Source: a virus
Virus genome (UHGV): UHGV-0203461
Reading direction: 5' to 3' (one strand)
DNA length: 50,795 nucleotides
A program made the position numbers and the translations under genes. This document shows, one piece after another, positions 1-50,795 of the stretch. Under the pieces are notes generated by a model that saw only the letters and a list, made by a program, of their open reading frames with translations, was not told where the DNA came from and did not search any database. Positions within the stretch are counted from its first letter, which is position 1. Each line of letters opens with the position of its first letter.

Positions 1-36
1 ATAGTTCAATATAAATTAAAAAGGTGGCTAAATAAC

Positions 37-402
37 ATGATTGGATATAGAATAAAGGAATTAAGAAAAGAAAAAGATATTACTCAAAAAGAACTTGCAA
101 CTTTTTTAGGTCTTACTCCTAAAATGATTTCTTTTTATGAGAAGGAAGAAAGATTTCCTCCACATGACATAATTTTAAAATTATCAGATTTTTTTAATGT
201 ATCTACAGATTATTTGCTTGGAAAGGTCAATGTAAAAAATATAGACAATCTTAGTGAGTTAGAGCTAATTGAAAATCTAAATTTCTCTGATGATATAAAA
301 GAAGCTTTAAAACTAATTAGCGAATTAAGTCCTTCTAGTCAAGAAAAAATGTTCAAAATAGCAAAAGTATTTCTTGAAGAAGAACTTAATGAGAAAAAAT
401 AA
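37..402 (+). CDS. XRE-family HTH transcriptional regulator, cI-like prophage repressor candidate
   Basis: N-terminal XRE helix-turn-helix (IKELRKEKDITQKELATFLGLTPKMISFYEKEE). RBS AAAGGTGG upstream. Divergent from the cro-like gene at the other end of the window. Confidence 0.8.
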   Translation: MIGYRIKELRKEKDITQKELATFLGLTPKMISFYEKEERFPPHDIILKLSDFFNVSTDYLLGKVNVKNIDNLSELELIENLNFSDDIKEALKLISELSPSSQEKMFKIAKVFLEEELNEKK

Positions 403-981
403 GAAAGAGAAGAAAACTATTCTCTTTCTTTTTTATTTTCTTGTTTATAATATTCTTTTAATAATTCTATGTACTTTTCTAACTTCTCACTATTATTTTC
501 TCTTAATTTGTTCAATGTATCCCCTGTGTCAATTAGTAGTTTTTTTGATTTTTCCACACGCCTTCCCCCTACTATCAGAACTTATGTTCTTATTTTTAGT
601 TAAAATTCCCAACAAATTTCAATAAAATATAACTATGTATTTTCATTTCTAAAAATATTTTTAGATTATTCAAAATTTTCTTGGATAATTATCTTACTTA
701 CATAATAATACTTTTGTTAAATATATGCAATAAAAAAAGGGGAATTGTAACAAAAAAATCGAATTTTGTAGAGTCTTGGTTATTTTTTCCATTCCTGTGT
801 ATTATTAATCGTCTTTTTAATTATAATTTTTTGTATTTTCTTGTTTATATAATATTTTTTATAATATATTGTAATTTAAAATTTACACAAAAATTTATAT
901 GTCGATTAAAAATATTATTATATAATATTATTTTTATTAATTTCACATTTAAATTTGTATCTTAATTTACTTTTTCTATTT

Positions 982-1007
982 ACACGTATATAAATACGTG
1001 TTATAAT
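982..1007 (+). promoter_or_regulatory. 8-bp inverted repeat ACACGTAT-N4-ATACGTGT overlapping the TATAAT -10 box upstream of hicA; putative HicB operator
   Basis: Dyad symmetry directly abutting TGTTATAAT, followed by RBS GGAGGG and the hicA ATG at 1027. Confidence 0.4.
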
Positions 1008-1026
1008 ATAATTGTAAGGAGGGAGT

Positions 1027-1224
1027 ATGAAATCTTATTCTTCAAGAGAAATTTTGAAAATACTTAATGCAGATGGATGGTATGAAGTAAATTGTGTTGG
1101 TGACCATCATCAATTTAAACATCCTATTAAAAAAGGTAAGGTCACAGTACCTCATCCAAAAAAGGATTTGCCGATTAGAACTGTGAAAAGTATTTTTAAA
1201 CAAGCAGGGATTAATATTAGTTAA
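1027..1224 (+). CDS. hicA: HicA-family mRNA interferase toxin (type II TA)
   Basis: 65 aa. YcfA/HicA-like sequence (ILNADGWYEV...GDHHQFKHP...KDLPIRTVKSIFKQAGI). Immediately followed by hicB. Confidence 0.75.
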   Translation: MKSYSSREILKILNADGWYEVNCVGDHHQFKHPIKKGKVTVPHPKKDLPIRTVKSIFKQAGINIS

Positions 1225-1264
1225 TCCCTCTCTCTCCTTACAAAAACTTTAAGGAGTTGATATA

Positions 1265-1666
1265 ATGAAAAAAGATATATATGTATATCCTGCTATACTA
1301 AGTTATGATGCAGATGGTATCTCTGTAGAATTTCCCGATTTACCAGGTTGTTACACATGTGGAGATACAACAGAAGAAGCCTTGAAAATGGCAAAAGAAG
1401 CCTTAGGATTACATCTGTATGGGATGGAAGATGATGATGACATAATTCCGGATGCAACTACTATAGATAACTTAAATTTAGAGAAAAATCAAATACCAAC
1501 TTTAATAGAGATATATATGCCAATTCACAGAAAAGCTATAGAAAATTACTCTGTTAAAAAGACTCTTACTATTCCCCAATGGCTTAATAGGGAAGCTGAG
1601 AAACATAAGGTTAATTTCTCTCAAATACTTCAAGAAGCTTTAAAAAATCACCTTAACATTCATTAA
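1265..1666 (+). CDS. hicB: HicB-family antitoxin
   Basis: 133 aa. N-terminal HicB/UPF0150 fold signature (YPAILSYDADGISVEFPDLPGCYTCGDTTEEALKMAKEAL) and a C-terminal DNA-binding tail. Downstream partner of hicA. Confidence 0.7.
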   Translation: MKKDIYVYPAILSYDADGISVEFPDLPGCYTCGDTTEEALKMAKEALGLHLYGMEDDDDIIPDATTIDNLNLEKNQIPTLIEIYMPIHRKAIENYSVKKTLTIPQWLNREAEKHKVNFSQILQEALKNHLNIH

Positions 1667-1724
1667 ATATTAGAGCAGTTCAACTGCTCTTTTATATAAA
1701 AACTTATAAAGGGAGTGTACATAT

Positions 1725-2843
1725 ATGAATATCAAATCAGCTTTTATAAGAAAAAGAGGGGAAAAATTTCATGTATATGTGGAGTACATAGAAGAAATGA
1801 CTGGCAAGATAAAACAGAAAAGTTATGGGAGCTATGAAAAGAAAAAGGATGCTGAAAAACATTTAATTGAAATAAAATCTACTATAAATAGTAATAAGTT
1901 TATTACTCCAAGTAAAACCACTCTTGTAGAGAGGTGTTATAAATACATAATGTCAAATGAAAAAAATTGGTCTCCTTATACAGTTATAAATAGGAAATCT
2001 TGGGTTAAGAATTATATAGAACCTTTTTTTAAAGATACAAAACTTATAGATATAAATCCTGTTTTAATTCAAACTTTTATAAATACAACTTTTAATAATT
2101 GTACTTTTAGTAGCTCAAAGATAAGGTATCGTTTTATAAGTTCTGTTCTGAAAGAAGCATATAGATTAAGAGAAATAAATGAAAATCCATGTGATTTTGT
2201 AAAACTTCCTCATAAAGAAAATTCTTCTAAGATTGAAATATATAATAGAGAAGAAGCTTTATTGTTGATAGAAAAACTAAATAATAGTAACATAGAAATA
2301 CCTATTTTACTAATGTTGACATTAGGTTTGCGACTAGGAGAAGCTACTGGACTTAGATGGACTGATGTTGATTTAAATATCGGCTCTGTAAGTGTAAGTC
2401 AAACACTTATATACGCTAATAATAAAATAGAATTTAAAGAACCTAAAACATCAAAATCAAGAAGAACATTGTCAGCTCCTGATGAACTAATAGAAAAACT
2501 TAAGATTGAAAAATTAAGACAAAATAAATTAAAATTACAAGGAATACTTAAAAATGAAAATAATTTAGTTTGTTTAAACAAAGATTATAATCCATTTTTA
2601 CCAGCTACATTAAGAAAGTCTTTTCATAGATTTATTAAAAAAAATAACTTAAAAAACATTAGGATGCATGATTTAAGACATACAAATGCAAGTTTGCTTT
2701 TATTAGGAGGTACTAACATGAAAGTTGTTTCAGAAAGGTTAGGTCATACAGATATACAAATAACTATGAACAGATACTCTCATGTTTTAGAAGAAATGGA
2801 TAAAAAAGCATCTGATAATTTAAGTAAAATATTATTCAAATAA
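1725..2843 (+). CDS. int: tyrosine-type site-specific integrase
   Basis: 372 aa. C-terminal catalytic motifs (HDLRHTNASLLLLGG...RLGHTDIQITMNRYSHV) typical of phage integrases. Confidence 0.9.
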   Translation: MNIKSAFIRKRGEKFHVYVEYIEEMTGKIKQKSYGSYEKKKDAEKHLIEIKSTINSNKFITPSKTTLVERCYKYIMSNEKNWSPYTVINRKSWVKNYIEPFFKDTKLIDINPVLIQTFINTTFNNCTFSSSKIRYRFISSVLKEAYRLREINENPCDFVKLPHKENSSKIEIYNREEALLLIEKLNNSNIEIPILLMLTLGLRLGEATGLRWTDVDLNIGSVSVSQTLIYANNKIEFKEPKTSKSRRTLSAPDELIEKLKIEKLRQNKLKLQGILKNENNLVCLNKDYNPFLPATLRKSFHRFIKKNNLKNIRMHDLRHTNASLLLLGGTNMKVVSERLGHTDIQITMNRYSHVLEEMDKKASDNLSKILFK

Positions 2844-2855
2844 ATGATTACTGGC

Positions 2856-3164
2856 TGTCAGTTAAATGTCAGTTGAACCTAAAAAAATAGGTTTTGTCAG
2901 TTAAATGTCAGTCAGTTAATTTATAATAATTTCTTTTAAATATCGCTAAAACTACACGTTTTAACATTTATTTATACTTATTTATAAGTATTTATTATTA
3001 TACTTTGGAATAGTTCCCAAACGACTTTTAGTGTTTAAAACCATTGATTTCACGGCATTTTCATTTTTTACTTCAATCTTTTTGTCAGTTAAATGTCAGC
3101 AAAACATTTTATCCACAATTTTTATATAACTTTTCCACAGTTTATCCCCAGCTTTATCCACAAA
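2856..3164 (+). repeat. attP-like repeat field downstream of int: 3 copies of TGTCAGTTAAATGTCAG (each holding two TGTCAG half-sites) plus 3 copies of TTTATCC(A/C)CA
   Basis: Exact 17-mers at 2856-2872, 2895-2911 and 3083-3099. TTTATCCACA-like repeats at 3109-3118, 3140-3149 and 3155-3164. Non-coding and AT-rich. Confidence 0.45.
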
Positions 3165-3194
3165 AAGGTAGCTACTATTGAGTGCTACCTTTTG
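3164..3194. terminator. bidirectional hairpin, 9-bp perfect stem AAAGGTAGC/GCTACCTTT
   Basis: Flanked by an A-run on one side and a T-run on the other. Lies between int and the convergent BlaI-like gene. Confidence 0.45.
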
Positions 3195-3202
3195 GCATAT
3201 TC

Positions 3203-3589
3203 TTATTCTTCATCTTCTTGCAAACTTCTTAACCATTTTTCAAGCGCATCTATTTTATCAATACTTACCTCTTCTTTATCATGTAATTTTGATATTAACT
3301 GTGATAAAGGATTATTATGTAAACCTCCAAATAGTTTTTTAGTTTCTGATTTTAAGTATTCTTTTTCTTTTATTAATATTGTATAATGTGTGTGTTTACC
3401 TATTTTTTGAGAAGCTAAAAAACCTCTTTTAGTTAACCTTAATAAAAGTGTTAGTGTTGTAGTTTGTTTCCATTTATATATTTTTTCCATTTCATCTGCC
3501 ACATCTTTTGATATTACAGTTTTATAACCAGTATTCCATATGTATTTCATAATCTTGAACTCTGAATCTGGTAATTTTTTATTTAGCAT
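3203..3589 (-). CDS. BlaI/MecI/CopY-family winged-helix transcriptional repressor (orphan, no BlaR1 sensor)
   Basis: 128 aa. It aligns over its full length to the penicillinase-repressor pattern (SEFKIMKYIW...TTLTLLLRLTKRGFL...YTIL...). Confidence 0.65.
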   Translation of the reverse strand: MLNKKLPDSEFKIMKYIWNTGYKTVISKDVADEMEKIYKWKQTTTLTLLLRLTKRGFLASQKIGKHTHYTILIKEKEYLKSETKKLFGGLHNNPLSQLISKLHDKEEVSIDKIDALEKWLRSLQEDEE

Positions 3590-3628
3590 AATATCCCCTT
3601 CTTTCTATTAACATATAAAAATATAAAA

Positions 3629-3910
3629 TTATTTTTTTCCTAGTTTCTGCATACTTTCTATAAATACTTTTATTTGTTTCTCTGTCTTTTCTTCTTTTTT
3701 ATGTATAGTTGTAAATACTTGTGTAAAAAAATTATCATATTTACTTACATCTTTTTCTTCTTTTATTACATCTAAATATTCTTTTTTAGTTACTAATACT
3801 TCATAGTTTAATTGAAAACCAACTCTCTTCTTTTTTAATATTCTCATTTTTACTAATCTTCCAAGTAAAATCTCTGTAGTGCTTTTTCTCCACTTATACT
3901 TTTCTTTCAT
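3629..3910 (-). CDS. second BlaI-like paralog, N-terminally truncated or degenerate
   Basis: 93 aa. It is homologous to the C-terminal two-thirds of the neighbouring BlaI-like protein (YKWRKSTTEILLGRLVKMRILKKKRVGFQLNYEVLVTKKEYL against YKWKQTTTLTLLLRLTKRGFL...YTILIKEKEYL). The upstream in-frame extension has no start codon. Confidence 0.4.
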   Translation of the reverse strand: MKEKYKWRKSTTEILLGRLVKMRILKKKRVGFQLNYEVLVTKKEYLDVIKEEKDVSKYDNFFTQVFTTIHKKEEKTEKQIKVFIESMQKLGKK

Positions 3911-4439
3911 TGCTACTTCTATTTCTTTTTTAGATAGAGTAGACTTTTCCCTTCACATGTACTCCATCAACATTAATTCGCCCCTGCGTAATTTACTTTC
4001 TACCTCTTGTCGCTCCATTTATGTCACTTCCTTAATTCGTCTAACTTAAATTAATAATAGGAGCTTTTTAGAACAAAAACTATAGGTAATTTTTACCAAA
4101 TATTCTACTGTTTTAGTTTGTTTTCTTAGAAGAAAAATAACTTTCATATCTATAAAATTATTCAACTTTCAAACTATCCTGTTGAATAATAACTAATTCT
4201 ATTGTATTATTTTAGTTGTAGAATAAAACTAAATCGGCAAAACTAGAGAAATTTAGTGGCATAAATATATATGAACTAAGAATTGTAAAATGAGTTATAA
4301 GTTATATCATCCAGTTATCAAAAACATATACTCTTTTTGTTTTTGTGAAAGTTTTTTAGGTGGCTAATAATATATATACTTAGAGATAAAATAAAATATA
4401 TTTCTAATATTCATAGTTTTATTTTTTCTCAAAATGCGA

Positions 4440-4595
4440 TATAATAAAGATGTAAATTCGTATCAAAAACAAAAAAAGAAACTACAATCTATTAGCCTAG
4501 AGTGAAGTTTCATTAACTAAATATTAATGTCGTTTTTTATTAAACTTGATTTTTACATCAAGCTCAAAGTCACTCCTGCCAGAGTGGCTTTTTAC
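4440..4595 (+). ncRNA. putative antisense antitoxin sRNA of type I TA locus 1 (boundaries approximate)
   Basis: TATAAT -10 box at 4440-4445. The transcript would run antisense into the 3' half of the toxin ORF and stop at the hairpin CACTCCTGCCAGAGTG plus T-run at 4572-4595. The architecture is mirrored at locus 2. Confidence 0.35.
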
Positions 4596-4667
4596 TTTTC
4601 TGGAAATAATATATGTAATAAAGCTAGCTGTTAAACTAGCTAACACTCCTAGTAAAAATTCGCTCAT
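4524..4667 (-). CDS. type I toxin, small membrane peptide, 47 aa (MSEFLLGVLASLTASFITYIISRKVKSHSGRSDFELDVKIKFNKKRH)
   Basis: Absent from the ORF track because it is under 60 aa. RBS GGAAGGAGGTGG. Hydrophobic N-terminal helix with a charged C-tail. Upstream promoter TTGATA-N15-TGTTATAAT at 4758-4784 on the - strand. Paralogous to the peptide at 21445-21606. Confidence 0.6.
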   Translation of the reverse strand: MSEFLLGVLASLTASFITYIISRKVKSHSGRSDFELDVKIKFNKKRH

Positions 4668-4926
4668 TTCTCCACCTCCTTCCTTTTAAGGGATGGAATG
4701 TAGAAAATGAAGCTCCACTCTTAGATTGTAGTTCCACAAGATTATTCTTGCATTTTAATTATAACATAATTTTACAATTATCAAATATCTATTCTTCATA
4801 TTTTTTATTTATACAATATATTCTATATTGCAATAAAAAACATTGTTTTAAATATATATATACATAGGTATATACTAAATATGTTAAACTTAATTATAGA
4901 AAATATAAAATGAAAGGAATAAAAAT

Positions 4927-5115
4927 ATGACTAAGACTATATTATGTGATTACTGTAATAAAGGAATAAACAAAGATGATAATAAGTATATTACTTTTCA
5001 TAAGAAAAGTCATATGAAAACTAACATTTGTATTAATTGTGCATTAAATTTGATAGATAAAGATAAATTAAATGAAAATATTATAAATAATCAACATGGT
5101 TATTCAAAGAAATGA
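4927..5115 (+). CDS. small zinc-ribbon protein (CxxC...CxxC)
   Basis: 62 aa with two Cys pairs. Followed by a hairpin plus T-run near 5310-5340. Confidence 0.3.
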   Translation: MTKTILCDYCNKGINKDDNKYITFHKKSHMKTNICINCALNLIDKDKLNENIINNQHGYSKK

Positions 5116-5709
5116 AAAAGCACTCTCCATAATGAAGAATGCTCTATATAATAATGTTTGACTTAGTAAAGATGTGTTGGGGTTACATATTTACTTTTTT
5201 ATTATATCATATAACTTTGTGTATGAAAAAGAATTTAAATCGATTTTAAGGTGTGTTGAGTAATATTCTTGATAGTTTATATGTTGATGAATTTCAAAAA
5301 AATAAGCACTCTTATAAAAAGAGTACTTTTGGTATATATTCAAGCATTTATCTAATACAATTATAGCATGTCTTATGTTTTAGTCTGATAATTTTCGTTC
5401 GTTTTATTATTACAGCTATAGACATAAAAACAAAAAGTATAAAAACTATTGCTATAGCTTTTATACTTTAAAATTCATAAAATTTTACTACTTAATTTGT
5501 TCTAACAAATACTTATAGTCACTATAAGAAATATACTTATTTGAGAAAGCTTGTTCTTCTAAATATTCTTTTTTTTGTTTTCTTTCTTTAAAAAATACAA
5601 TTATTTTTTTTATCATAAAACACACCCCCTAATTTTGTAGCTATAAATACAATTTAAAATATATTTTTATATAATTATGAACTTAATAGATTAAAATTAT
5701 ACTCAAATA

Positions 5710-6741
5710 TTAAAAAATAGTACATATATAAGTTGCCACAATTCCACAAATAACATTAATTAAAATCGTTAATGATAAGCTACTTTTTATTCCTTTTTCA
5801 TGTTTTTTGTTTTTGATATCTAACTTCTCTCGTTTTATTTTATCTCCATTCGTTATGTTGAATATGTGAGTGTCACCATACTCATAAATTTCTGTCAAAA
5901 ACTTATTTGATAAAAATTCTCCAATATTTTTTATTACTTTATAAATAAGACTAAAAAGCAATGTAAGCATGATTAATTTTTGTATATGACTTATGCTTAA
6001 CTGAACTAAAGTATCTATATTAAAATGCGACAAATTAAAATTAACTATACTTACCAAAACAATTAAGCCAAAAAGTGGTATGATATTTTCTATAACAGCA
6101 GAAATACCTTTTCTATATTTTCTAATAAATTTCATTGTTTTTCCTGATTCAGAAACTACTTTTTGTATTGATTTATCCCATTCTTCTATTATATTTATTA
6201 ATTCATCACCTAATAGATGATTAGTAAAATCAACTTTGCAAGTAACAGGAGATAAGCTTTTATCTATAGAATCTATTTCTTCTATTTGACCACTTACTAT
6301 GAGCTGTAATATCTGTTGAGGCTTCATTCCTGAAGATAGTCTTATTACTAATGTATGTCTCTGAGGAACCCCATATTCTTTAAAATCAACAAAAAAATCA
6401 TACTTTATAGTTATATTTTCTAAATAGTGGGAGCTAGACCAATTACAATTTTGAAATTCTATCCAATCAGAAAACTCTTTGAAAGTATTGTTATCAAACT
6501 TAACTGATATATTCACTATTAAAGCTGCTACTATATAATGTTGTAATTTTTCCTTTATTTTTTCATGTAAAGAATATAAATCTTTTATTTCTACATTTAC
6601 ATCTCTTGGAAAAATTCTAAGCATACTATCAGGTTTCCCGTTCATTAAATTGAATAGAGCCTTTAATTCTTCATGACTTATTCTTGATACATCAAGATTT
6701 TTTTCATCAATCTCACCATAAACTAATTCTTTATTCATCAT
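5710..6741 (-). CDS. membrane protein with a soluble N-terminal domain and 3-4 C-terminal TM helices; candidate abortive-infection or superinfection-exclusion factor in the conversion region
   Basis: 343 aa. The C-terminal third has strongly hydrophobic segments (IIPLFGLIVLVSIVNF, LIMLTLLFSLIY, LTILINVICGIVATYICTIF). No recognisable catalytic motif. Sits between the endolysin and the integrase. Confidence 0.45.
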   Translation of the reverse strand: MMNKELVYGEIDEKNLDVSRISHEELKALFNLMNGKPDSMLRIFPRDVNVEIKDLYSLHEKIKEKLQHYIVAALIVNISVKFDNNTFKEFSDWIEFQNCNWSSSHYLENITIKYDFFVDFKEYGVPQRHTLVIRLSSGMKPQQILQLIVSGQIEEIDSIDKSLSPVTCKVDFTNHLLGDELINIIEEWDKSIQKVVSESGKTMKFIRKYRKGISAVIENIIPLFGLIVLVSIVNFNLSHFNIDTLVQLSISHIQKLIMLTLLFSLIYKVIKNIGEFLSNKFLTEIYEYGDTHIFNITNGDKIKREKLDIKNKKHEKGIKSSLSLTILINVICGIVATYICTIF

Positions 6742-7150
6742 ATAACTCCTCTATTTTTAAAACATTATATTTATATAATAAAATTTCTAAAATATGACAA
6801 TAAATCATATTTATACCCTCTTATCTATTATAATAATATTGGTTTTATCTTTTTTCAACCAATTTTTTCCATATACTGTCTTTATAAATAGAGTAAGTTA
6901 TAAAAATATAGCATATCTTTATATTTTCATATAATAAATAATTCTGCATATGCAACCAATTTATTCAATCTAATTATTTTCTATTTTGTAGTATTTATAC
7001 TTACAATTAAATTTATAACTTATGTCCATCTTAGTTTTATTTTTGCAAGCAACTTATATATTTCTAATATATCATTTTTTGCTTATTATATAGTTAGCAA
7101 ACTGTAAATAAAATATAGATATAAAGTACAAGGTATTAATATCTATATTT

Positions 7151-7948
7151 CTATCTATCAATAAAATCTAATGCTTTATAAAGTGTATCAAATCTATCAC
7201 TGCCATTTATCATAGTATATTTTTCTTTAGTAATAGAACCTATCTTCTCACATGCTGCACCACCAATGACATAAAGATTTTGCGTCTGGCCAGGTACATA
7301 ATCTTTTATATCACATATCAGTATTTTCCCATCATTATAGCCCCAACCAACTACAGTTGCAGGGATTTTGTCAACTTCTCCATCATAAACTATTGTATGT
7401 TTGTACATCTGTTTAACTCCCTCATTATTTATATTTTTATTTAAAATACCTTCTGCTATTAATTTAGCAACTATGTCTTTATGTCTGATATAATAATCTG
7501 TATCTGCTTTACTATCTACGAAGCACACTTCAATTAATATTGCTGGTGCTTTTGTATGACTAAGCCAGTAAAGACCTCTTACGTCTGATTTTGCACCTCT
7601 ATTTTTAAATATTGTTGCTAGTTTTTTGTTGACTCTTTCAGCATATACCTTACCTTTGTTAGTTTTATATATTGTCTCTGTACCCATTGAGTTTAGTGTT
7701 GTTTTATTTGCGTTGAAATGGATTTGTACTGCTAGGTCTACATTCTGTTTATTGGCAATTTCACATTGTTCTGCTAAATAGTTATTAGATTTATCTACTT
7801 TTCCAGTATATACAGTAGCTCCACCTTGTTTCAACCATTTTACTATTAAATCAGTTAAAATTCTATTTTCTTTTCCTTCGTCTATATATCCAGTTGCTCC
7901 AGTTCCTTTTCCTGTTAAAGTATGCCCTGGTACTATTGCTATTTTCAT
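7151..7948 (-). CDS. N-acetylmuramoyl-L-alanine amidase endolysin (Amidase_3 N-terminal domain, CD27L-type C-terminal domain)
   Basis: 265 aa. The C-terminal ~90 aa (NKNINNEGVKQMYKHTIVYDGEVDK...RFDTLYKALDFI) matches the C. difficile phage endolysin CD27L C-domain as I recall it. Start overlaps the holin stop (ATGA). Confidence 0.9.
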   Translation of the reverse strand: MKIAIVPGHTLTGKGTGATGYIDEGKENRILTDLIVKWLKQGGATVYTGKVDKSNNYLAEQCEIANKQNVDLAVQIHFNANKTTLNSMGTETIYKTNKGKVYAERVNKKLATIFKNRGAKSDVRGLYWLSHTKAPAILIEVCFVDSKADTDYYIRHKDIVAKLIAEGILNKNINNEGVKQMYKHTIVYDGEVDKIPATVVGWGYNDGKILICDIKDYVPGQTQNLYVIGGAACEKIGSITKEKYTMINGSDRFDTLYKALDFIDR

Positions 7949-8205
7949 TGTTTATTTTCCTCCTTTAGTTGTTTGTAAGTTTGATTTATACCTATTGATA
8001 TTCCCCAACAAATTACACCTTGCAGTACTGCGTTAGGACTAAACCCTAGCATCCAAATAGAAAATCCGATTCCCAACACAAGTAATATAATTGGAATGTA
8101 TTTATTGTCTAATTGTTTATATTTTTTGCAACCTTTACCTATAATAGAGAGAGCAGCTACTAAAATTAGCAACTGCTCTGGTATAAAACTTATTAAATTA
8201 TCCAT
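7945..8205 (-). CDS. holin
   Basis: 86 aa, two TM helices and a charged C-terminus. Translationally coupled to the endolysin. Confidence 0.6.
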   Translation of the reverse strand: MDNLISFIPEQLLILVAALSIIGKGCKKYKQLDNKYIPIILLVLGIGFSIWMLGFSPNAVLQGVICWGISIGINQTYKQLKEENKQ

Positions 8206-8220
8206 CTCTTATCCTCCTAA

Positions 8221-8451
8221 TTAAAATATTCCTTTCTGAACTGCAAATATAAAGAACCCTACTAGTGTTGTAATCATAGTTCCAATTAGCCACTTTAACA
8301 TGCTGGTAAGGGAATTTAAGTTCTCACACAATGCTTTTAACTCTGCTTTAGACTCTATATTTGCTATTTTTAATTCGTCTATTTCATCACTATGTCTGTT
8401 TATTCTTATTTCATTTCGTTTTATTTTTTCTTTTATAACTTCCTCATTCAT
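8221..8451 (-). CDS. XhlA-like lysis-associated membrane protein
   Basis: 76 aa. N-terminal coiled coil plus a single C-terminal TM segment (WLIGTMITTLVGFFIFAV), as in PBSX XhlA. Confidence 0.45.
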   Translation of the reverse strand: MNEEVIKEKIKRNEIRINRHSDEIDELKIANIESKAELKALCENLNSLTSMLKWLIGTMITTLVGFFIFAVQKGIF

Positions 8452-8487
8452 GTAAGCCTCCTAATTAATTGAAATAAAAAAAAGAAC

Positions 8488-8670
8488 CTATTTTGTTGGT
8501 TCTGCTCCTTCTACTACTCCACTATGCTCTATAATATAATCCTCTACTGCTTTTCTGTACTCTGCATTAGTTACATCATCAAGTTGAAACTCTCTATTTT
8601 TTAAGGGATTTAATCCTTTATTCAAAATCCTCTCTGCTAATATTCTTACTACAACATTATTTATATTCAT
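8488..8670 (-). CDS. hypothetical protein (tail-fibre region)
   Basis: 60-aa ORF in the late operon with compact spacing. Confidence 0.3.
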   Translation of the reverse strand: MNINNVVVRILAERILNKGLNPLKNREFQLDDVTNAEYRKAVEDYIIEHSGVVEGAEPTK

Positions 8671-8963
8671 TATAAAATTCCTCCTACCTTTTCATTTTCT
8701 GCAATTAGTAATTGATTTTCTAACTCTTGTATTCTCTTTTCTTCATCTGAAATAAATGTTGGTATTTCCTCTAAAATTGGTTCTTTTGTTTCTATATTTA
8801 TACCTATAATCCTATTTCTTGTATAATCTATACTTCCATACGGGACATCAACACAATGTAACTGTGTTATTATATCATGTTCTAATATGTCTCCTGTTGC
8901 TTCTCCAGTTTGGAGTAATATTTTACCAGTTTGGTCGTAAATTATTCTATTTGCTCTATTCAC
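8670..8963 (-). CDS. hypothetical protein, possible tail-fibre assembly factor
   Basis: 97 aa, directly downstream of the fibre gene. Confidence 0.3.
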   Translation of the reverse strand: MNRANRIIYDQTGKILLQTGEATGDILEHDIITQLHCVDVPYGSIDYTRNRIIGINIETKEPILEEIPTFISDEEKRIQELENQLLIAENEKVGGIL

Positions 8964-8976
8964 TTTGTCACCTCTT

Positions 8977-10710
8977 TTATATAAATTTTATAGCATGCCA
9001 AGAATGTAGGTAACTAGAAACATTGGGACTACTTGCAGGAACATTAATACCTTTATTATTTATATATACATCACGCTCATTATTTGAATAAATAAGTCCA
9101 CTTCCACTAAAATCTTGATTAGAATTTTTTTCTTTAGTAAATACAATTCTAGCCGAAAAATCTTTTTTATCCCAAAACCACTTTATATTACAAGTAGCAA
9201 TAACAATATGTTTAAAAATATAATTATTAGAAGTAACATATTGACATTCAGCAACAAAAATATTAGGAATAAAACCTAAATTATCAATCTTAAGCCAAGT
9301 ACCAGGTTGTCTACCAAAGGACTCTCCATATAAATTAGCCATTAAAGAACTATTTTTAACAACATCAATAGTACCACTGGCATATTTATATTTAGAATTT
9401 AACTGACTTATAGTGTTATTAGCTTGTGTTAACTGGTTCATCAAATCCTGCACACTAGCGTCAGAACTGTCAAAACTTGTTTTTATTTTCTCTGATAATT
9501 CAACTAGCGTATTATTTAAACTTGCTTCTATATTCTTTAATGCTAAAGTGTTTATAATACTTGTTTTGCCACTTTTAAATGCATCTTTAATTTCTATCCA
9601 TTTACTTGTAACTTCATCTGTTGTAGAACCAGCAGGAAGAGGTGCAATTCCTTTGCTTATACTTACAACTTTTTCTGCTGTGGCATTAGCGCTGTCTGTG
9701 ACAACTATCTTAAGTGTGTGTAGTGTATTATCTTCTAATGTATAGTTAATTGTTTTTTCAAGAGTTAAATCTGTTGTTATAGTTTCTTTTAGTACATCAT
9801 CTATAAAGTATTCTATTTTAGTTAGTAGTGTAGGGTCTGTGTGGTCTGCTTTAAACGTTGCAGTAGTTGAGTTATATGATGATATATTTAAAAATGGTAA
9901 TGCTTGTAGTAATGTTATTTTAGCGTAGCCATCTGCTCTAGTAGTATTACCTCCAGTAGTCATAACTACATTTTCTAGCCAATATTCAGATGTTGGTATA
10001 TATCCAGGTGGCTTATAACTATCTTTAGTTAGTGCGTAACCACTTCCACCACCTCCACATTCATTAGAATAAGAACCAGCACCACCGTGCCAACCACCAC
10101 CTCCACCTATTCCTATTCCACCATAACCTCCTTTTCCTAACGAACCATGGTATTCTTCTGTATCGTAACTTGTTCCACCTTGGTATTGAGAACCACCACC
10201 ACAAAAATCTCTGCCACGACCAATTCCATTTTCACCTACATAACCACCACCATGACCAATAGAACGAGCAGAAGCAAAATTATTTTCCATACCTCCACCA
10301 CCACCTGCAACAAGTATACGCGAAAGCAAACTTTCAGTGTTATCCCAAGTTGCTCTAGGTTGATAAAGTCTTATATCAGTTGCTCCACCACCATATTTAG
10401 AATAAGCAAAGCTACCAGTAGTAATCTTGCCAGCAGTGCCTGCACCGTTAAAACCACTTCTAGTAAGGCTTGAACCTTCGGGAACTTTCTCATAACCAGA
10501 TTGACCGACACAAATTTGTAGATTAGTTCTCTTTTTAAATACAATTTCACCTTTTGAATAACCACCTTTTGCGCAATCAGTCCAATCGCTTGCATCGACA
10601 GCACTACCACAAGCACCCCAACATTCCAATTTATATTTACCAGGAAACAAAGAAACATTTTGTACATAATTAGCATAATTAAAATTCCATTCAGTTTGCA
10701 TTTTTATCAC
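8977..10710 (-). CDS. glycine-rich tail fibre / receptor-binding protein
   Basis: 577 aa with long GGGG/GxG tracts and C-terminal beta-rich repeats. Position after the baseplate genes. Confidence 0.6.
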   Translation of the reverse strand: MIKMQTEWNFNYANYVQNVSLFPGKYKLECWGACGSAVDASDWTDCAKGGYSKGEIVFKKRTNLQICVGQSGYEKVPEGSSLTRSGFNGAGTAGKITTGSFAYSKYGGGATDIRLYQPRATWDNTESLLSRILVAGGGGGMENNFASARSIGHGGGYVGENGIGRGRDFCGGGSQYQGGTSYDTEEYHGSLGKGGYGGIGIGGGGGWHGGAGSYSNECGGGGSGYALTKDSYKPPGYIPTSEYWLENVVMTTGGNTTRADGYAKITLLQALPFLNISSYNSTTATFKADHTDPTLLTKIEYFIDDVLKETITTDLTLEKTINYTLEDNTLHTLKIVVTDSANATAEKVVSISKGIAPLPAGSTTDEVTSKWIEIKDAFKSGKTSIINTLALKNIEASLNNTLVELSEKIKTSFDSSDASVQDLMNQLTQANNTISQLNSKYKYASGTIDVVKNSSLMANLYGESFGRQPGTWLKIDNLGFIPNIFVAECQYVTSNNYIFKHIVIATCNIKWFWDKKDFSARIVFTKEKNSNQDFSGSGLIYSNNERDVYINNKGINVPASSPNVSSYLHSWHAIKFI

Positions 10711-10719
10711 TCTCCTTTC

Positions 10720-11502
10720 TTAAATAGGTAACATGTCATTTTGTATAGATATATTAACCTCATTGAAATTTTCTATCTTTCTAACAACTTCATCAATCGC
10801 CCCTTGCACATTCGTAGCAGTAAGATTGCTTGTTGCATTATTATAACTTGTTTTCTCTGCTGTTGTTTCTATACTATCTACACTAGTTTTAACCTCATTT
10901 AATGCACCAACAAGACTAGTTTTATCCGTTGTTTCAAGTTGTGTTGTATCTCCTATTTTGTTGTTTAACTCTGTTTTAGCAGTTTCTATACTGTTTGTTA
11001 ATTCTGTTTTAGTTGTATCTATTTTAGAGTCTAGGTCCTGTATGTCTTTAAGTGTAGCAAAAATTATCGTAGGGTCAATTTTAAGTTCTATATTATTTAC
11101 ATTAGATACAATAAGCACAGTTTTAACCTTCATGTCTACCACTGCACCTTGTTCTATAGAAGGTTTATAACACTCTTTGTATTTAGAAATGGCAATTAAA
11201 TTATTTTCATCATCTAAATATCCTATTTCTCTTATCATAAACCCACCTACACTTGATGGTATTAAACTCTCTAATATTATACAATTTGGTGCAGTTTCAT
11301 CTGTAGTTGTATTTCCGATATTGCCTTCCCATACCACATTTTTGAGAGCTGTCTGACTCTCAGTAGGAGTATACTCACTCCCCCCTCCATCACCAAGTTG
11401 AATTTTTACAAATCCCACTTTATTACCTGTGACACTTGCATTTGCTATCTTTGCTTTTCCTACATCTGTAATTATAGTGTAATAACTTTTATCTATAGCC
11501 AA
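10720..11502 (-). CDS. tail fibre / XkdV-like protein
   Basis: 260 aa. N-terminal fibre-attachment-like region. Location. Confidence 0.45.
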   Translation of the reverse strand: MAIDKSYYTIITDVGKAKIANASVTGNKVGFVKIQLGDGGGSEYTPTESQTALKNVVWEGNIGNTTTDETAPNCIILESLIPSSVGGFMIREIGYLDDENNLIAISKYKECYKPSIEQGAVVDMKVKTVLIVSNVNNIELKIDPTIIFATLKDIQDLDSKIDTTKTELTNSIETAKTELNNKIGDTTQLETTDKTSLVGALNEVKTSVDSIETTAEKTSYNNATSNLTATNVQGAIDEVVRKIENFNEVNISIQNDMLPI

Positions 11503-11513
11503 TATATCACCTC

Positions 11514-12131
11514 CTAAAATATTGTTACCTCTTGGTATCCAACTCCATTGCCAGTTAATACATCAATTTCTCCATAAGTTTCTATATCTGGTGGACTCCA
11601 AGGGTATATAGTTATTTCTTGACCCATTAGGGTTGTTATACCAAAATTCATATAATTGTCTTTGCTTATAAGCACTCTAGTGTAATCTAGTGTCATGTTA
11701 CATGGCTTAATATTACTTACAAAAGAATGTACTTCCTCAAACCAATCTTGATTTCTAGCATCACTCTCAAGATGTATGTTATAAGTAGCATTATTAATAG
11801 TTAATTCATAATTACCTTCTCCAACTATACTATCTAGCCAATTCCTTAAAAATCTCTCTGAATAAGGTAATTTACTTATATATTTACTAAAAATCCTAAA
11901 CCTTCTATCTTCTAAACTCTCATTACTTTTAGGAGTTATAGACATTATCTTTTCCCATCTTTTTATACCACTTATAGTTAGGTCCTCTAAAAACTGGTCA
12001 TTTGATAGGTCCTTTAATTTATCATGTAGTGTTTTTATTTCTTTATTTTCTACATTAAATACTTTTATATATTCTTCTTTATCTTGTAGAATTTGTGGCA
12101 AGTAATTTATTAGATTAATCTCTTTATCCAA
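11514..12131 (-). CDS. XkdU-like (DUF2313-type) baseplate protein
   Basis: 205 aa. Synteny with the PBSX-like baseplate cluster. Confidence 0.45.
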   Translation of the reverse strand: MDKEINLINYLPQILQDKEEYIKVFNVENKEIKTLHDKLKDLSNDQFLEDLTISGIKRWEKIMSITPKSNESLEDRRFRIFSKYISKLPYSERFLRNWLDSIVGEGNYELTINNATYNIHLESDARNQDWFEEVHSFVSNIKPCNMTLDYTRVLISKDNYMNFGITTLMGQEITIYPWSPPDIETYGEIDVLTGNGVGYQEVTIF

Positions 12132-13173
12132 CTACCTCACCTCTCACTACTATACTGTTACTATCTATTGTTAGATTAGATTTAACATCATTTATCATTG
12201 TGTTTGCAATGTCTAATACTCCATCAATACTAAGTAATCTAGTTTCAATCTGAGATATACGGACTATTAAGTTTTCTTCATCTTCCCAACTCATATTAAG
12301 CTCATTTAAATAGTCATCAACTGCTTCCTCTGCAATTGATTTTATATTCTCCCAAGTGTAGCCACTCTTATATGTTATTCCTGCTGATATATTTATTGTC
12401 GTGCTGGTAACTCCTTCAACTGTGACTCTATGACCTATCGGCGCTAGACCTAAGCCTTGTCCTTGATGTCCAATTGGGTCAATTTCTTCTTGCACTAAAT
12501 TAACTAATTCTTCACTTGGTACTTTAAAGTTAGAATTAATTATTACTAGTTTTACAGTACCTCCACCATTCCAAACAGGATAAACTTTAACTCCTCCAAC
12601 ATCTTGTATTTTGTTAACTTCATCTTTATAGTTTTGAATATTACCCCCAAAAGATTGAGAATTTAAACTATCATAGTATCTTTGTCTTAAACTGTCCTCT
12701 GATTCTGCATCTTCTCCATTAATTAATATTTCAGTTAACTGAGCAGTTTCAAGCCCATCTATATATTCAATCGGAATCAACTGACCAAGTTCAAAAATAG
12801 GTCCAGTAGTTTCACATTTCATCTTATATATTCCTTCACTAATCCTTTCAGTTGCTGTATAATTATACTCTCCTAAATTAAAGCGTGAATCAAGAGGAAT
12901 ATCTATGTTAAAAACTCCTTTTGCAATTGTATTAGTGGCTTCAAGAGGTGTGATTCCTCGCTCTTTGCATCTTTTCTCTAAATAGTAATAACTAGCAGTA
13001 TCTACAAAGGTTTGGTCTAATAATTCATCCATGGCAATGTATGTTTCTGTAAGTTCTATAGCTACTGGTGCCAAGGCGTTATATATTATAGAACCTTCTC
13101 TTTTATCAAGAGTATCTGGTACACTATCTAACATTCTTTTAATTATATTTTCAAAAGTCATTAACTCAAACAA
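12124..13173 (-). CDS. baseplate J-like protein (XkdT-like)
   Basis: 349 aa. Size and position match Baseplate_J. Confidence 0.65.
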   Translation of the reverse strand: MFELMTFENIIKRMLDSVPDTLDKREGSIIYNALAPVAIELTETYIAMDELLDQTFVDTASYYYLEKRCKERGITPLEATNTIAKGVFNIDIPLDSRFNLGEYNYTATERISEGIYKMKCETTGPIFELGQLIPIEYIDGLETAQLTEILINGEDAESEDSLRQRYYDSLNSQSFGGNIQNYKDEVNKIQDVGGVKVYPVWNGGGTVKLVIINSNFKVPSEELVNLVQEEIDPIGHQGQGLGLAPIGHRVTVEGVTSTTINISAGITYKSGYTWENIKSIAEEAVDDYLNELNMSWEDEENLIVRISQIETRLLSIDGVLDIANTMINDVKSNLTIDSNSIVVRGEVVG

Positions 13174-13593
13174 TTATACACTCACCACCTTCTCTGCTTT
13201 GATATTTCCATATTTGGTATGGACCATAAATTTACAATGGACCTTTCCTTTTACATTTTGAAACTCAAAATTATCTACAGTTTCAATCCTATCATCTTGA
13301 ATTAGTGCTTCTTTGATTCGCCTTTCAATTTCAGGTATTACAAAGGAAATAGGTTCTCCAATTAAGTCATTTAACTCAACTCCATAGTTCCAAGAATAAA
13401 TAAGGTGCTCATACCTTTCAGTATTTAAAATTAAAAAGATGGTTTGTTTTAATGCTTCTACATCATCACAAATACCATCTACTCTGTTTTTTTCTATATG
13501 AAGTTTAAATGTCTTACTTGGTTCTTGCCTTACATCAAAGTTAATTATTGATACATCTTCAATGTCATAGTCAATGTTATCTGTTGGTAACAC
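13174..13593 (-). CDS. XkdS-like baseplate protein (DUF2634-type)
   Basis: 139 aa. Synteny. Confidence 0.4.
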   Translation of the reverse strand: MLPTDNIDYDIEDVSIINFDVRQEPSKTFKLHIEKNRVDGICDDVEALKQTIFLILNTERYEHLIYSWNYGVELNDLIGEPISFVIPEIERRIKEALIQDDRIETVDNFEFQNVKGKVHCKFMVHTKYGNIKAEKVVSV

Positions 13594-13597
13594 TTTA

Positions 13598-13858
13598 TCA
13601 CATCCTATCTAAAATCAAATATTGCTGTCCTCCTTGCATACGAATTAAAACCAATTTATCTCCTATTTTTTTATCTGTATATCTTTTAAATGTTTCTGTC
13701 TGTATTAAAAAGAATTCATCAAAAGATGCTTTTTGTTCTATATAAACTACTAATGGATTAAGACTTTCTATAGTTCCAAATGCAATCATCATTGGATTGC
13801 TTGTTTCTACTGCATCCATTGCAGCCTTTTTTATCACTTGTAATAAGTCTTGTGACAC
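13598..13858 (-). CDS. XkdR-like small baseplate protein (DUF2577-type)
   Basis: 86 aa. Synteny. Confidence 0.35.
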   Translation of the reverse strand: MSQDLLQVIKKAAMDAVETSNPMMIAFGTIESLNPLVVYIEQKASFDEFFLIQTETFKRYTDKKIGDKLVLIRMQGGQQYLILDRM

Positions 13859-13871
13859 TTTATCACCTCAC

Positions 13872-15824
13872 TTATATAAATCTTCTTACATGTGTGTACG
13901 CTTTTCCTTTTCGATATGAATCAACCGATTGTATTTTTACTACATCACCAGTCTGTGGCGAATGAATCATTTTACCATTCCCAATATACATCATGACATG
14001 ATTACTATTTCCTCCACCAACTCTACATAATAAGTCTCCTGCTTTCCATTTACTTCTATCTTTTAAATCTACAGCCTTACCTGCTTTACTCTGCGTTGCA
14101 ACAGTTCGAGGAATTTTTATACCTACTTGTTTATAGCACCACTGCGTAAATCCAGAACAATCAAAAGTATTTGGTCCTTCTGCCCCCCAAACATATTTAC
14201 AACCTAATTTACTTTTAGCTATACTAATTAATTTATCTGCTTTAGAATTATTTGCATTACTATTTTGATTATTACCTTGAACTTGATAAGTTATATCTTT
14301 TAAATTCTTTTCTGCTTCTTCATTACTTCCAACTCCTGTACCTGCACTATTAGAACTATATGCACTTCCTGTTATTTGTTTATAGAACTTTCCTACTCCT
14401 GGTACCCAATCTTTGTTAAGAGGACTATCATAAAGCGGAGCATATTTGTCTCTAATACTTTCTAATGTTTTTCTTCCTGTATGAATATAATTTCTTGATA
14501 AATTACTTATACCTCTTTTTATTCCTTCATCTACAGAACTAAAAGACATCCCTTTCATTCCAAAGAAATTATTTTTATTTTTGCAAAGTGAAGAACTACC
14601 ATTTCCTGTTTCATGTATAGAAATAGCAGCCATTAAAGCTGCATTGACCTTGTAAGCATTAGAATATTTAACAAATATACTTCCTGTATTTGATAATTTT
14701 CCTTTAAACACTTTATTTAATTTATTTATCATATCACTGTCTTCTTTATTTGTAGTACTTTGTGCAGGACCATTTTTCTTTTCATCTTTATTATTACTAT
14801 TTCCACTACTATATGAACTTGAAGAATAAGAAGCAAATTCGTCGCCATCAACAAGTGTTAAATCCATAAAATGACTGTTATTTTCAAAAGTATGTTTTAC
14901 TTTCTCAACTAGCATATAATTTTGAAGTTTAATATCTCCTAGATTTAAAAAAACAGGTACTAAACAACCTGCTCTCACTCTAATATCTCCAAGTACATTT
15001 TTTAAACTTAATGACTTAGTTTTCTTATTATATAGTTTTAGAAGTATATCACACTTTTGTTTTATCTCTGCTTCACTCATGTTTTTGTCTACTGTATCAA
15101 ACATTTGAAGTATTCCCCAACTCCTCATATGCGTTGAGTCTTGAGCAATATACACATCTCTTTTTCCTGTTTCTTCATTATCTCTCACAAGTTTAATCTT
15201 TGTGTAAGTATCACTATCTATTGATGAATTATAGTCAAAGTCTTCTATTACATCATTGTTCATAACAGTATCTAATTTCATTGATGCAACATTCTTTAAT
15301 GTTATTCTTCCAAAATCATCATATAACACATACATTTCTTTTTTCTCTCTTAGAGTATCATCTAGTGCAGTTAAGACCATATCAAAGAGTGTTTTATTTT
15401 CTTCAACTCTCGATATTTTATATTTTGTATCTTCTATGACATTGTATTTTAAATTAAAATCTTTAGCCAACATCTTTACAAGTTCACTTGCTGTTTTATT
15501 ACTATATACATAAGTATCTTTATTTTTAAAATATCTCAACTGGTCATAAGCAACTATTTTAATGTGATTTTCTTTATCTCTTTTCTTCTGAAATATATAT
15601 CCATAAAATATGCCAATTCCCTTATAATATATCCTTACAGAATTACCTTCGCAAAACTCTAATATATCATCCATTGCTATAGTAAACTCTAACTTTGAAG
15701 GTGAACCTCTTCTTTCTATCTCCCATGTGATACCATCAATGACAGCAGGTTCGTAGAAATCTTCCCAATGTGCAATAACTAGCCTTATATCTCTATCATT
15801 CGCCAGAACTAAATCATCAGACAA
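13872..15824 (-). CDS. XkdQ-like tail protein fused to two peptidoglycan hydrolase domains (glucosaminidase-like and NlpC/P60): tail-associated lysin
   Basis: 650 aa. Mid-region AAISIHETGNGSS (glucosaminidase/lysozyme-like). C-terminal NlpC/P60 with a conserved Cys (TFDCSGFTQWCY) and His (NHVMMYIGNGKMIH). Confidence 0.65.
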   Translation of the reverse strand: MSDDLVLANDRDIRLVIAHWEDFYEPAVIDGITWEIERRGSPSKLEFTIAMDDILEFCEGNSVRIYYKGIGIFYGYIFQKKRDKENHIKIVAYDQLRYFKNKDTYVYSNKTASELVKMLAKDFNLKYNVIEDTKYKISRVEENKTLFDMVLTALDDTLREKKEMYVLYDDFGRITLKNVASMKLDTVMNNDVIEDFDYNSSIDSDTYTKIKLVRDNEETGKRDVYIAQDSTHMRSWGILQMFDTVDKNMSEAEIKQKCDILLKLYNKKTKSLSLKNVLGDIRVRAGCLVPVFLNLGDIKLQNYMLVEKVKHTFENNSHFMDLTLVDGDEFASYSSSSYSSGNSNNKDEKKNGPAQSTTNKEDSDMINKLNKVFKGKLSNTGSIFVKYSNAYKVNAALMAAISIHETGNGSSSLCKNKNNFFGMKGMSFSSVDEGIKRGISNLSRNYIHTGRKTLESIRDKYAPLYDSPLNKDWVPGVGKFYKQITGSAYSSNSAGTGVGSNEEAEKNLKDITYQVQGNNQNSNANNSKADKLISIAKSKLGCKYVWGAEGPNTFDCSGFTQWCYKQVGIKIPRTVATQSKAGKAVDLKDRSKWKAGDLLCRVGGGNSNHVMMYIGNGKMIHSPQTGDVVKIQSVDSYRKGKAYTHVRRFI

Positions 15825-16506
15825 GCCTCAACACCTGCCCTTTATAGATGGTATATTTAGGTACTTTTTTACCCTTGTTAGCTTTATCCATCATTGTTTT
15901 ATTTAACTCATATACTTTCTTGTATAACGAACCATTACCAAGTTGCTTCTGACAAATTGACCAAAGGCTATCCCCTGCTTTTACTGTATATGTTTTAGTG
16001 TTTGTGGCATTGACTGAATCAACTCGTTTTGGCTCTATCTTTACATTAGGTCTACCAGTCTCATTTTTAGGAGGGGCAAGAACTAACTTTTTAGTTGAGT
16101 AATCTCTATATTGCTTTAACTTTATTGCAACTTTTGTATCTGAACCATTTTCTGCATCTTCTGAAATAGCATACTCTTCAAGAGATACTTTTATATTAGT
16201 GTTAAATAGTACTTTATTACCTAATTCCCTCGATACAATAAATTGAAATGGCTTACAATCAGTTTTTAATAGTTCCAGTTTACTTAAAAAGAATTGAACA
16301 TCTTTAAAAGCTCCACGATAAAAAGGTAGCTTATTGTGTGTAAATTCTGCTTCAAAACTTATTTCAGATAGCCCTTCTTTTTTTAATATGTTTACTTCTC
16401 CAGTATTTATCAAATCAACTGTCTTGTTTTTATTTGTAACTTTAATCTCTAACTTTGGCGGAGGTATTGGTAATTGTACTCCATCTAAATAAAAGTCATA
16501 AGCCAT
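15817..16506 (-). CDS. LysM-domain tail protein (XkdP-like)
   Basis: 229 aa. C-terminal LysM motif (YTVKAGDSLWSICQKQLGN...YTIYKGQVLRL). Confidence 0.65.
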   Translation of the reverse strand: MAYDFYLDGVQLPIPPPKLEIKVTNKNKTVDLINTGEVNILKKEGLSEISFEAEFTHNKLPFYRGAFKDVQFFLSKLELLKTDCKPFQFIVSRELGNKVLFNTNIKVSLEEYAISEDAENGSDTKVAIKLKQYRDYSTKKLVLAPPKNETGRPNVKIEPKRVDSVNATNTKTYTVKAGDSLWSICQKQLGNGSLYKKVYELNKTMMDKANKGKKVPKYTIYKGQVLRLV

Positions 16507-16521
16507 TTATATCCCTCCTCT

Positions 16522-18864
16522 CTAAACTATTCCCTCAGCAGATACAACCATGGCATCATTCAGTTTCTCAGTTAAGACATTTACTATGCCGTCGACATCT
16601 GCCTCACTATTTATGTTGTTTGTATTGTTCATATCAATTTTAATGTTGACTCCTGTAAATCGATTTATTACCTCCTGCTCTGCAATATCTCTAAGATATT
16701 TTAAATCTTCTTGACTTTTATCCATTGTTTTAGCCATTTTTGCAGTATTTCCTGCGGTGTCTTTTGCTCCTTTGGCTGCATCATTGAGAGGAGAATTTAA
16801 TCCTGCTGAGCCTATTCCTTCACCAAGTCCGTATTTTTTATCCCAAAGGTCATCTAATCCTAATTTTTTCTTTGCATCTTCTGCTATTTTACTGATATCA
16901 AAAGTATCTTTCAATTTGTTTTGTAATTGATGTCCTACGTCATATCCTTTTATAAATTCTGACTTTAAATTTTTGTACTCTACTAATTCTGGTTTCCATG
17001 CTTTAGGCTCAGGCGGTTTTTGAATGGGTTTAAATGTTGTTTTTGTACCAATTACAGTATTTACTTTTTGAAATTCTTTCATTTGTGGTAAATCAATTCC
17101 TGGAATTTTATTAATCTGTTGTACTAACCAATTCAATCCTTTTACAGCTATATTAACAGCTTTTATAATACCATTTGCTAGATTGGTAGCAAATTTATCA
17201 AAAGCTTTGTCTAAATTAACACCTGCCTTGAGTCCTGCGTTAGCCATATCAATAAAAAAACATTGTACTGCATATAAACCAGTTCTAAAAGCATTTGCTA
17301 TTCCAACTACACAAATATTTATCGCATTTACTATCCCTGAAATTACGTTATAAACGACTGCACATAACCAATACCAAGCTCCAACTGCAAGACTTATTAC
17401 ACTTATGCTTGTTCCTGCAAAATGATTATACACAGCTACCAATATAAATACAGCAGATATTACTGCAATTATACCTAAAACTACCCACGTTAGTGGACAT
17501 GCATATAATGCCGCATTTAAACCATATTGTGCTATAATTTGTCTCCATGTTGCTCCTGTGGCTAGGTCATGCATAATGGCTGTTTGAGCTAGTTGAAAAT
17601 CAAACCATTTTTGAGATAATAATGCAATGGAATTTGCAATTGCTAGTCCTAGTACTGCTGTTTTGTATAATGTTAATGCTCCTACAATCCCCAAAATTAC
17701 AGGAGATATTATACTCCAATTTTGTGCAAATATATTAGCAAGGTTTAATGCTTGTGTTATTATCCAGCCTAGTGCTTGTGAAATTAAACTTATCCCAACA
17801 ATCATTGTGTTTGAAAAACTTTGAAAAGCTGGGCTCCCTAATATACTTATAATTCCATTAAAAATGTTATAAGCAACATTTCCAAGTACATACAAAGAGT
17901 TTATAAAATTATCTATAAAGGTTCGAAATCCCTTACTAGACATAGACTGTTCAATTTTTTTCTGTATAACACCAAATATCATGATTGCATTATTTTTAAT
18001 TGAAGTCCAAATTTGAGAAAATGTGTAAGGCATTTTTTCAAACTCTGCATTGGTCTGCTCTGCTGCTGCAAGTAATGAGTTTTTTACAATATCTGCTGTT
18101 AACATTCCCTCTGATGCCATTCCTCTTATTTTTCCTATGTCCACGTCCAAATAATCTGCAATCGATTGGATGATGTTAGGTGCTGACTCAAACACAGCAT
18201 TCAGTTCCTCACCTCTTAATACGCCAGAACTCAACCCTTGGGTTAGCTGTAACAATGCCGAGTTCATTTCCTCAGTACTTGCGCCTGCTATTACAAATTT
18301 TTTGTTTAATTGCTCTGCAAAACCTACAATTTCTTTTGTACTGCTAAACGCCTTTCCTGCGTTCATGCCTATACGACTCACTATTTGTGCAGTATCTAAG
18401 TAAGATGCTCTTGACCTTTCAGCTGATTGAAATATCATTTTATTAAGTCCAGCATCTGATTGTTGCCCATCATTTATCATGCCAAGTCTCGCATTAGTAC
18501 TTGTCATCTGGTCGCTTAAATTTCCTAGACCTCCTAATGTTCTTATACCTAAATAAGTTGCTGCTAGCTTCTTTGCACTTCCAACTAATCTATCTGTAGA
18601 ACTTGCACCCTTATTTATATCCTCATTAAGTTTTCGCTGTTGATTATCTGATTCTCTTATTTGTCGTTCTAATCTATCAAATCCAGCTTCTGCTCTTGCT
18701 AGTTCTTCTCTAGCTGTTCTAATACTATTAGCATCTATAGCATTACTAGATGTTCTTTGTAATTGCTCGAATGAACTCAGTACTATATTCATAGCATTAG
18801 TCATATGCCGAAATGCAGGTGTCATTCCGTCGAAAATTCGGATAGATGTCTGTATCGTTGCCAT
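16522..18864 (-). CDS. tail tape measure protein
   Basis: 780 aa. Coiled-coil N-terminus, central hydrophobic TM-like block, Gly-rich C-terminus. Position after the tail chaperones. Confidence 0.85.
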
Positions 18865-18896
18865 TTTTTCACTCTCCTTCCTTATTTTAATACAAT

Positions 18897-18928
18897 AAAA
18901 GCACTCACTAATTTTTAGTAAGTGCTTT
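18897..18928. terminator. hairpin AAAGCACTCACT-loop-AGTAAGTGCTTT, first member of a recurring terminator family
   Basis: Near-perfect 12-bp stem flanked by A/T runs. Lies between the SHOCT gene and the tape measure gene. Confidence 0.45.
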
Positions 18929-18933
18929 CTGTA

Positions 18934-19704
18934 TTATAAATTTAGTAATTCTTTCTTCTTAGTATTAAATTCTTCATCTGTTATTGCTCCTAAGTCTAAC
19001 AATTCTTTTAATCCCTTTACTTGTTGTATTGCATCATTAGAATTATTTTGTATATTAACAGCTTCATTATCCTTTACAATTATTGCTAAAACAGATAATA
19101 TTTCTTGTGCAGAAGAATATGCCATTTTGTAAATTGAAGAATTACTTTTAGTTCTTAATTGTATCAGATTTACATAAACATTAGGATTACTTAAATTATT
19201 TAATGTTATTTTTATCTTAAGACTATCTATGAAAGCTTTTGTTGTTCTTTTAGCTGTTACTCCTCCAACAACAGCACCTACTCCTCCAAATAAAGCTCCC
19301 CCTGCTAAAGCTCTTCCTATCCCTCCTTTAGTCACAGTTTCGCCATTTTCTAGAAGTTCATATTCTATAACATCACTGTAATTATAAACATTTAAATTCA
19401 CTTTTTCTCTATTAAACCCATTTAAAACAATAAATTTCTTATTATTATCATCAAATTCCATAAATTTTAATATTTTTTTTGTAGGATTAAAATTTTTAAG
19501 CTCTTTTTCTTTATCATCTTTTGATTCAATAGCCTTCTCGACCTCTAATTTAGTTGGTAACCCACGATATAAAGTATTTCCTGGAGTAAAGGTGGCAACT
19601 GCATATTTCTTAAAACACTCTTTACACAACCATCCATCAGCTATTTTTTGTTTTCCTTTTTCTCCACAAATACAACAATTATCTTTACTTCCAAACAATC
19701 CCAT
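18934..19704 (-). CDS. zinc-ribbon (DUF4428-like) / glycine-zipper / SHOCT-domain protein; moron
   Basis: 256 aa. N-terminal CCICG...CKEC, a central GRALAGGALFGGVGAVVGGVTA glycine zipper, and a C-terminal SHOCT motif (LKELLDLGAITDEEFNTKKKELL). Confidence 0.5.
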   Translation of the reverse strand: MGLFGSKDNCCICGEKGKQKIADGWLCKECFKKYAVATFTPGNTLYRGLPTKLEVEKAIESKDDKEKELKNFNPTKKILKFMEFDDNNKKFIVLNGFNREKVNLNVYNYSDVIEYELLENGETVTKGGIGRALAGGALFGGVGAVVGGVTAKRTTKAFIDSLKIKITLNNLSNPNVYVNLIQLRTKSNSSIYKMAYSSAQEILSVLAIIVKDNEAVNIQNNSNDAIQQVKGLKELLDLGAITDEEFNTKKKELLNL

Positions 19705-19783
19705 AATATTACCCCCTACGCAATTTTATAAGATTATTATACTATATAAGTAAAATTTTTACATTATAATCACATCCTTTCAA

Positions 19784-19819
19784 TAAAAAAACACCTACTT
19801 TTTAAGTAAGTGTTTTTCA
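19784..19819. terminator. hairpin AAACACCTACTT-TTTTA-AAGTAAGTGTTT
   Basis: Same motif family as the hairpins at 18897, 21229 and 28486. Lies between the antirepressor and the SHOCT gene. Confidence 0.4.
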
Positions 19820-19982
19820 TTTATATAATTAATTTCTTATTTATACTTTGATTGTTTACAATATATATCTACTATTTGTTTGAAAACATAAAAGTTCTCT
19901 TTATCTTCTTGTATATTTTTTAGGCGAGAAATAAAACGTTCTTTTTCCTCACTACATACATCATTTAATAAGTTATTTTACA

Positions 19983-20804
19983 TTACATTGCCTGCTTATA
20001 TACAACATGATAATTTTTCTTCTCACCTTGTATCTTAGCAGGTCTATTATTTTCCTCTATCCAATTTCTTATTTTATCTATTACACTTTGTGAATACTTT
20101 GTTGTAGTACCATTCCAATTATCCTTATTTGCTAAAACTATAAGTTTTTCTTCTTCTTTAATATCTAATTTCTTAATAATCTCACAAACTGCCACAAAAG
20201 CAGGTTTATTAGTTTTAGAGTAAATATTTAACTTGGTTGCAATTTGTTTTGTATCAAAGAAATGTTCTTTTTCTTCAATCTCCAAAGGCAACTCTATTCC
20301 TGCCTTTTTATAGATAGTCTTTGCTGTAAGTAACTTTGCTTTTTCATCTATTCCAGCACCATTTAGAAATGGAGTCAAAATTTCTATTGTTTTATTAACT
20401 GTATCTAGACTTTCTATTTCATTTGCCTTGTCTCGTAGTACTTGAGGGTTAGCATTGTTAGTTATGTATGCACCAGTTTGTCGAATAGCTGGTAAAACTT
20501 CTTTTGTAACCCAATTCTTAAAATTTTTAGCTGTCTCTAACTTGCTTCCAAATATCAGAGAATAAAGTCCACTCTCATTTATTAATGCAGTTTGAGTTTT
20601 GACCATGTTCCCATTTTGGGAATGTGCTATCATTTCAAATATTTTATCATCATCATCAACATGACTTGAAACAGCTTTACTAGGGTTAGCATAACCTAAT
20701 GTCTCTGCTACATCCTTACCAACAAACCAAATTTCATTATCTATATCTATAGTTCTTATCTCTCCAAAATCTTCATTTTTAAATATTTGTAAGTTATTCA
20801 TCAT
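19983..20804 (-). CDS. phage antirepressor (Bro-N N-terminal domain, KilAC C-terminal domain)
   Basis: 273 aa. N-terminus NNLQIFKNEDFGEIRTIDIDNEIWFVGKDVAETLGY (Bro-N), KilAC-like C-terminus. Confidence 0.75.
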   Translation of the reverse strand: MMNNLQIFKNEDFGEIRTIDIDNEIWFVGKDVAETLGYANPSKAVSSHVDDDDKIFEMIAHSQNGNMVKTQTALINESGLYSLIFGSKLETAKNFKNWVTKEVLPAIRQTGAYITNNANPQVLRDKANEIESLDTVNKTIEILTPFLNGAGIDEKAKLLTAKTIYKKAGIELPLEIEEKEHFFDTKQIATKLNIYSKTNKPAFVAVCEIIKKLDIKEEEKLIVLANKDNWNGTTTKYSQSVIDKIRNWIEENNRPAKIQGEKKNYHVVYKQAM

Positions 20805-20890
20805 ACATACTCCTCCTAAATTTAATTTGAAAGAAGTTTCTCTATATGATAAAATATTTCATATAGAAGATTACTTCTTTGTTGGAAATA

Positions 20891-20928
20891 GAGCATTCAA
20901 ACTTTGGTCGGGGAGAATGCTCTATTTT
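20891..20928. terminator. 11-bp perfect inverted repeat ATAGAGCATTC-N16-GAATGCTCTAT followed by TTTTTGTTATTTTT on the + strand
   Basis: Perfect dyad between the RHH gene and the antirepressor. May be an attenuator/terminator or a protein-binding site. Confidence 0.35.
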
Positions 20929-20930
20929 TG

Positions 20931-21101
20931 TTATTTTTCTAAAAGTAAATGGATTCCCTGTCTTATAGCCTCTGCTTTTGTAAGGTTATTTTTTTTACAG
21001 TATTCATCTAATTTTTCATTAGTTTCATCATCTACTCTAACCTTAATATCATTAGTTTTAGGGCTTCCTACAACAGGTCTTCCTATTTTTTTAGGACTCA
21101 T
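20931..21101 (-). CDS. CopG/Arc-type ribbon-helix-helix protein, 56 aa (MSPKKIGRPVVGSPKTNDIKVRVDDETNEKLDEYCKKNNLTKAEAIRQGIHLLLEK)
   Basis: Absent from the ORF track because it is under 60 aa. RBS GAGGTG 6 nt upstream. Classic RHH beta-strand/helix pattern. Immediately upstream of the antirepressor. Confidence 0.55.
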   Translation of the reverse strand: MSPKKIGRPVVGSPKTNDIKVRVDDETNEKLDEYCKKNNLTKAEAIRQGIHLLLEK

Positions 21102-21112
21102 GTTATCACCTC

Positions 21113-21162
21113 ACTTTTGAGTTCCATAATTAAATTATATAGTTTTGGAACTCAAAAGTCAA
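21113..21162 (-). promoter_or_regulatory. consensus sigma-A promoter TTGACT-N17-TATAAT (- strand) overlapped by a 14-bp perfect inverted repeat ACTTTTGAGTTCCA-N19-TGGAACTCAAAAGT
   Basis: On the + strand, AGTCAA at 21157-21162 and ATTATA at 21134-21139 are spaced 17 bp apart. The palindrome arms are at 21113-21126 and 21146-21159, covering the -35 box and the transcription start. Confidence 0.5.
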
Positions 21163-21228
21163 TAACTTATTCCAATTTTTTCTAATTATTTTACTCAACC
21201 GACCATTTTGAGCAAATTTGAGCAAAAC

Positions 21229-21257
21229 AAAAGCACTTACATGTTGGTAAGTGCTTT
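21229..21257. terminator. hairpin AAAGCACTTAC-ATGTTG-GTAAGTGCTTT (11-bp perfect stem)
   Basis: Same motif family. Preceded by the direct repeat TTGAGCAAA x2. Confidence 0.45.
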
Positions 21258-21373
21258 CTTATTTACAATTAAATTTATTCATCTAGTTAGATTCATCATT
21301 ATTTTGTATAAAAAATTTCATCTTTTTATTGACTATAAAAAATATTATAGGCAATATTTTTTCTAATTTGTGG

Positions 21374-21525
21374 TATAATAAAAACAAGAAGAACTACAAT
21401 CTATTTAGCGGTAGAGTGAAGTTCATAATTTTAAAAAATATAAATTATTTAAATTTGCGGAACTTTATTTTAAAACCAAGTTCCCAGCCACTTTTACTCT
21501 TGCCACGAGTAGAGTGGCTTTTTAC
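21374..21525 (+). ncRNA. putative antisense antitoxin sRNA of type I TA locus 2 (boundaries approximate)
   Basis: Extended -10 box TGgTATAAT at 21371-21379. Conserved leader AACTACAATCTATTTAGCGGTAGAGTGAAGTT. Terminator hairpin plus T-run at 21487-21529 inside the toxin ORF. Confidence 0.35.
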
Positions 21526-21606
21526 GTTTTTGATACATCTACAAACGATATATCCAATTAAACTAGCTATCAAGCTAGCTAATATACTAAGTAAAAAATT
21601 GTCCAT
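21445..21606 (-). CDS. type I toxin, small membrane peptide, 53 aa (MDNFLLSILASLIASLIGYIVCRCIKNVKSHSTRGKSKSGWELGFKIKFRKFK)
   Basis: Absent from the ORF track. RBS GGAGGTGG. Paralog of the 47-aa peptide at 4524-4667 (shared xEFLL..LASL.AS.I.YI..R.VKSHS pattern). Extended -10 box TGTTATAAT on the - strand at 21696-21704. Confidence 0.6.
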   Translation of the reverse strand: MDNFLLSILASLIASLIGYIVCRCIKNVKSHSTRGKSKSGWELGFKIKFRKFK

Positions 21607-21926
21607 ACTTCCCACCTCCTTTCATTAGGAAGTAGGTTTTATCCCAGTATGAACTCCACTCTATAAATTGTAGATTACATCTTCTTGCTACAATTATTAT
21701 AACATATAATTCTTACATATTTTACCTATATTTTATCTTCTTCTACTTCTTCTAGCTTCTTTAGCAGTCTTTTTTTCTTCTTTTATTTCTTCTTCTACTT
21801 TAATATCTATAGAAGCAGCAACAAATGCCCTCTCGAAGTCTGGTAAATCTGTATATTCATGTGGTTTCCATTTGAATTTATGAAGGCAATAATGAGCTAC
21901 ACTAGCATCATAATCGCCTCCTTCAA

Positions 21927-22367
21927 TTAGTTTTTTGCTTCTTCTACTTTATCCTCAAAAGTCCTATCAAAACCATTCACCTCTCCTACCTCACTTGAAA
22001 GGTCTGTATATTCACCAGGAGTTAACATTGTTGTTAATAGCTCCTCTGCCCCCATTACACCATAACTATTTTGAAGTTCTGCATCATGTAAATCTGGAAA
22101 TACTACAGTTTCTACACACAGTTTCAAAGTATAAGTATTAAAATCTGTTTCACTAGTGTATTGCCCTGTTGCTTTCCCTTTTTTATTTAGTACAGGTACT
22201 CTTATAGTTGAATCTTTTCTTAATTGTCTATCTCTATCTGAATCTATTGCTTTAAGTTCCCATTCGATTGCTTTTCCATCTTCTCCTATAAACCTTTCAC
22301 TTGCCACATACTTTCTATTCTCTACTTTTATTGCATTTTGACTTAAAAAAGCGTTTAAATCTCCCAT
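21927..22367 (-). CDS. tail assembly chaperone, downstream member of an XkdN-like pair
   Basis: 146 aa, between the tube and tape measure genes. Confidence 0.4.
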   Translation of the reverse strand: MGDLNAFLSQNAIKVENRKYVASERFIGEDGKAIEWELKAIDSDRDRQLRKDSTIRVPVLNKKGKATGQYTSETDFNTYTLKLCVETVVFPDLHDAELQNSYGVMGAEELLTTMLTPGEYTDLSSEVGEVNGFDRTFEDKVEEAKN

Positions 22368-22371
22368 ATTC

Positions 22372-22629
22372 TTATTCTACCTCCATCACCAAATATTTTG
22401 TTTGTTTTTCTATTGTTGCAACACCAGCTTCATTTATTTCAAATTTTATGATTATTGGCTTTAATGACGAACCATCAATTGTATCTGTTGCTAACTTATC
22501 TGAAATATCTATAAGATATTTTCCTGCCTTTTTATACATCTCGCTGACACGTTCTTCCAAAGGTCTTTTATTGCTATAATCAAAAGAAATTGAATCTTTT
22601 ATCTCATATTTATCCTTAATTTTAATCAT
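22372..22629 (-). CDS. tail assembly chaperone, upstream member of an XkdN-like pair
   Basis: 85 aa, immediately after the tube gene. Confidence 0.4.
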   Translation of the reverse strand: MIKIKDKYEIKDSISFDYSNKRPLEERVSEMYKKAGKYLIDISDKLATDTIDGSSLKPIIIKFEINEAGVATIEKQTKYLVMEVE

Positions 22630-22681
22630 CTCCTATTCTTATAAATAAAAAATACACATACATAAATCATAAATGTGTATT

Positions 22682-23152
22682 TTACTCCATACCATTTGCT
22701 ATATTAAATTTCTCAACTAATTTCCAATTCTCAAAAGTAAAATCCATATCTTCATCTAAATACTCCCCATCAGCATCAAATTTAGCAATTATGCCTGAGT
22801 CCATATTGCAATCTTCCAGTATTATAGTTTGACGACCCACTGAACTTGTTGGGTCTTCATTGGTAATTTGTATATCGAAGTAAATATCCTCACCAGTTTC
22901 TTTATACTCATACAACAATTCTCTAAATATAGAGGTATTATAATAAAATGTTGCATTTCCTGAATATTTACTTCCTGTTGATTTATTTCCTTTTGTAGTA
23001 CTACCTAATATAGGTATCTCACTCTTATTCTTTTCCATTTTAGCTTCTAAGTTAATAGCTTGCATAAAATTATATCTTTTACCTTTTATAGTTACAAAAC
23101 ACTCTGCCTTAGATGCACTTATTGTATCTCTTGCTTTTATTTGTTGTGCCAT
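22682..23152 (-). CDS. tail tube protein (XkdM-like)
   Basis: 156 aa, directly downstream of the sheath gene. Confidence 0.7.
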   Translation of the reverse strand: MAQQIKARDTISASKAECFVTIKGKRYNFMQAINLEAKMEKNKSEIPILGSTTKGNKSTGSKYSGNATFYYNTSIFRELLYEYKETGEDIYFDIQITNEDPTSSVGRQTIILEDCNMDSGIIAKFDADGEYLDEDMDFTFENWKLVEKFNIANGME

Positions 23153-23173
23153 TATTATTCTCCTTTCTTATTG

Positions 23174-24484
23174 TTAACTAACTGAAACAGTCATATAAAG
23201 CTTACTCATAGCACTAATAACTTTTACAGCATCACTTACTACAACAGTCTTCTTGTCGCTTCCAGGTTCTACAGAAACATCATCAGCTTTGAAATCTTCT
23301 ATTGCTCTCATATTTTGCAGTTGTTCATGATGCTTAACTACATCATTCCAAAACGAGATACGACCAGATTTATCATTTGGTACTTCACCCAAGTACTTTG
23401 TATTAAATAAAGTCGCTATATCATTAGCAATCTGGTCAAGTACTCTAACAGATTGATTGCTTGAAAAATCATCATTTTTATCATCTGTAAATGATACAAA
23501 AGTATTTATATCCTCTAACACATGAAATTCATCTCCCACCTTGTGGAATATAAATTTACCAGTTTTTAAAGCTTCTTCAAGTTGTATTTGTGTATAATTA
23601 ACATCTACATCAAACTCACCATCATACTTTTTATTAGTATTAGATTTATTTATATCACATCCAGCTATAGCTCCAGTCGCCCAATAAATTAAACTAGATT
23701 CTACTAATCCAATATCTTTAATCTTATTCTCAATAGATACTACACCCTCGTAATCTGCATCATTCTTTTTATATAAAACAGTTTGAAACTTAGCTCCTAC
23801 CTTATCTCTCATTCTCTTTGTAAATTCTACAAACAAACTTTTAATTTCTGTTGTTGTAGCCAAACATCCTAAAGCATTAAAGCTATAGCTTTCTATTTTA
23901 TCCAAGAAAGCTTGGTACTCTGCTCCTGTCACAGCTTCGCCATTAGTTCCACCAGTAAATACAAGTCCTGCACTTGCTTCTAGTGTTGCATCCTTCTTCC
24001 AAGTGATATAGTCATTGTCTTGTAAGTCTGTAATAACCTTTGCTATTTGAGTATCTACCTTCTTATTATCTAAAAGTGTTACAACATCAAACTTAGCATT
24101 ATCATCTATATTTGTTGTAACTGTTACTTTTAAGTCATTTCCTCTGATACCACTATATTTTGCTGTGGCTATAGTACAACTGGCTTTAACGCCTTTATTT
24201 AATTTATAAAAATATCCCAACCTTATATTTTTGAATAAATCTCTCAAACCTTTCAGCTTCTCATGAGTATAATCATATCCAAAATACTTCACTGAATACT
24301 TCTCAAAATCATCACTGGTTACTTGAAATACGTCTTCATCTATGCCCCAATCTAACTCTAAAGGTATTGCAACAATACCTCTATCCGATAATGAACTGGT
24401 TGCCCTTGTAGCACTTACAAAATTTATATATGCACCAGGTAGGACCTTATTTTGTGTTACAAATGTTCCTCCACCTAAAGCCAT
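23174..24484 (-). CDS. contractile tail sheath protein
   Basis: 436 aa. N-terminal MALGGGTFVTQNKVLPGAYINF sheath signature. Confidence 0.85.
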   Translation of the reverse strand: MALGGGTFVTQNKVLPGAYINFVSATRATSSLSDRGIVAIPLELDWGIDEDVFQVTSDDFEKYSVKYFGYDYTHEKLKGLRDLFKNIRLGYFYKLNKGVKASCTIATAKYSGIRGNDLKVTVTTNIDDNAKFDVVTLLDNKKVDTQIAKVITDLQDNDYITWKKDATLEASAGLVFTGGTNGEAVTGAEYQAFLDKIESYSFNALGCLATTTEIKSLFVEFTKRMRDKVGAKFQTVLYKKNDADYEGVVSIENKIKDIGLVESSLIYWATGAIAGCDINKSNTNKKYDGEFDVDVNYTQIQLEEALKTGKFIFHKVGDEFHVLEDINTFVSFTDDKNDDFSSNQSVRVLDQIANDIATLFNTKYLGEVPNDKSGRISFWNDVVKHHEQLQNMRAIEDFKADDVSVEPGSDKKTVVVSDAVKVISAMSKLYMTVSVS

Positions 24485-24670
24485 CTAACTCACTCCTTTC
24501 ATAAATTTATTTATTCTATCCTCTACCTCTGAGAAGGAATATAAATCATTTTCTTTTAAAATTGCATTTAATAAATCTTTTCTATTTACATACTTCTTAG
24601 AGTTAACTATCTGCTCCTTAGTAAACTTGTAGTTATCTTCTTTGCTTAATGTTTTACTCAAAATTATCAC
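24485..24670 (-). CDS. hypothetical small protein
   Basis: 61 aa, tightly packed in the late operon. Confidence 0.3.
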   Translation of the reverse strand: MIILSKTLSKEDNYKFTKEQIVNSKKYVNRKDLLNAILKENDLYSFSEVEDRINKFMKGVS

Positions 24671-25094
24671 CTCTCTTCAAACCACCGAATAACTCTACTG
24701 TATCCATCTTATCTGTGTCATTACTTTTTATAGTAAAGTAGTTATAATCAACAAAGAAATGAAGAACATTATCTATAATTTCAAAGTTCATATTTGTACC
24801 TCTGACTAAGTCTCCATCAATTTCTATATACTCTAATTCCTCCAGTAACATCTCAGCTATCTCATTTATTTCAAATGATTTATCATTACTTTTAGGAAAA
24901 TAATGTACATCAAAAGAGTTCTTTTTTAATGTCCTGCCACTTAGATAGGATACTTTGCTTGGATTTAAAGGAACAATAAAAAAACAAGGTTCATTAATAC
25001 CTTGCTCTACATCCTCACTATAAATTGTATATTTTTCTCCAAATGATTTATCTAACTTTACTGATATTCCATCTATAATATTATTAAGCATCAA
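24654..25094 (-). CDS. tail completion / tail terminator-like protein
   Basis: 146 aa. Synteny between the gp10-like gene and the sheath gene. Confidence 0.4.
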   Translation of the reverse strand: MMLNNIIDGISVKLDKSFGEKYTIYSEDVEQGINEPCFFIVPLNPSKVSYLSGRTLKKNSFDVHYFPKSNDKSFEINEIAEMLLEELEYIEIDGDLVRGTNMNFEIIDNVLHFFVDYNYFTIKSNDTDKMDTVELFGGLKRGDNFE

Positions 25095-25509
25095 ACACTC
25101 CTTTAAGTAATATTAATAACTTTTTCTCTATAATCTTATCAACTTGGCTTTGTAGTTCCATCTCTGAAATTGTTAAGAAATGTTGTCCTTTAACCCAACC
25201 TTTTCCATCTTTAGTTCTATGCCCGAAATTTACATAACTTGCATATTCAGTCGGATTAACAACCTCTATAATATAATTATTTCCTTGTTTATACACAGGA
25301 AGCGACCTAGCATAAGCCACTCCACTCCATCCTTGTCGTAAGAATCCTGTATCAACTGGTGTACGTTTTATAGCTTTGCCAATTAATCTTGCTGCTAATT
25401 CTTTTGCTGCATCCTTGCAAAACTTATCTAAATCAATCTTTGTAAGCTTCTCCATCTTTTTACAAACTCTTTTAAACTCTCTAAAATCAACACTGCCCCA
25501 TCTAGCCAT
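25084..25509 (-). CDS. HK97 gp10-family head-tail joining protein
   Basis: 141 aa. Motif RTPVDTGFLRQGW. Confidence 0.55.
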   Translation of the reverse strand: MARWGSVDFREFKRVCKKMEKLTKIDLDKFCKDAAKELAARLIGKAIKRTPVDTGFLRQGWSGVAYARSLPVYKQGNNYIIEVVNPTEYASYVNFGHRTKDGKGWVKGQHFLTISEMELQSQVDKIIEKKLLILLKGVFDA

Positions 25510-25865
25510 TATGCTTTATCCTTAAATAGCTCAAGTATTATTTCTTGATGATTTGGATATATAGCAGATTCTCCACTTCTTACATACTCTTTATCATTTA
25601 TAATAAGTTTTGAACCTGCTTTAATTTCTATATCTGGAGATATAAAGAGTTTAATAGTTTGCTCTAGCTTAGCCACTTTTCCATCTGTAGCAGAAACTAT
25701 ATTCTTATATGAAAGCTTACAAGATTGATTTTCCAACACTACTATTTCTTTGTTATTAGTTCTCTTTGTTATAGGGTCTTTGATTGGCTGATACTCAACT
25801 ATAGTACATTTATCTCTATATAACATTTCTATTGCTTTTCTAGTCTTATCCATCATTATTTCCAC
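25509..25865 (-). CDS. head closure / head-tail adaptor protein
   Basis: 118 aa. Synteny. Confidence 0.45.
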   Translation of the reverse strand: MEIMMDKTRKAIEMLYRDKCTIVEYQPIKDPITKRTNNKEIVVLENQSCKLSYKNIVSATDGKVAKLEQTIKLFISPDIEIKAGSKLIINDKEYVRSGESAIYPNHQEIILELFKDKA

Positions 25866-26200
25866 CTAATTTTTCTGTATCTATTTAATTGTGACTTATA
25901 ATCTTTAAGTAAAGATTCTTTAAATTCACTAGCTGAACTTCTATAGGAGACTGATGTATCGCCCTCGCTTATAGAAGAAATAGAGCCTAGTGCAATATCT
26001 TCGCTTCCTAGACTCTCATTTTTATACATATCTATAGCCATTCTTAAAATAGTACTATTTAATTGTTCTGGTATAGTAGGTACATTACAATAGTTTTTGA
26101 CCATTTCTTCTACATCTTCTAGTATAAACTCTAGTATTGTATCTTTTGAATCATCTTCTCTACTAAACCCTAAAAGCTTTTTTAGTCTTTTAACTTCCAT
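25856..26200 (-). CDS. gp6-like head-tail connector protein
   Basis: 114 aa. Synteny after the capsid gene. Confidence 0.5.
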   Translation of the reverse strand: MEVKRLKKLLGFSREDDSKDTILEFILEDVEEMVKNYCNVPTIPEQLNSTILRMAIDMYKNESLGSEDIALGSISSISEGDTSVSYRSSASEFKESLLKDYKSQLNRYRKIRWK

Positions 26201-26210
26201 ATCAACACCT

Positions 26211-27230
26211 CTAATTTATTGTACCCATAAACACTTGGTCAGCATAAGGAAAACTAGGTAATGCTGTTGCAACTGCTTTTATCCACTTAGCAACTGGGTC
26301 AGCAGTAGAGTATTGTTCTACAATTATATTTCCAACTGAACTAATATCTATTGCTGGGTTTTTTCTAAGTTCTAATTCCTCTGCTGTTAGCCCAAAGAAA
26401 GTATCTCCCATCTTGCCGTCAGGCATAAGAATAAACTTATTTTCATCTAAGAATCTCTTTGTTGTGTACTTACCATCCTTGCCTTGTACTCTGTATCTTT
26501 CATCATAAGTAAAAATAGGAGGAAGAGATTGAGAAACTAAAAATGTATTTAATTCATTTAAAGTAAGTAGTTTATCACTATTTACACCAAATATAGCTTT
26601 TCTTAGTTTTTCATCTCTTAAGATTATATTTAAAATAGTTTTAGAAGTTAATGACCTTGTTGGAGTAAATCCAGTATCAACAACTATTTTATCAGTCATA
26701 TTATAAATATCTCCTAATATATCTGGTGTTCCACTAGACCAAGTTTTTGTTTCTTTATGATTTGTTGGAGTTCCATATTTTAAAGAAGCTTTAACTCCAT
26801 TTTCATTTATATTAAGTTCTCCAGTTGATAAAACTTCCATTCTCATTGCTTCTATTCTAGTATTTACACTTGATACAAGGTTATCAACATCATTAAATAT
26901 TTGATTTATCATTTGAGTTTCTTCTTGTGAGTTTCTTGGCTCTTCAAGTACAATTATATCTTTTTCATCTAGTTTAATTTTTCTTTTCACAAGTGCAAGT
27001 TCAGCAATACTTAAATTAGCACCTTCTCTTGATGCAATCTCTGCTTCTGTATCAAAAGCATGAACACTTGCTGATACTGGAAGATTAGATGCACCTTTTA
27101 TCATCTTTATTTCAAGTCCTTCTATCTTTTGAGTTGGAAATAATAAATCTCCCATTGTTTCTTTTAATTTTCTAGTCTTTGTATAGTTTATCAGCTCTTG
27201 AACTGACAATAATTCTTCTACTCTTGCCAT
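26211..27230 (-). CDS. major capsid protein
   Basis: 339 aa, follows the scaffold gene. Confidence 0.7.
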   Translation of the reverse strand: MARVEELLSVQELINYTKTRKLKETMGDLLFPTQKIEGLEIKMIKGASNLPVSASVHAFDTEAEIASREGANLSIAELALVKRKIKLDEKDIIVLEEPRNSQEETQMINQIFNDVDNLVSSVNTRIEAMRMEVLSTGELNINENGVKASLKYGTPTNHKETKTWSSGTPDILGDIYNMTDKIVVDTGFTPTRSLTSKTILNIILRDEKLRKAIFGVNSDKLLTLNELNTFLVSQSLPPIFTYDERYRVQGKDGKYTTKRFLDENKFILMPDGKMGDTFFGLTAEELELRKNPAIDISSVGNIIVEQYSTADPVAKWIKAVATALPSFPYADQVFMGTIN

Positions 27231-27241
27231 ATTTCATCCTC

Positions 27242-27622
27242 CTACATAAATTTAATATTTGGTAATTTTGTCTTTATAGTTTCTATAGCTTCTTTTACAT
27301 ACTCACCTTGCAATCTTTCAATTATTACATAGCCTTCCACCATTGATGCAACTGGTTGTGGTCCATAAGTAACATCTACAGTTGAAAAAACTATTCCTAC
27401 AGGGTCTTCTGATAATGTGTATGTATAACTACCCGAAGAACCTCCTCTAGTTATCTTTACCACTTTGCCACTCTCACCTAATAAACTACCTGCTAACACA
27501 TATTTCTTTCCATTTTCATCAGCCACTACATCTGTATCTAATGCTGTTTTTGAAAAGTTAATATAGTGTTGAGAAGCTAAAAACTCTGGTGTGTTATTAA
27601 AATTTACCTCTTTAAAATACAT
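27242..27622 (-). CDS. hypothetical structural protein between scaffold and capsid genes
   Basis: 126 aa. Confidence 0.3.
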   Translation of the reverse strand: MYFKEVNFNNTPEFLASQHYINFSKTALDTDVVADENGKKYVLAGSLLGESGKVVKITRGGSSGSYTYTLSEDPVGIVFSTVDVTYGPQPVASMVEGYVIIERLQGEYVKEAIETIKTKLPNIKFM

Positions 27623-27637
27623 ACTTTATCCTCCTTT

Positions 27638-28231
27638 TTATTTTATACTCCATGCGTCAGCATATGGATTTTTAGAACCTTCCTCATTCTTTTCTTTAGC
27701 AATATTTTCAGCTCTACTTAATGTATTTTTATTGCCATTATCGGGGCTGTAATTTATCTTAGTCTCTCCTGTTTTTATTAAGAAAGATTTTTGAGTTAAC
27801 CAAGTATCAGTCTGTTCCTTTAGTCCTGTAAAAGTACCATTTTCATATTTTATTTTTTCTAAATCAAGTTCTGCTTTTGCTGCTTTAGTGCTATGAACAT
27901 TAAGTTTAATAAGTTCATTTTCTAATGCCATATCAAACTCTTTTTGTTCTTTTTCCTTTAATTTATTTTGATATTCTTCATCTTTTGCAGTTAATTTAGT
28001 CTCATAGCCTTTTTTAAGCTCTTCAATCTGCTCTTTTGTCATTCCATCCTTAAAACCTTCAATTGCTTCTTTTGATGCTTTTAATTCTTCTTTTACCTTT
28101 TCATACTCAATTTTATTAATATAATTTTCTAATTCTTTTAATGATTCAGCTTCTACTTTCTTTGCATCTTCTTCACTAAGCCCTAATACAATTAATTCAC
28201 CTTTTTTCATTTTATTTAATTCTCCTTTCAT
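27638..28231 (-). CDS. scaffolding protein
   Basis: 197 aa. Highly charged E/K-rich coiled coil. Confidence 0.6.
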   Translation of the reverse strand: MKGELNKMKKGELIVLGLSEEDAKKVEAESLKELENYINKIEYEKVKEELKASKEAIEGFKDGMTKEQIEELKKGYETKLTAKDEEYQNKLKEKEQKEFDMALENELIKLNVHSTKAAKAELDLEKIKYENGTFTGLKEQTDTWLTQKSFLIKTGETKINYSPDNGNKNTLSRAENIAKEKNEEGSKNPYADAWSIK

Positions 28232-28254
28232 TTCTTACAAAATAAAAAAGTCTC

Positions 28255-28458
28255 TTAAAGACTTTCATCTAATGATTTATTTAATTCTTCCATTACTCTC
28301 TTTAAAATTTCATCAGAAACTTTATCTATATTAGCTTTATTTTCTTTTTTTAATTTATTACAAAGAATACCTACATTAACATTAGCAATACAATTAATAA
28401 CGATTTGTACTACACAAACTACAACTATAACTTGAGTTAATATACACATTAAAATCAC
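28255..28458 (-). CDS. small hydrophobic hypothetical protein
   Basis: 67 aa with an N-terminal TM-like segment. Confidence 0.3.
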   Translation of the reverse strand: MILMCILTQVIVVVCVVQIVINCIANVNVGILCNKLKKENKANIDKVSDEILKRVMEELNKSLDESL

Positions 28459-28485
28459 CTACCTTGTTTAAATTTTTACATAATA

Positions 28486-28521
28486 AAAGCACCTACTAAT
28501 TTATTATTTAGCAAGTGCTTT
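28486..28521. terminator. hairpin AAAGCAC...GTGCTTT, fourth member of the recurring family
   Basis: Same stem ends as the hairpins at 18897, 19789 and 21229. Confidence 0.35.
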
Positions 28522-28684
28522 TATATTACTTTTTTACCTTTTTCATAAGCCTCTTTAGCTTCTTTTAATGACATTTTATTTGGTCCTTTGTAATTAGTTT
28601 CTTTTGGTCCACTGTTTTGCCAATTACAATTATCACAAATATCAAATACATCTACATCTTTACCACATACTGGACAATTCATGT

Positions 28685-30046
28685 CTAAACCTCCTTATAT
28701 TCTTTTATTTGTTCTAGCCAGTAATTATAACCTTCTTTTGGTTTAAATAAGGTTGATATTTTACCATCAGCTCTTCCAACAGCAAAATCATTAGTACTCT
28801 TTCTATATTTAAATAAAAAGTTATCTTTACTTAAAAATCCTTCTACATCATTACTTAATTGCTCTGATAACAAATTTCTTGCAGTAGATAAATATTCTTC
28901 AGCAGTTATATTTCCATATTCATTTAAGTGTTTTTCTACATGCTTTTTAAATTTCTTTTCAGTTGGGAAATCTGCTTTTAACCAACTCTTATTACTTAGT
29001 ATATCATCTTTTTTATCAGTTATAAATGTCTTTTCATACCATTCTTTATATTTCATACCAGATGGCAAATAATATGTTTTCCCATTGTCATCTCTTGCTG
29101 CTCTATAGCCTTCTTCATCCTCGAACCAAGGAGCTGTTGTTGTCCTACAACGACAATGAAATGGTGGAGCTGTTATTCCAACTTGATAATCTTTCATATC
29201 AAATATTTTTCCATCCAGCTCTCTACATATATTTGAAGTTCTTAAATCTAATGTAGCAATAATCTCATATTTCTCTACATCTAAATCACTAAAACAATCT
29301 TTTCTACTTGCTGATGCAAAGAAAGCTGATTCAGTCATTATCAAATTCTTAGCTTGTGATTTAGATACATTAAATCTCTTAGCAAAGTCATTTACTAAAT
29401 TTTTTGGATTTTCACCTCTAATAATTGATTGAGTTAGCTTAGTATGTAGTTCATTTACTAAAATAGGTCTATACTTACCCCAAATTCTTTCACTAAAGTT
29501 TAATCCATCTGTTGCCCATGGTTTAGAGATAATTTTATTTATTCTATTAGTATCAAGACTCATTAAACTCCAACCAACGTTTACTCCTTGTTGAACATTA
29601 AAAGCTGTATGATAATATCCACTTGTATAAATATGTCTCATTAATTTATCAATACCATCAAGTTCATTTCCATAAAGCACTTCCACTTGTTGCTGTATTT
29701 GTAACTTTAAAGCTTCAAGCCTTGTTATATGAACTCTTGCACTAGCATTTTCTAACTCTTTCATCCACTTTTGATTTATAGCATTTTCTTTACCATATTT
29801 AATATATTCTTCTACACTCCACTTAAACTCTTCTAGCTCCCTTTTATTTAATAGTTTCTTAGCTTCTAATAAAGATATTCCTTCGTTTTTAGCAAATCTG
29901 TTGTACCATGCTAATATATCTTTTTCTATACTATTCATAGCTAGTTTATATTGTTTTTCTAATTCAAGATAATATTTTATGCTCTTATTATTTTGTGCTT
30001 CTTCTAATTGTTCAAATCTCTTCTTCCAATAATCTTTATGTTTCAT
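28685..30046 (-). CDS. MuF/SPP1 gp7-family head morphogenesis protein with a ~100-aa C-terminal extension
   Basis: 453 aa. MuF core (ICRELDGKIFDMKDY...PPFHCRCRTT). Extra C-terminal domain of unknown function. Confidence 0.7.
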   Translation of the reverse strand: MKHKDYWKKRFEQLEEAQNNKSIKYYLELEKQYKLAMNSIEKDILAWYNRFAKNEGISLLEAKKLLNKRELEEFKWSVEEYIKYGKENAINQKWMKELENASARVHITRLEALKLQIQQQVEVLYGNELDGIDKLMRHIYTSGYYHTAFNVQQGVNVGWSLMSLDTNRINKIISKPWATDGLNFSERIWGKYRPILVNELHTKLTQSIIRGENPKNLVNDFAKRFNVSKSQAKNLIMTESAFFASASRKDCFSDLDVEKYEIIATLDLRTSNICRELDGKIFDMKDYQVGITAPPFHCRCRTTTAPWFEDEEGYRAARDDNGKTYYLPSGMKYKEWYEKTFITDKKDDILSNKSWLKADFPTEKKFKKHVEKHLNEYGNITAEEYLSTARNLLSEQLSNDVEGFLSKDNFLFKYRKSTNDFAVGRADGKISTLFKPKEGYNYWLEQIKEYKEV

Positions 30047-31481
30047 CTATAACACCATCTTGATTGTTAGGAATTACATTATTGTATTCTTGATTGCTAT
30101 CTTCCTTTTCTTTTTTAATCTGTTTTTCTTCTTCCTCTGCATTATCTACAAGCGGATGATTTTTTAAATTAGTCTTTTCTGATATTATTCCAACACTCTT
30201 AGAGCATATCTCAGCTAGTTCTAAATCATTTTGAATCATATTCCTAGTCCAAGTTTGTAAAACTCTTTTAGGCGAATATCCTAAATGTCTGCATATCATT
30301 CTTACTAGTTTAGCAAACCCTAATCTAAACTCTGTTTCCATAAGTCCTGCTTTTAATTCTAACAAAGTGTACAAGAATTTGAGTGCTACACCACTTGTAT
30401 TGGCAAAATTTTCGGGTTTAGGGTCAACTCCTTGACCTTGTACATATATTTGCTTTTCAGTTGTTTTAAGAAGTGAATCTCGAGCTTCAATTGGAATATT
30501 TATTGTAATTGTACTTAACCCACTCTTATCATCTGCACCACTACTTTGTAAATCAATAGTTTTATATTCTTTAAGTCCTTTTAAGAACTCTGTTAAGTCT
30601 GCACCTCCATAGTTTGTAAGAACAAAAATAACTTCTTGTATATCTTCAATATCATTCACAAAACCGCTATAAACTTTGTCATATACATCAATGAGGTGTT
30701 TAACATTATCTAAATCTCTTACCTCTAAATCATTGTTTAGAAATTCGATAAATGGAACTTCCCCAAAATTGTGTCTATATACATTAGTTTGAGTTTCAAG
30801 TTTATTATCTAAATTTTTCTCTATAAATTTATTAAGTATCTCCAATCCATTGATATTACTATTTCCATCTTTATTTTGATAAGTATAACAACATTCATCT
30901 GTCCAATACTCATAAATTACATATTCTTTTCCTTTATCATCAGTCTTTTTATATTCTCTAAGTACTGCAAGAAGCTTTCTGTTTAAATCTGATGAATATA
31001 CTGCTCTTATTTGGCGAGGGTCTATATTAGTATATTGAAAGTCGTTGTTATCATCCTCCCAAACATGTAACCATGCTTTAGAGCATATACTAGCATTTTT
31101 GCCAAGTGTTTTAGCTTCTTTTGGGTATCTATCGCTTAAAATATCAGTTATTTTTGAATTTATACCATCATCTCCAACATCAAATGTAGGAGGATAAGTA
31201 AATAGATATGATATTTTTTGATTCACTAAAAATCCAAACCAATTAAATGGTATTCTATTATCTGCATTTCTTAGTGGATTATTGGCTGTATTTACTTTGC
31301 CAACATTATTAGGGCTTCTATCTCTTATAATGTCATTTTCATTTTTATAGTATTTTTCAGCTTCATCAGCTTTTTTAACAAAGTTACTATGTTTACTATT
31401 AGTTTGTTCAATTAACTTTTTTATTACATCTAGTTCCAATTTATCACCTTCTTCCATTTGGAGTAAGTATTCTAACCCCAT
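30036..31481 (-). CDS. portal protein (SPP1 gp6-like)
   Basis: 481 aa, immediately downstream of terL. Confidence 0.8.
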   Translation of the reverse strand: MGLEYLLQMEEGDKLELDVIKKLIEQTNSKHSNFVKKADEAEKYYKNENDIIRDRSPNNVGKVNTANNPLRNADNRIPFNWFGFLVNQKISYLFTYPPTFDVGDDGINSKITDILSDRYPKEAKTLGKNASICSKAWLHVWEDDNNDFQYTNIDPRQIRAVYSSDLNRKLLAVLREYKKTDDKGKEYVIYEYWTDECCYTYQNKDGNSNINGLEILNKFIEKNLDNKLETQTNVYRHNFGEVPFIEFLNNDLEVRDLDNVKHLIDVYDKVYSGFVNDIEDIQEVIFVLTNYGGADLTEFLKGLKEYKTIDLQSSGADDKSGLSTITINIPIEARDSLLKTTEKQIYVQGQGVDPKPENFANTSGVALKFLYTLLELKAGLMETEFRLGFAKLVRMICRHLGYSPKRVLQTWTRNMIQNDLELAEICSKSVGIISEKTNLKNHPLVDNAEEEEKQIKKEKEDSNQEYNNVIPNNQDGVIDET

Positions 31482-32712
31482 TATTTTTAAGCTTATTATC
31501 TATAGAATACCTAAGAGCTGCCATTGCATCATCCATAAACTCAACTGGTTCATCAAGATATAATCCAGTTCTTTCGTCTTGTTTCCATTTCCATTGTTGT
31601 ATTTCTTTTATGGTATTAGTGCAACTAGGATGTACATGTATTCTTAATTGTTTCAAATAATCTATTTGAGCTTTAACACTTCCTGGTCCTTTTTTAACTC
31701 CTTTAGCTTTATATCCTGCACTCTTCCACATCTTAATTCTATCTGGTTCAGCACTATCACAGTACATAAATAGATTCTTTTCTAAACCTCTACTATTTGC
31801 AATCTTTATGATTTCAGAGGTATCCATCTCATGTACATATATTTCATTACATATATATAACTCTCCATCCTTAAAGCCAATTCTAAGTACTACATTTGCA
31901 TGGTTAAATCCAAAGTCTTGTGATAACCTCATATTATCAAAGTATTCAAATTCTGTAGGAAATTCATGTATAACATAATTTTTAAGTATTGCTCCACCAG
32001 TTTCTCCCCATTCTCCAAGACCATAGACTTTGTACCCTTCTGGGTCTTGCTCTTTTCTCATTTGCATTCTTCTGTAGTAAGCCTCATCTATGAATCTATT
32101 TTGTAGATAAGTACTATGATGAGTAAATATATCATCATTTTTATAGTCAAAATACTTTCTTTTTATCCAATGAGTAGCTGAGACTGGATTAAATGTAAAT
32201 GTCATTTGATAGTATAGGTTAGGATTAGTTAAAATACCTCTTAAACGGTCATCTAGTATGTCTATGTCACTTTCCATAAGTTCTGTAGCTTCTTCACACC
32301 AAACCCATGTTAATTTTCCTTTCGAGAAGTTAATTGATTTTAATTTTTCTCTTTGTTTTGCATCATTAACTCCTCTGAAAATTATAGAGTTACCAGTAAC
32401 TTTACTCTTAATTTCTAAAGGATTTAAAGTAGTTTTCCAATACTTATCAGCTTGTTTACCATAAATACGATTTATAGCTCCTGTAAGCTCTGCATACGTT
32501 GAATACTTATGTGTAGCTTCTGACTTTCTAACTACTAATAGATTAGCTCCTTGATACTTCTTATCTCCTAACTTTAGTATATAGTCTTGTGCTACATTAA
32601 CAGATTTTCCACTCCCTGCTGAACCTTTCATTGCTCTGTATCTTTTTTTAGTAAAATTAGCTTCCTTGAAATCTGGATTAAAATTTACTCTAACTATCAT
32701 TTCTATCACCAT
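31444..32712 (-). CDS. terminase large subunit (PBSX XtmB-like)
   Basis: 422 aa. Walker A motif GSAGSGKS. Confidence 0.9.
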
Positions 32713-33373
32713 AATCTACACTTATTTTCAACTCATCATCTCCAATATCATCTTTACTTAGGTTATCAACTTCACATTTTAACTTCTCAACTCTAGTTTT
32801 TTGCTCCTCTGTAGCCAAATTCCAATCCTTATGAATCATTTCATCATACTGTTTAATTAAACTTCTAAGTTCACTCATAGCTCTACTCTGTGCATTAAGA
32901 AAAGATGCTTGCCTATCCCATGCAAATTGAAATTCATACTCTATCTTCTCACCATTTTCTGTGCTTTCATGTTTCTTTAATTCCTTAATCATTTCTTCTT
33001 TGTCTTTAACATACATTATCTTCTGTGCTCTTATTATTGCTGCATATTGAATTGTTATCTGTTCCCAAAGAATATCAAATTTATCTTTTATAGATATTTC
33101 TTGTATCAATTCCCTAGTTTCTTCAGGTAGATATTTTGAGAAGAAACCAAACTTTTCAGCATTCTTATTACCAGGTGGACCAGTAGCATTTTTATTACCT
33201 ATGGGTGCACCCCTTTTATTTTTAGGTGCACCCTTCTTTTTTTCACTAGCCCAGTTGTATCTTTTAATCCATGACTTTAAAGTGTTTAAACTAATGTCAT
33301 ACTTTGCTGATATTTCCTTTTGTTTCATACCTTTTAGGTAATCTTGTTTTACCTTTTCTTTGACATCTTGCAC
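32690..33373 (-). CDS. terminase small subunit
   Basis: 227 aa. N-terminal HTH, basic Gly-rich linker ([28 protein letters not shown]). Confidence 0.7.
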
Positions 33374-33406
33374 ATCACCACCTCGTTTGTTTGTCGTTTT
33401 GGGAAT

Positions 33407-33439
33407 AAAAAAAGACCTAGAAATTAATCTGAGTCTTTT
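33407..33439 (-). terminator. Rho-independent terminator, copy 1 (AAAGAC-loop-GTCTTT plus a 7-T run on the - strand)
   Basis: 33-nt element repeated at 33487-33518. Only 33 bp upstream of the terS start. Confidence 0.4.
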
Positions 33440-33486
33440 CTACTGTCGGAGTTACCGACATCTAAAATTTATTAAATTTTTGTATT

Positions 33487-33518
33487 AAAAAAGACCTAGA
33501 AATTAATCTAAGTCTTTA
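33487..33518 (-). terminator. Rho-independent terminator, copy 2
   Basis: Near-identical copy, overlapping the 3' end of the small gene 33503-33700. Confidence 0.4.
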
Positions 33519-33700
33519 TTTTCCATATTTACTATATAATTTGCCATAAGCACTACTCCCCTTATCAATAAATCTTCACTAATAGCACTTTTCCCTGTAA
33601 AACTCTCAACATATTCAACTCCATAATCTAAAAATTCATCATCTGCATCTATATTAAATTCATCTAATTCTTTTATTATCTTTCCTCTTAAATCATCCAT
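33503..33700 (-). CDS. small acidic hypothetical protein (65 aa, MDDLRGKIIKELDEF...)
   Basis: RBS AAGGAG 8 nt upstream. The longer 114-aa track ORF is probably an over-extension. A further terminator-like hairpin CTAAGC-loop-GCTTAG plus T-run lies just upstream. Confidence 0.4.
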   Translation of the reverse strand: MDDLRGKIIKELDEFNIDADDEFLDYGVEYVESFTGKSAISEDLLIRGVVLMANYIVNMENKDLD

Positions 33701-34167
33701 ATTTTTATTCTCCTTTTTTAAAAATAAAAGACTAAGCTTGCCCTTGCTTAGCCTTTTATAATAGGGAGGTACATATATTATGTTGCAAGTTCTAAGAATC
33801 GAACTTAGATTAAACACCAGCCCTTGCATGGTGAGTGAGGTTACCAAGCCCCACTCGATTTAGACACCTGAATTAAGATACAAAACTGTATGAATTTTAG
33901 TCTCAATTCATATACTATTTTTAGTGTATCCGTAGATTAATTTAAATAGAAAAAAACTTAAGGATTGAACATAGTTAGAATTGAACTAACAGCATCCTCA
34001 TGCCCTGCCTAGTCTGTTCATATAAGCTAGAGTAATCCCTTAACCCTAGCCTAATATATATTTAGTTTTGAGAGGGAAATCTTTATTTCCACGATATTAT
34101 TATCTCATGTTTTTACCAATAAAAAGTCTCACGATAGTCTCCAAAAAGTCTCAAAATAGTCTCATTT

Positions 34168-34650
34168 TTAAGCTTTCCATGAAAAAATGGGTAATTCAAA
34201 CTCTTTTATTTTTGGATATAACATATCCATAATCTTACAAACTATCCTTTTTCTTATTCTAAAGCAATGACTTCTATCTATGTGCATAGCATTAGACATA
34301 TAATCCATGTTGATTTTTTCATTATTCATATACATTTCATTGAAGAACTCTGTTTCAAAGCTATTTAGACTTGTCAATGCACATTCTATAGTTTCTTTTT
34401 CAATCTCTAATGTTTTCTTATCTTCTTTTAATCTATTTAAATCTTCTTCTCTTTTAATAACTTCATTTTCAACACTTGAATTTATATTATAAGTTTCTCC
34501 AGTTTTTTCTTCATAACTTTGAGCTTTGCATCCACAAAATTCGTTTTCTAATTTTTTAATATATATATCTTTTATTCTTATTTGACTTTCTAGTTTTTTA
34601 TAGTTATATAATCTACCTTCAACCTCTTGAAATAGTGTCTTTTTATTCAT
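34168..34650 (-). CDS. ArpU/RinA-like late-gene transcriptional regulator (putative)
   Basis: 160 aa. Position directly upstream of the packaging genes. The C-terminal sigma region-4-like stretch is weakly evident. Confidence 0.35.
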   Translation of the reverse strand: MNKKTLFQEVEGRLYNYKKLESQIRIKDIYIKKLENEFCGCKAQSYEEKTGETYNINSSVENEVIKREEDLNRLKEDKKTLEIEKETIECALTSLNSFETEFFNEMYMNNEKINMDYMSNAMHIDRSHCFRIRKRIVCKIMDMLYPKIKEFELPIFSWKA

Positions 34651-34753
34651 ACTTCCACACTCCCATCAATTTTTTATGTTATAATAATATTTGTATATAA
34701 AAGTTTTATATTTTTGACAAGTGGAGTGTGAAAGCACCCCTTTTTTCTTTTTA

Positions 34754-35494
34754 TTAACAGAAATTATCTTTTTCAAAGAAACTAATCTGTTTTGTCTTTC
34801 TTTCAGATTTTATAATTCTTATTGATTCATCTATAATATTTAGGGATTTTAATAACACATCTTTTGGTATGTCTTCCCACTTATCAGCTCCAAGAATTAA
34901 TAAAGTTCTCTTTTTAACTAAATCAAACTCCTCATTAGCTCTAGGAATATCTAATCTATCTTTTATGTAGCTTGAAATATCATACTTAGTTTTGCTTGTA
35001 GGTCTATAATATTGTGAGGATTCTTTTTTAAATTGTTCTAGCTGTGCATCATGCTTAGTTTGCATTTCACATAATGCGTTACTTACAATATCATTAATTT
35101 GATTTAACTGTGTTTTTGTAAGATTGTTTGATACTTTGTATTTTTCTTCTACTGCAATTAGATATTTTCTATAATTTTTAGAATTTCTTTTAAGTTCTTT
35201 ATTTGCTCTTGGACTTGCTCCTGCTACTAAACAAATTTCTTTTGCTATTTCTAAATTTAATATATATTCTATTGCAGGTCTTCCGCCTTGTTCAGAGGTT
35301 TTCCCCTTTAAAGTGGAAAAGTCTATTCCTTCCGCTGCATCTACATTTTCTAAGTTACTTTTAATCCAGTCAGAAAAGTCTTTTTCTACTTCTAACCCTT
35401 CCCAAAGTTCCCTACCATCTACAACCTTTATATCTTCATCTGTTGTATATACTTTTATAAGTCCTTCATTCTCGATTAATTTTAAATTATTCAT
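34754..35494 (-). CDS. antirepressor-like protein sharing a C-terminal domain with 46518-47156
   Basis: 246 aa. The C-terminus RTLLILGADKWEDI...IIKSERKTKQISFFEK parallels LFLILGVEKWEDI...VIKSERPYKQLSYFEN. Confidence 0.5.
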   Translation of the reverse strand: MNNLKLIENEGLIKVYTTDEDIKVVDGRELWEGLEVEKDFSDWIKSNLENVDAAEGIDFSTLKGKTSEQGGRPAIEYILNLEIAKEICLVAGASPRANKELKRNSKNYRKYLIAVEEKYKVSNNLTKTQLNQINDIVSNALCEMQTKHDAQLEQFKKESSQYYRPTSKTKYDISSYIKDRLDIPRANEEFDLVKKRTLLILGADKWEDIPKDVLLKSLNIIDESIRIIKSERKTKQISFFEKDNFC

Positions 35495-35556
35495 ACTTAT
35501 AATCCTCCTCCAAATTATTTTTATCTAATGATTTGATAAACGAATTTTTCCGTTGT

Positions 35557-35964
35557 TCAACTAATATCTTCTAATATAACCTCAACTCTTGGTTTATCAC
35601 TGTAATATTTACTAGCTACAACCTCAACAATCTGTGTATCATCTTTATAAGCTATCTCATTGAGTGAATCAGCTATAATCTTGACCACATTATCAATATC
35701 TGGTTTTTTATTGGGTCTTAACACATTATTTCTTTTCTGCTCTTTAATCTTTTTACTGTTACTTTTTGCTATAGAGTAATAACATCTTAAAGTCATTTTT
35801 ATGTATCCAGTAAAATAATGTCTAACTTTAGATTGATATAACCATTTTATTAATTCTTCATAGTCCTTAGTTTTCTGTGGTGTATAGGTCCTTTTAGTAG
35901 CCAAGTTAAATCTAGGTCTTTCTTTACCAACTGGTTCTCCATCTATTACAAGAAAAACTTTCAT
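35557..35964 (-). CDS. rusA: RusA-family Holliday junction resolvase
   Basis: 135 aa. GKERPRF...KPDIDNVVKIIADSLNEIAYKDDTQIV motifs. Confidence 0.75.
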   Translation of the reverse strand: MKVFLVIDGEPVGKERPRFNLATKRTYTPQKTKDYEELIKWLYQSKVRHYFTGYIKMTLRCYYSIAKSNSKKIKEQKRNNVLRPNKKPDIDNVVKIIADSLNEIAYKDDTQIVEVVASKYYSDKPRVEVILEDIS

Positions 35965-36089
35965 TTTTTCACCTTCTTAGCCTTCTTCCTACATTCTTTA
36001 CAACAATAAACATCCTTAGATTTTTCTTCAAGATAAAATAACTTACCACACCAACTGCATCTTCTTCGTTTCATAAGCTCACTTCCTAT

Positions 36090-36431
36090 TTAGCGTAAAT
36101 CTTCTAGCTCTAAGTGAGAGTTTATTTTTGTTAGTTCTTCTTCTAGAACTTCCAAACACTTATTTTTATTTTTTAAAATACTATTTGTAGAACGGCATTT
36201 TACTGTAATACCAGTTGGAATATGAGTAACTTCAACAGAATAATCTTTACTTTTCACCATTTTCAAATCTTTAGGATGTATAGTATATCCGTTTTCTAAT
36301 TTATATAGCTCATTTTTACCTTCAATGTAACTTTCACACACTTTCAGGTTATTAATTTCAATTCTTTCAAGCATACACATATCTTCAAAGTAGTTTTTAC
36401 AATTATAATTTTCACAATATATATTAGCCAT
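36090..36431 (-). CDS. hypothetical Cys-rich protein
   Basis: 113 aa. Confidence 0.3.
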   Translation of the reverse strand: MANIYCENYNCKNYFEDMCMLERIEINNLKVCESYIEGKNELYKLENGYTIHPKDLKMVKSKDYSVEVTHIPTGITVKCRSTNSILKNKNKCLEVLEEELTKINSHLELEDLR

Positions 36432-36524
36432 TTAACGCACTCCTTTTATAAGCCAAAGTAAGTCTATAACATTCTAGTTTCATTTATAAACTTCACTTTG
36501 ACTATTTAAATTATTTAAATCTTC

Positions 36525-36878
36525 TCAATAGAAATCTACACTTACTACATCTATCATATTGCAGTTTCTGCATCTAAATTCTATGATGTCATTTGCTACA
36601 TCAAACATTCCTATAGCTACATTTTTACTTCCGCATTCATTGCATGCTATATCAAATAACTTATCTTTATGTGTAATATTTTTAAGCAAATATAGATGTT
36701 CTCCCTCTAGCTCATATTTTTTTACAACATTGTTAATTTCATTTTTATTTAATTCTCTTTTACCTCTGTTAATTGCATATATATCCTCACAACTAATATT
36801 TAATCTTTTAGCCATATCAGATATGTATTCGCCTTCTTCTTCCCTTATTTCTCTAATAAGCTCTCCTAGTTCAGTCAA
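36525..36878 (-). CDS. HTH plus zinc-ribbon protein (putative DNA-binding)
   Basis: 117 aa. N-terminal HTH-like, C-terminal CNECG...CRNC. Confidence 0.35.
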   Translation of the reverse strand: MTELGELIREIREEEGEYISDMAKRLNISCEDIYAINRGKRELNKNEINNVVKKYELEGEHLYLLKNITHKDKLFDIACNECGSKNVAIGMFDVANDIIEFRCRNCNMIDVVSVDFY

Positions 36879-37061
36879 GATTTACACACCTTCTCTAGCC
36901 AATTTTTACATGCTTCACTACAATTTTTACTTTCACAATCTCCTTTATTACTTTTACAACTGCCACAAATCTCTTTTCCAAAACTTTTATATACTTCTCT
37001 TTCATCAAGATTATTTGACTTGCACATTTCTTTATTAGTCATATGAGCACCTTCTAACTTC

Positions 37062-37388
37062 TTAATTCTCTCCTGTAACTTTAATCAATGCTTTTTTAAC
37101 TTGAGCAATTTCATCCTTAAATCTATCAAAACTTATCTCAATTTCTTTTCTTAACCATTCGTTCATATTTCCATCTTTGAAAACTATTGGAATTTCAATT
37201 CCATCTTTTCTAATAATAAAAACTTTTACTTCTTCACATTCTTTTAGTTCTTTTAGATAACTCTTAATTTCTTTTTCATCTATTTCAACTTTTTTCATTA
37301 CTTTACTTGCTGGTCCAAGCTTATTTAATACAAAATTATCTTTATTTTCCATTGTAGCCCCCTTATTTTTCATTATAGAAATTAACAT
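37062..37388 (-). CDS. hypothetical protein
   Basis: 108 aa. Confidence 0.3.
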   Translation of the reverse strand: MLISIMKNKGATMENKDNFVLNKLGPASKVMKKVEIDEKEIKSYLKELKECEEVKVFIIRKDGIEIPIVFKDGNMNEWLRKEIEISFDRFKDEIAQVKKALIKVTGEN

Positions 37389-38367
37389 TCTTAATAATTA
37401 TATCTATAGACCCATTTTGATTTTGTCTTACTGTATATTTCATTGGGTCCTCAAAATCAGTTAAGTTACCTTTTATTTCAAAACCATTGTCAGTTTTTAT
37501 ATTTCTCTTTTTAAGCTTTTTTTCAACCCATTTTTTATCTATGCTAAAACTTTCATCAAGACCCTTTTCTTCCATATGTTCTTTAAAACTATTTTTTAAC
37601 TCATCATCTTTAATTGATTTATCAACAAAATCTTTTATATCAATTTCATGCTTTTCTTTCAAAGTATAATTTAATATACTTCTTATGTCCTCAGCTTGTT
37701 TTATATCATTTCCAAGAACATTAGTTATCCAATTTTCAACTGTATCTTTAAACTTTTTAGTCCTATACTTATCATCTTTCACTCTAGTAGCATTTAGAAA
37801 CTCTGTAACAAACTTAGAATTAGCTTCTTCCTTCTCTGCATCCTTATCCAATACTTTTAGATGATATTCGTCATTCATTCCACTCAATCCAACCAAAGCA
37901 GCAATTTTAACCGTCTTAGTCTCTTGTATATTAATTTCATTCTTAGACATTTGTATATTAAATTTATCATCTTCAAAGCTAATAGAATGAGTATACGAAT
38001 TATTGTAATCAAGCTTTAATATAGCAACTTTCTTTTCATCTTTTTGAGAGTATAAGCAAATTGCTAAGTCGCAAGATTCTAATATAGCATTCAATTTCAT
38101 AACATCAAATAAATAAGCTGCAATCTCTTTAGAGTTATTTAAAAATGAACTTTCATCATAAATAATTTGTTCACAACACTTCTTAATTAGATTGTTACTA
38201 TAGTCATTAAATACTGCTGTTCTGATGTCATTATCTCTTGATACTTTGCTTATTTTCTTTTGAAAGAAAGCTTCAATATCTTGACTAACCCTACCCTCAA
38301 AATCATTTAGTATTGGTGTATCGCTATTCTTATCTAAAACATGTATTATAAATTTGTGTATTATCAT
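37363..38367 (-). CDS. nucleoid-associated protein, NA37/YejK(NdpA)-like (tentative)
   Basis: 334 aa. N-terminus IIHKFIIHVLDK fits the NA37 family start. Length is typical. Confidence 0.35.
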   Translation of the reverse strand: MIIHKFIIHVLDKNSDTPILNDFEGRVSQDIEAFFQKKISKVSRDNDIRTAVFNDYSNNLIKKCCEQIIYDESSFLNNSKEIAAYLFDVMKLNAILESCDLAICLYSQKDEKKVAILKLDYNNSYTHSISFEDDKFNIQMSKNEINIQETKTVKIAALVGLSGMNDEYHLKVLDKDAEKEEANSKFVTEFLNATRVKDDKYRTKKFKDTVENWITNVLGNDIKQAEDIRSILNYTLKEKHEIDIKDFVDKSIKDDELKNSFKEHMEEKGLDESFSIDKKWVEKKLKKRNIKTDNGFEIKGNLTDFEDPMKYTVRQNQNGSIDIIIKNVNFYNEK

Positions 38368-38585
38368 ATTTCAATTCCTCCATCACAATAATATTCAGCC
38401 ATTTTTTGACTTCTAGTATCTTTTATAACTTCTTCAACTTTATCTATTGTTATAAATAATATCTTGTCATCTTTAGCTAATAATTCTGCTTTTTGTTTTA
38501 ACATTTCTTTACTACCATATGTGTAATGTATTCTTCTATTTTCTAACAACAATCCCATTTGCCATCTGAGTATATACTTTGACAT
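38364..38585 (-). CDS. hypothetical protein
   Basis: 73 aa, overlaps its neighbours. Confidence 0.3.
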   Translation of the reverse strand: MSKYILRWQMGLLLENRRIHYTYGSKEMLKQKAELLAKDDKILFITIDKVEEVIKDTRSQKMAEYYCDGGIEI

Positions 38586-38661
38586 TTATTCACCCCTTAT
38601 TTTCATTTGAGAGTTACAAAACACTTCAAAAATATTCATACTAAAAGACATTTTGCAACTT

Positions 38662-39735
38662 TTAGCCCATTCTTTTTGCTATTTCATATACAACATTTGC
38701 AGTAACAGCATTTCCTGCTTGCTTGTACAGTTGACTATCTGAGCATACACTTGCTGCTCTTTCGTAATATTTATCCGGAAATCCTTGCAACCTAAAGCAT
38801 TCCTTTGGTGTTAACCTTCTTATATCTCCATTTTTCAAAATTCCATGTTTATCTTGAGCTGTCAATGTGAACATTAGTTCTCCGCTTTCTTTAATTCTAC
38901 GACCATTTTGTCTTTTATTTACCCTATCGGGCGTTAAAACTGCATTAACTAAAACTCCACTATTATCACAATTTCTATTTGTCACACCTGCATTATATTT
39001 TGCTTTAAGGCATCTAGCATTTATTGTTACTTTAGAGTTTTTATTTAAGTCTATAAAGTATAGACCTGTTTTAGCACCTCCACCTCCTGCCTGACTTCTA
39101 ATACATCTAGCAACTCCAACTGCATCATAAATTCTATTTGTACTATGAGTTGGATTATTTAGTTGCTCAAGATTTTTTCCACTTTTTCTTTCGATAGGAA
39201 ATACTTTTCGTGTACTTCGTCCTCTAAAATGTCCAACAATGAATATTCGTTCTCTATTTTGGGGTACTCCGAAGTTTTTAGAATTAAGAACTTGCCACTC
39301 TGCATCATAGCCGATTTCATCCAGTTCAACGAGAACTTTGAGGAAATCAAATCCTCCATTAACACTAAGTAGATTTTTAACGTTTTCAATAAGTAAATAC
39401 TTGGGTCTATCTTCTTCTTTGAGTTCTCTAATAAGTTTTGTAACTGTAAAAAATAAACTTGAACGTTCTCCTCTGAATCCAAATTGTTTCCCTGCAACAG
39501 AAATGTCTTGACATGGGAATCCAAAACACCAGACATCTGCTCTTGGGATATTTTCTGTTCTAATTTCTCTAATATCTCTTTCAAACCATTCATCCTCCTT
39601 CGGTTTGTGCATGGCATTATAACTTAAATTTGCGAATTTATCATATTCGCAATGTCCCAAACATTTATGTCCTGCTTTTTCCATCCCTAGCCTAAAGCCA
39701 CCTATCCCTGCGAATAAATCTAAAAATGTAAGCAA
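38662..39735 (-). CDS. DNA (cytosine-5)-methyltransferase, orphan
   Basis: 357 aa. Motif I FAGIGG, motif IV GFPCQDIS, ENVKNL. No adjacent restriction endonuclease. Confidence 0.9.
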   Translation of the reverse strand: MLTFLDLFAGIGGFRLGMEKAGHKCLGHCEYDKFANLSYNAMHKPKEDEWFERDIREIRTENIPRADVWCFGFPCQDISVAGKQFGFRGERSSLFFTVTKLIRELKEEDRPKYLLIENVKNLLSVNGGFDFLKVLVELDEIGYDAEWQVLNSKNFGVPQNRERIFIVGHFRGRSTRKVFPIERKSGKNLEQLNNPTHSTNRIYDAVGVARCIRSQAGGGGAKTGLYFIDLNKNSKVTINARCLKAKYNAGVTNRNCDNSGVLVNAVLTPDRVNKRQNGRRIKESGELMFTLTAQDKHGILKNGDIRRLTPKECFRLQGFPDKYYERAASVCSDSQLYKQAGNAVTANVVYEIAKRMG

Positions 39736-39830
39736 TACAACGCCTCCTTTATTTCATTTTTGAGAGTCACAAAACACTTCAACAATAATTTATATTAAAA
39801 GACATTTTGCAACTCTCTAAACTGTTTTAA

Positions 39831-40106
39831 TTAGATATTTTCCATATCCATTTCATATTTAGATAAAATCTCTTTAAATGCTTTTGCTAACTCTGTTCTT
39901 ATAAAAATTGAATTTGAATCTTTAGCAGCTATATCAAGTTCTATATTTTTGTAATCCTCTTTGCTAGGAAATTTAAATCCTATTCTTATAGGGCAATCTA
40001 TATCCTCAAGATTTTCTATAACTCTCCCTGCAAACTCTGCACTACCTTGTAAATCCTCATAACTTTCTACTCTATTTTTTAAATCTTCATATTCTTTATA
40101 TTCCAT
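39831..40106 (-). CDS. hypothetical protein
   Basis: 91 aa. Confidence 0.3.
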   Translation of the reverse strand: MEYKEYEDLKNRVESYEDLQGSAEFAGRVIENLEDIDCPIRIGFKFPSKEDYKNIELDIAAKDSNSIFIRTELAKAFKEILSKYEMDMENI

Positions 40107-40418
40107 AATCTATTCCTCCTCTAAACTGTTTTAATTAGATATTTTATCATTTCAAAATTAGTCATTTTTAGCACCCTCTTCATTTCTCAATAATTCATGA
40201 GCTTTTTCTTCATCATAACTGCAAATATTTCTACCATCACAATAATGACAAAGCAATCTAGTATTTTTAGTAATGATAGGAAACATTTTTTTGCAAATCT
40301 CCAATCTATCATCCATTCTTATACCCCCCTTTTGTTATCACAATTTTCACACTCTTTTAGATTCAATCTATACTCATAAACTCTACCAGCTATAAAACTA
40401 ATTCCTATCAGTAGCACA

Positions 40419-40868
40419 CTAGCCAAGATGTTCATTTTCCAACATCTCCTTACGTTCTAAGAACTCTTTTTTAATTTCTTCCAAATTCTCGCATTCATTA
40501 CCAACTACTACATATTTTTTGCTATTCATTATAGTTGCTTTACTTGTAATTTCCTCCCATTTACCTTCAAATTGCTTTAAATAATGCCATTCAACATATA
40601 ATTCAAGAGCATAATTTTCTTGTCTTACAATTCCATATTCATATTTATTTTTAGTATTATAGGGTTCTTTCAATATATCTCCCTCATAAATTTCTTCATT
40701 ATTTCCAGACCAACATTTAGAGAATACTCCAACATTAGATACTTTTTGCCATTCGCAATTCTCTTTTAGCATAAATAAACAATCTACTGCATCACTCCAC
40801 TTTATTGTTTCAGAATAAATCCACTTCTCATTCTCAAAATCATAACCTCTGTACTTAATTAAACTCAT
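40419..40868 (-). CDS. YopX-like protein (paralog 2)
   Basis: 149 aa. IYEGDIL...VVGNECENLE resembles the YopX IYEGDIV...VIGNIYENPE pattern. Confidence 0.4.
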   Translation of the reverse strand: MSLIKYRGYDFENEKWIYSETIKWSDAVDCLFMLKENCEWQKVSNVGVFSKCWSGNNEEIYEGDILKEPYNTKNKYEYGIVRQENYALELYVEWHYLKQFEGKWEEITSKATIMNSKKYVVVGNECENLEEIKKEFLERKEMLENEHLG

Positions 40869-41040
40869 TTCTAATCATTCCCTCGCACTCATATTTACTT
40901 AATATTTTTATAGCTATATCAATAGCTTTATTAACAGAACACTTTTTCTTATTTAATATCTTTTCAGCTAACTTAATTACTTGTTCCACATTTGCTAATA
41001 CCATCTGCCACCTCTTGAATATATCTAACTTTCCAGCCAT
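40855..41040 (-). CDS. hypothetical protein
   Basis: 61 aa. Confidence 0.25.
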   Translation of the reverse strand: MAGKLDIFKRWQMVLANVEQVIKLAEKILNKKKCSVNKAIDIAIKILSKYECEGMIRNEFN

Positions 41041-41200
41041 TTTTAGTAGTCTTTCCTGTTCTTGCTAAATGAGCAATATAAACATCTGTAAAATATACGT
41101 ATTTACTTGCTTCAACAGCAGTATTAAATACTTTAGTTTCTCCAGTCACAATATTAAAACACTCTACTTTTTTTACCTTTTCTTCCTTGCCCCTCATCAT
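40973..41200 (-). CDS. hypothetical protein
   Basis: 75 aa. Confidence 0.25.
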   Translation of the reverse strand: MMRGKEEKVKKVECFNIVTGETKVFNTAVEASKYVYFTDVYIAHLARTGKTTKNGWKVRYIQEVADGISKCGTSN

Positions 41201-41345
41201 TTACACGCAAATCAATTACATTTGCTTTTTTATTTCTATCTCTTACTTTTCTTAGATTAAATTCAAACATATCTTCTATATCCTTAGTTCTTTCTAAAAA
41301 TGTTCCAGCATCTACCCAAACTTTAGCCATATTTAGTTCCCCCTT

Positions 41346-41597
41346 TTATTCAACTGGCATTTCAAATACTTTCTCTTGATTATGTCTAACTCTACAAGAA
41401 TCTATATAATCTGTTCTTACTCCATTTTCAATAAACTTCTGTATATCATTTAACACTTGCATAGCTCTTTCATTACTTTCATATACACCTATTCGTTTGA
41501 CATCATCTTCAAATATTACAAATACTTGTTTATCGTATATTTCAACTCTATTAACTCTCATTAAATCTAATCTATCTTGACTTCTAATTATTATCAT
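41346..41597 (-). CDS. hypothetical protein
   Basis: 83 aa. Confidence 0.3.
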   Translation of the reverse strand: MIIIRSQDRLDLMRVNRVEIYDKQVFVIFEDDVKRIGVYESNERAMQVLNDIQKFIENGVRTDYIDSCRVRHNQEKVFEMPVE

Positions 41598-41599
41598 TT

Positions 41600-41998
41600 C
41601 TAATCCTCCAATACTTTAGGCTTTCTTATCTTTTCTAACATCTCAGGATTTTCGTATATATTGCCAATAACTTTAACCACTGCAATTTCATGAAATAACC
41701 CAACGTTTTCTCCTAGCATTTCATTATCTATTACAAAGAAACCTTCTTCAAACTTTACCTCTCCTATAAATTCTTCAAATGATAAGATGTATGAAACAAT
41801 ATCACCCTCATAGATTTCTTTTCTAATACAATCCTTCAAACCTGTGTATATCATAACCTCAAAATTTTCATTGCTTGTTGGTAAATAAACACCACTATAA
41901 ACCCACTCTCTAAGCAAATTTTTAGAATAGCACATCATTTCATCATAACTATACATTTCTTTGCCATTTTTATTCCATTCTCTAAATTTTAACTCCAT
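41600..41998 (-). CDS. YopX-family protein
   Basis: 132 aa. MELKFREWNK...IYEGDIV...VIGNIYENPEMLE. Confidence 0.65.
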   Translation of the reverse strand: MELKFREWNKNGKEMYSYDEMMCYSKNLLREWVYSGVYLPTSNENFEVMIYTGLKDCIRKEIYEGDIVSYILSFEEFIGEVKFEEGFFVIDNEMLGENVGLFHEIAVVKVIGNIYENPEMLEKIRKPKVLED

Positions 41999-42072
41999 CT
42001 TTTATCCCTCCAATATTTTTTAACTTCTAGGAAGTTAATAGTTATATTAACTCCCTAATAATTTTTGTATTT

Positions 42073-42342
42073 TTAATCACAGAAAGTTCTACTGCAATGT
42101 GGGCATCCAGTTATAAGTTCTTTACCAGCTATATTAGCATATCCTTTTGAGATTCTAGCTTCTTTAAAAAACCTTATCTCATAGTTTTGATAAATATTTC
42201 TTCCACATCTACAGCAAATCCCATCCTTTGGCGCAAAATGAGGGTAATCTTTTTTCTTTGCAAATCCTTTTTGTAACTTTATACATTTTGCTATTTCTTT
42301 ATCCGTTATTTTTACTAATTCATTCATATTATTTACCTCCAA
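42073..42342 (-). CDS. zinc-ribbon hypothetical protein
   Basis: 89 aa. CCRCG...CPHC. Confidence 0.3.
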   Translation of the reverse strand: MEVNNMNELVKITDKEIAKCIKLQKGFAKKKDYPHFAPKDGICCRCGRNIYQNYEIRFFKEARISKGYANIAGKELITGCPHCSRTFCD

Positions 42343-42397
42343 TATTTTTTAACTTCTAGGAAGTAATATTGTATAATTACTCCCTAGAATACTTAAC

Positions 42398-43219
42398 TTA
42401 ACCGAATTTACTTTCTTCAAGTTGACCTCTATTAGCCATGTTTTTTAATTCTTCATCTGTATATTGTCCAAATGTCTCGTTAAAATTATGAAACTTAGTC
42501 TTATTTTTTCTACTTGGTATAGGTTTATAATTCTTTTCTAACGCCGTAATTAAATAGCCTGTAACACTTTTTACACTCTCCGTATTTTTGACCAACCTCA
42601 ATTTTTCCTCTAAATAGTCAATCCCCTTATTTGTATGTATGAATACATCAACAATTTTTTCAATGTCTTTAGATTCTAAATCAAAGTATTTTTTAATTTT
42701 ATCCACAACCACCGTAACCTTTTTGTTGTTATTGTTATTGTTATTGTTATTGTTATTCCCCTCGTCACGAGTTTCGTTACGTACACCGTTACGGAGTTCA
42801 TCAAAATATTCTTCAAATATCTGTTTGAATTTCTTATTTTCTATATGTTCATAAATTAGCATTAGTAATGACTTGTCTTTAATCTCTCTTAATTCTTTTC
42901 TAACACAATTCTCCATTGGTGTTCCTGCTCTATTGAGATTATATTTAGCCCAATTCTTGATTGCTATTTCTCTAGTTTCAGAATTATAGCTTATAAGTTG
43001 ATGGTGATTAATAAATCTGTCCATAACTGCATTTGTAGATTCTAAAGTCCAACCTATTTCAAAAGCTATTTGTTTTTTAGTTATTGTATATATTCCAATT
43101 TGAGTAGTATGAGGGTTAGTTAGTAAGTATATATAAAATAGTTTATCCTCTACTGAAAATTCTTCTTGTATCTTTGGGTCAGTCCAAAAATTTGTATATA
43201 TCTGTCTGAAAATTGGCAC
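42398..43219 (-). CDS. phage replisome organizer / replication initiator (N-terminal Phage_rep_org_N-like) with an internal poly-Asn linker
   Basis: 273 aa. N-terminus FRQIYTNFWTDPKIQEEFSVEDKLFYIYLLTNP. Confidence 0.55.
   Translation of the reverse strand: MPIFRQIYTNFWTDPKIQEEFSVEDKLFYIYLLTNPHTTQIGIYTITKKQIAFEIGWTLESTNAVMDRFINHHQLISYNSETREIAIKNWAKYNLNRAGTPMENCVRKELREIKDKSLLMLIYEHIENKKFKQIFEEYFDELRNGVRNETRDEGNNNNNNNNNNNKKVTVVVDKIKKYFDLESKDIEKIVDVFIHTNKGIDYLEEKLRLVKNTESVKSVTGYLITALEKNYKPIPSRKNKTKFHNFNETFGQYTDEELKNMANRGQLEESKFG
42725..42757. repeat. (GTT/ATT)n trinucleotide microsatellite encoding a 13-Asn run
   Basis: gttgttattgttattgttattgttattgttatt on the + strand. Lies within the replisome organizer CDS. 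Confidence 0.8.
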
Positions 43220-43231
43220 TCTATCACCTAC

Positions 43232-44134
43232 TTATTCAAAATTCATATTATCTTCCATACTTATTTGGCAATCTATATTTTCAGCTTCTTCTCTTACTTC
43301 AACTTCATCCTCTTTCACCTCTTCAAACTCAGCATCTATAAAATCATCTTTCGGTTCATACTCACTTAGTAATTCAATTAATTCATCTACTTCCTCAAAT
43401 TTTAGTTCTTTTAAATCAAATCCATTACTTTCACAAAATTCCTCTAGCTTTGACGTATCTTTTTTATTCTCATAATCATACAAACCTTTCATTGATGCTA
43501 ATTTAAGTATCCTTTGTTTTTGTGATGGACTTGCCTTACCTATTTCAATAGGCTTTTGAGGTAATTTATCGGGTACAGTCTTTATTTCTGCACTATCATA
43601 TAATCCTTGTAAATCTTCTGGGAATGCTTCTCTTAAAGCTGTAACAATAGCACATTTTCTTATCATTACACAAGGCATTTGCTTCCAAGTAGCTTGACTC
43701 TTTGAATACTCTTCTAAAGACACTACAGACTTTATAGGAAACTTCATTCCTCTAACTGATACTTCACACCATCCACCGATTAATTCTTCTTGTGGTAGCT
43801 TTAAACTACCCTCCCTTTCAAATATTTCTCCATTTTTATTTACAGTTACTATTCCTGCTTTCATACCCTCAAAGTTAGGATTTTTATTTGCTCTTTTTAC
43901 AAATACATCTTTACCAACTACTATATTTGCTGGTGAATTACCAAACTTTATTAAATATGCTTCTTTTATAAATGGATTTAATTTTTGAGCCTTACATAAT
44001 TCTATAAACATTAGCACTTCTTGGTCTGTTACATTTCCATTTCCACTTACTAAGTAATTCTTTACTGTCATGTAATCAAGTATTTGACCTGATTCTAAGG
44101 TGCATGTTGCTAATTCTAAAGCCTTGTTATTCAT
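43232..44134 (-). CDS. RecT-family single-strand annealing recombinase (putative)
   Basis: 300 aa. ...KQMPCVMIRKCAIVTALREAFPEDLQGLYDSAE. Confidence 0.5.
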   Translation of the reverse strand: MNNKALELATCTLESGQILDYMTVKNYLVSGNGNVTDQEVLMFIELCKAQKLNPFIKEAYLIKFGNSPANIVVGKDVFVKRANKNPNFEGMKAGIVTVNKNGEIFEREGSLKLPQEELIGGWCEVSVRGMKFPIKSVVSLEEYSKSQATWKQMPCVMIRKCAIVTALREAFPEDLQGLYDSAEIKTVPDKLPQKPIEIGKASPSQKQRILKLASMKGLYDYENKKDTSKLEEFCESNGFDLKELKFEEVDELIELLSEYEPKDDFIDAEFEEVKEDEVEVREEAENIDCQISMEDNMNFE

Positions 44135-44135
44135 A

Positions 44136-44651
44136 TTAATTCACCTCTTTTTTAGCTTTTGGAATTGTTAGTGTAGTTCCATATTCAATCCTGCAACCTT
44201 CAACCTCATGACCTTTTTTAATAAAGTCTTTAATGGTATTCTTATCTACTTTTACAACTTGCTCTACTGTTTTGTATATAGCAGGTATCTTTTCTTCATC
44301 TTCTATGACTAAGCTACCTGCTGACTTTCTTATACTTATATTTCCTAAAACTGTTTCTACTTTTTTAGTACCAAGTAATTCCATACAGTCTTTTATATTG
44401 CTTTTTAATCTATCAAGAGTATTCTTTTTGACCCTTTTTAACTCTTGCAATCTTTTAATCTCTGAATCTATAGAGTTTATATCACTGTCAATGTTTAATA
44501 TTACTGAAACTATCCTAGTGTTTTTATTTTGTATCTCTTGTTTTATTATTTCTTTTATTTCCTCTAGTTTTTCAGCTTCATTTCCTGTTGTTTCTGTTAA
44601 ACCTTCTTCTATTTCTAATAAATCTGTAGTTAATTCATATAAAGTACTCAT
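44136..44651 (-). CDS. siphovirus Gp157-like protein
   Basis: 171 aa. MSTLYELTTDLLEIEE... coiled-coil. Adjacent to the recombinase gene. Confidence 0.4.
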   Translation of the reverse strand: MSTLYELTTDLLEIEEGLTETTGNEAEKLEEIKEIIKQEIQNKNTRIVSVILNIDSDINSIDSEIKRLQELKRVKKNTLDRLKSNIKDCMELLGTKKVETVLGNISIRKSAGSLVIEDEEKIPAIYKTVEQVVKVDKNTIKDFIKKGHEVEGCRIEYGTTLTIPKAKKEVN

Positions 44652-44733
44652 AATTTCCCTCCGTTTATGCTATAATTAGCTTAATTAAATTTTTTAATAT
44701 TTATTTGAATTGAGCCATTGCTGTGGCTCTTTT

Positions 44734-44979
44734 CTACATTATTTGAACTGTTATGGGTCTATCTGTTTCAAATTCTTCTCTCATTAGCAGTTCTTCTGCT
44801 TCTTCTGTATCTCTTTCTATCCTTTTGTACTCTGCATATGCTTCATGCTTAATTCTGTCTTGTTCATCTGTTGTAAGACTTCTATCTGCCCATGCTCTTT
44901 GTACTATATCTAAATATATTAAGTATTGTGCTTTTCTGTATTTTTCTATATCTTTGATTAATTCTTGTCTACTCTTCAT
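44734..44979 (-). CDS. hypothetical protein
   Basis: 81 aa. Confidence 0.3.
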   Translation of the reverse strand: MKSRQELIKDIEKYRKAQYLIYLDIVQRAWADRSLTTDEQDRIKHEAYAEYKRIERDTEEAEELLMREEFETDRPITVQIM

Positions 44980-45157
44980 TTTCTAATCCCCCTATTGATT
45001 CAATTTCTGAATTTAACATAAGCAAAATATCCTCATATGCTCCTAATTCTTTTTCATCTGCTATACACTTATATCCAATTGTTTTTTTAAATTCTATCCT
45101 CTCACTTAGAGCCTGTATTTTGTATTCTAAAAATCTTTTGGTTACTTCCATATTCAA
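44969..45157 (-). CDS. hypothetical protein
   Basis: 62 aa. Confidence 0.25.
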   Translation of the reverse strand: MNMEVTKRFLEYKIQALSERIEFKKTIGYKCIADEKELGAYEDILLMLNSEIESIGGLENEE

Positions 45158-45283
45158 TCCCCCTTAAAGTTCAAGTCCTCTTTGCTTACATTCTTCCATA
45201 TAAGTTACACACTCTATGTAAAACTTTGGTGTAGGTACTTTCTTATGTCTTATACAAAATCTTAGAAACCATCTTAGATTCAA

Positions 45284-45613
45284 CTAAATCACCCCCTTTC
45301 TCTTTTTCATTACATCTCTATCTTTTAGTGCATTTTTCATTACATATTCTTCAAAAGAGATTAAATCTATCCTATATGAATTACCTATAGGAATTACAGT
45401 ATAATGGTTTTGTGCCATTGCTTCCCTTATCATGTTTCTCGCAGTTGCATCTGACACTTTTAAGTACTCACGAAATTCTTTTACTGTAACTAAATCCATC
45501 CTCTTTATTTTTTCTCTATCTAAAAACATCTTGATGATGTCTGTTGTATCATCTCTTTGCATTAATTCTTGTACTAAGTCTTTTGTGTCTATGAATTGTA
45601 ATGCTACACTCAC
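45284..45613 (-). CDS. HTH DNA-binding protein, excisionase/MerR-like (tentative)
   Basis: 109 aa. VTVKEFREYLKVSDATARNMIREA. Confidence 0.35.
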   Translation of the reverse strand: MSVALQFIDTKDLVQELMQRDDTTDIIKMFLDREKIKRMDLVTVKEFREYLKVSDATARNMIREAMAQNHYTVIPIGNSYRIDLISFEEYVMKNALKDRDVMKKRKGVI

Positions 45614-45629
45614 TTTTATCTCACCCTTT

Positions 45630-45827
45630 CTATCTTCCAGCTAGTTTATCTAATGTAACGTCTAAATAGTCAGCTATTTTTATTAATGTATCTATAGTTG
45701 GATTTTTATTTTCTCCTCTTAAAATCGCATATAAATTCCCTGAATCTACGCCTATTTCTTTTGCTAATTTCCATGCTTTTAAATCTCTATCTTTTAAAAT
45801 TTTATTTATGTTGTCATTAATTGCCAT
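45630..45827 (-). CDS. XRE-family HTH regulator
   Basis: 65 aa. LKAWKLAKEIGVDSGNLYAILRGENKNPTIDTLIKIADYLDVTLDKL. Confidence 0.7.
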   Translation of the reverse strand: MAINDNINKILKDRDLKAWKLAKEIGVDSGNLYAILRGENKNPTIDTLIKIADYLDVTLDKLAGR

Positions 45828-46264
45828 TATTTTCCTCCTTTGATATACTATATTTGTAGGATATATCCTATATCTTTTTATGAAAGTTGGTGATATTATG
45901 CAGTTCAGTAAAGATATATTACATACTCTTACTTTAGAAATTCTTAAGGAAAAATATGATTTTAAAAGTTCTTCTGAAGAAGAACTTTTAAAACATTACC
46001 ATGAAATCTTTTTGAAACTTTCAGAAGTCAATAATAGTTTTTCTAAAGGTGATGGTCTCAGTGTCTTTAAACAAATGTAGGTACTAAATTATATTTAAGA
46101 GCTTCTTTGCAAAAATCTAAAATATCTTTTGAGGAAAGGATACTTTGTTCATTTTCATTCAATGTATTAAGTATCCTTTTAGCTATTTGTAACTCTTCTT
46201 TTGATAATATTAATTCCGTTTCATTATTTACATTGTTCACTACACTTTCAAATGAAATTTTCAT

Positions 46265-46459
46265 TTAATTACACACTCCTTTAATTTCGGTATTTTCTGA
46301 ATCACTTTGTTGCTCCAGTTTTTCATACTCAACTTCTTTTGTACATATGCAACATATTTTAGGCTTCAATCCTTTTTTAACTTCTACCTCATTATCAAAC
46401 CCACAATATGGACACTTGCAAAAATATTTTACTCTTGAATCGCTTGTATTATTTTTCAT
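46265..46459 (-). CDS. zinc-ribbon small protein
   Basis: 64 aa. CKCPYCG...CCIC. RBS AGGAGG. Confidence 0.35.
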   Translation of the reverse strand: MKNNTSDSRVKYFCKCPYCGFDNEVEVKKGLKPKICCICTKEVEYEKLEQQSDSENTEIKGVCN

Positions 46460-46517
46460 GTATTTAACCTCCTAGTTAATAATTAATTAAAACAATATAT
46501 TTCAAAATATTCTGTAT

Positions 46518-47156
46518 TTAGTTCTCAAAATAACTCAACTGCTTGTATGGTCTTTCTGACTTTATAACCTTTATACAATCATCTATAATTTGTATTAAAT
46601 TATTAGATGTGTCAAAGTCTATATCTTCCCATTTCTCCACTCCGAGAATTAGGAATAGCCTTGCTTTCACTTGGTTGTATTCTTTATTAGCTTTGTCTAT
46701 ATCCAGTCTATTCTTTATGTATTTAGAATACTGTTGTTTCTTAGAGCATGTTATCTTACACAACTTTTTATATTCTTTTATTGTTCCTTTTAAATCTCCT
46801 ATAGTTCCTGTAAGTTCTGTTATTACATTTTGTTGTGCTTGATATTGACCAGTTTGTCGAATAGTTGGAAGCACTTCATCAAATACCCAACTCTCAAACT
46901 TTTCTGCGTTTGGAAGATTTGAACCTACTATTAATCTGTAAACATCACCCTCAGTTATCAAAGCAATCTTAATACCATTAATTTTAAACCCCTCGTGTTT
47001 CACTACCCCTTTGCAATGTCTTAAAATTGCATCATTGGTATTTTTATAACCTAATGACTTTGCAATATCTTTTCCTACAAAGTAAGGCTTATTATCAATC
47101 TCTGCCATTCTTATTTGTCCAAACTCCATCTTTTCAAATATTTGTAAGTTATTCAT
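46518..47156 (-). CDS. Bro-N-domain antirepressor (start revised to the second ATG, MNNLQIFEKM...)
   Basis: RBS AGGAGG 8 nt upstream of the internal ATG at 47156. Bro-N N-terminus. C-terminal domain shared with 34754-35494. Start overlaps the RHH gene stop. Confidence 0.65.
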   Translation of the reverse strand: MNNLQIFEKMEFGQIRMAEIDNKPYFVGKDIAKSLGYKNTNDAILRHCKGVVKHEGFKINGIKIALITEGDVYRLIVGSNLPNAEKFESWVFDEVLPTIRQTGQYQAQQNVITELTGTIGDLKGTIKEYKKLCKITCSKKQQYSKYIKNRLDIDKANKEYNQVKARLFLILGVEKWEDIDFDTSNNLIQIIDDCIKVIKSERPYKQLSYFEN

Positions 47157-47325
47157 ACTTATCAACCTCCTGTTCATCTTTTAAGTCCTGTAAATCCTCA
47201 AATTCTTTCCATAAGATATTTATTATAAAAGCATTTTTACTTAATCCTTTTCTTTGAGATTGTCTATGTAGCTCTTCATTTAATTCGTCTGGCATTCTAA
47301 CAGTTACTCTCTTCTTTGCCGTCAC
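47149..47325 (-). CDS. ribbon-helix-helix protein, 58 aa (VTAKKRVTVRMPDELNEELHRQSQRKGLSKNAFIINILWKEF...)
   Basis: Absent from the ORF track. GTG start with RBS GGAGGTGG 7 nt upstream. Translationally coupled to the downstream antirepressor. Confidence 0.5.
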   Translation of the reverse strand: MTAKKRVTVRMPDELNEELHRQSQRKGLSKNAFIINILWKEFEDLQDLKDEQEVDKYE

Positions 47326-47342
47326 TTTTGAACCACCTCCTT

Positions 47343-47410
47343 GTTTATTATATTATCATTGCGTCACCTTTGCGTCAACACTTTTTTTGAAATAATTTAC
47401 GTGGTATAAT
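47343..47410. promoter_or_regulatory. divergent promoter region: + strand TTGAAA-N17-TGgTATAAT, - strand TTGACG-N17-TAATAT, with TTGCGTCA direct repeats
   Basis: Direct repeats at 47359-47366 and 47370-47377, spaced 11 bp, overlap the - strand -35 box. Lies between two divergent RHH genes. Confidence 0.5.
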
Positions 47411-47447
47411 AGTGACATCATTTAGACTTAAGGAGGGTGCTATATTT

Positions 47448-47615
47448 ATGCCATCAAAATTACCGAGATACACACTTAGAATAGATAACAATCTACTTGA
47501 AAAAATCAAGTATATAGCTGAAAGTGAAGGTCGTTCTGCCAACAAAGAAATAGAACAATTAATTAAAAAACATGTTGAAAGTTATGAAAAAATAAATGGC
47601 AAAATTAATGTTTAA
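47448..47615 (+). CDS. Arc/CopG-type ribbon-helix-helix protein (55 aa from the ATG at 47448)
   Basis: RBS AGGAGGG 10 nt upstream. YTLRIDNNLLEKIKYIAESEGRSANKEIEQLI. Confidence 0.5.
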   Translation: MPSKLPRYTLRIDNNLLEKIKYIAESEGRSANKEIEQLIKKHVESYEKINGKINV

Positions 47616-47626
47616 GTTAATAAAAA

Positions 47627-47764
47627 TTAAATATTTTTTAAATTCTTGCTAATCACTAATAGTATGTACTCATTTACTGACATACCTTTTTGATTAGCTT
47701 TTTCTTTGCATTTATTATATAATTCTTCTGTAATACTCAAAGTATATTTCTTTTTATTACTCAT
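47627..47764 (-). CDS. ribbon-helix-helix protein, 45 aa (MSNKKKYTLSITEELYNKCKEKANQKGMSVNEYILLVISKNLKNI)
   Basis: Absent from the ORF track. RBS AAGGAAGTGA. Immediately downstream of repeated element B. Confidence 0.4.
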   Translation of the reverse strand: MSNKKKYTLSITEELYNKCKEKANQKGMSVNEYILLVISKNLKNI

Positions 47765-47820
47765 GTAATCACTTCCTTTTCAAAATATTCTGTATTTAGT
47801 TTTCAAAGTGCTATTAATCT

Positions 47821-48633
47821 TTAACCTAACATTGATATTTGATTGTTCTTTTTAAACTTATTAATAAAGTATATTTGTCCCTTACCAGTAATCTTAGGTG
47901 TTTTAGTAATACTTGTATGACCATCTGGATGTACTCTTGTACCTTCTTTTGTTTCTATAACTCCTAAATCTACACTTTTTTGAGTTGGTGTATTGTAATC
48001 CTCACCTTTACGTTTTATTAAGTAACCATTATTTCTTAACCAGTCAAATAATCTATTTTGTCCTGTATCAATTCCATTTTGTCTAAGCAATTTTGCTAAT
48101 TCTCCAACTAGGATTGAATTGTCAGAAGACGCTACCGAATCAGCAAACAGTACTTTTGGTTGTTGTAACTGGATTACCTTATCCTTTTCTTGATTTTCTA
48201 ATTGTAGTTGTTCTTTTTCCTCAACTTCTATTAATAACTGTTGCAATGCTTCTTTGTACGTAGTTGGTAATTTAGGTTGCTGTTCATTTTCTTTTACTCT
48301 AAAATAGTTATTAACCAATTCTCTTTGTACTGTCCAAGCTAAATCATCTGTTAGAGATTTTACTAACATTAGATAACCACTTTCAGTTATTAGAATCCCA
48401 TTTGGAGCAAATTTACTAAAACCATACAACTCCAAGCTTGGTACGATTTTCGTACTGACCTCAAAATAATCAATATTTTCTATAAAGTATTTTTTATTCT
48501 CAGTAAAATTTCTTTTTGCTGTTCCTTCTGCCCTTTCATGAATTAAGTCAATTTCTTTAAATGTTACAACTCTTTCACCTTTAAACTCTTTAACTTGTAA
48601 TTTTTTATCATTTATTAAAACTAAGTTATTCAT
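47821..48633 (-). CDS. antirepressor (ORF6N N-terminal domain, KilAC C-terminal domain)
   Basis: 270 aa. Confidence 0.7.
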   Translation of the reverse strand: MNNLVLINDKKLQVKEFKGERVVTFKEIDLIHERAEGTAKRNFTENKKYFIENIDYFEVSTKIVPSLELYGFSKFAPNGILITESGYLMLVKSLTDDLAWTVQRELVNNYFRVKENEQQPKLPTTYKEALQQLLIEVEEKEQLQLENQEKDKVIQLQQPKVLFADSVASSDNSILVGELAKLLRQNGIDTGQNRLFDWLRNNGYLIKRKGEDYNTPTQKSVDLGVIETKEGTRVHPDGHTSITKTPKITGKGQIYFINKFKKNNQISMLG

Positions 48634-48835
48634 ATATTCCTCCCTCTTGTATTATTTTTAATATATCTACATCCAAAGCCTGAGCTAATTTACATAATGT
48701 ATCTACTTTAGGCATATATTTATCCTTTTCCAAGTCACTAATTGTTGTTTGAGCTATACCTGTGATTTTACTCAGTTCTGATTGTGATAACATATTGTTT
48801 TTTCTATAATATTTAAGTTTATATCCTATTGACAT
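48626..48835 (-). CDS. XRE-family HTH regulator
   Basis: 69 aa. LSQSELSKITGIAQTTISDLEKDKYMPKVDTLCKLAQAL. Confidence 0.7.
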   Translation of the reverse strand: MSIGYKLKYYRKNNMLSQSELSKITGIAQTTISDLEKDKYMPKVDTLCKLAQALDVDILKIIQEGGIYE

Positions 48836-48985
48836 TAACTCACCTGCCTTTTACTAACTATATATCGTTAATTTAATTATATATGTATTTTTATCCCTCG
48901 TCAACGTTTTATCGTTAATTTTTTTCATAAAAATATGTTATTATTGATTTGAACGATTTAACGTTAAAACAAAGGAGGTATTAAA

Positions 48986-49222
48986 ATGGATTTATTAACA
49001 GCAATATCAAAACGTATATTAGATTTATGTAAAGAAAATGATATTACAGTAAACAAGCTTTGCACTTTAGCTGGTGTAACACAATCTACTGTAGATAGCA
49101 TTTTAAAAGGTAAAAGCAAGAATCCTGGTATATGCACTATAAAAAAACTTTGTGATACTTTAGAAATAACAATAATTGATTTTTTTGATAATCCTTTATT
49201 CAAAGATTTAGATATTGATTAA
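48986..49222 (+). CDS. XRE-family HTH regulator
   Basis: 78 aa. ITVNKLCTLAGVTQSTVDSILKGKSKNP. Followed by hairpin CGTCTGC-loop-GCAGGCG. Confidence 0.6.
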   Translation: MDLLTAISKRILDLCKENDITVNKLCTLAGVTQSTVDSILKGKSKNPGICTIKKLCDTLEITIIDFFDNPLFKDLDID

Positions 49223-49371
49223 TACAGAAATTAATATTCAACTTTCGTCTGCTTTTTGGCAGGCGTATTGTTGTTTGCTCTATTTCCATCTAATCACCTC
49301 TTTTGAATATTCTGTATCTATTTCTTAACACATTATCTCAGTACACCATGTTATAATTAACTTAAATTCTA

Positions 49372-49584
49372 ATGAAAGTTGGTGTTATCATGAAGTTTGT
49401 TTATGTTAAGATATTTAATAACTGGATTGATATAACTGATATTGGCTCTATAAATGGCTGTAATGCAATTGAATATATTAATGAAAACCTTGATAAAATG
49501 TACTCTAGTAATTATGTTTCTATAAATTACAAAGATAAAAACTATTGCATTCATCCATCATGTATTCAAATAGTTACAAAATAA
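49372..49584 (+). CDS. hypothetical protein
   Basis: 70 aa. Followed by a hairpin plus T-run at 49596-49630. Confidence 0.3.
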   Translation: MKVGVIMKFVYVKIFNNWIDITDIGSINGCNAIEYINENLDKMYSSNYVSINYKDKNYCIHPSCIQIVTK

Positions 49585-49666
49585 AGTGTTTATCTCTCTT
49601 TAAAAAACTTTTAAGGGAGATATTTTTATTTTATATTTAGTTTTCAAAGTGCTGTTGTGATTTAAC

Positions 49667-50458
49667 TTAATTTTTGCTTAAATCACTTGATATTCCATAT
49701 TTTAAAGCCATATCTTTTACAATAGCAACATACCCCTCTATTAGCTTCTTATCATCTTGTATTACATCTAGATTGTTAACTTTCTCTCTTTTAGATTCAG
49801 ATACACCTTCTTCTGCCATTTTTCTTCTTTTATTAATTAATCTTCTATGCAAATCAACTCCAAATCGCTTATTTAATAATTCATAACTTTCTGTTCTAAG
49901 CATATTTATATGTTCAAAACCACCTTGTTTTTTTGCTATTCTTGCAATTAGTTGATGTGTATTTGTTCTCCAACTATTTGAGTCTAATGAAACTACATCT
50001 TTTATTGTTTCAACCTCTGTCTTTGCTTCTAAAGCAATGCTATTTGCTTGATTAACTTGAAGTCTTAAATCTTTCATTTCTTTTAAACTTTCTATTAATA
50101 CATCTTCTATACAAGTTGGCTTATGTTGCTTAACTTTGAAATATGTTTCTTCTAAGTTATCAAACTGCTCCCAAGCTTTGTCAGTATCCAATATTTTGCA
50201 GTGTCTATTTGCTCCTCTTTCAGTCCAAAGATACATTTTTGAAGTAAATTTTAGGTTTTCATATTCTGTATGAATACCTTTAAAATTTTTTAAATCATCA
50301 CCTTGCAATAAAAAATAATGTTTACCTTCAATAAATCTATCTTTGTTATTGTTAAAATTGTTGCTTATATTTCTTGCATCTGTTTCATATACATCTGCTA
50401 GTTGCTGTGTAGTTAAAACTCTTTCGTTATTTCTTTCTATTACTTGTAAGTTATTCAT
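49667..50458 (-). CDS. ORF6N-domain antirepressor
   Basis: 263 aa. ERVLTTQQLADVYETDARNISNNFNNNKDRFIEGKHYFLL. Confidence 0.65.
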   Translation of the reverse strand: MNNLQVIERNNERVLTTQQLADVYETDARNISNNFNNNKDRFIEGKHYFLLQGDDLKNFKGIHTEYENLKFTSKMYLWTERGANRHCKILDTDKAWEQFDNLEETYFKVKQHKPTCIEDVLIESLKEMKDLRLQVNQANSIALEAKTEVETIKDVVSLDSNSWRTNTHQLIARIAKKQGGFEHINMLRTESYELLNKRFGVDLHRRLINKRRKMAEEGVSESKREKVNNLDVIQDDKKLIEGYVAIVKDMALKYGISSDLSKN

Positions 50459-50687
50459 ATTTTTCAGCTCCTTTTTCTTTAAATGTACTTTTAGTACAGT
50501 TGTTTTTCAAAAAAATATACTCTATTGAAGTATTGAAATAAGCTGCTATTTTTACAGCTGTATTTAGAGACGGTACTCTTTCGCCATTCTCTAAGAAAGC
50601 TATATACCTACTTGTAAGACCTAATTCAGCTCCTAACTGATTTCTACTTAGTCCTTTTTGTATTCTAAAATCTTTTAGTTTATTCAT
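50451..50687 (-). CDS. XRE-family HTH regulator, cro-like
   Basis: 78 aa. LSRNQLGAELGLTSRYIAFLENGERVPSLNTAVKIAAYF. Divergent from the cI-like gene at 37-402 across the window ends. Confidence 0.7.
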   Translation of the reverse strand: MNKLKDFRIQKGLSRNQLGAELGLTSRYIAFLENGERVPSLNTAVKIAAYFNTSIEYIFLKNNCTKSTFKEKGAEKYE

Positions 50688-50714
50688 TTTTTCACCTTCT
50701 TTTACTTTATCTTA

Positions 50715-50743
50715 TGTACTAATAGTACAGTACTATTAGTACA
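50715..50743. promoter_or_regulatory. two adjacent 15-bp near-palindromic operators TGTACTAATAGTACA / AGTACTATTAGTACA in the cro-cI intergenic region; third site TGTACTTTTAGTACA at 50485-50499
   Basis: TGTAC-N5-GTACA dyads seen directly. The third copy precedes the ORF6N antirepressor start. Confidence 0.45.
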
Positions 50744-50795
50744 TTGTCAATAGCTTTTTTAAAAAAAATGAGCTATAATTGATAATTAAGAACTA

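Follow-up and report, generated by a model that had tools for sequence, protein, structure and literature searches.

A CD0956.2-RCd10-like type I toxin-antitoxin module among the tail genes of a phiC2/CDMH1-like Clostridioides difficile phage, with a predicted 5'/3' closing helix in its toxin mRNA

The closest described relatives of the locus analysed here are the type I toxin-antitoxin modules CD0956.2-RCd10 and CD2907.1-RCd9 of the Clostridioides difficile strain 630 prophages phiCD630-1 and phiCD630-2 (Maikova et al. 2018, PMC5961336; Peltier et al. 2020, PMC7699646), in which the genes for a 53-aa toxin and for an antisense RNA converge and overlap fully, with the antitoxin terminator lying inside the toxin ORF. 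When induced, the strain 630 toxin, which associates with the membrane, halts growth, and the antisense RNA rescues the cells whether it is supplied in cis or in trans. According to the published half-lives, the toxin mRNA (about 35 min) outlasts RCd9/10 (13 min), and the two RNAs form a full duplex that is cleaved by RNase III in vitro. The toxin mRNA was reported to be 298 nt long and the 3' end of each RNA to lie opposite the start site of the other; the 5' UTR of CD0956.2/CD2907.1 measures 83 nt, and in the published modules AGGAGG stands 7-8 nt upstream of the ATG. Each phiCD630-1 module lifts plasmid retention from 1% to 22-64%, and deletion of all four toxin genes lowers retention of the phiCD630-1 prophage after forced excision from >90% to <10% (Peltier et al. 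2020, PMC7699646).

The window, by which we mean the whole stretch of 50,795 nt analysed here (UHGV virus genome UHGV-0203461), derives from a phiC2/CDMH1-like temperate myophage of C. difficile, and the region considered below, locus 2, is 99.5-99.7% identical to CDMH1, phiC2, phiMMP01 and phiMMP03. A preliminary description made from the letters alone had proposed that this region holds the second of two paralogous type I toxin-antitoxin loci and that it is embedded in the tail gene cluster. This placement is borne out by Pfam scans of the ORFs that the window itself contains, which, read along the - strand, put the unit between the gene for an XkdN-like tail assembly chaperone and the one for the tape measure protein:

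22682-23152, - strand: tail tube gene (Pfam scan)
21927-22367, - strand: tail assembly chaperone gene, XkdN-like, Phage_TAC_5 (Pfam scan)
21368-21710: locus 2 toxin-antitoxin module, a unit of ~340 bp between the chaperone gene and the terminator at 21229-21258
21229-21258, both strands: bidirectional terminator hairpin with a stem of 11-12 bp (terminator scan)
20931-21101, - strand: RHH protein (Pfam scan)
19983-20804, - strand: Bro-N protein, an anti-repressor (Pfam scan)
18934-19704, - strand: DUF4428/SHOCT protein (Pfam scan)
16522-18864, - strand: tape measure protein (TMP) gene (Pfam scan)

The terminator hairpin divides the module from the adjoining RHH and Bro-N genes, and the module is one edge of a variable accessory-gene slot, which in other prophages contains either a CRISPR array together with a second short-toxin module or DUF4352 proteins. 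At locus 2 the neighbouring cargo consists of the RHH, Bro-N and DUF4428/SHOCT proteins, whereas the strain 630 module adjoins a CRISPR array, a proximity that was reported for the original modules and that is not strictly defining. A search of the window at up to 3 mismatches revealed no C. difficile CRISPR repeat, so that what links the strain 630 module to CRISPR does not extend to locus 2. Locus 2 also differs in having no tandem module of the CD0956.3-RCd14 short-toxin type; six-frame phmmer and hmmsearch searches of the window returned the two loci only, with no third toxin homologue of the short CD0956.3 / CD0904.1 type.

Within the unit, the following elements were located, the start sites being deduced from promoter spacing and from alignment to a machine-read RCd10 sequence:

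21704-21696, - strand: toxin promoter, extended -10 element TGTTATAAT (sequence)
21386-21689, - strand: predicted toxin mRNA of ~304 nt, reaching from the toxin start site to the base that faces the start of the antitoxin
21615-21620, - strand: Shine-Dalgarno sequence AGGAGG, 8 nt before the ATG at 21606
21445-21606, - strand: toxin ORF of 53 aa, with ATG at 21606 and TAA at 21445-21447
21371-21379, + strand: antitoxin promoter, extended -10 element TGgTATAAT (sequence)
21386-21523, + strand: predicted antitoxin RNA of RCd10/RCd9 type, ~138-143 nt (alignment to RCd10, fold)
21391-21424, + strand: antitoxin 5' stem-loop (MFE fold, covariation)
21486-21518, + strand, with a U-run to 21523: stem of the antitoxin intrinsic terminator (terminator scan, fold)

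Translation from the ATG at 21606 to the TAA at 21445-21447 yields exactly the 53-aa peptide that had been described, MDNFLLSILASLIASLIGYIVCRCIKNVKSHSTRGKSKSGWELGFKIKFRKFK. The program-made ORF list opens the same frame at a GTG at 21615, which would give 56 aa; this GTG, however, sits within the AGGAGG ribosome-binding site, thus making the ATG the credible start. Residues 4-22 form a hydrophobic helix (Kyte-Doolittle 19-residue maximum 2.42), and the last 29 residues constitute a lysine/arginine-rich tail with 10 K+R against 1 D+E. The peptide matches the curated NCBIfam equivalog model NF047374 (CD_typeI_toxin), which covers the CD0956.2 / CD0977.1 / CD2517.1 group, over its full length at 78.8 bits against a cut-off of 60, and the locus 1 peptide does so at 82.2 bits, likewise full-length, so that the proposed type I assignment is upheld for both copies. 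Pfam searches of both toxin peptides returned only sub-threshold noise, with no family at cut-off and no match to Hok. In the assembly collection, 2912 blocks index the exact 53-aa peptide, and the 25 contigs that were read are C. difficile assemblies; one member of the peptide's protein cluster carries the name type I toxin-antitoxin system toxin.

On the opposite strand, locus 2 has, at the level of sequence, a convergent antisense gene with its own promoter and its own intrinsic terminator over the 3' part of the toxin gene. The antitoxin promoter includes TGGTATA, a sequence similar to the SigB -10 element that these modules were reported to have, and the -10 lies 7 nt upstream of the base that aligns with the published 5' end of RCd10. 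The RNA would be fully complementary to the toxin mRNA over the latter's 3' UTR and over the end of the coding sequence (21445-21523), which comprises the stop codon and the 26 codons before it. Its G+C-rich terminator hairpin is located within the toxin ORF, where the preliminary description had seen it, and the terminator scan and the fold both retrieve it. The fold of 21386-21523 reaches -34.1 kcal/mol (z = -4.8). Among 18 aligned modules (16 modules from phages and Clostridioides plasmids, at 67-88% identity, plus the two copies of the window), the 5' stem-loop and the terminator both covary: column pair 34/55 of the former is CG in 10 modules and UA in 7, and column pair 124/158 of the latter is GC in 11 and AU in 7. 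The stem-loop also shows G-U pairs on the antitoxin strand. Rfam contributed no family for these RNAs, either in the whole window at the gathering threshold or in the two loci at an E-value threshold.

How closely the locus corresponds to the strain 630 module can be judged from the RACE-mapped antitoxin RCd10, whose sequence is printed in Supplementary Fig. 9b of Peltier et al. 2020 (PMC7699646). It aligns to 21386-21528 with its first base on 21386 and with 123 of 134 positions identical (~92%), although the exact number of differences is uncertain because the reference is machine-read PDF text. The toxin start site predicted near 21689 gives a 5' UTR of 83 nt, exactly as published, while the predicted lengths of the toxin mRNA (~304 nt) and of the antitoxin (~138 nt) compare with 298 and 134 nt, respectively. 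Locus 2 hence shares with CD0956.2-RCd10 and CD2907.1-RCd9 the toxin family, the toxin length of 53 aa, the convergent and fully overlapping arrangement, the terminator within the ORF and the length of the 5' UTR, and with CD0956.2-RCd10 also the antitoxin start nucleotide and the slot after the chaperone gene. The two differ by about 11 substitutions and an indel of 6-8 nt in the antitoxin/3' UTR region. We had entertained the possibility that the 53-aa peptide is identical to CD0956.2 and dropped it, given that RCd10 aligns at only ~92%; locus 2 is better regarded as an allele.

The genomic position agrees with this assignment. In all eight places examined, the exact 53-aa peptide is encoded right behind the Phage_TAC_5 gene, with variable cargo following, and in six of them the TMP gene follows within the fetched locus. 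Primer JP660, which belongs to the strain 630 CD0956.2-RCd10 amplicon, matches without mismatch in two of the eight (L004 and L005), and these two carry an adjoining CRISPR array as phiCD630-1 does, the array in L004 lying beside the same toxin. Primer JP663, designed on strain 630, matches the window at 21370-21397 with one mismatch; JP659 matched neither the window nor loci L001-L009. Locus 2 thus occupies the site that CD0956.2-RCd10 has in phiCD630-1, with the tail assembly chaperone gene on one side and the tape measure gene on the other.

The cassette is not tied to this position. At an identity of ~70% or more, the ~340-bp unit is present in 45 phage records and 36 Clostridioides plasmids, and it is found at unrelated positions: phiSemix9P1 has it close to RepB, phiMMP04 close to a polymerase gene, and plasmids carry it too. 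This breadth accords with the published detection of toxin homologues in all available C. difficile phage genomes as well as on C. difficile and P. sordellii plasmids (Peltier et al. 2020, PMC7699646). In most phage records these toxin genes are labelled 'hypothetical protein' or are left unannotated. Two records that we considered as toxin-less, phiCDHM19 and phiCD119, were rejected as such: the former uses a GTG start and the latter has a one-base frameshift in an A-run.

The other copy in the window, locus 1, lies in a region that is 100% identical to several phages, including phiC2, phiMMP02, phiCDHM19 and phiCD508, and 98-99% identical to CDMH1 and phiCD27. Its elements are as follows:

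4452-4766, - strand: paralogous module, locus 1, of CD0977.1-RCd11 type
4766-4758, - strand: locus 1 toxin promoter TGTTATAAT
4524-4667, - strand: locus 1 toxin ORF, 47 aa
4440-4445, + strand: locus 1 antitoxin -10 element
4566-4591, + strand: locus 1 antitoxin terminator

A UniRef cluster represented by the strain 630 protein Q183X5_CLOD6 names the exact 47-aa peptide, primer JP482 of the strain 630 CD0977.1-RCd11 amplicon matches 4061-4080 with one mismatch, and primer JP481 matches loosely at 4847-4886 (4 substitutions); on these grounds we take locus 1 to be a CD0977.1-RCd11-type module, which puts it with the published modules CD0977.1-RCd11 and CD2889-RCd12 (Peltier et al. 2020, PMC7699646). 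The strain 630 CD0977.1-RCd11 module has a c-di-GMP riboswitch and a second promoter upstream of its antitoxin, whereas upstream of locus 1 Rfam yields only a sub-threshold c-di-GMP-I match of 18 bits at 4226-4311; at locus 2 nothing comparable was found with Rfam at an E-value threshold.

The two loci are collinear in promoter, leader, Shine-Dalgarno sequence, ORF, terminator and terminal inverted repeat. A MAFFT alignment of 4400-4800 against 21330-21730 gives 77% column identity, and the segments, scored against 200 dinucleotide-preserving shuffles each, are 78% identical in the left non-coding flank (z = 8.5), 76% in the CDS (z = 21.8) and 81% in the right non-coding flank (z = 8.7). Over the 150 nt past either end of the unit z falls to ~0, so the boundaries are sharp, and they come close to the coordinates first proposed. 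The likeness is consequently not confined to low-complexity AT tracts. The figure of ~70% similarity that had been given for the non-coding parts captured a real resemblance but was somewhat too low, and the collinear extended -10 promoters said to be on both strands hold for locus 2 and in part for locus 1, whose antitoxin promoter, TGcgaTATAAT (4435-4445), is non-canonical. Locus 1 also exceeds locus 2 by 22 nt in the length of its antitoxin leader, and the toxins, of 47 aa and 53 aa, are 55% identical as peptides. Non-cognate antitoxin and toxin RNAs of the window share exact complementarity over at most 14-15 nt, as compared with 138-146 nt for cognate pairs. This fits the published finding that RCd10 in trans fails to rescue CD0977.1 toxicity (Peltier et al. 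2020, PMC7699646), a cross-complementation in one direction that also lends support to the suggestion of possibly non-cross-reacting modules. Locus 2 is a diverged paralogue of locus 1, and no cross-neutralisation is expected between the two.

Based on the foregoing, we consider it very probable that 21368-21710 is a complete C. difficile phage type I toxin-antitoxin module of the CD0956.2-RCd10 / CD2907.1-RCd9 type, an antitoxin-controlled addiction device whose toxin mRNA would be inert by itself. The addiction (post-segregational) function is assigned from the strain 630 experiments described above, and since the homologous modules stabilise both plasmids and the phiCD630-1 prophage (PMC7699646), the earlier suggestion of functional addiction modules is well founded; we infer that these results carry over to the ~92% identical allele at locus 2. 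The module would then work as follows. From the - strand, a stable toxin mRNA of ~300 nt with a 5' UTR of 83 nt would be made, encoding a growth-arresting peptide that combines a single membrane helix with a lysine-rich tail, and from the + strand a convergent antisense RNA of ~140 nt with its own extended -10 promoter and a terminator within the toxin ORF. The toxin mRNA itself would be held inert, its ends being paired, its ribosome-binding site buried in a hairpin and its start codon paired with the 5' UTR. As long as the phage genome is present, the short-lived antitoxin would be continually renewed and would pair with the toxin mRNA, thereby blocking toxin production and opening the duplex to RNases. 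Upon loss of the element, the antitoxin would decay first, the leftover toxin mRNA would be translated and element-free cells would be penalised.

The surroundings of locus 2 could perceivably suggest a different purpose, namely that the module serves mainly in defence or exclusion: another phage would shut off host transcription, the antitoxin would decay and the toxin would kill the cell or exclude the competitor, with prophage holding as a secondary effect. The module does share its variable accessory-gene region with genes for an RHH protein and a Bro-N anti-repressor, the same site in strain 630-like prophages also holds a CRISPR array, and the literature raises both abortive infection and a CRISPR link as possibilities. 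However, plasmid stabilisation and prophage maintenance are the sole functional data for the family, the studies consulted on these modules report no phage-resistance phenotype, and the same cassette occurs on a 4.1-kb plasmid, as would fit an addiction role; we therefore regard a mainly defensive role as unlikely. We see hardly any room, in turn, for the proposal that the 53-aa peptide is a lysis or membrane accessory, either holin-like or a tail-cluster product, which is expressed with the late genes and over which the antisense features are incidental. It is a small protein with one membrane helix encoded on the same strand as the tail genes, and type I toxins are frequently likened to holins, but a gene of that kind would not account for its own promoter and 83-nt structured leader, for the antisense promoter, 5' hairpin and terminator that are kept over 18 diverged modules, for the occurrence of the cassette at unrelated genomic positions (phiSemix9P1, phiMMP04, plasmids) or for the match of the peptide to a curated type I toxin equivalog model, NF047374. 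On these four grounds the holin/lysis reading was rejected, and the addiction module remains our preferred interpretation.

The toxin mRNA of locus 2 is predicted to be highly structured, with a fold of -98.1 kcal/mol (z = -7.9) in which the Shine-Dalgarno sequence at 21615-21620 pairs with an upstream anti-SD, CCUACUUCCU. An imperfect terminal inverted repeat of ~60 nt, comprising promoter and leader, encloses the whole module; its parts are the -10 element, CAAGAAGA, CTACAAT(C/T)TA and TAGAGTG(A/G)AGTTCAT. Two consequences follow from this repeat: both RNAs open with a near-identical leader of ~40 nt, and the 5' and 3' ends of the toxin mRNA are complementary to each other. In the prediction, the latter takes the form of a long-range helix that closes the molecule:

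21643-21686, - strand: 5' arm of the predicted closing helix (inverted repeats I1, I3, I6; MFE; RNAalifold)
21386-21424, - strand: 3' arm of the closing helix, the reverse complement of the antitoxin 5' leader

A closing helix is also predicted for the locus 1 toxin mRNA (-87.4 kcal/mol, z = -6.95), and RNAalifold applied to the 18 modules recovers it together with a second helix, formed between the 5' UTR and the AUG region. Across the 16 pairs of the closing helix in the 18 modules, pairing holds in 96.1% of cells, and changes on both sides are seen in 21 cells, spread over 5 pairs; none of 500 shuffles reaches the observed values, and slid registers give at most 55%. Hence, end pairing of the hok/Sok type is predicted in both paralogues and in the 18-module consensus, with the reservation that concerted evolution of the homologous leaders confounds it.

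This reservation deserves to be spelled out, because the leaders of the two RNAs are homologous and their concerted evolution could mimic pairing. The complementarity of the ends might then be no RNA structure at all but a by-product of two homologous, inverted promoter-plus-leader segments that are kept alike by recombination or by shared constraints on the promoter and the 5' hairpin. The near-identical start of both RNAs speaks for such a by-product, and the antitoxin leader does make a conserved hairpin of its own. In addition, the flanks of the phiCD119 and phiCDHM19 modules are 94-98% identical to the window while their centre has diverged, which suggests cassette recombination at the ends. 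Against this stand the MFE fold and the RNAalifold consensus, both of which pick the long-range helix, and the nature of the non-Watson-Crick cells, which on the toxin strand are mainly G-U (23, versus 4 A-C), an excess that goes back to few independent events, roughly 7 versus 2 by column. Finally, the CD0977.1 mRNA was described as 'tightly folded', with only a fraction of it accessible to the antitoxin (Peltier et al. 2020, PMC7699646), and a closing helix fits both the tight fold and the partial antitoxin binding. We hold it rather doubtful that the end complementarity is such a by-product and no RNA structure. The 5'/3' helix of the toxin mRNA appears, as far as the modelled folds can tell, to be kept by compensatory changes, and it constitutes a modest mechanistic lead, not a new system; we found no description of it in the searchable literature text, and Mfold figures of the CD0977.1 mRNA exist in a supplement. 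Going one step further, it is conceivable, at somewhat under an even chance in our estimation, that the family uses the helix as a fold-back lock, in which the antitoxin, sharing the leader, competes for the 3' arm and acts by displacing a strand and refolding the toxin mRNA instead of masking the ribosome-binding site. The conserved module ends may also be recombination points at which toxin/antitoxin 'centres' are swapped among phages.

The predicted closure of the toxin mRNA with sequestration of its ribosome-binding site is reminiscent of hok/Sok of plasmid R1, and so are the stable toxin mRNA, the labile antisense RNA and post-segregational killing. The lineages are nevertheless unrelated: there was no Rfam match at the gathering threshold in the whole window and no Pfam match to Hok that would indicate membership of the hok/Sok family. 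Sok targets the 5' translation-initiation region of mok/hok, unlike the antitoxin of locus 2, which covers the 3' end of the toxin mRNA, and we therefore use hok/Sok as a working analogy only. In this last respect the Bacillus subtilis modules txpA/RatA and bsrG/SR4 resemble locus 2, as there too a convergent antisense RNA overlaps the 3' end of the mRNA for a small membrane toxin. In these modules, which reside in prophage-like elements, the ribosome-binding site is sequestered in the mRNA. They have no sequence homology to locus 2, given the lack of any Pfam family at cut-off, and the literature is in agreement.

Taken together, the identification of locus 2 is correct but already known, in the sense that the locus belongs to an experimentally characterised type I toxin-antitoxin family of C. 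difficile, for which toxicity, the RNA antitoxin, prophage and plasmid maintenance, the absence of cross-talk and ubiquity in C. difficile phages have all been published. For annotation, it means that a phiC2/CDMH1-like phage carries two non-identical addiction modules of a characterised family. The biological gain is small, and the covariation-supported 5'/3' helix of the toxin mRNA is the one point that invites new experiments, since it could explain both the report of a 'tightly folded' mRNA and how translation may be controlled by an antitoxin that overlaps the 3' end of the mRNA only.

Between the tail assembly chaperone gene and the tape measure gene, comparison with the fetched loci L002-L009 shows a slot with variable accessory genes, the locus 2 toxin-antitoxin module being its constant edge. 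In other prophages among these loci, which encode an identical toxin, the place of the window's own accessory genes is taken either by a CRISPR array together with a second module-like repeat or by DUF4352 proteins.

Window 18934-21260: slot content, RHH, Bro-N and DUF4428/SHOCT genes.
L004 4669-4704 and 4895-5264: CRISPR array and second module-like repeat.

The same genomic slot is occupied in phiCD119 and phiCDHM19 (L015 and L013, at about 200-540) by a mosaic module. Its promoter-plus-leader ends are 94-98% identical to those of the window, and its centre, comprising the SD, the ORF and the 3' UTR, is a different allele. This arrangement suggests that cassettes are exchanged when recombination acts on their conserved inverted-repeat ends. 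In phiCDHM19 the toxin has a GTG start codon, and in phiCD119 the loss of one base from an A-run puts the toxin C-terminus out of frame; the phiCD119 copy may be a pseudogene, or the deletion may be a sequencing error. A complete module, with 71.5% identity to the window copy, also resides on the 4119-bp plasmid pESS17301e of Clostridioides sp. (NZ_CP067357.1), for which the PLSDB table annotates just two features, the toxin not being one of them. Its presence on such a 4.1-kb replicon is consistent with a plasmid-addiction role of the cassette.

Annotation of the modules is sparse in several phage records, where they are labeled only as "hypothetical protein" or not annotated at all; the phiMMP03 record gives the toxin a 56-aa GTG start, which we judge implausible. 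In the window, two ORFs lie antisense to the toxin genes and look like antisense-strand artefacts rather than genes.

21329-21628, + strand: 99-aa ORF antisense to the locus 2 toxin gene.
4546-4689, + strand: 47-aa ORF antisense to the locus 1 toxin gene.

Upstream of the RHH and Bro-N genes, the - strand carries a strong sigma-70-like promoter (21162-21134; TTGACT, 17-nt spacer, TATAAT; 11/12 matches), overlapped by a hairpin-prone segment (21110-21162) for which Rfam returned weak microRNA-model noise only. This promoter/hairpin segment (21103-21176) may be an operator of the RHH protein. Upstream of the locus 1 antitoxin and on the same strand, the c-di-GMP-I aptamer RF01051 gives a full-length, sub-threshold match (4226-4311, +; 18 bits vs a gathering score of 35). 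In strain 630, RCd11 is preceded at the corresponding position by a c-di-GMP-I riboswitch (cdi1_4 or cdi1_5); Rfam found no counterpart of this match at locus 2.

Finally, the consensus fold of 18 modules (16 collected plus both window copies; alignment A2) contains, in addition to the closing helix that joins the toxin mRNA ends, a predicted helix between GUUCAUAC in the 5' UTR and GUAUGGAC around the start codon (columns 48-56 paired to 102-112; - strand, at about 21601-21642 of the window). Column pair 50/110 covaries, being UA in 8 modules, UG in 5 and CG in 5. If real, this helix would provide a second means to mask translation initiation.

Follow-up and report, generated by a model that had tools for sequence, protein, structure and literature searches.

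The 50,795-nt stretch of DNA analysed here (UHGV virus genome UHGV-0203461, termed the window) is the whole genome of a Clostridioides difficile temperate phage belonging to the phiC2/phiCD119/CDMH1 group. Its early lytic genes are carried on the − strand, where three modules each pair an HTH, XRE or RHH gene with an overlapping antirepressor gene (Ant1 to Ant3). All three modules possess their own promoter-like site and their own repeat operators, which are located in the divergent region beside the module's own repressor-like gene. The early region carries the following features.

Module 3, 49667-50687, − strand: Cro-like HTH gene (50451-50687) overlapping Ant3 (ORF6N, 49667-50458)
Module 3 promoter-like site, 50750-50722, − strand
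Module 3 operator, 50714-50744: inverted repeat
Module 2, 47821-48835, − strand: XRE gene (48626-48835) overlapping Ant2 (ORF6N and KilAC, 47821-48633)
Module 2 promoter-like site, 48904-48876, − strand
Module 2 operator, 48856-48967: three AACnnTTaTCGTTAA repeats (48856, 48903 and 48952)
Module 2 divergent XRE gene, 48986-49222, + strand
Module 1, 46518-47325, − strand: RHH gene (47149-47325) overlapping Ant1 (Bro-N, 46518-47177)
Module 1 promoter-like site, 47378-47350, − strand
Module 1 operator, 47359-47377: two copies of TTGCGTCA
Module 1 divergent Arc-like gene, 47412-47615, + strand
Terminator-like hairpin, 45959-45994, − strand: 16-bp stem and U-rich tail, ~500 nt downstream of copy A of the element described below

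The junctions between these modules carry a repeated element that none of the modules' operator repeats resembles. The element comprises two parts, AG[C/T]AC[T/C]TTGAAAA[C/T]T (part 1) and TAAATACAGAATATT (part 2), and is represented in the window as follows.

Copy A, 46500-46535, − strand: part 2 intact; part 1 degenerate, AGTTATTTTGAGAACT
Copy B, 47778-47812, − strand: part 1 (47798-47812) is AGCACTTTGAAAACT, the host 16S-23S spacer boxA block; part 2 (47784-47799) is CTAAATACAGAATATT
Copy C, 49625-49653, − strand: part 1 (49639-49653) is AGCACTTTGAAAACT; part 2 (49625-49638) is AAATATAAAATAAA, degenerate and truncated at the edge of a 300-bp insertion
Copy D, 49300-49329, − strand: part 2, ATAGATACAGAATATTC, kept; part 1 lost
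Insertion relative to CDMH1, ~300 bp, 49324-49626, + strand: carries an ORF (49372-49584, +) and a hairpin (49590-49620)

The ~35-bp repeat reported in the initial annotation is real, with four copies present close to where they had been placed; the 29-mer core had no chance match in 100 shuffles. Copies A and B are identical at 29 of 30 positions, B and C share 82% identity over 44 nt, and D matches A at 73% over 30 nt. The association of A, B and C with the 3′ ends of antirepressor genes was likewise borne out. Copy A covers the last codons (..SYFEN) and the stop codon of Ant1, and its part 1 is degenerate because it encodes these codons and the stop. Copy B starts 8 nt past the Ant2 stop codon and copy C 13 nt past that of Ant3, both in untranslated RNA; copy A, which overlaps coding sequence, is the exception. 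Two TTTGAAA sites ~22 bp apart had been assigned to every copy, and this description holds for B only: A carries TTTGAGA and TTTGAAA, the second site is missing from C, and D has neither. Part 2 of copy B is followed by 19 nt containing the ribosome binding site AAGGAAGTGATTAC and by the ATG of a gene for a 45-amino-acid RHH-like protein. Copy D also precedes a ribosome binding site, similar to that after B, and an RHH-like start, as reported, but the RHH gene after D is a 9-codon remnant only. No gene lies downstream of copy C. Copy D had been listed as a variant in its own right; CDMH1, however, has a single intact element where the window has C and D, which are therefore the halves of one element split by the ~300-bp insertion.

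Overall, the element was found in 55-100 distinct flank contexts, in C. difficile phages only; a scan of IMG/VR with a 15-mer was dominated by chance metagenomic matches, leaving the C. difficile-derived loci as the informative ones. In these phages the element is a linear, unstructured block of ~30 nt that reads AG[C/T]AC[T/C]TTGAAAACTAAATACAGAATATT in the mRNA sense and spans the interval from the stop codon of an antirepressor or Cro-like gene to the ribosome binding site of the next gene, both genes being of varied kinds. The next genes encode RHH-like, Zn-ribbon or Xis-like proteins or hydrophobic peptides, or are absent. Every copy in all phages lies in the sense orientation with respect to the flanking ORFs. 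The downstream start codon follows the element at a nearly constant distance of 31-37 nt; the end of the element lies 16-22 nt ahead of the start codon in most contexts, and in Zn-ribbon contexts the start is ~60 nt away. Whereas the 30-nt block is nearly invariant, the adjoining 12-nt spacer and the flanks vary freely. Part 2 is at least as well conserved as part 1 and occurs without it, both in copy D and in copies that follow a gene for a 65-amino-acid XRE protein. The palindrome GAATATTC is present in about half of the copies. A literature search with the element's sequence string returned no relevant match.

Comparison with relatives indicates how the element is distributed with respect to gene content. 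phiCD119 corresponds to the window minus the A-to-B interval, a single element connecting the left flank of A with the right flank of B, and homology to CDMH1 begins exactly at 46500 and 49627. The breakpoints with these two phages (46500/46529, 47778 and 49627) fall at the edges of a conserved block that is bordered by unrelated flanks. Whole units of antirepressor gene plus element have been gained or lost in relatives exactly at the element, which supports the earlier view of a repeated non-coding unit tied to antirepressor cassettes. The element thus marks the sites of module exchange. Since the block stays identical where its surroundings are unrelated, it also serves as a patch of homology for gain, loss and exchange of antirepressor modules.

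The same repeat had been interpreted as a direct-repeat operator for RHH proteins, a proposal that is not supported. Conservation is greatest in the middle of the element (TTGAAAACTAAATACAGAATATT) and not in the two TTTGAAA sites, the second of which has low information content and is poorly conserved among 101 unique copies, as would not be expected of an operator of the Arc/Mnt/CopG type. Many next genes are not of the RHH type, the copies reside at the 3′ ends of transcription units, and the promoters and repeats of the modules, which an RHH operator should adjoin, all lie elsewhere. No σ70-type promoter was detected in the element on either strand. A C. difficile transcription start site supplement contained no promoter sequence with the element, a result that is uninformative because lysogens do not express their lytic genes. 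Combinatorial control of three antirepressors, also proposed for this locus, may hold for the modules, but not by way of the element. A DNA operator for an RHH or other DNA-binding protein, using for instance the palindrome or the CodY-box-like AATATTTTGAAAA, is the least probable of the explanations we considered: it would draw on copy B with its TTTGAAA sites 23 bp apart, on the palindromic copies, and on the RHH-like genes that follow several copies, yet in addition to the points above the strict single-strand orientation in all phages is unexpected for a symmetric operator. A CodY box in particular was rejected because the stretch that resembles it belongs to the 3′ edge, where conservation is poor.

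Several other functions were also dismissed. An intrinsic terminator does not fit, as the element has neither a terminator-like site nor conserved structure; an integron or attC-like cassette site is contradicted by the absence of inverted repeats, and replication iterons by spacing on the kilobase scale. Nor does the element appear to be a structured RNA. RNAalifold found 0 consensus pairs in 36 diverse copies, single-sequence folds of the element were no better than those of shuffles, and the covariance models of Rfam 15 gave only chance-level matches (E above 1), none of them on the element. Weak hairpins can be drawn within part 2 (one, AAAUA/UAUUU) and ahead of part 1, without covariation.

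A linear RNA motif in the ribosomal RNA operons of the host provides a closer parallel. We examined 43 C. difficile rrn loci, in which the first conserved block of the leader is [A/T]GAAC[T/A]TTGAAAATTAAACAG and the last block of the spacer before 23S is TTAGCACTTTGAAAACTGCATA. The longest string common to leader and spacer is ACTTTGAAAA, and a string shared by these two regions is the classical criterion for boxA; the leader boxA reads AGAACTTTGAAAATT. The host block agrees with E. coli GCTCTTTAACAA at 8-9 of 12 positions. Measured against this E. coli sequence and the GYTCTTTAANA consensus, copies B and C match at 9 of 12 positions and the GTACCTTG variant at 7 of 12, and the host's own boxA deviates alike; the general bacterial consensus was taken from PMC5725501.

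Part 1 of the element is identical to the host spacer boxA over 15-17 nt and closely resembles the leader boxA. In copies B and C it reads AGCACTTTGAAAACT, exactly as in the host spacer block, some relatives carry the 17-mer TTAGCACTTTGAAAACT, and an exact leader-type 17-mer is present in one copy (L256). At another locus (L201) a leader-type boxA stands by itself between an Ant gene and the ribosome binding site that follows. When the whole 50.8-kb window is compared with non-coding DNA of the host rrn loci, no exact match is longer than the 16-mer TAGCACTTTGAAAACT of copy B. The pattern G[ACT]AC[ACT]TTGAAAA[CT]T is confined to rrn leaders and spacers in the 284 kb of host loci. It appears 130 times in the 959 kb of phage loci, 129 times inside the element, which amounts to zero background in a total of 1.2 Mb from host and phages. 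In 67 distinct phage contexts part 1 varies at positions 3, 6 and 14, where the leader and spacer versions of the host also differ from each other, while A4, T7, T8 and GAAAA are invariant. Part 2 has no counterpart that we could find in the host rrn loci; as it is conserved and is kept without part 1, some constraint other than BoxA must also act on the element. In copy A the critical C of part 1 is changed to U and the sequence is translated, and so module 1 lacks a good boxA.

Three further 15-mers elsewhere in the window match host rrn non-coding DNA by chance, and the other phages with the leader 17-mer are heterogeneous. The idea of a boxA was first prompted by the boxA sequences of B. 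subtilis, S. aureus and M. tuberculosis, to which we attach no evidential weight.

These sequence comparisons lead us to propose, with a probability of roughly 45%, that the element is an rrn-type BoxA site for NusB and S10 (NusE) that doubles as a recombination linker; Nus binding and antitermination are the components that we infer. Part 1 would mimic the boxA of the host rRNA operons and, once transcribed, would be bound by host NusB-S10. RNA polymerase leaving an antirepressor gene might thereby be converted into an rrn-type, Rho-resistant elongation complex, able to cross long ribosome-free stretches antisense to the repressor genes of the opposite strand and to reach the next early genes and the replication genes beyond them. 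Part 2 could make a NusA or linker-type contact, or bind a phage factor. With a boxA ~35-50 nt from the start codon, translation of the next gene could also be modulated, as for E. coli suhB.

The placement of the copies is as such a site would have it: they are on the transcribed strand with promoter-like sites upstream, and B and C, copy A being excepted, are in ribosome-free RNA. Untranslated stretches of 789, 301 and 239 nt follow copies C, B and A, respectively, with a C/G ratio of 1.0-1.1 as against 0.54-0.63 in coding RNA. Hairpins lie downstream of the copies at 49620-49590 and 45994-45959, the latter inside the 239-nt stretch. Such ribosome-free stretches of 239-789 nt, with their raised C/G ratio and hairpins, offer circumstantial support for NusB-S10 binding and resistance to (Rho-dependent) termination. 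Antitermination of the rrn type has been documented mainly against Rho and in Proteobacteria, and its role in Clostridia is assumed by conservation. Against the BoxA reading, each module has a promoter-like site of its own, and read-through may not be required. With somewhat greater reserve, we suggest that the early operon as a whole uses several N-independent, rrn-type BoxA sites to hijack NusB/S10 across the opposite-strand immunity genes, the same sites acting as a standard connector in the shuffling of antirepressor and immunity cassettes among phages.

An account without antitermination would regard the element as a mere recombination linker or inherited junction, kept uniform by homologous exchange (for example through a phage Erf-type annealing protein), that supplies an A/U-rich 5′ leader for the next gene and resembles boxA by coincidence. 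We consider this unlikely, although it has the most in its favour among the rivals: the breakpoints between phages fall on the element, its flanks form 100 distinct combinations, the next start codon lies at a nearly fixed distance, part 2 persists without part 1, and an Erf-like gene lies downstream in relatives. Exchange nevertheless leaves unexplained the 15-17-nt match to the spacer boxA and the single 17-nt match to the leader boxA, the lack of motif background in 1.2 Mb, the variation at the same positions as in the host, and the free variation of the 12-nt spacer beside the block.

It is considerably less probable that a BoxA/Nus complex forms on the element and works chiefly by repressing or modulating translation of the next gene, and not by antitermination. 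The suhB precedent, boxA sites within 50 nt of start codons (PMC5725501) and the 16-22 nt between element and start codon in most contexts would agree with this, but copy C has no downstream gene, the start codon is ~60 nt away in Zn-ribbon contexts, and the downstream genes are very diverse. Slightly more remote is a site of RNA processing or decay, or of pairing with a trans-acting antisense RNA, that separates the cassettes of the polycistronic early mRNA; the element would then mimic one strand of an rRNA processing stalk and not boxA. The two host boxA blocks do double as the 5′ strand of the 16S and of the 23S processing stalk, so that mimicry could be directed at another rRNA-related factor, and the element resides exactly between cistrons; the phage, however, has no complementary partner strand or conserved structure, and Rfam provides no match.

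If the element is indeed a BoxA, it departs from known examples in several respects. It shares with the NusB-NusE site of rrn leaders and spacers a linear motif on the transcribed strand that needs no hairpin, as well as a sequence identical to the spacer boxA over 15-17 nt and close to that of the leader, and the same variable positions. Unlike that site, it separates protein-coding genes on a phage mRNA, lies ~1 kb from the promoter in 2-4 copies per operon, is fused to a conserved part 2 absent from rrn operons, and is not followed by a processing stalk. The nut sites of lambda and P22 (boxA plus boxB, with N protein) are also early-operon elements with a boxA resembling that of host rrn operons, and the phage element likewise follows a cro-like gene (directly so at L201) or a cro-like gene plus ant. 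In contrast to nut, the RNAalifold analysis of 36 copies gave no conserved boxB hairpin, the host is Gram-positive, and several copies are placed at module junctions. Sites outside rRNA, such as those in the suhB 5′ UTR and in CRISPR-array leaders, have been recognized by means of the rrn boxA of the same species (PMC7665894, PMC5725501), and some boxA sites are known to lie less than 50 nt from a start codon (PMC5725501). The element is like these in its position, either ~50 nt or less from a start codon or preceding long Rho-exposed untranslated RNA, but they are chromosomal and mostly from Proteobacteria, Bacteroidetes and Cyanobacteria, whereas the element is carried by temperate phages whose host is Clostridium-like. 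The window contains no C. difficile CRISPR repeat.

Mosaic lambdoid phages carry conserved boundary or 'linker' sequences at gene junctions, as is familiar from work on modular phage evolution. The element is similarly short, conserved and coincident with module boundaries and recombination breakpoints, but differs in its host-like sequence and fixed orientation, which argue for a function of its own. Its surroundings, rather than the element itself, recall the P22 immI region (mnt/arc-ant): in module 1 an Arc-like + strand gene diverges from a − strand RHH gene leading into an antirepressor gene, and one phage has several antirepressor modules. We know of no such repeated 3′ element in P22.

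To our knowledge, very little is known of how the switch from lysogeny to lytic growth is controlled in C. difficile phages, which influence toxin expression and are candidates for therapy. Even with a linker role alone, the element explains the gain and loss of antirepressor cassettes in this phage group and provides a 30-nt marker with which to locate such junctions in prophages. Should it prove to be a working BoxA, it would be a concrete, mutable handle on early-gene read-through and the first BoxA-based antitermination system for phages of Gram-positive hosts, with part 2 as a second recognition module. Control by Nus factors and BoxA, familiar from rRNA and lambdoid phages, would then extend to the phages of Firmicutes, where a regulatory signal that mimics the host's would serve as a 'standard connector' in the modular evolution of the immunity region.

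The repeat that the initial annotation had described at the ends of antirepressor genes is real, and that observation holds in substance. Copies A (46500-46529) and B (47778-47807) are identical at 29 of 30 positions, B and C share 82% identity across 44 nt, D is a weaker copy (73% identity), and the 29-mer core had 0 occurrences in shuffled sequence. Copy A covers the final codons and stop of the Bro-N antirepressor gene, B begins 8 nt past the stop of the ORF6N+KilAC antirepressor gene, and C begins 13 nt past that of the ORF6N antirepressor gene. The two TTTGAAA half-sites attributed to every copy are both present in B, which reads GAUUAAUAGCACUUUGAAAACUAAAUACAGAAUAUU in the mRNA sense, but not both in A, C or D. 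Located 3′ of B is a gene whose 45-aa product matches RHH families below threshold, and 3′ of D is the remnant of an RHH gene whose intact form in relatives starts MEREQTTLRIPEDL...

With 45500-50795 as query, all Megablast matches were to temperate phages of C. difficile (phiMMP03, CDKM9, phiC2, CDMH1, phiCD119 and others), and the usual lysogeny and early-lytic region is seen in annotated relatives. The window is a whole genome, permuted. As the cI-like and integrase-sized ORFs at the left end lie on the + strand and nearly all other long ORFs on the - strand, the region carrying the element corresponds to where the early lytic operon begins. The gene for a DnaD-like replication protein (42398-43219, - strand) encodes an uninterrupted run of 12 asparagines. 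The features concerned are:

37-402, + strand, cI-like gene at the left end of the window
1725-2843, + strand, integrase-sized ORF at the left end of the window
50750..50722, - strand, promoter-like site (sequence prediction) of the early lytic operon and of one antirepressor module
48904..48876, - strand, promoter-like site of another module
47378..47350, - strand, promoter-like site of the remaining module
48986-49222, + strand, divergent HTH gene
47412-47615, + strand, divergent Arc-like gene

The proposal that the element is a direct-repeat operator for RHH proteins is not supported. A search of the element for promoter-like or terminator-like sites gave none, and the second 'half-site' is its least conserved portion in an information-content profile. 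Repeats of operator type occur elsewhere: each of the three antirepressor modules has its own strong promoter-like site, a divergent + strand repressor-like gene and its own repeats (ATGTACTAATAGTAC/GTACTATTAGTACAT; AACnnTTaTCGTTAA, three times; TTGCGTCA, twice). In phiCDKH01, an XRE repressor binds such a divergent promoter region (PMC11172241). More broadly, 45630-50795 (together with 37-402) can be viewed as three to four tandem 'genetic-switch-like' modules, in which a + strand repressor-like gene diverges from a small - strand HTH or RHH gene whose end overlaps the antirepressor start, every module having its own promoter-like site and repeat operators. Module 1, comprising the Arc-like gene and the RHH gene with the Bro-N antirepressor, has the layout of P22 immI.

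To define the element across relatives, IMG/VR was scanned with an 18-mer from the core. This recovered 99 stretches, almost all of them belonging to genomes of C. difficile isolates, that represent 55 distinct contexts; nhmmer added more diverged copies. The information-content profile reveals a sharply bounded block, AG.AC.TTGAAAACTAAATACAGAATATT in the mRNA sense, with unconserved flanks that include the ~12-nt spacer between the upstream stop codon and the block. The block is preceded by antirepressor C-termini of six or more kinds, by a 65-aa XRE gene or by other small genes. Start codons on the downstream side lie 31-37 nt from the anchor and belong to many unrelated genes (for RHH-like proteins, an Xis-like protein or 31-38-aa hydrophobic peptides), or there is no gene; where a Zn-ribbon protein gene follows, its start is ~60 nt away. 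A BLAST search with the 43-nt element gave strong matches in C. difficile phages only. Among these are phiCD24-1 and phiCDKH01, which are more distant, and the orientation of the element never varied. The hydrophobic peptides (MKNKEKEIIIRGILIGIFYFLGIVFSNT...), found after the element in related prophages (L088 2574, L038 7368, L041 10515, L057 4049), look like small membrane toxins of the type I toxin-antitoxin kind.

The element consists of two separable parts. Part 2, its 3′ half, stands alone 3′ of the 65-aa XRE gene (GTTGGAAGATAAAAATTAAATACAGAATATT), and part 1, the 5′ half, stands alone 3′ of an antirepressor gene in the phage locus L201. Tandem duplications local to part 1 are present in two other loci (L100 2620, TTTGAAAACTAGCACTTTGAAAACTAA; L256 5432, CTTTGAACTTTGAAAATT), where they displace the stop codon of the antirepressor gene and give rise to a boxA-like core or double it.

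The core resembles Gram-positive rrn boxA sequences, and host rrn operons were therefore fetched with a C. difficile 16S primer sequence (43 loci). The first conserved block of every rrn leader is [A/T]GAAC[T/A]TTGAAAATTAAACAG, the final block of the 16S-23S spacer is TTAGCACTTTGAAAACTGCATA, and the longest string common to both is ACTTTGAAAA; boxA is classically recognized as the longest string shared by leader and spacer. Both blocks double as the 5′ strands of the processing stalks of 16S and 23S. In the host rrn operons (L103-L145), the leader block base-pairs with the beginning of the 16S-23S spacer (CCTACTGTTTAATTTTGAAAGTTC) and the spacer block, G-U wobbles included, with the 23S 3′ flank (ATATATGTGTAGTTTTTAGAGTGTTAGC), which places both host boxA copies inside processing stalks; the spacer also carries 1-3 additional TTAGCACTTTAAGCAAC modules.

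In copies B and C, part 1 reads AGCACTTTGAAAACT and is identical to the host spacer block; of the phage variants this 15-mer is the commonest (25 of 100 distinct contexts). Some copies match the host over 17 nt; in L256 one copy contains the leader-type 17-mer without a mismatch, and in L201 a boxA of leader type stands on its own. When the entire window was compared with host rrn non-coding DNA, the longest exact match was a 16-mer in copy B, and three unrelated 15-mers also matched by chance. Across 284 kb of host loci, every match to the pattern G[ACT]AC[ACT]TTGAAAA[CT]T lies in an rrn leader or spacer, and 129 of its 130 matches in 959 kb of phage loci fall within the element. Variation among phage copies of part 1 falls mainly at positions 3, 6 and 14, the positions where the host versions differ. 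Folding gave no structure and no Rfam family matched, which fits a linear protein-binding RNA motif. BoxA sites at CRISPR arrays were validated likewise, by comparing candidates with the rrn boxA of the same species (PMC7665894), and suhB and many other genes are regulated by BoxA near start codons (PMC5725501).

The element is also a mosaic junction, which supports the earlier idea of a cassette boundary. In phiCD119, sequence equivalent to 45274-46529 is joined to 47778-48289 through one element (L003 4988-5017), so that this phage equals the window minus 46530-47777, the expected outcome of recombination between A and B. Homology with CDMH1 starts exactly at 46500 and 49627, and CDMH1 has a single intact element in place of C and D, which are thus halves of one element split by an insertion that has the following features:

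49324-49626, insertion of ~300 bp relative to CDMH1, carrying a + strand ORF and a hairpin
49372-49584, + strand, ORF of 70 aa with no Pfam match
49590-49620, hairpin directly after C

The RHH gene after D is cut down to ~9 homologous codons. Another junction-type sequence is also repeated, on the strand opposite to the element: a 31-nt block (45875-45905 and 49367-49397, 84% identical) that spans the RBS and first codons (ATGAAAGTTGGTG.TAT.ATG) of the small + strand ORFs 45880-46080 and 49372-49584, whose remaining protein sequences differ.

A BoxA antitermination mechanism can be proposed. Because the following genes are on the opposite strand, transcripts leaving an antirepressor gene would enter long ribosome-free stretches. 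The stretch after C measures 789 nt; that after B, past the 45-codon ORF, 301 nt; and that after A, past two small ORFs, 239 nt. The C/G ratio of these stretches is ~1.0-1.1, versus 0.54-0.63 in coding RNA, and a strong terminator-like hairpin lies at 45994..45959 (- strand). This perfect, AU-rich 16-bp hairpin with a U-rich tail is inside the + strand ORF 45880-46080 and, being palindromic, could fold on both strands. The point where the last translated gene ends is where a BoxA, by giving RNA polymerase a modification of rrn type that counters Rho, would help most. The first copy in L201 directly follows a cro-like gene, the position of lambda nutR. Part 2, which has no counterpart in host rrn loci, might match the linker contacted by NusA and other factors in rrn complexes (PMC8632103) or might be a site for a phage factor. 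A secondary translational effect on the adjacent gene is possible.

A serious rival is that the element is purely a linker. Part 2 equals part 1 in conservation and persists where part 1 is missing, part 1 of copy A is coding and degenerate, every module has its own promoter-like site, and no documentation of Nus/BoxA antitermination in Clostridia was found in the literature examined; for these reasons the linker explanation has to be kept in serious contention. Judged from sequence comparisons, an RNA element that mimics host boxA and also serves as a recombination connector of antirepressor modules is the most likely reading.

The exact host leader-type 17-mer GAACTTTGAAAATTAAA is also present in unrelated viral contigs of IMG/VR (L247, L250, L266; L246, L269, L253/L260), where it adjoins or separates tRNA-like 3′ ends, as judged by eye, and lies directly upstream of RBSs. 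These occurrences hint that boxA-like signals may be more widespread among Firmicute phages.

Follow-up and report, generated by a model that had tools for sequence, protein, structure and literature searches.

A cassette of three small ribbon-helix-helix (RHH) genes and one antirepressor gene, in the order RHH45 (-), RHH55 (+), RHH58 (-) and Bro-N antirepressor (-), spans positions 46518-47764 of the window, the whole stretch of 50,795 nucleotides analyzed here, the complete, circular genome of a phiC2/CDMH1-like C. difficile phage. Comparison with related loci suggests a role in secondary immunity on the pattern of P22 immI, in which RHH55 would repress the promoter of RHH58 and the antirepressor gene and would regulate its own synthesis; we put the probability of this reading at roughly 60%. 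An earlier note on this DNA had likened the region to a miniature bistable switch. Its central idea, a dedicated RHH-based control region for the antirepressor operon, is borne out by the conservation of the layout across diverged phages, and the region is indeed separate from the main cI/cro genes, as the HTH repressor pairs map elsewhere in the window (Table 1). The arrangement is not novel, being known from the immI region of P22 (PMC11016777, PMC2629481, PMC2724298). The sites do not favor mutual repression, as those at both promoters share a TGAC core that appears to track RHH55 alone.

Table 1. Positions of the cassette features and of other regulatory genes in the window
Feature	Position	Strand	Remarks
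RHH45	47627..47764	-	Convergent; closes the upstream early unit HTH69 - ant270 - RHH45
RHH55	47448..47615	+	55 aa; strand of cI/integrase (lysogeny); mnt position
RHH58	47149..47325	-	58 aa; GTG start, AAGGAGG upstream; leads the leftward operon; arc position
Bro-N antirepressor	46518..47156	-	212 aa; ATG 47156 is the most likely start
Stop/start overlap ATGAATAA inside conserved 13-nt junction TATGAATAACTTA	47145..47157	-	RHH58-Bro-N translational coupling
Leftward promoter, TTGACG-17-TAATAT	47378..47350	-	Near-consensus; TG upstream of the -10
Leftward -35, TTGACG	47373-47378	-	
Leftward -10, TAATAT	47350..47358	-	Preceded by TGa
Rightward promoter, extended -10 TGgTATAAT	47402..47410	+	No recognizable -35
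S1, GTGACGGCAA	47316..47325	-	Imperfect TGAC-core copy (one-base insertion), includes the RHH58 GTG start
S2, TGACGCAA	47359..47366	-	In the leftward promoter spacer
S3, TGACGCAA	47370..47377	-	Overlaps the leftward -35
S4, GTGACATCATT TAGAC	47412..47427	+	Around +1 of the rightward transcript, just past the -10
Hairpin 47648-47698, then TTTTTCT	47648..47705	+	Inside the antisense RHH45 gene
32-nt element, upstream copy	47776..47807	-	Brackets the cassette
32-nt element, downstream copy	46498..46529	-	Overlaps the last Bro-N codons
Main cI/cro-like pair	37-402 and 50451-50687		Straddles the window ends
Second HTH pair	48626-49222		
Genuine HicA/HicB-like pair	1027-1666		PF07927, 77 bits (HicA); PF15919, 63 bits (HicB-like)

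All three small proteins belong to the RHH superfamily. The minus-strand gene of 58 codons with its GTG start and the 45-codon gene converging on RHH55 were found as previously described. The 55-codon plus-strand gene is present too, with its ATG at 47448 instead of 47449; consequently, the intergenic region, given before as 123 bp, exists but measures 122 bp (47326-47447). RHH55 scored 32.0 bits against Pfam Arc (PF03869; cutoff, 20.4), and a phmmer search of the PDB returned both Arc (1arq, E = 6e-5) and Mnt (1mnt, E = 1.8e-3). Its alignment to Arc covers its whole length, and its beta-strand SKLPRYTLRI is aligned with SKMPQFNLRW in the PDB Arc/Mnt comparison. Judged by these matches, the relationship of RHH55 to P22 Arc and Mnt is one of true sequence homology. 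The identical protein occurs on about 990 contigs under the name "Arc family DNA-binding protein."

Against the same Arc model, RHH58 and RHH45 reached 14.3 and 14.1 bits, both under the cutoff, and RHH45 stayed under every other Pfam cutoff as well. Both proteins matched the broad family PHROG 582, "Arc-like repressor" (E = 3e-10 for RHH58 and 2.7e-8 for RHH45). Their AF2 models (pLDDT, 86.4 for RHH58 and 89.9 for RHH45) consist of an extended N terminus and two helices; these are models of monomers, and the RHH strand pairs solely in the dimer. The best Foldseek matches of the two models were Arc, CopG, ORF56, AtaR, and AmrZ (TM, 0.6 to 0.8), with Arc and CopG leading for RHH58, and the top 40 or so matches of RHH45 were all RHH proteins.

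The gene behind RHH58 encodes a Bro-N protein (Pfam Bro-N, 74.8 bits) that matched the PHROG 463 anti-repressor profile at E = 2.6e-53, and its CDKM9 counterpart is annotated "antirepressor." The C-terminal half matched only phrog_18000, a family of unknown function, and the KilAC (ANT) domain, with which many Bro-N antirepressors end, was absent according to the Pfam and PHROG profiles; the neighboring ant270 carries ORF6N and KilAC domains by Pfam. The translational coupling of RHH58 to this gene was confirmed: the two genes overlap by 8 nt, the Bro-N ATG overlapping the RHH58 stop codon as ATGAATAA. The 13-nt junction that holds this overlap, TATGAATAACTTA, is repeated at two more regulator/antirepressor joints of the window (48622-48634 and 50447-50459). 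Five antirepressor domain architectures were found behind RHH58/59 in C. difficile phages; by this comparison, the antirepressor is an exchangeable cargo behind RHH58. The downstream genes of the Staphylococcus and Lachnospiraceae cassettes are not antirepressors.

It is very improbable that RHH58 and the Bro-N protein form a toxin-antitoxin or abortive-infection pair. Such a pair is suggested by the overlap of the genes, the acidic C-terminal helix of RHH58, its NCBI name ("HicB family antitoxin"), its Pfam HicB score of 23.8 bits (cutoff, 21), and weak NCBIfam matches to RelB and BrnA antitoxins. However, the HicB match is confined to model positions 17-51 of PF05534, a generic RHH segment, and RHH58 also matched other Pfam RHH families. 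No HicA gene adjoins RHH58, whose neighbor is the Bro-N antirepressor, and the phage carries its real HicA/HicB-like pair elsewhere (Table 1). Moreover, the partner is swapped among the five architectures behind the same RHH protein, which argues against a specific neutralizing protein pair.

Near-consensus promoters had been reported on both strands of the intergenic region. This is true of the leftward one, while the rightward one is an extended -10 promoter in which TTTTTT occupies the would-be -35 position; it went unlisted in a two-hexamer promoter scan. Related loci whose spacer sequence has diverged keep both promoters at the same spacing. In 16 of 17 diverged loci, the leftward promoter has the 17-nt spacer and a TAnnAT -10 box, the other locus having a short region that gave no read-out. 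The rightward TATAAT columns are invariant in alignment A1, and most loci also have the TGn. Between the leftward -35 and the rightward -10, the distance is 26 nt in most loci (26 to 27 nt in L056, L169, and L159 by manual count) and 36 nt in the L098 type. A further match, TTGAAC-17-TATTAT at 47328-47356 (+), would, if real, make the divergent promoters overlap fully; we dismissed it as chance because it is unconserved in related loci and promoter-like matches were not enriched in the control region (14 found versus 18.4 expected). Behind RHH55, a hairpin (-16.3 kcal/mol, z = -3.0) followed by a T-tract is likely the terminator of a monocistronic RHH55 mRNA; a consensus terminator scan did not call it. 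The stop codons of RHH55 and RHH45 are 11 nt apart, and in the only antisense relation seen, the predicted RHH55 mRNA extends at its 3' end into RHH45.

The two direct repeats that had been reported over the leftward -35 box are there. The copies of TGACGCAA (S2 and S3) lie 11 bp apart, one on five of the six -35 bases and the other in the spacer, and the word occurs exactly twice in the window (chance expectation, 0.31). S1, at about +19 to +28 of the leftward transcript, is 42 bp from S2. At S4, two TGAC-like cores, again 11 bp apart, are imperfect copies (GTGACATCA / TAGAC). By itself at a single locus, the repeat stands out only modestly: an 8-mer repeat at an offset of 8 to 22 appeared in 4.5% of shuffles (0.8% at 10 to 12), and short-range repeats of this length turn up in 10% of 123-bp tiles from this AT-rich genome. 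Together with the lack of enrichment of promoter-like matches in the region, these figures speak for the repeat being a by-product of the promoter, TTGAC being the -35 consensus, plus chance, with the small RHH proteins acting elsewhere. We find this account scarcely credible. TGACGCAA is G+C-rich and confined to one spot in the genome, extra copies of the motif lie at the start codon and past the opposite -10, and tandem pairs at an offset of 10 to 12 bp, made of different words, occupy the same promoter position in diverged loci. The related loci lend the strong support: for the tandem repeat across 17 cassette intergenic regions, which are not fully independent loci, Fisher combination gave a p of ~1e-7.

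The three-RHH layout and the promoter geometry are kept in about 17 diverged Firmicutes prophage cassettes, together with gene order, translational coupling, and operator arrays. This distant comparison consists of loci found via RHH55, as close C. difficile relatives were all that word-indexed searches with RHH58 and RHH45 recovered. The RHH58 family signature, (S/T)KN(A/S)(L/F)I..ILW, is kept in related loci. So is the convergent RHH gene, which runs up to or into the Arc-like gene at its 3' end; to judge from these loci, the third RHH gene is not incidental, its triple with the Arc-like and the divergent RHH genes being a conserved cassette. The convergent gene mostly lies directly behind another coding gene, and no shared motif was found upstream of it in the related loci. 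In the related loci, the copy equivalent to S1 follows the Shine-Dalgarno sequence and precedes the start codon, and the S4 position holds tandem or palindromic copies of a locus-specific motif (e.g., GTTGTCAACATGACAAC in L093 and ATGACGATATAATGACGCA in L169). The cassette, as far as these comparisons reach, is not universal for the Arc-like family: the genome-contig scan was dominated by another Arc-like subfamily (LLRYTLRVDR, Oscillospiraceae) without flanking RHH genes. CDMH1 and phiCD505 carry a variant cassette with different RHH proteins and another operator, a 17-bp palindrome present twice over a consensus leftward promoter.

The repeat motif differs between two classes of loci. Those with the middle strand PRYTLR(I/M) contain three to five copies of TGACG and zero copies of GTTGTC, and those with PH(Y/F)A(L/I)RI contain three to six copies of G[TG]TG[TC]C and zero copies of TGACG. 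Within the TGACG class, the strand of the left RHH protein varies (KKRVTVRM, KKRLGLAI, and VVRSGLRL), and the convergent EQTTIRLP type is present in both classes. The recombinant L058, with left strand VVRSGLRLS and middle strand PRYTLRI, has TGACG sites, and L062, with RVRSGLRIP and PHYALRI, has GTTGTC sites. In these alignments, a change of motif goes along with a change in the beta-strand of the middle, Arc-like protein and not with the other two RHH proteins. From this correlation and the single clear recombinant (L058 versus L062), we infer that the sites belong to RHH55. We also considered whether TGACGCAA in the window versus GACGGC in L032 reflects a specificity change caused by R7K in RHH55. 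This was rejected because both variants occur within single loci (S1 of the window and S2 of L034), the GACGCAA and GACGGCA forms being mixed there. In L017 and L046, the left partner is replaced, and what remains next to RHH55 is the right half of the region with S4; as these loci have no TGACG leftward promoter, RHH55 must have some other role there.

Operon-leading RHH genes usually autoregulate at promoter-overlapping sites, as CopG does (PMC2724298), and RHH58 also has an R-x-T-x-R beta-strand. The TGACGCAA repeats could thus be an autoregulatory operator of RHH58, of the CopG/Arc kind, with RHH55 regulating itself or another target. The class comparison makes this quite unlikely, since TGACG persists with left strands of the R-G-A, R-G-S, and R-G-R types and GTTGTC replaces it where an L058-like left strand meets a different middle protein.

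The same comparison bears on the two-repressor toggle, a system with two stable states in which the leftward promoter would be repressed by RHH55 and the RHH55 promoter by RHH58. The divergent back-to-back promoters have sites at both, the first product of each is an RHH protein, and P22 Arc does repress Pmnt. Against this, all sites are of one motif that tracks the Arc-like protein only, and no motif tracking the RHH58 family was found in the related loci. Furthermore, read-through from upstream leftward transcription would supply RHH58 regardless of whether the local promoter is on, because no minus-strand terminator was found. We consider the toggle unlikely; a single repressor that turns off the antirepressor promoter and also controls its own synthesis, like P22 Mnt, fits these sequences better.

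According to our model of repression by RHH55, this protein would be made from its own extended -10 promoter on a short monocistronic mRNA. In the prophage, it would bind the TGAC-core sites cooperatively as dimers. Binding to S3 and S2 would block the strong leftward promoter and keep RHH58 and the coupled Bro-N gene off, S1 at the RHH58 start codon would serve as a third RHH55 contact, and S4 at +1 of the RHH55 promoter would mediate autoregulation. Upon infection or induction, leftward early transcription from upstream would pass through HTH69, ant270, and RHH45. No terminator was detected in its way, so that transcription would run head-on through RHH55 into RHH58 and Bro-N. At that stage, RHH45 and RHH58 would probably turn off the promoter of RHH55, weaken the antirepressor promoter, or do both, in the manner of P22 Arc. 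The Bro-N antirepressor, finally, would inactivate a non-cleavable XRE-type repressor. The candidate main repressor (37-402; 121 aa, XRE) consists of an HTH domain alone and has no S24 peptidase domain. The genes, their folds and homology, the layout of promoters and repeats, and the conservation and covariation of these are observed; site occupancy, the direction of regulation, and the target of the antirepressor are given here as we infer them.

The closest known system is P22 immI (mnt / Pmnt/Pant / arc - ant, sar RNA). P22 immI is a second immunity region apart from the repressor/Cro genes, as the cassette probably is; both have a small RHH gene in one operon with, and just upstream of, the antirepressor gene, and both have a divergent second RHH gene, with two divergent promoters in a compact region. 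Operators lie over the antirepressor promoter in P22, as the candidate sites do here. The differences are several. RHH55 takes the mnt position but is Arc-sized (55 aa) and lacks the C-terminal extension of Mnt, whereas RHH58, in the arc position, belongs to a different RHH subfamily; the cassette here has one RHH gene more, the convergent one; and the antirepressor is a Bro-N protein. Since RHH58 and Bro-N overlap, there is no counterpart of the arc-ant intercistronic gap, and no sar-like RNA was found, an Rfam search of 45500-50795 giving no match. The predicted operators are 8-bp direct repeats arrayed every 11 bp, and further copies lie at the start codon and at the opposite promoter. In addition, the cassette is part of the early operon of a Firmicutes myophage, not of a late operon.

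The "ant moron" of P22-like phages (PMC2629481) is similarly an exchangeable insert for antirepressor control with high genetic flux; here, a 32-nt repeat brackets the cassette and the antirepressor is swapped behind the conserved 13-nt junction. Hosts, genome position, and flanking sequences are different. The bracketing element was rejected as a promoter, having no sigma-A geometry, and as an RNA structure, having no stable fold (z = +0.3). Pcr of pMV158 resembles the leftward promoter in that a minimal RHH protein, CopG, on which the RHH58 model superposes, is encoded by the first operon gene and repeats overlap a sigma-A-type promoter. CopG, however, autoregulates, whereas the sites here appear to belong to the divergent Arc-like protein. 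As in lambda OR (PRM/PR), sites for a repressor encoded on the lysogeny strand would shut a lytic promoter and flank the repressor's own weak promoter, although the proteins here are RHH and not HTH proteins. Because the RHH55 promoter has no -35 box and S3 is centered near -44, self-activation of RHH55 from S3 is conceivable. Gifsy-type induction driven by antirepressors (PMC3121763) likewise involves a main repressor without a cleavage domain and several antirepressor genes. In contrast to that system, we found no LexA box in the immunity region of the window; two sites lie outside it, a number within chance expectation.

RefSeq already names the cassette genes as Arc-like repressors, and we found no functional study of the RHH cassette in the literature. 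Phage phiCDKH01 (PMC11172241) carries the same cassette at 92 to 95% identity. Its gp22, the equivalent of RHH55, is listed as a putative regulator, and that study tested solely the XRE repressor gp17 and its promoters. The known C. difficile phages are all temperate, and the maintenance of their lysogeny is little understood (PMC11172241). This poor grasp of lysogeny is the main obstacle to C. difficile phage therapy and to understanding induction.

Tentatively, the comparisons also allow a broader and more doubtful reading, namely, that the RHH triple is a portable, self-contained switch for secondary immunity, found in prophages and integrative elements throughout Firmicutes (Clostridioides, Staphylococcus, Lachnospiraceae, Clostridium), that may gate any cargo, in C. 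difficile interchangeable antirepressors. If true, the switch would consist of a bidirectional promoter of fixed geometry and a protein-specific operator array, phiC2-like prophages that share a cell and an Arc-like specificity would silence each other's antirepressors, and the lytic-strand RHH proteins would be anti-immunity factors aided by obligatory convergent transcription. For the phage at hand, the module would name a repressor (RHH55) and its operators (the TGACG array), along with two promoters and the antirepressor as output. It would give direct targets for virulent or non-inducible derivatives and could help to explain cross-talk among the multiple phiC2-like prophages that are common in clinical strains. 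It would also offer natural matched RHH/operator sets, PRYTLR with TGACG and PHYALR with GTTGTC, and would extend the Arc/Mnt/Ant paradigm from P22 to phages of Gram-positive bacteria.

The divergent and convergent ribbon-helix-helix (RHH) genes of the cassette, which we name RHH58, RHH55, and RHH45 by the length of their products in amino acids, were all present as the earlier note had described them, together with the Bro-N antirepressor gene. The RHH55 ATG lies one base earlier than that note implied; hence, the control region between the divergent genes is 122 bp and not 123 bp. RHH55 passed the Pfam Arc cutoff (32 bits; cutoff, 20.4), and direct alignment to PDB entries gave E values of 6e-5 for P22 Arc and 1.8e-3 for Mnt. 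The DNA-reading strand of RHH55, in SKLPRYTLRI, aligned opposite SKMPQFNLRW of Arc, with AESEGRSANKEIEQ opposite AEENGRSVNSEIYQ in the P22 PDB alignment. RHH58 and RHH45 are more distant RHH proteins. Neither reached the Pfam Arc cutoff in the profile search, and both matched PHROG 582, "Arc-like repressor" (E=3e-10 and 2.7e-8, respectively). Their AlphaFold models (pLDDT of 86 and 90) each consist of an extended N terminus and then two helices, and the best superpositions were with Arc, CopG, ORF56, and AtaR. RefSeq already labels all three genes "Arc-like repressor," and the NCBI names are "HicB family antitoxin" for RHH58 and "hypothetical" for RHH45. When tested for membership, RHH58 fell outside HicB.

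Near-consensus promoters had been proposed on both strands of the control region. This was half right: the leftward promoter reads TTGACG-17-TAATAT and includes a TG motif, but the rightward one is an extended -10, TGgTATAAT, that has no -35. The two direct repeats reported over the leftward -35 region are also there. Their sequence, TGACGCAA, occurs exactly twice in 50.8 kb (0.31 copies expected), and the repeat alone is modestly improbable (P = 0.045 at any offset of 8 to 22; P = 0.008 at offsets of 10 to 12). Reading the sequence, we found two further TGAC-core copies, S1 and S4.

Coordinates of the cassette, its candidate sites, and other features (window positions unless a phage is named)
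Feature	Coordinates	Strand	Remarks
XRE-type main repressor candidate	37-402	+	HTH domain only, no S24 peptidase domain
HicA toxin/HicB-like antitoxin pair	1027-1666	+	genuine; between repressor and integrase
Tyrosine integrase	1725-2843	+	Arm-DNA-binding domain; three probable arm-type repeats downstream
15-mer GTCAGTTAAATGTCA	2857-2871, 2896-2910, 3084-3098		three exact copies (0.15 expected), just past integrase
HTH gene	45630-45827	-	divergent from next ORF
Small ORF	45880-46080	+	no family match; converges on and overlaps orf65
orf65	46067-46264	-	
Bro-N antirepressor	46518-47156	-	ATG overlaps RHH58 stop as ATGAATAA
RHH58	47149-47325	-	GTG start
S1, GTGACGGCAA	47316-47325		takes in RHH58 start codon; 42 bp from S2
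Leftward promoter	47378..47350	-	
TGACGCAA copies (S2, S3)	47359-47366, 47370-47377		11 bp apart; S2 in spacer, S3 over leftward -35
Rightward extended -10	47402-47410	+	
S4, GTGACATCATT-TAGAC	47412-47427		immediately past rightward -10
RHH55	47448-47615	+	
RHH45	47627-47764	-	11 nt between its stop and RHH55 stop
Hairpin, then TTTTTCT	47648-47705	+	-16.3 kcal/mol, z=-3.0
32-nt element TTTGAAAACTAAATACAGAATATTTTGAAAAG	47776-47807, 46498-46529	-	direct repeat
32-nt element, split copy	49287-49329 plus 49620-49655		
32-nt element, CDKM9	5377-5408, 4099-4130, 3255-3286		
32-nt element, CDMH1	4407-4438, 2999-3030		
13-nt junction TATGAATAACTTA	47145-47157, 48622-48634, 50447-50459		
Promoter and repeat region, HTH69 (-)/HTH78 (+) pair	48836-48985		divergent
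HTH69/HTH78 promoter	48904..48876		TTGACG-17-TATAAT, 11/12 matches
Repeats with ATCGTTAATTT	48856-48874, 48903-48921		direct
Mosaic scar	49200-49660		
cro-like gene	50451-50687		with XRE repressor, straddles window end/start junction
27-bp palindrome GTACTAATAGTAC-A-GTACTATTAGTAC	50716-50742		perfect; adjoins TTGTCA hexamer

A search of viral contigs with RHH55 yielded 74 loci (42 to 100% identity), and the family signature was found in 305 genomes in a scan of species-representative genomes. At about 17 distinct loci, the Arc-like gene lies between two small minus-strand RHH genes. The divergent ones form a single family with the signature (S/T)KN(A/S)(L/F)I..ILW; the convergent ones, most of which have the EQTT(I/L)R(L/I)P form, abut the 3' end of the Arc-like gene or overlap it by 13 to 44 nt. 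Among the hosts are C. difficile, Staphylococcus xylosus, and Lachnospiraceae. The genes of S. xylosus are arranged as cI encoding an S24 domain (+), cro (-), convergent gene (-), Arc (+), and RHH (-), and the Lachnospiraceae cassette adjoins an XRE repressor and a large serine recombinase. Among the loci compared, the large Oscillospiraceae Arc-like subfamily (LLRYTLRVDR) had no flanking RHH genes.

Across the cassette loci, the architecture of the control region stays constant while its sequence drifts. Leftward, a -35 of the TTGAC type is separated by 17 nt from a TAnnAT -10; rightward, there is an extended -10 of the form TGnTATAAT. Exactly 26 nt usually separate the -35 of the former from the -10 of the latter, as measured by script and, at three loci, counted by hand; loci of the L098/L032 type have a spacing of 36 nt, which adds one helical turn. 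A locus-specific word of 7 to 9 bp recurs at fixed positions: as two tandem copies, with a period of 11 bp, across the -35 and spacer of the leftward promoter, as one copy or a pair near the ribosome site and start of the left gene, and as a tandem pair or palindrome directly past the rightward -10. Repeats at offsets of 10 to 12 bp were enriched overall (Fisher P of ~1e-7, from 17 loci that are not fully independent).

The repeated word sorted with the beta-strand of the Arc-like protein. All PRYTLR(I/M) loci carry three to five TGACG cores and zero G[TG]TG[TC]C cores; all PH(Y/F)A(L/I)RI loci carry three to six G[TG]TG[TC]C cores and zero TGACG. Loci of the TGACG class differ in their left RHH strand, which is KKRVTVRM, KKRLTLRI, KKRLGL(S/A/T)(V/I), or VVRSGLRL. 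The best discrimination comes from two loci whose left strands are similar: TGACG sites occur in L058 (left, VVRSGLRLS; middle, PRYTLRI) and GTTGTC sites in L062 (left, RVRSGLRIP; middle, PHYALRI). Convergent genes of the EQTTIRLP type are found in both classes, and the right half of the region, including S4, stays with RHH55 where the left partner is replaced (L017 and L046). On these grounds, and with moderate confidence, we attribute the TGACGCAA array to RHH55, as a correlation that rests on few independent recombinants. We looked in the related loci for a motif that tracked RHH58 or RHH45 and found none.

Other C. difficile phages keep the synteny of the cassette and exchange its parts. 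Phage phiCDKH01 carries the same cassette at 92 to 95% identity, with both TTGCGTCA copies intact. CDMH1 and phiCD505 have a variant with a different convergent RHH, a left RHH that differs from RHH58 and precedes a Bro-N antirepressor, and a plus-strand gene for a 103-aa protein, an apparent tandem double RHH or single-chain pseudo-dimer. Their leftward promoter is a perfect TTGACA-17-TATAAT, and their candidate operator is a 17-bp palindrome, GACACTnTTTTAnTGTC, in two copies (within L002 [CDMH1], 3861-3963, and L004 [phiCD505], 3931-4050), one over the leftward -35 and spacer and the other just downstream of that promoter. Two C. difficile contigs from IMG/VR, L017 and L046, lack RHH58 and the TGACG leftward promoter and have RHH55, together with its own half of the promoter region and S4, directly upstream of a CDMH1-type cassette. 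Other prophages might be targets in trans of such an "orphan" Arc-like repressor.

The cassette resides in a mosaic genome. Three C. difficile phages, phiC2, phiMMP03, and CDKM9, share 99.4% identity with window positions 46400-48290, and positions 49270-50795 match CDMH1. Joined end to start, the window gave 845 bp of gap-free, 100% identity to the CDMH1 gp44-gp43 region and is therefore a complete, circularly closed phage genome. The lysogeny genes are on the plus strand; the early region in its entirety, and nearly everything else, is on the minus strand. The three GTCAGTTAAATGTCA copies probably represent attP arm-type sites. For the second pair of divergent HTH genes, the ATCGTTAATTT-containing repeats are likely operators. 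The topology of the RHH cassette recurs further along the early operon (45630-46264). The mosaic scar holds the remnant start of a CDMH1 gp46-like RHH gene (MEIEQTTIRLP..., ATG 49289, minus strand) and an insert of ~300 bp with a 70-aa plus-strand ORF (49372-49584), which splits a copy of the 32-nt element.

That element brackets the cassette from RHH45 to Bro-N, and does likewise in CDKM9 (L001) and CDMH1. It had neither sigma-A promoter geometry nor a stable RNA fold, and it may be a module-exchange junction or an unrecognized regulatory site. At the 13-nt junction, a stop/start overlap is followed by a protein beginning MNNL; it joins RHH58, HTH69, and HTH78b to three antirepressors (Bro-N, ORF6N+KilAC, and ORF6N, respectively), so that the phage has three stacked units of a regulator plus a coupled antirepressor. 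Behind the RHH58/59 gene of related phages, we saw five antirepressor architectures.

A terminator scan detected no minus-strand terminator between the strong early promoter at 48904..48876 and Bro-N. Early transcription in the leftward direction is therefore expected to pass through HTH69, ant270 (the neighboring ORF6N+KilAC antirepressor), RHH45, antisense RHH55, RHH58, and Bro-N. The plus-strand hairpin is the probable terminator of the RHH55 mRNA, which would then end ~90 nt beyond the stop codon and within the RHH45 gene on the opposite strand, so the two units converge with overlapping 3' ends; in distant loci, the overlap extends to the coding regions. We propose that RHH55 would play the role of Mnt, as a lysogeny-strand repressor of the internal promoter, which would otherwise express the antirepressor in the prophage, and that it would regulate its own synthesis. 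The RHH55 promoter has no -35, and the center of S3 falls at about -44 relative to it; one may therefore speculate that RHH55 also stimulates its own promoter. RHH58 occupies the position of Arc, and RHH45 is an additional RHH of the early lytic phase; both are candidates for stopping the synthesis of RHH55 or keeping the burst of antirepressor in check. Once the early operon fires, convergent transcription could lower RHH55 further. This mechanism does not require bistability, and the label "bistable" is unproven.

The closest known system is immI of P22, in which mnt and arc encode RHH repressors that, with the sar antisense RNA, control ant (PMC11016777, PMC2629481); the promoters Pant and Pmnt, which are divergent and overlap, are both repressed by Arc (PMC2724298). 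The proposed logic is the same, and homology is shared through RHH55. Unlike immI, the C. difficile cassette has a third RHH and no sar, its operon-leading RHH is from a different subfamily, its candidate operators are direct-repeat arrays, and it is placed in the early operon of a Gram-positive myophage. The literature searched contained no description of its organization or operators: the sole functional paper found on a cassette-bearing phage, phiCDKH01, studied the XRE repressor alone (PMC11172241), and a Paenibacillus phage survey only lists Arc-like phams common to phiC2. The feature is real and conserved. What had been likened to a miniature bistable switch gating the antirepressor holds as a conserved RHH-based gate in its genes, promoters, and repeats, but it is a Gram-positive variant of a textbook system and not a new kind of switch. 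It supplies a map, specific enough to test, of a second layer of immunity in phages of C. difficile, together with a naturally occurring set of RHH proteins paired with operators of corresponding specificity.
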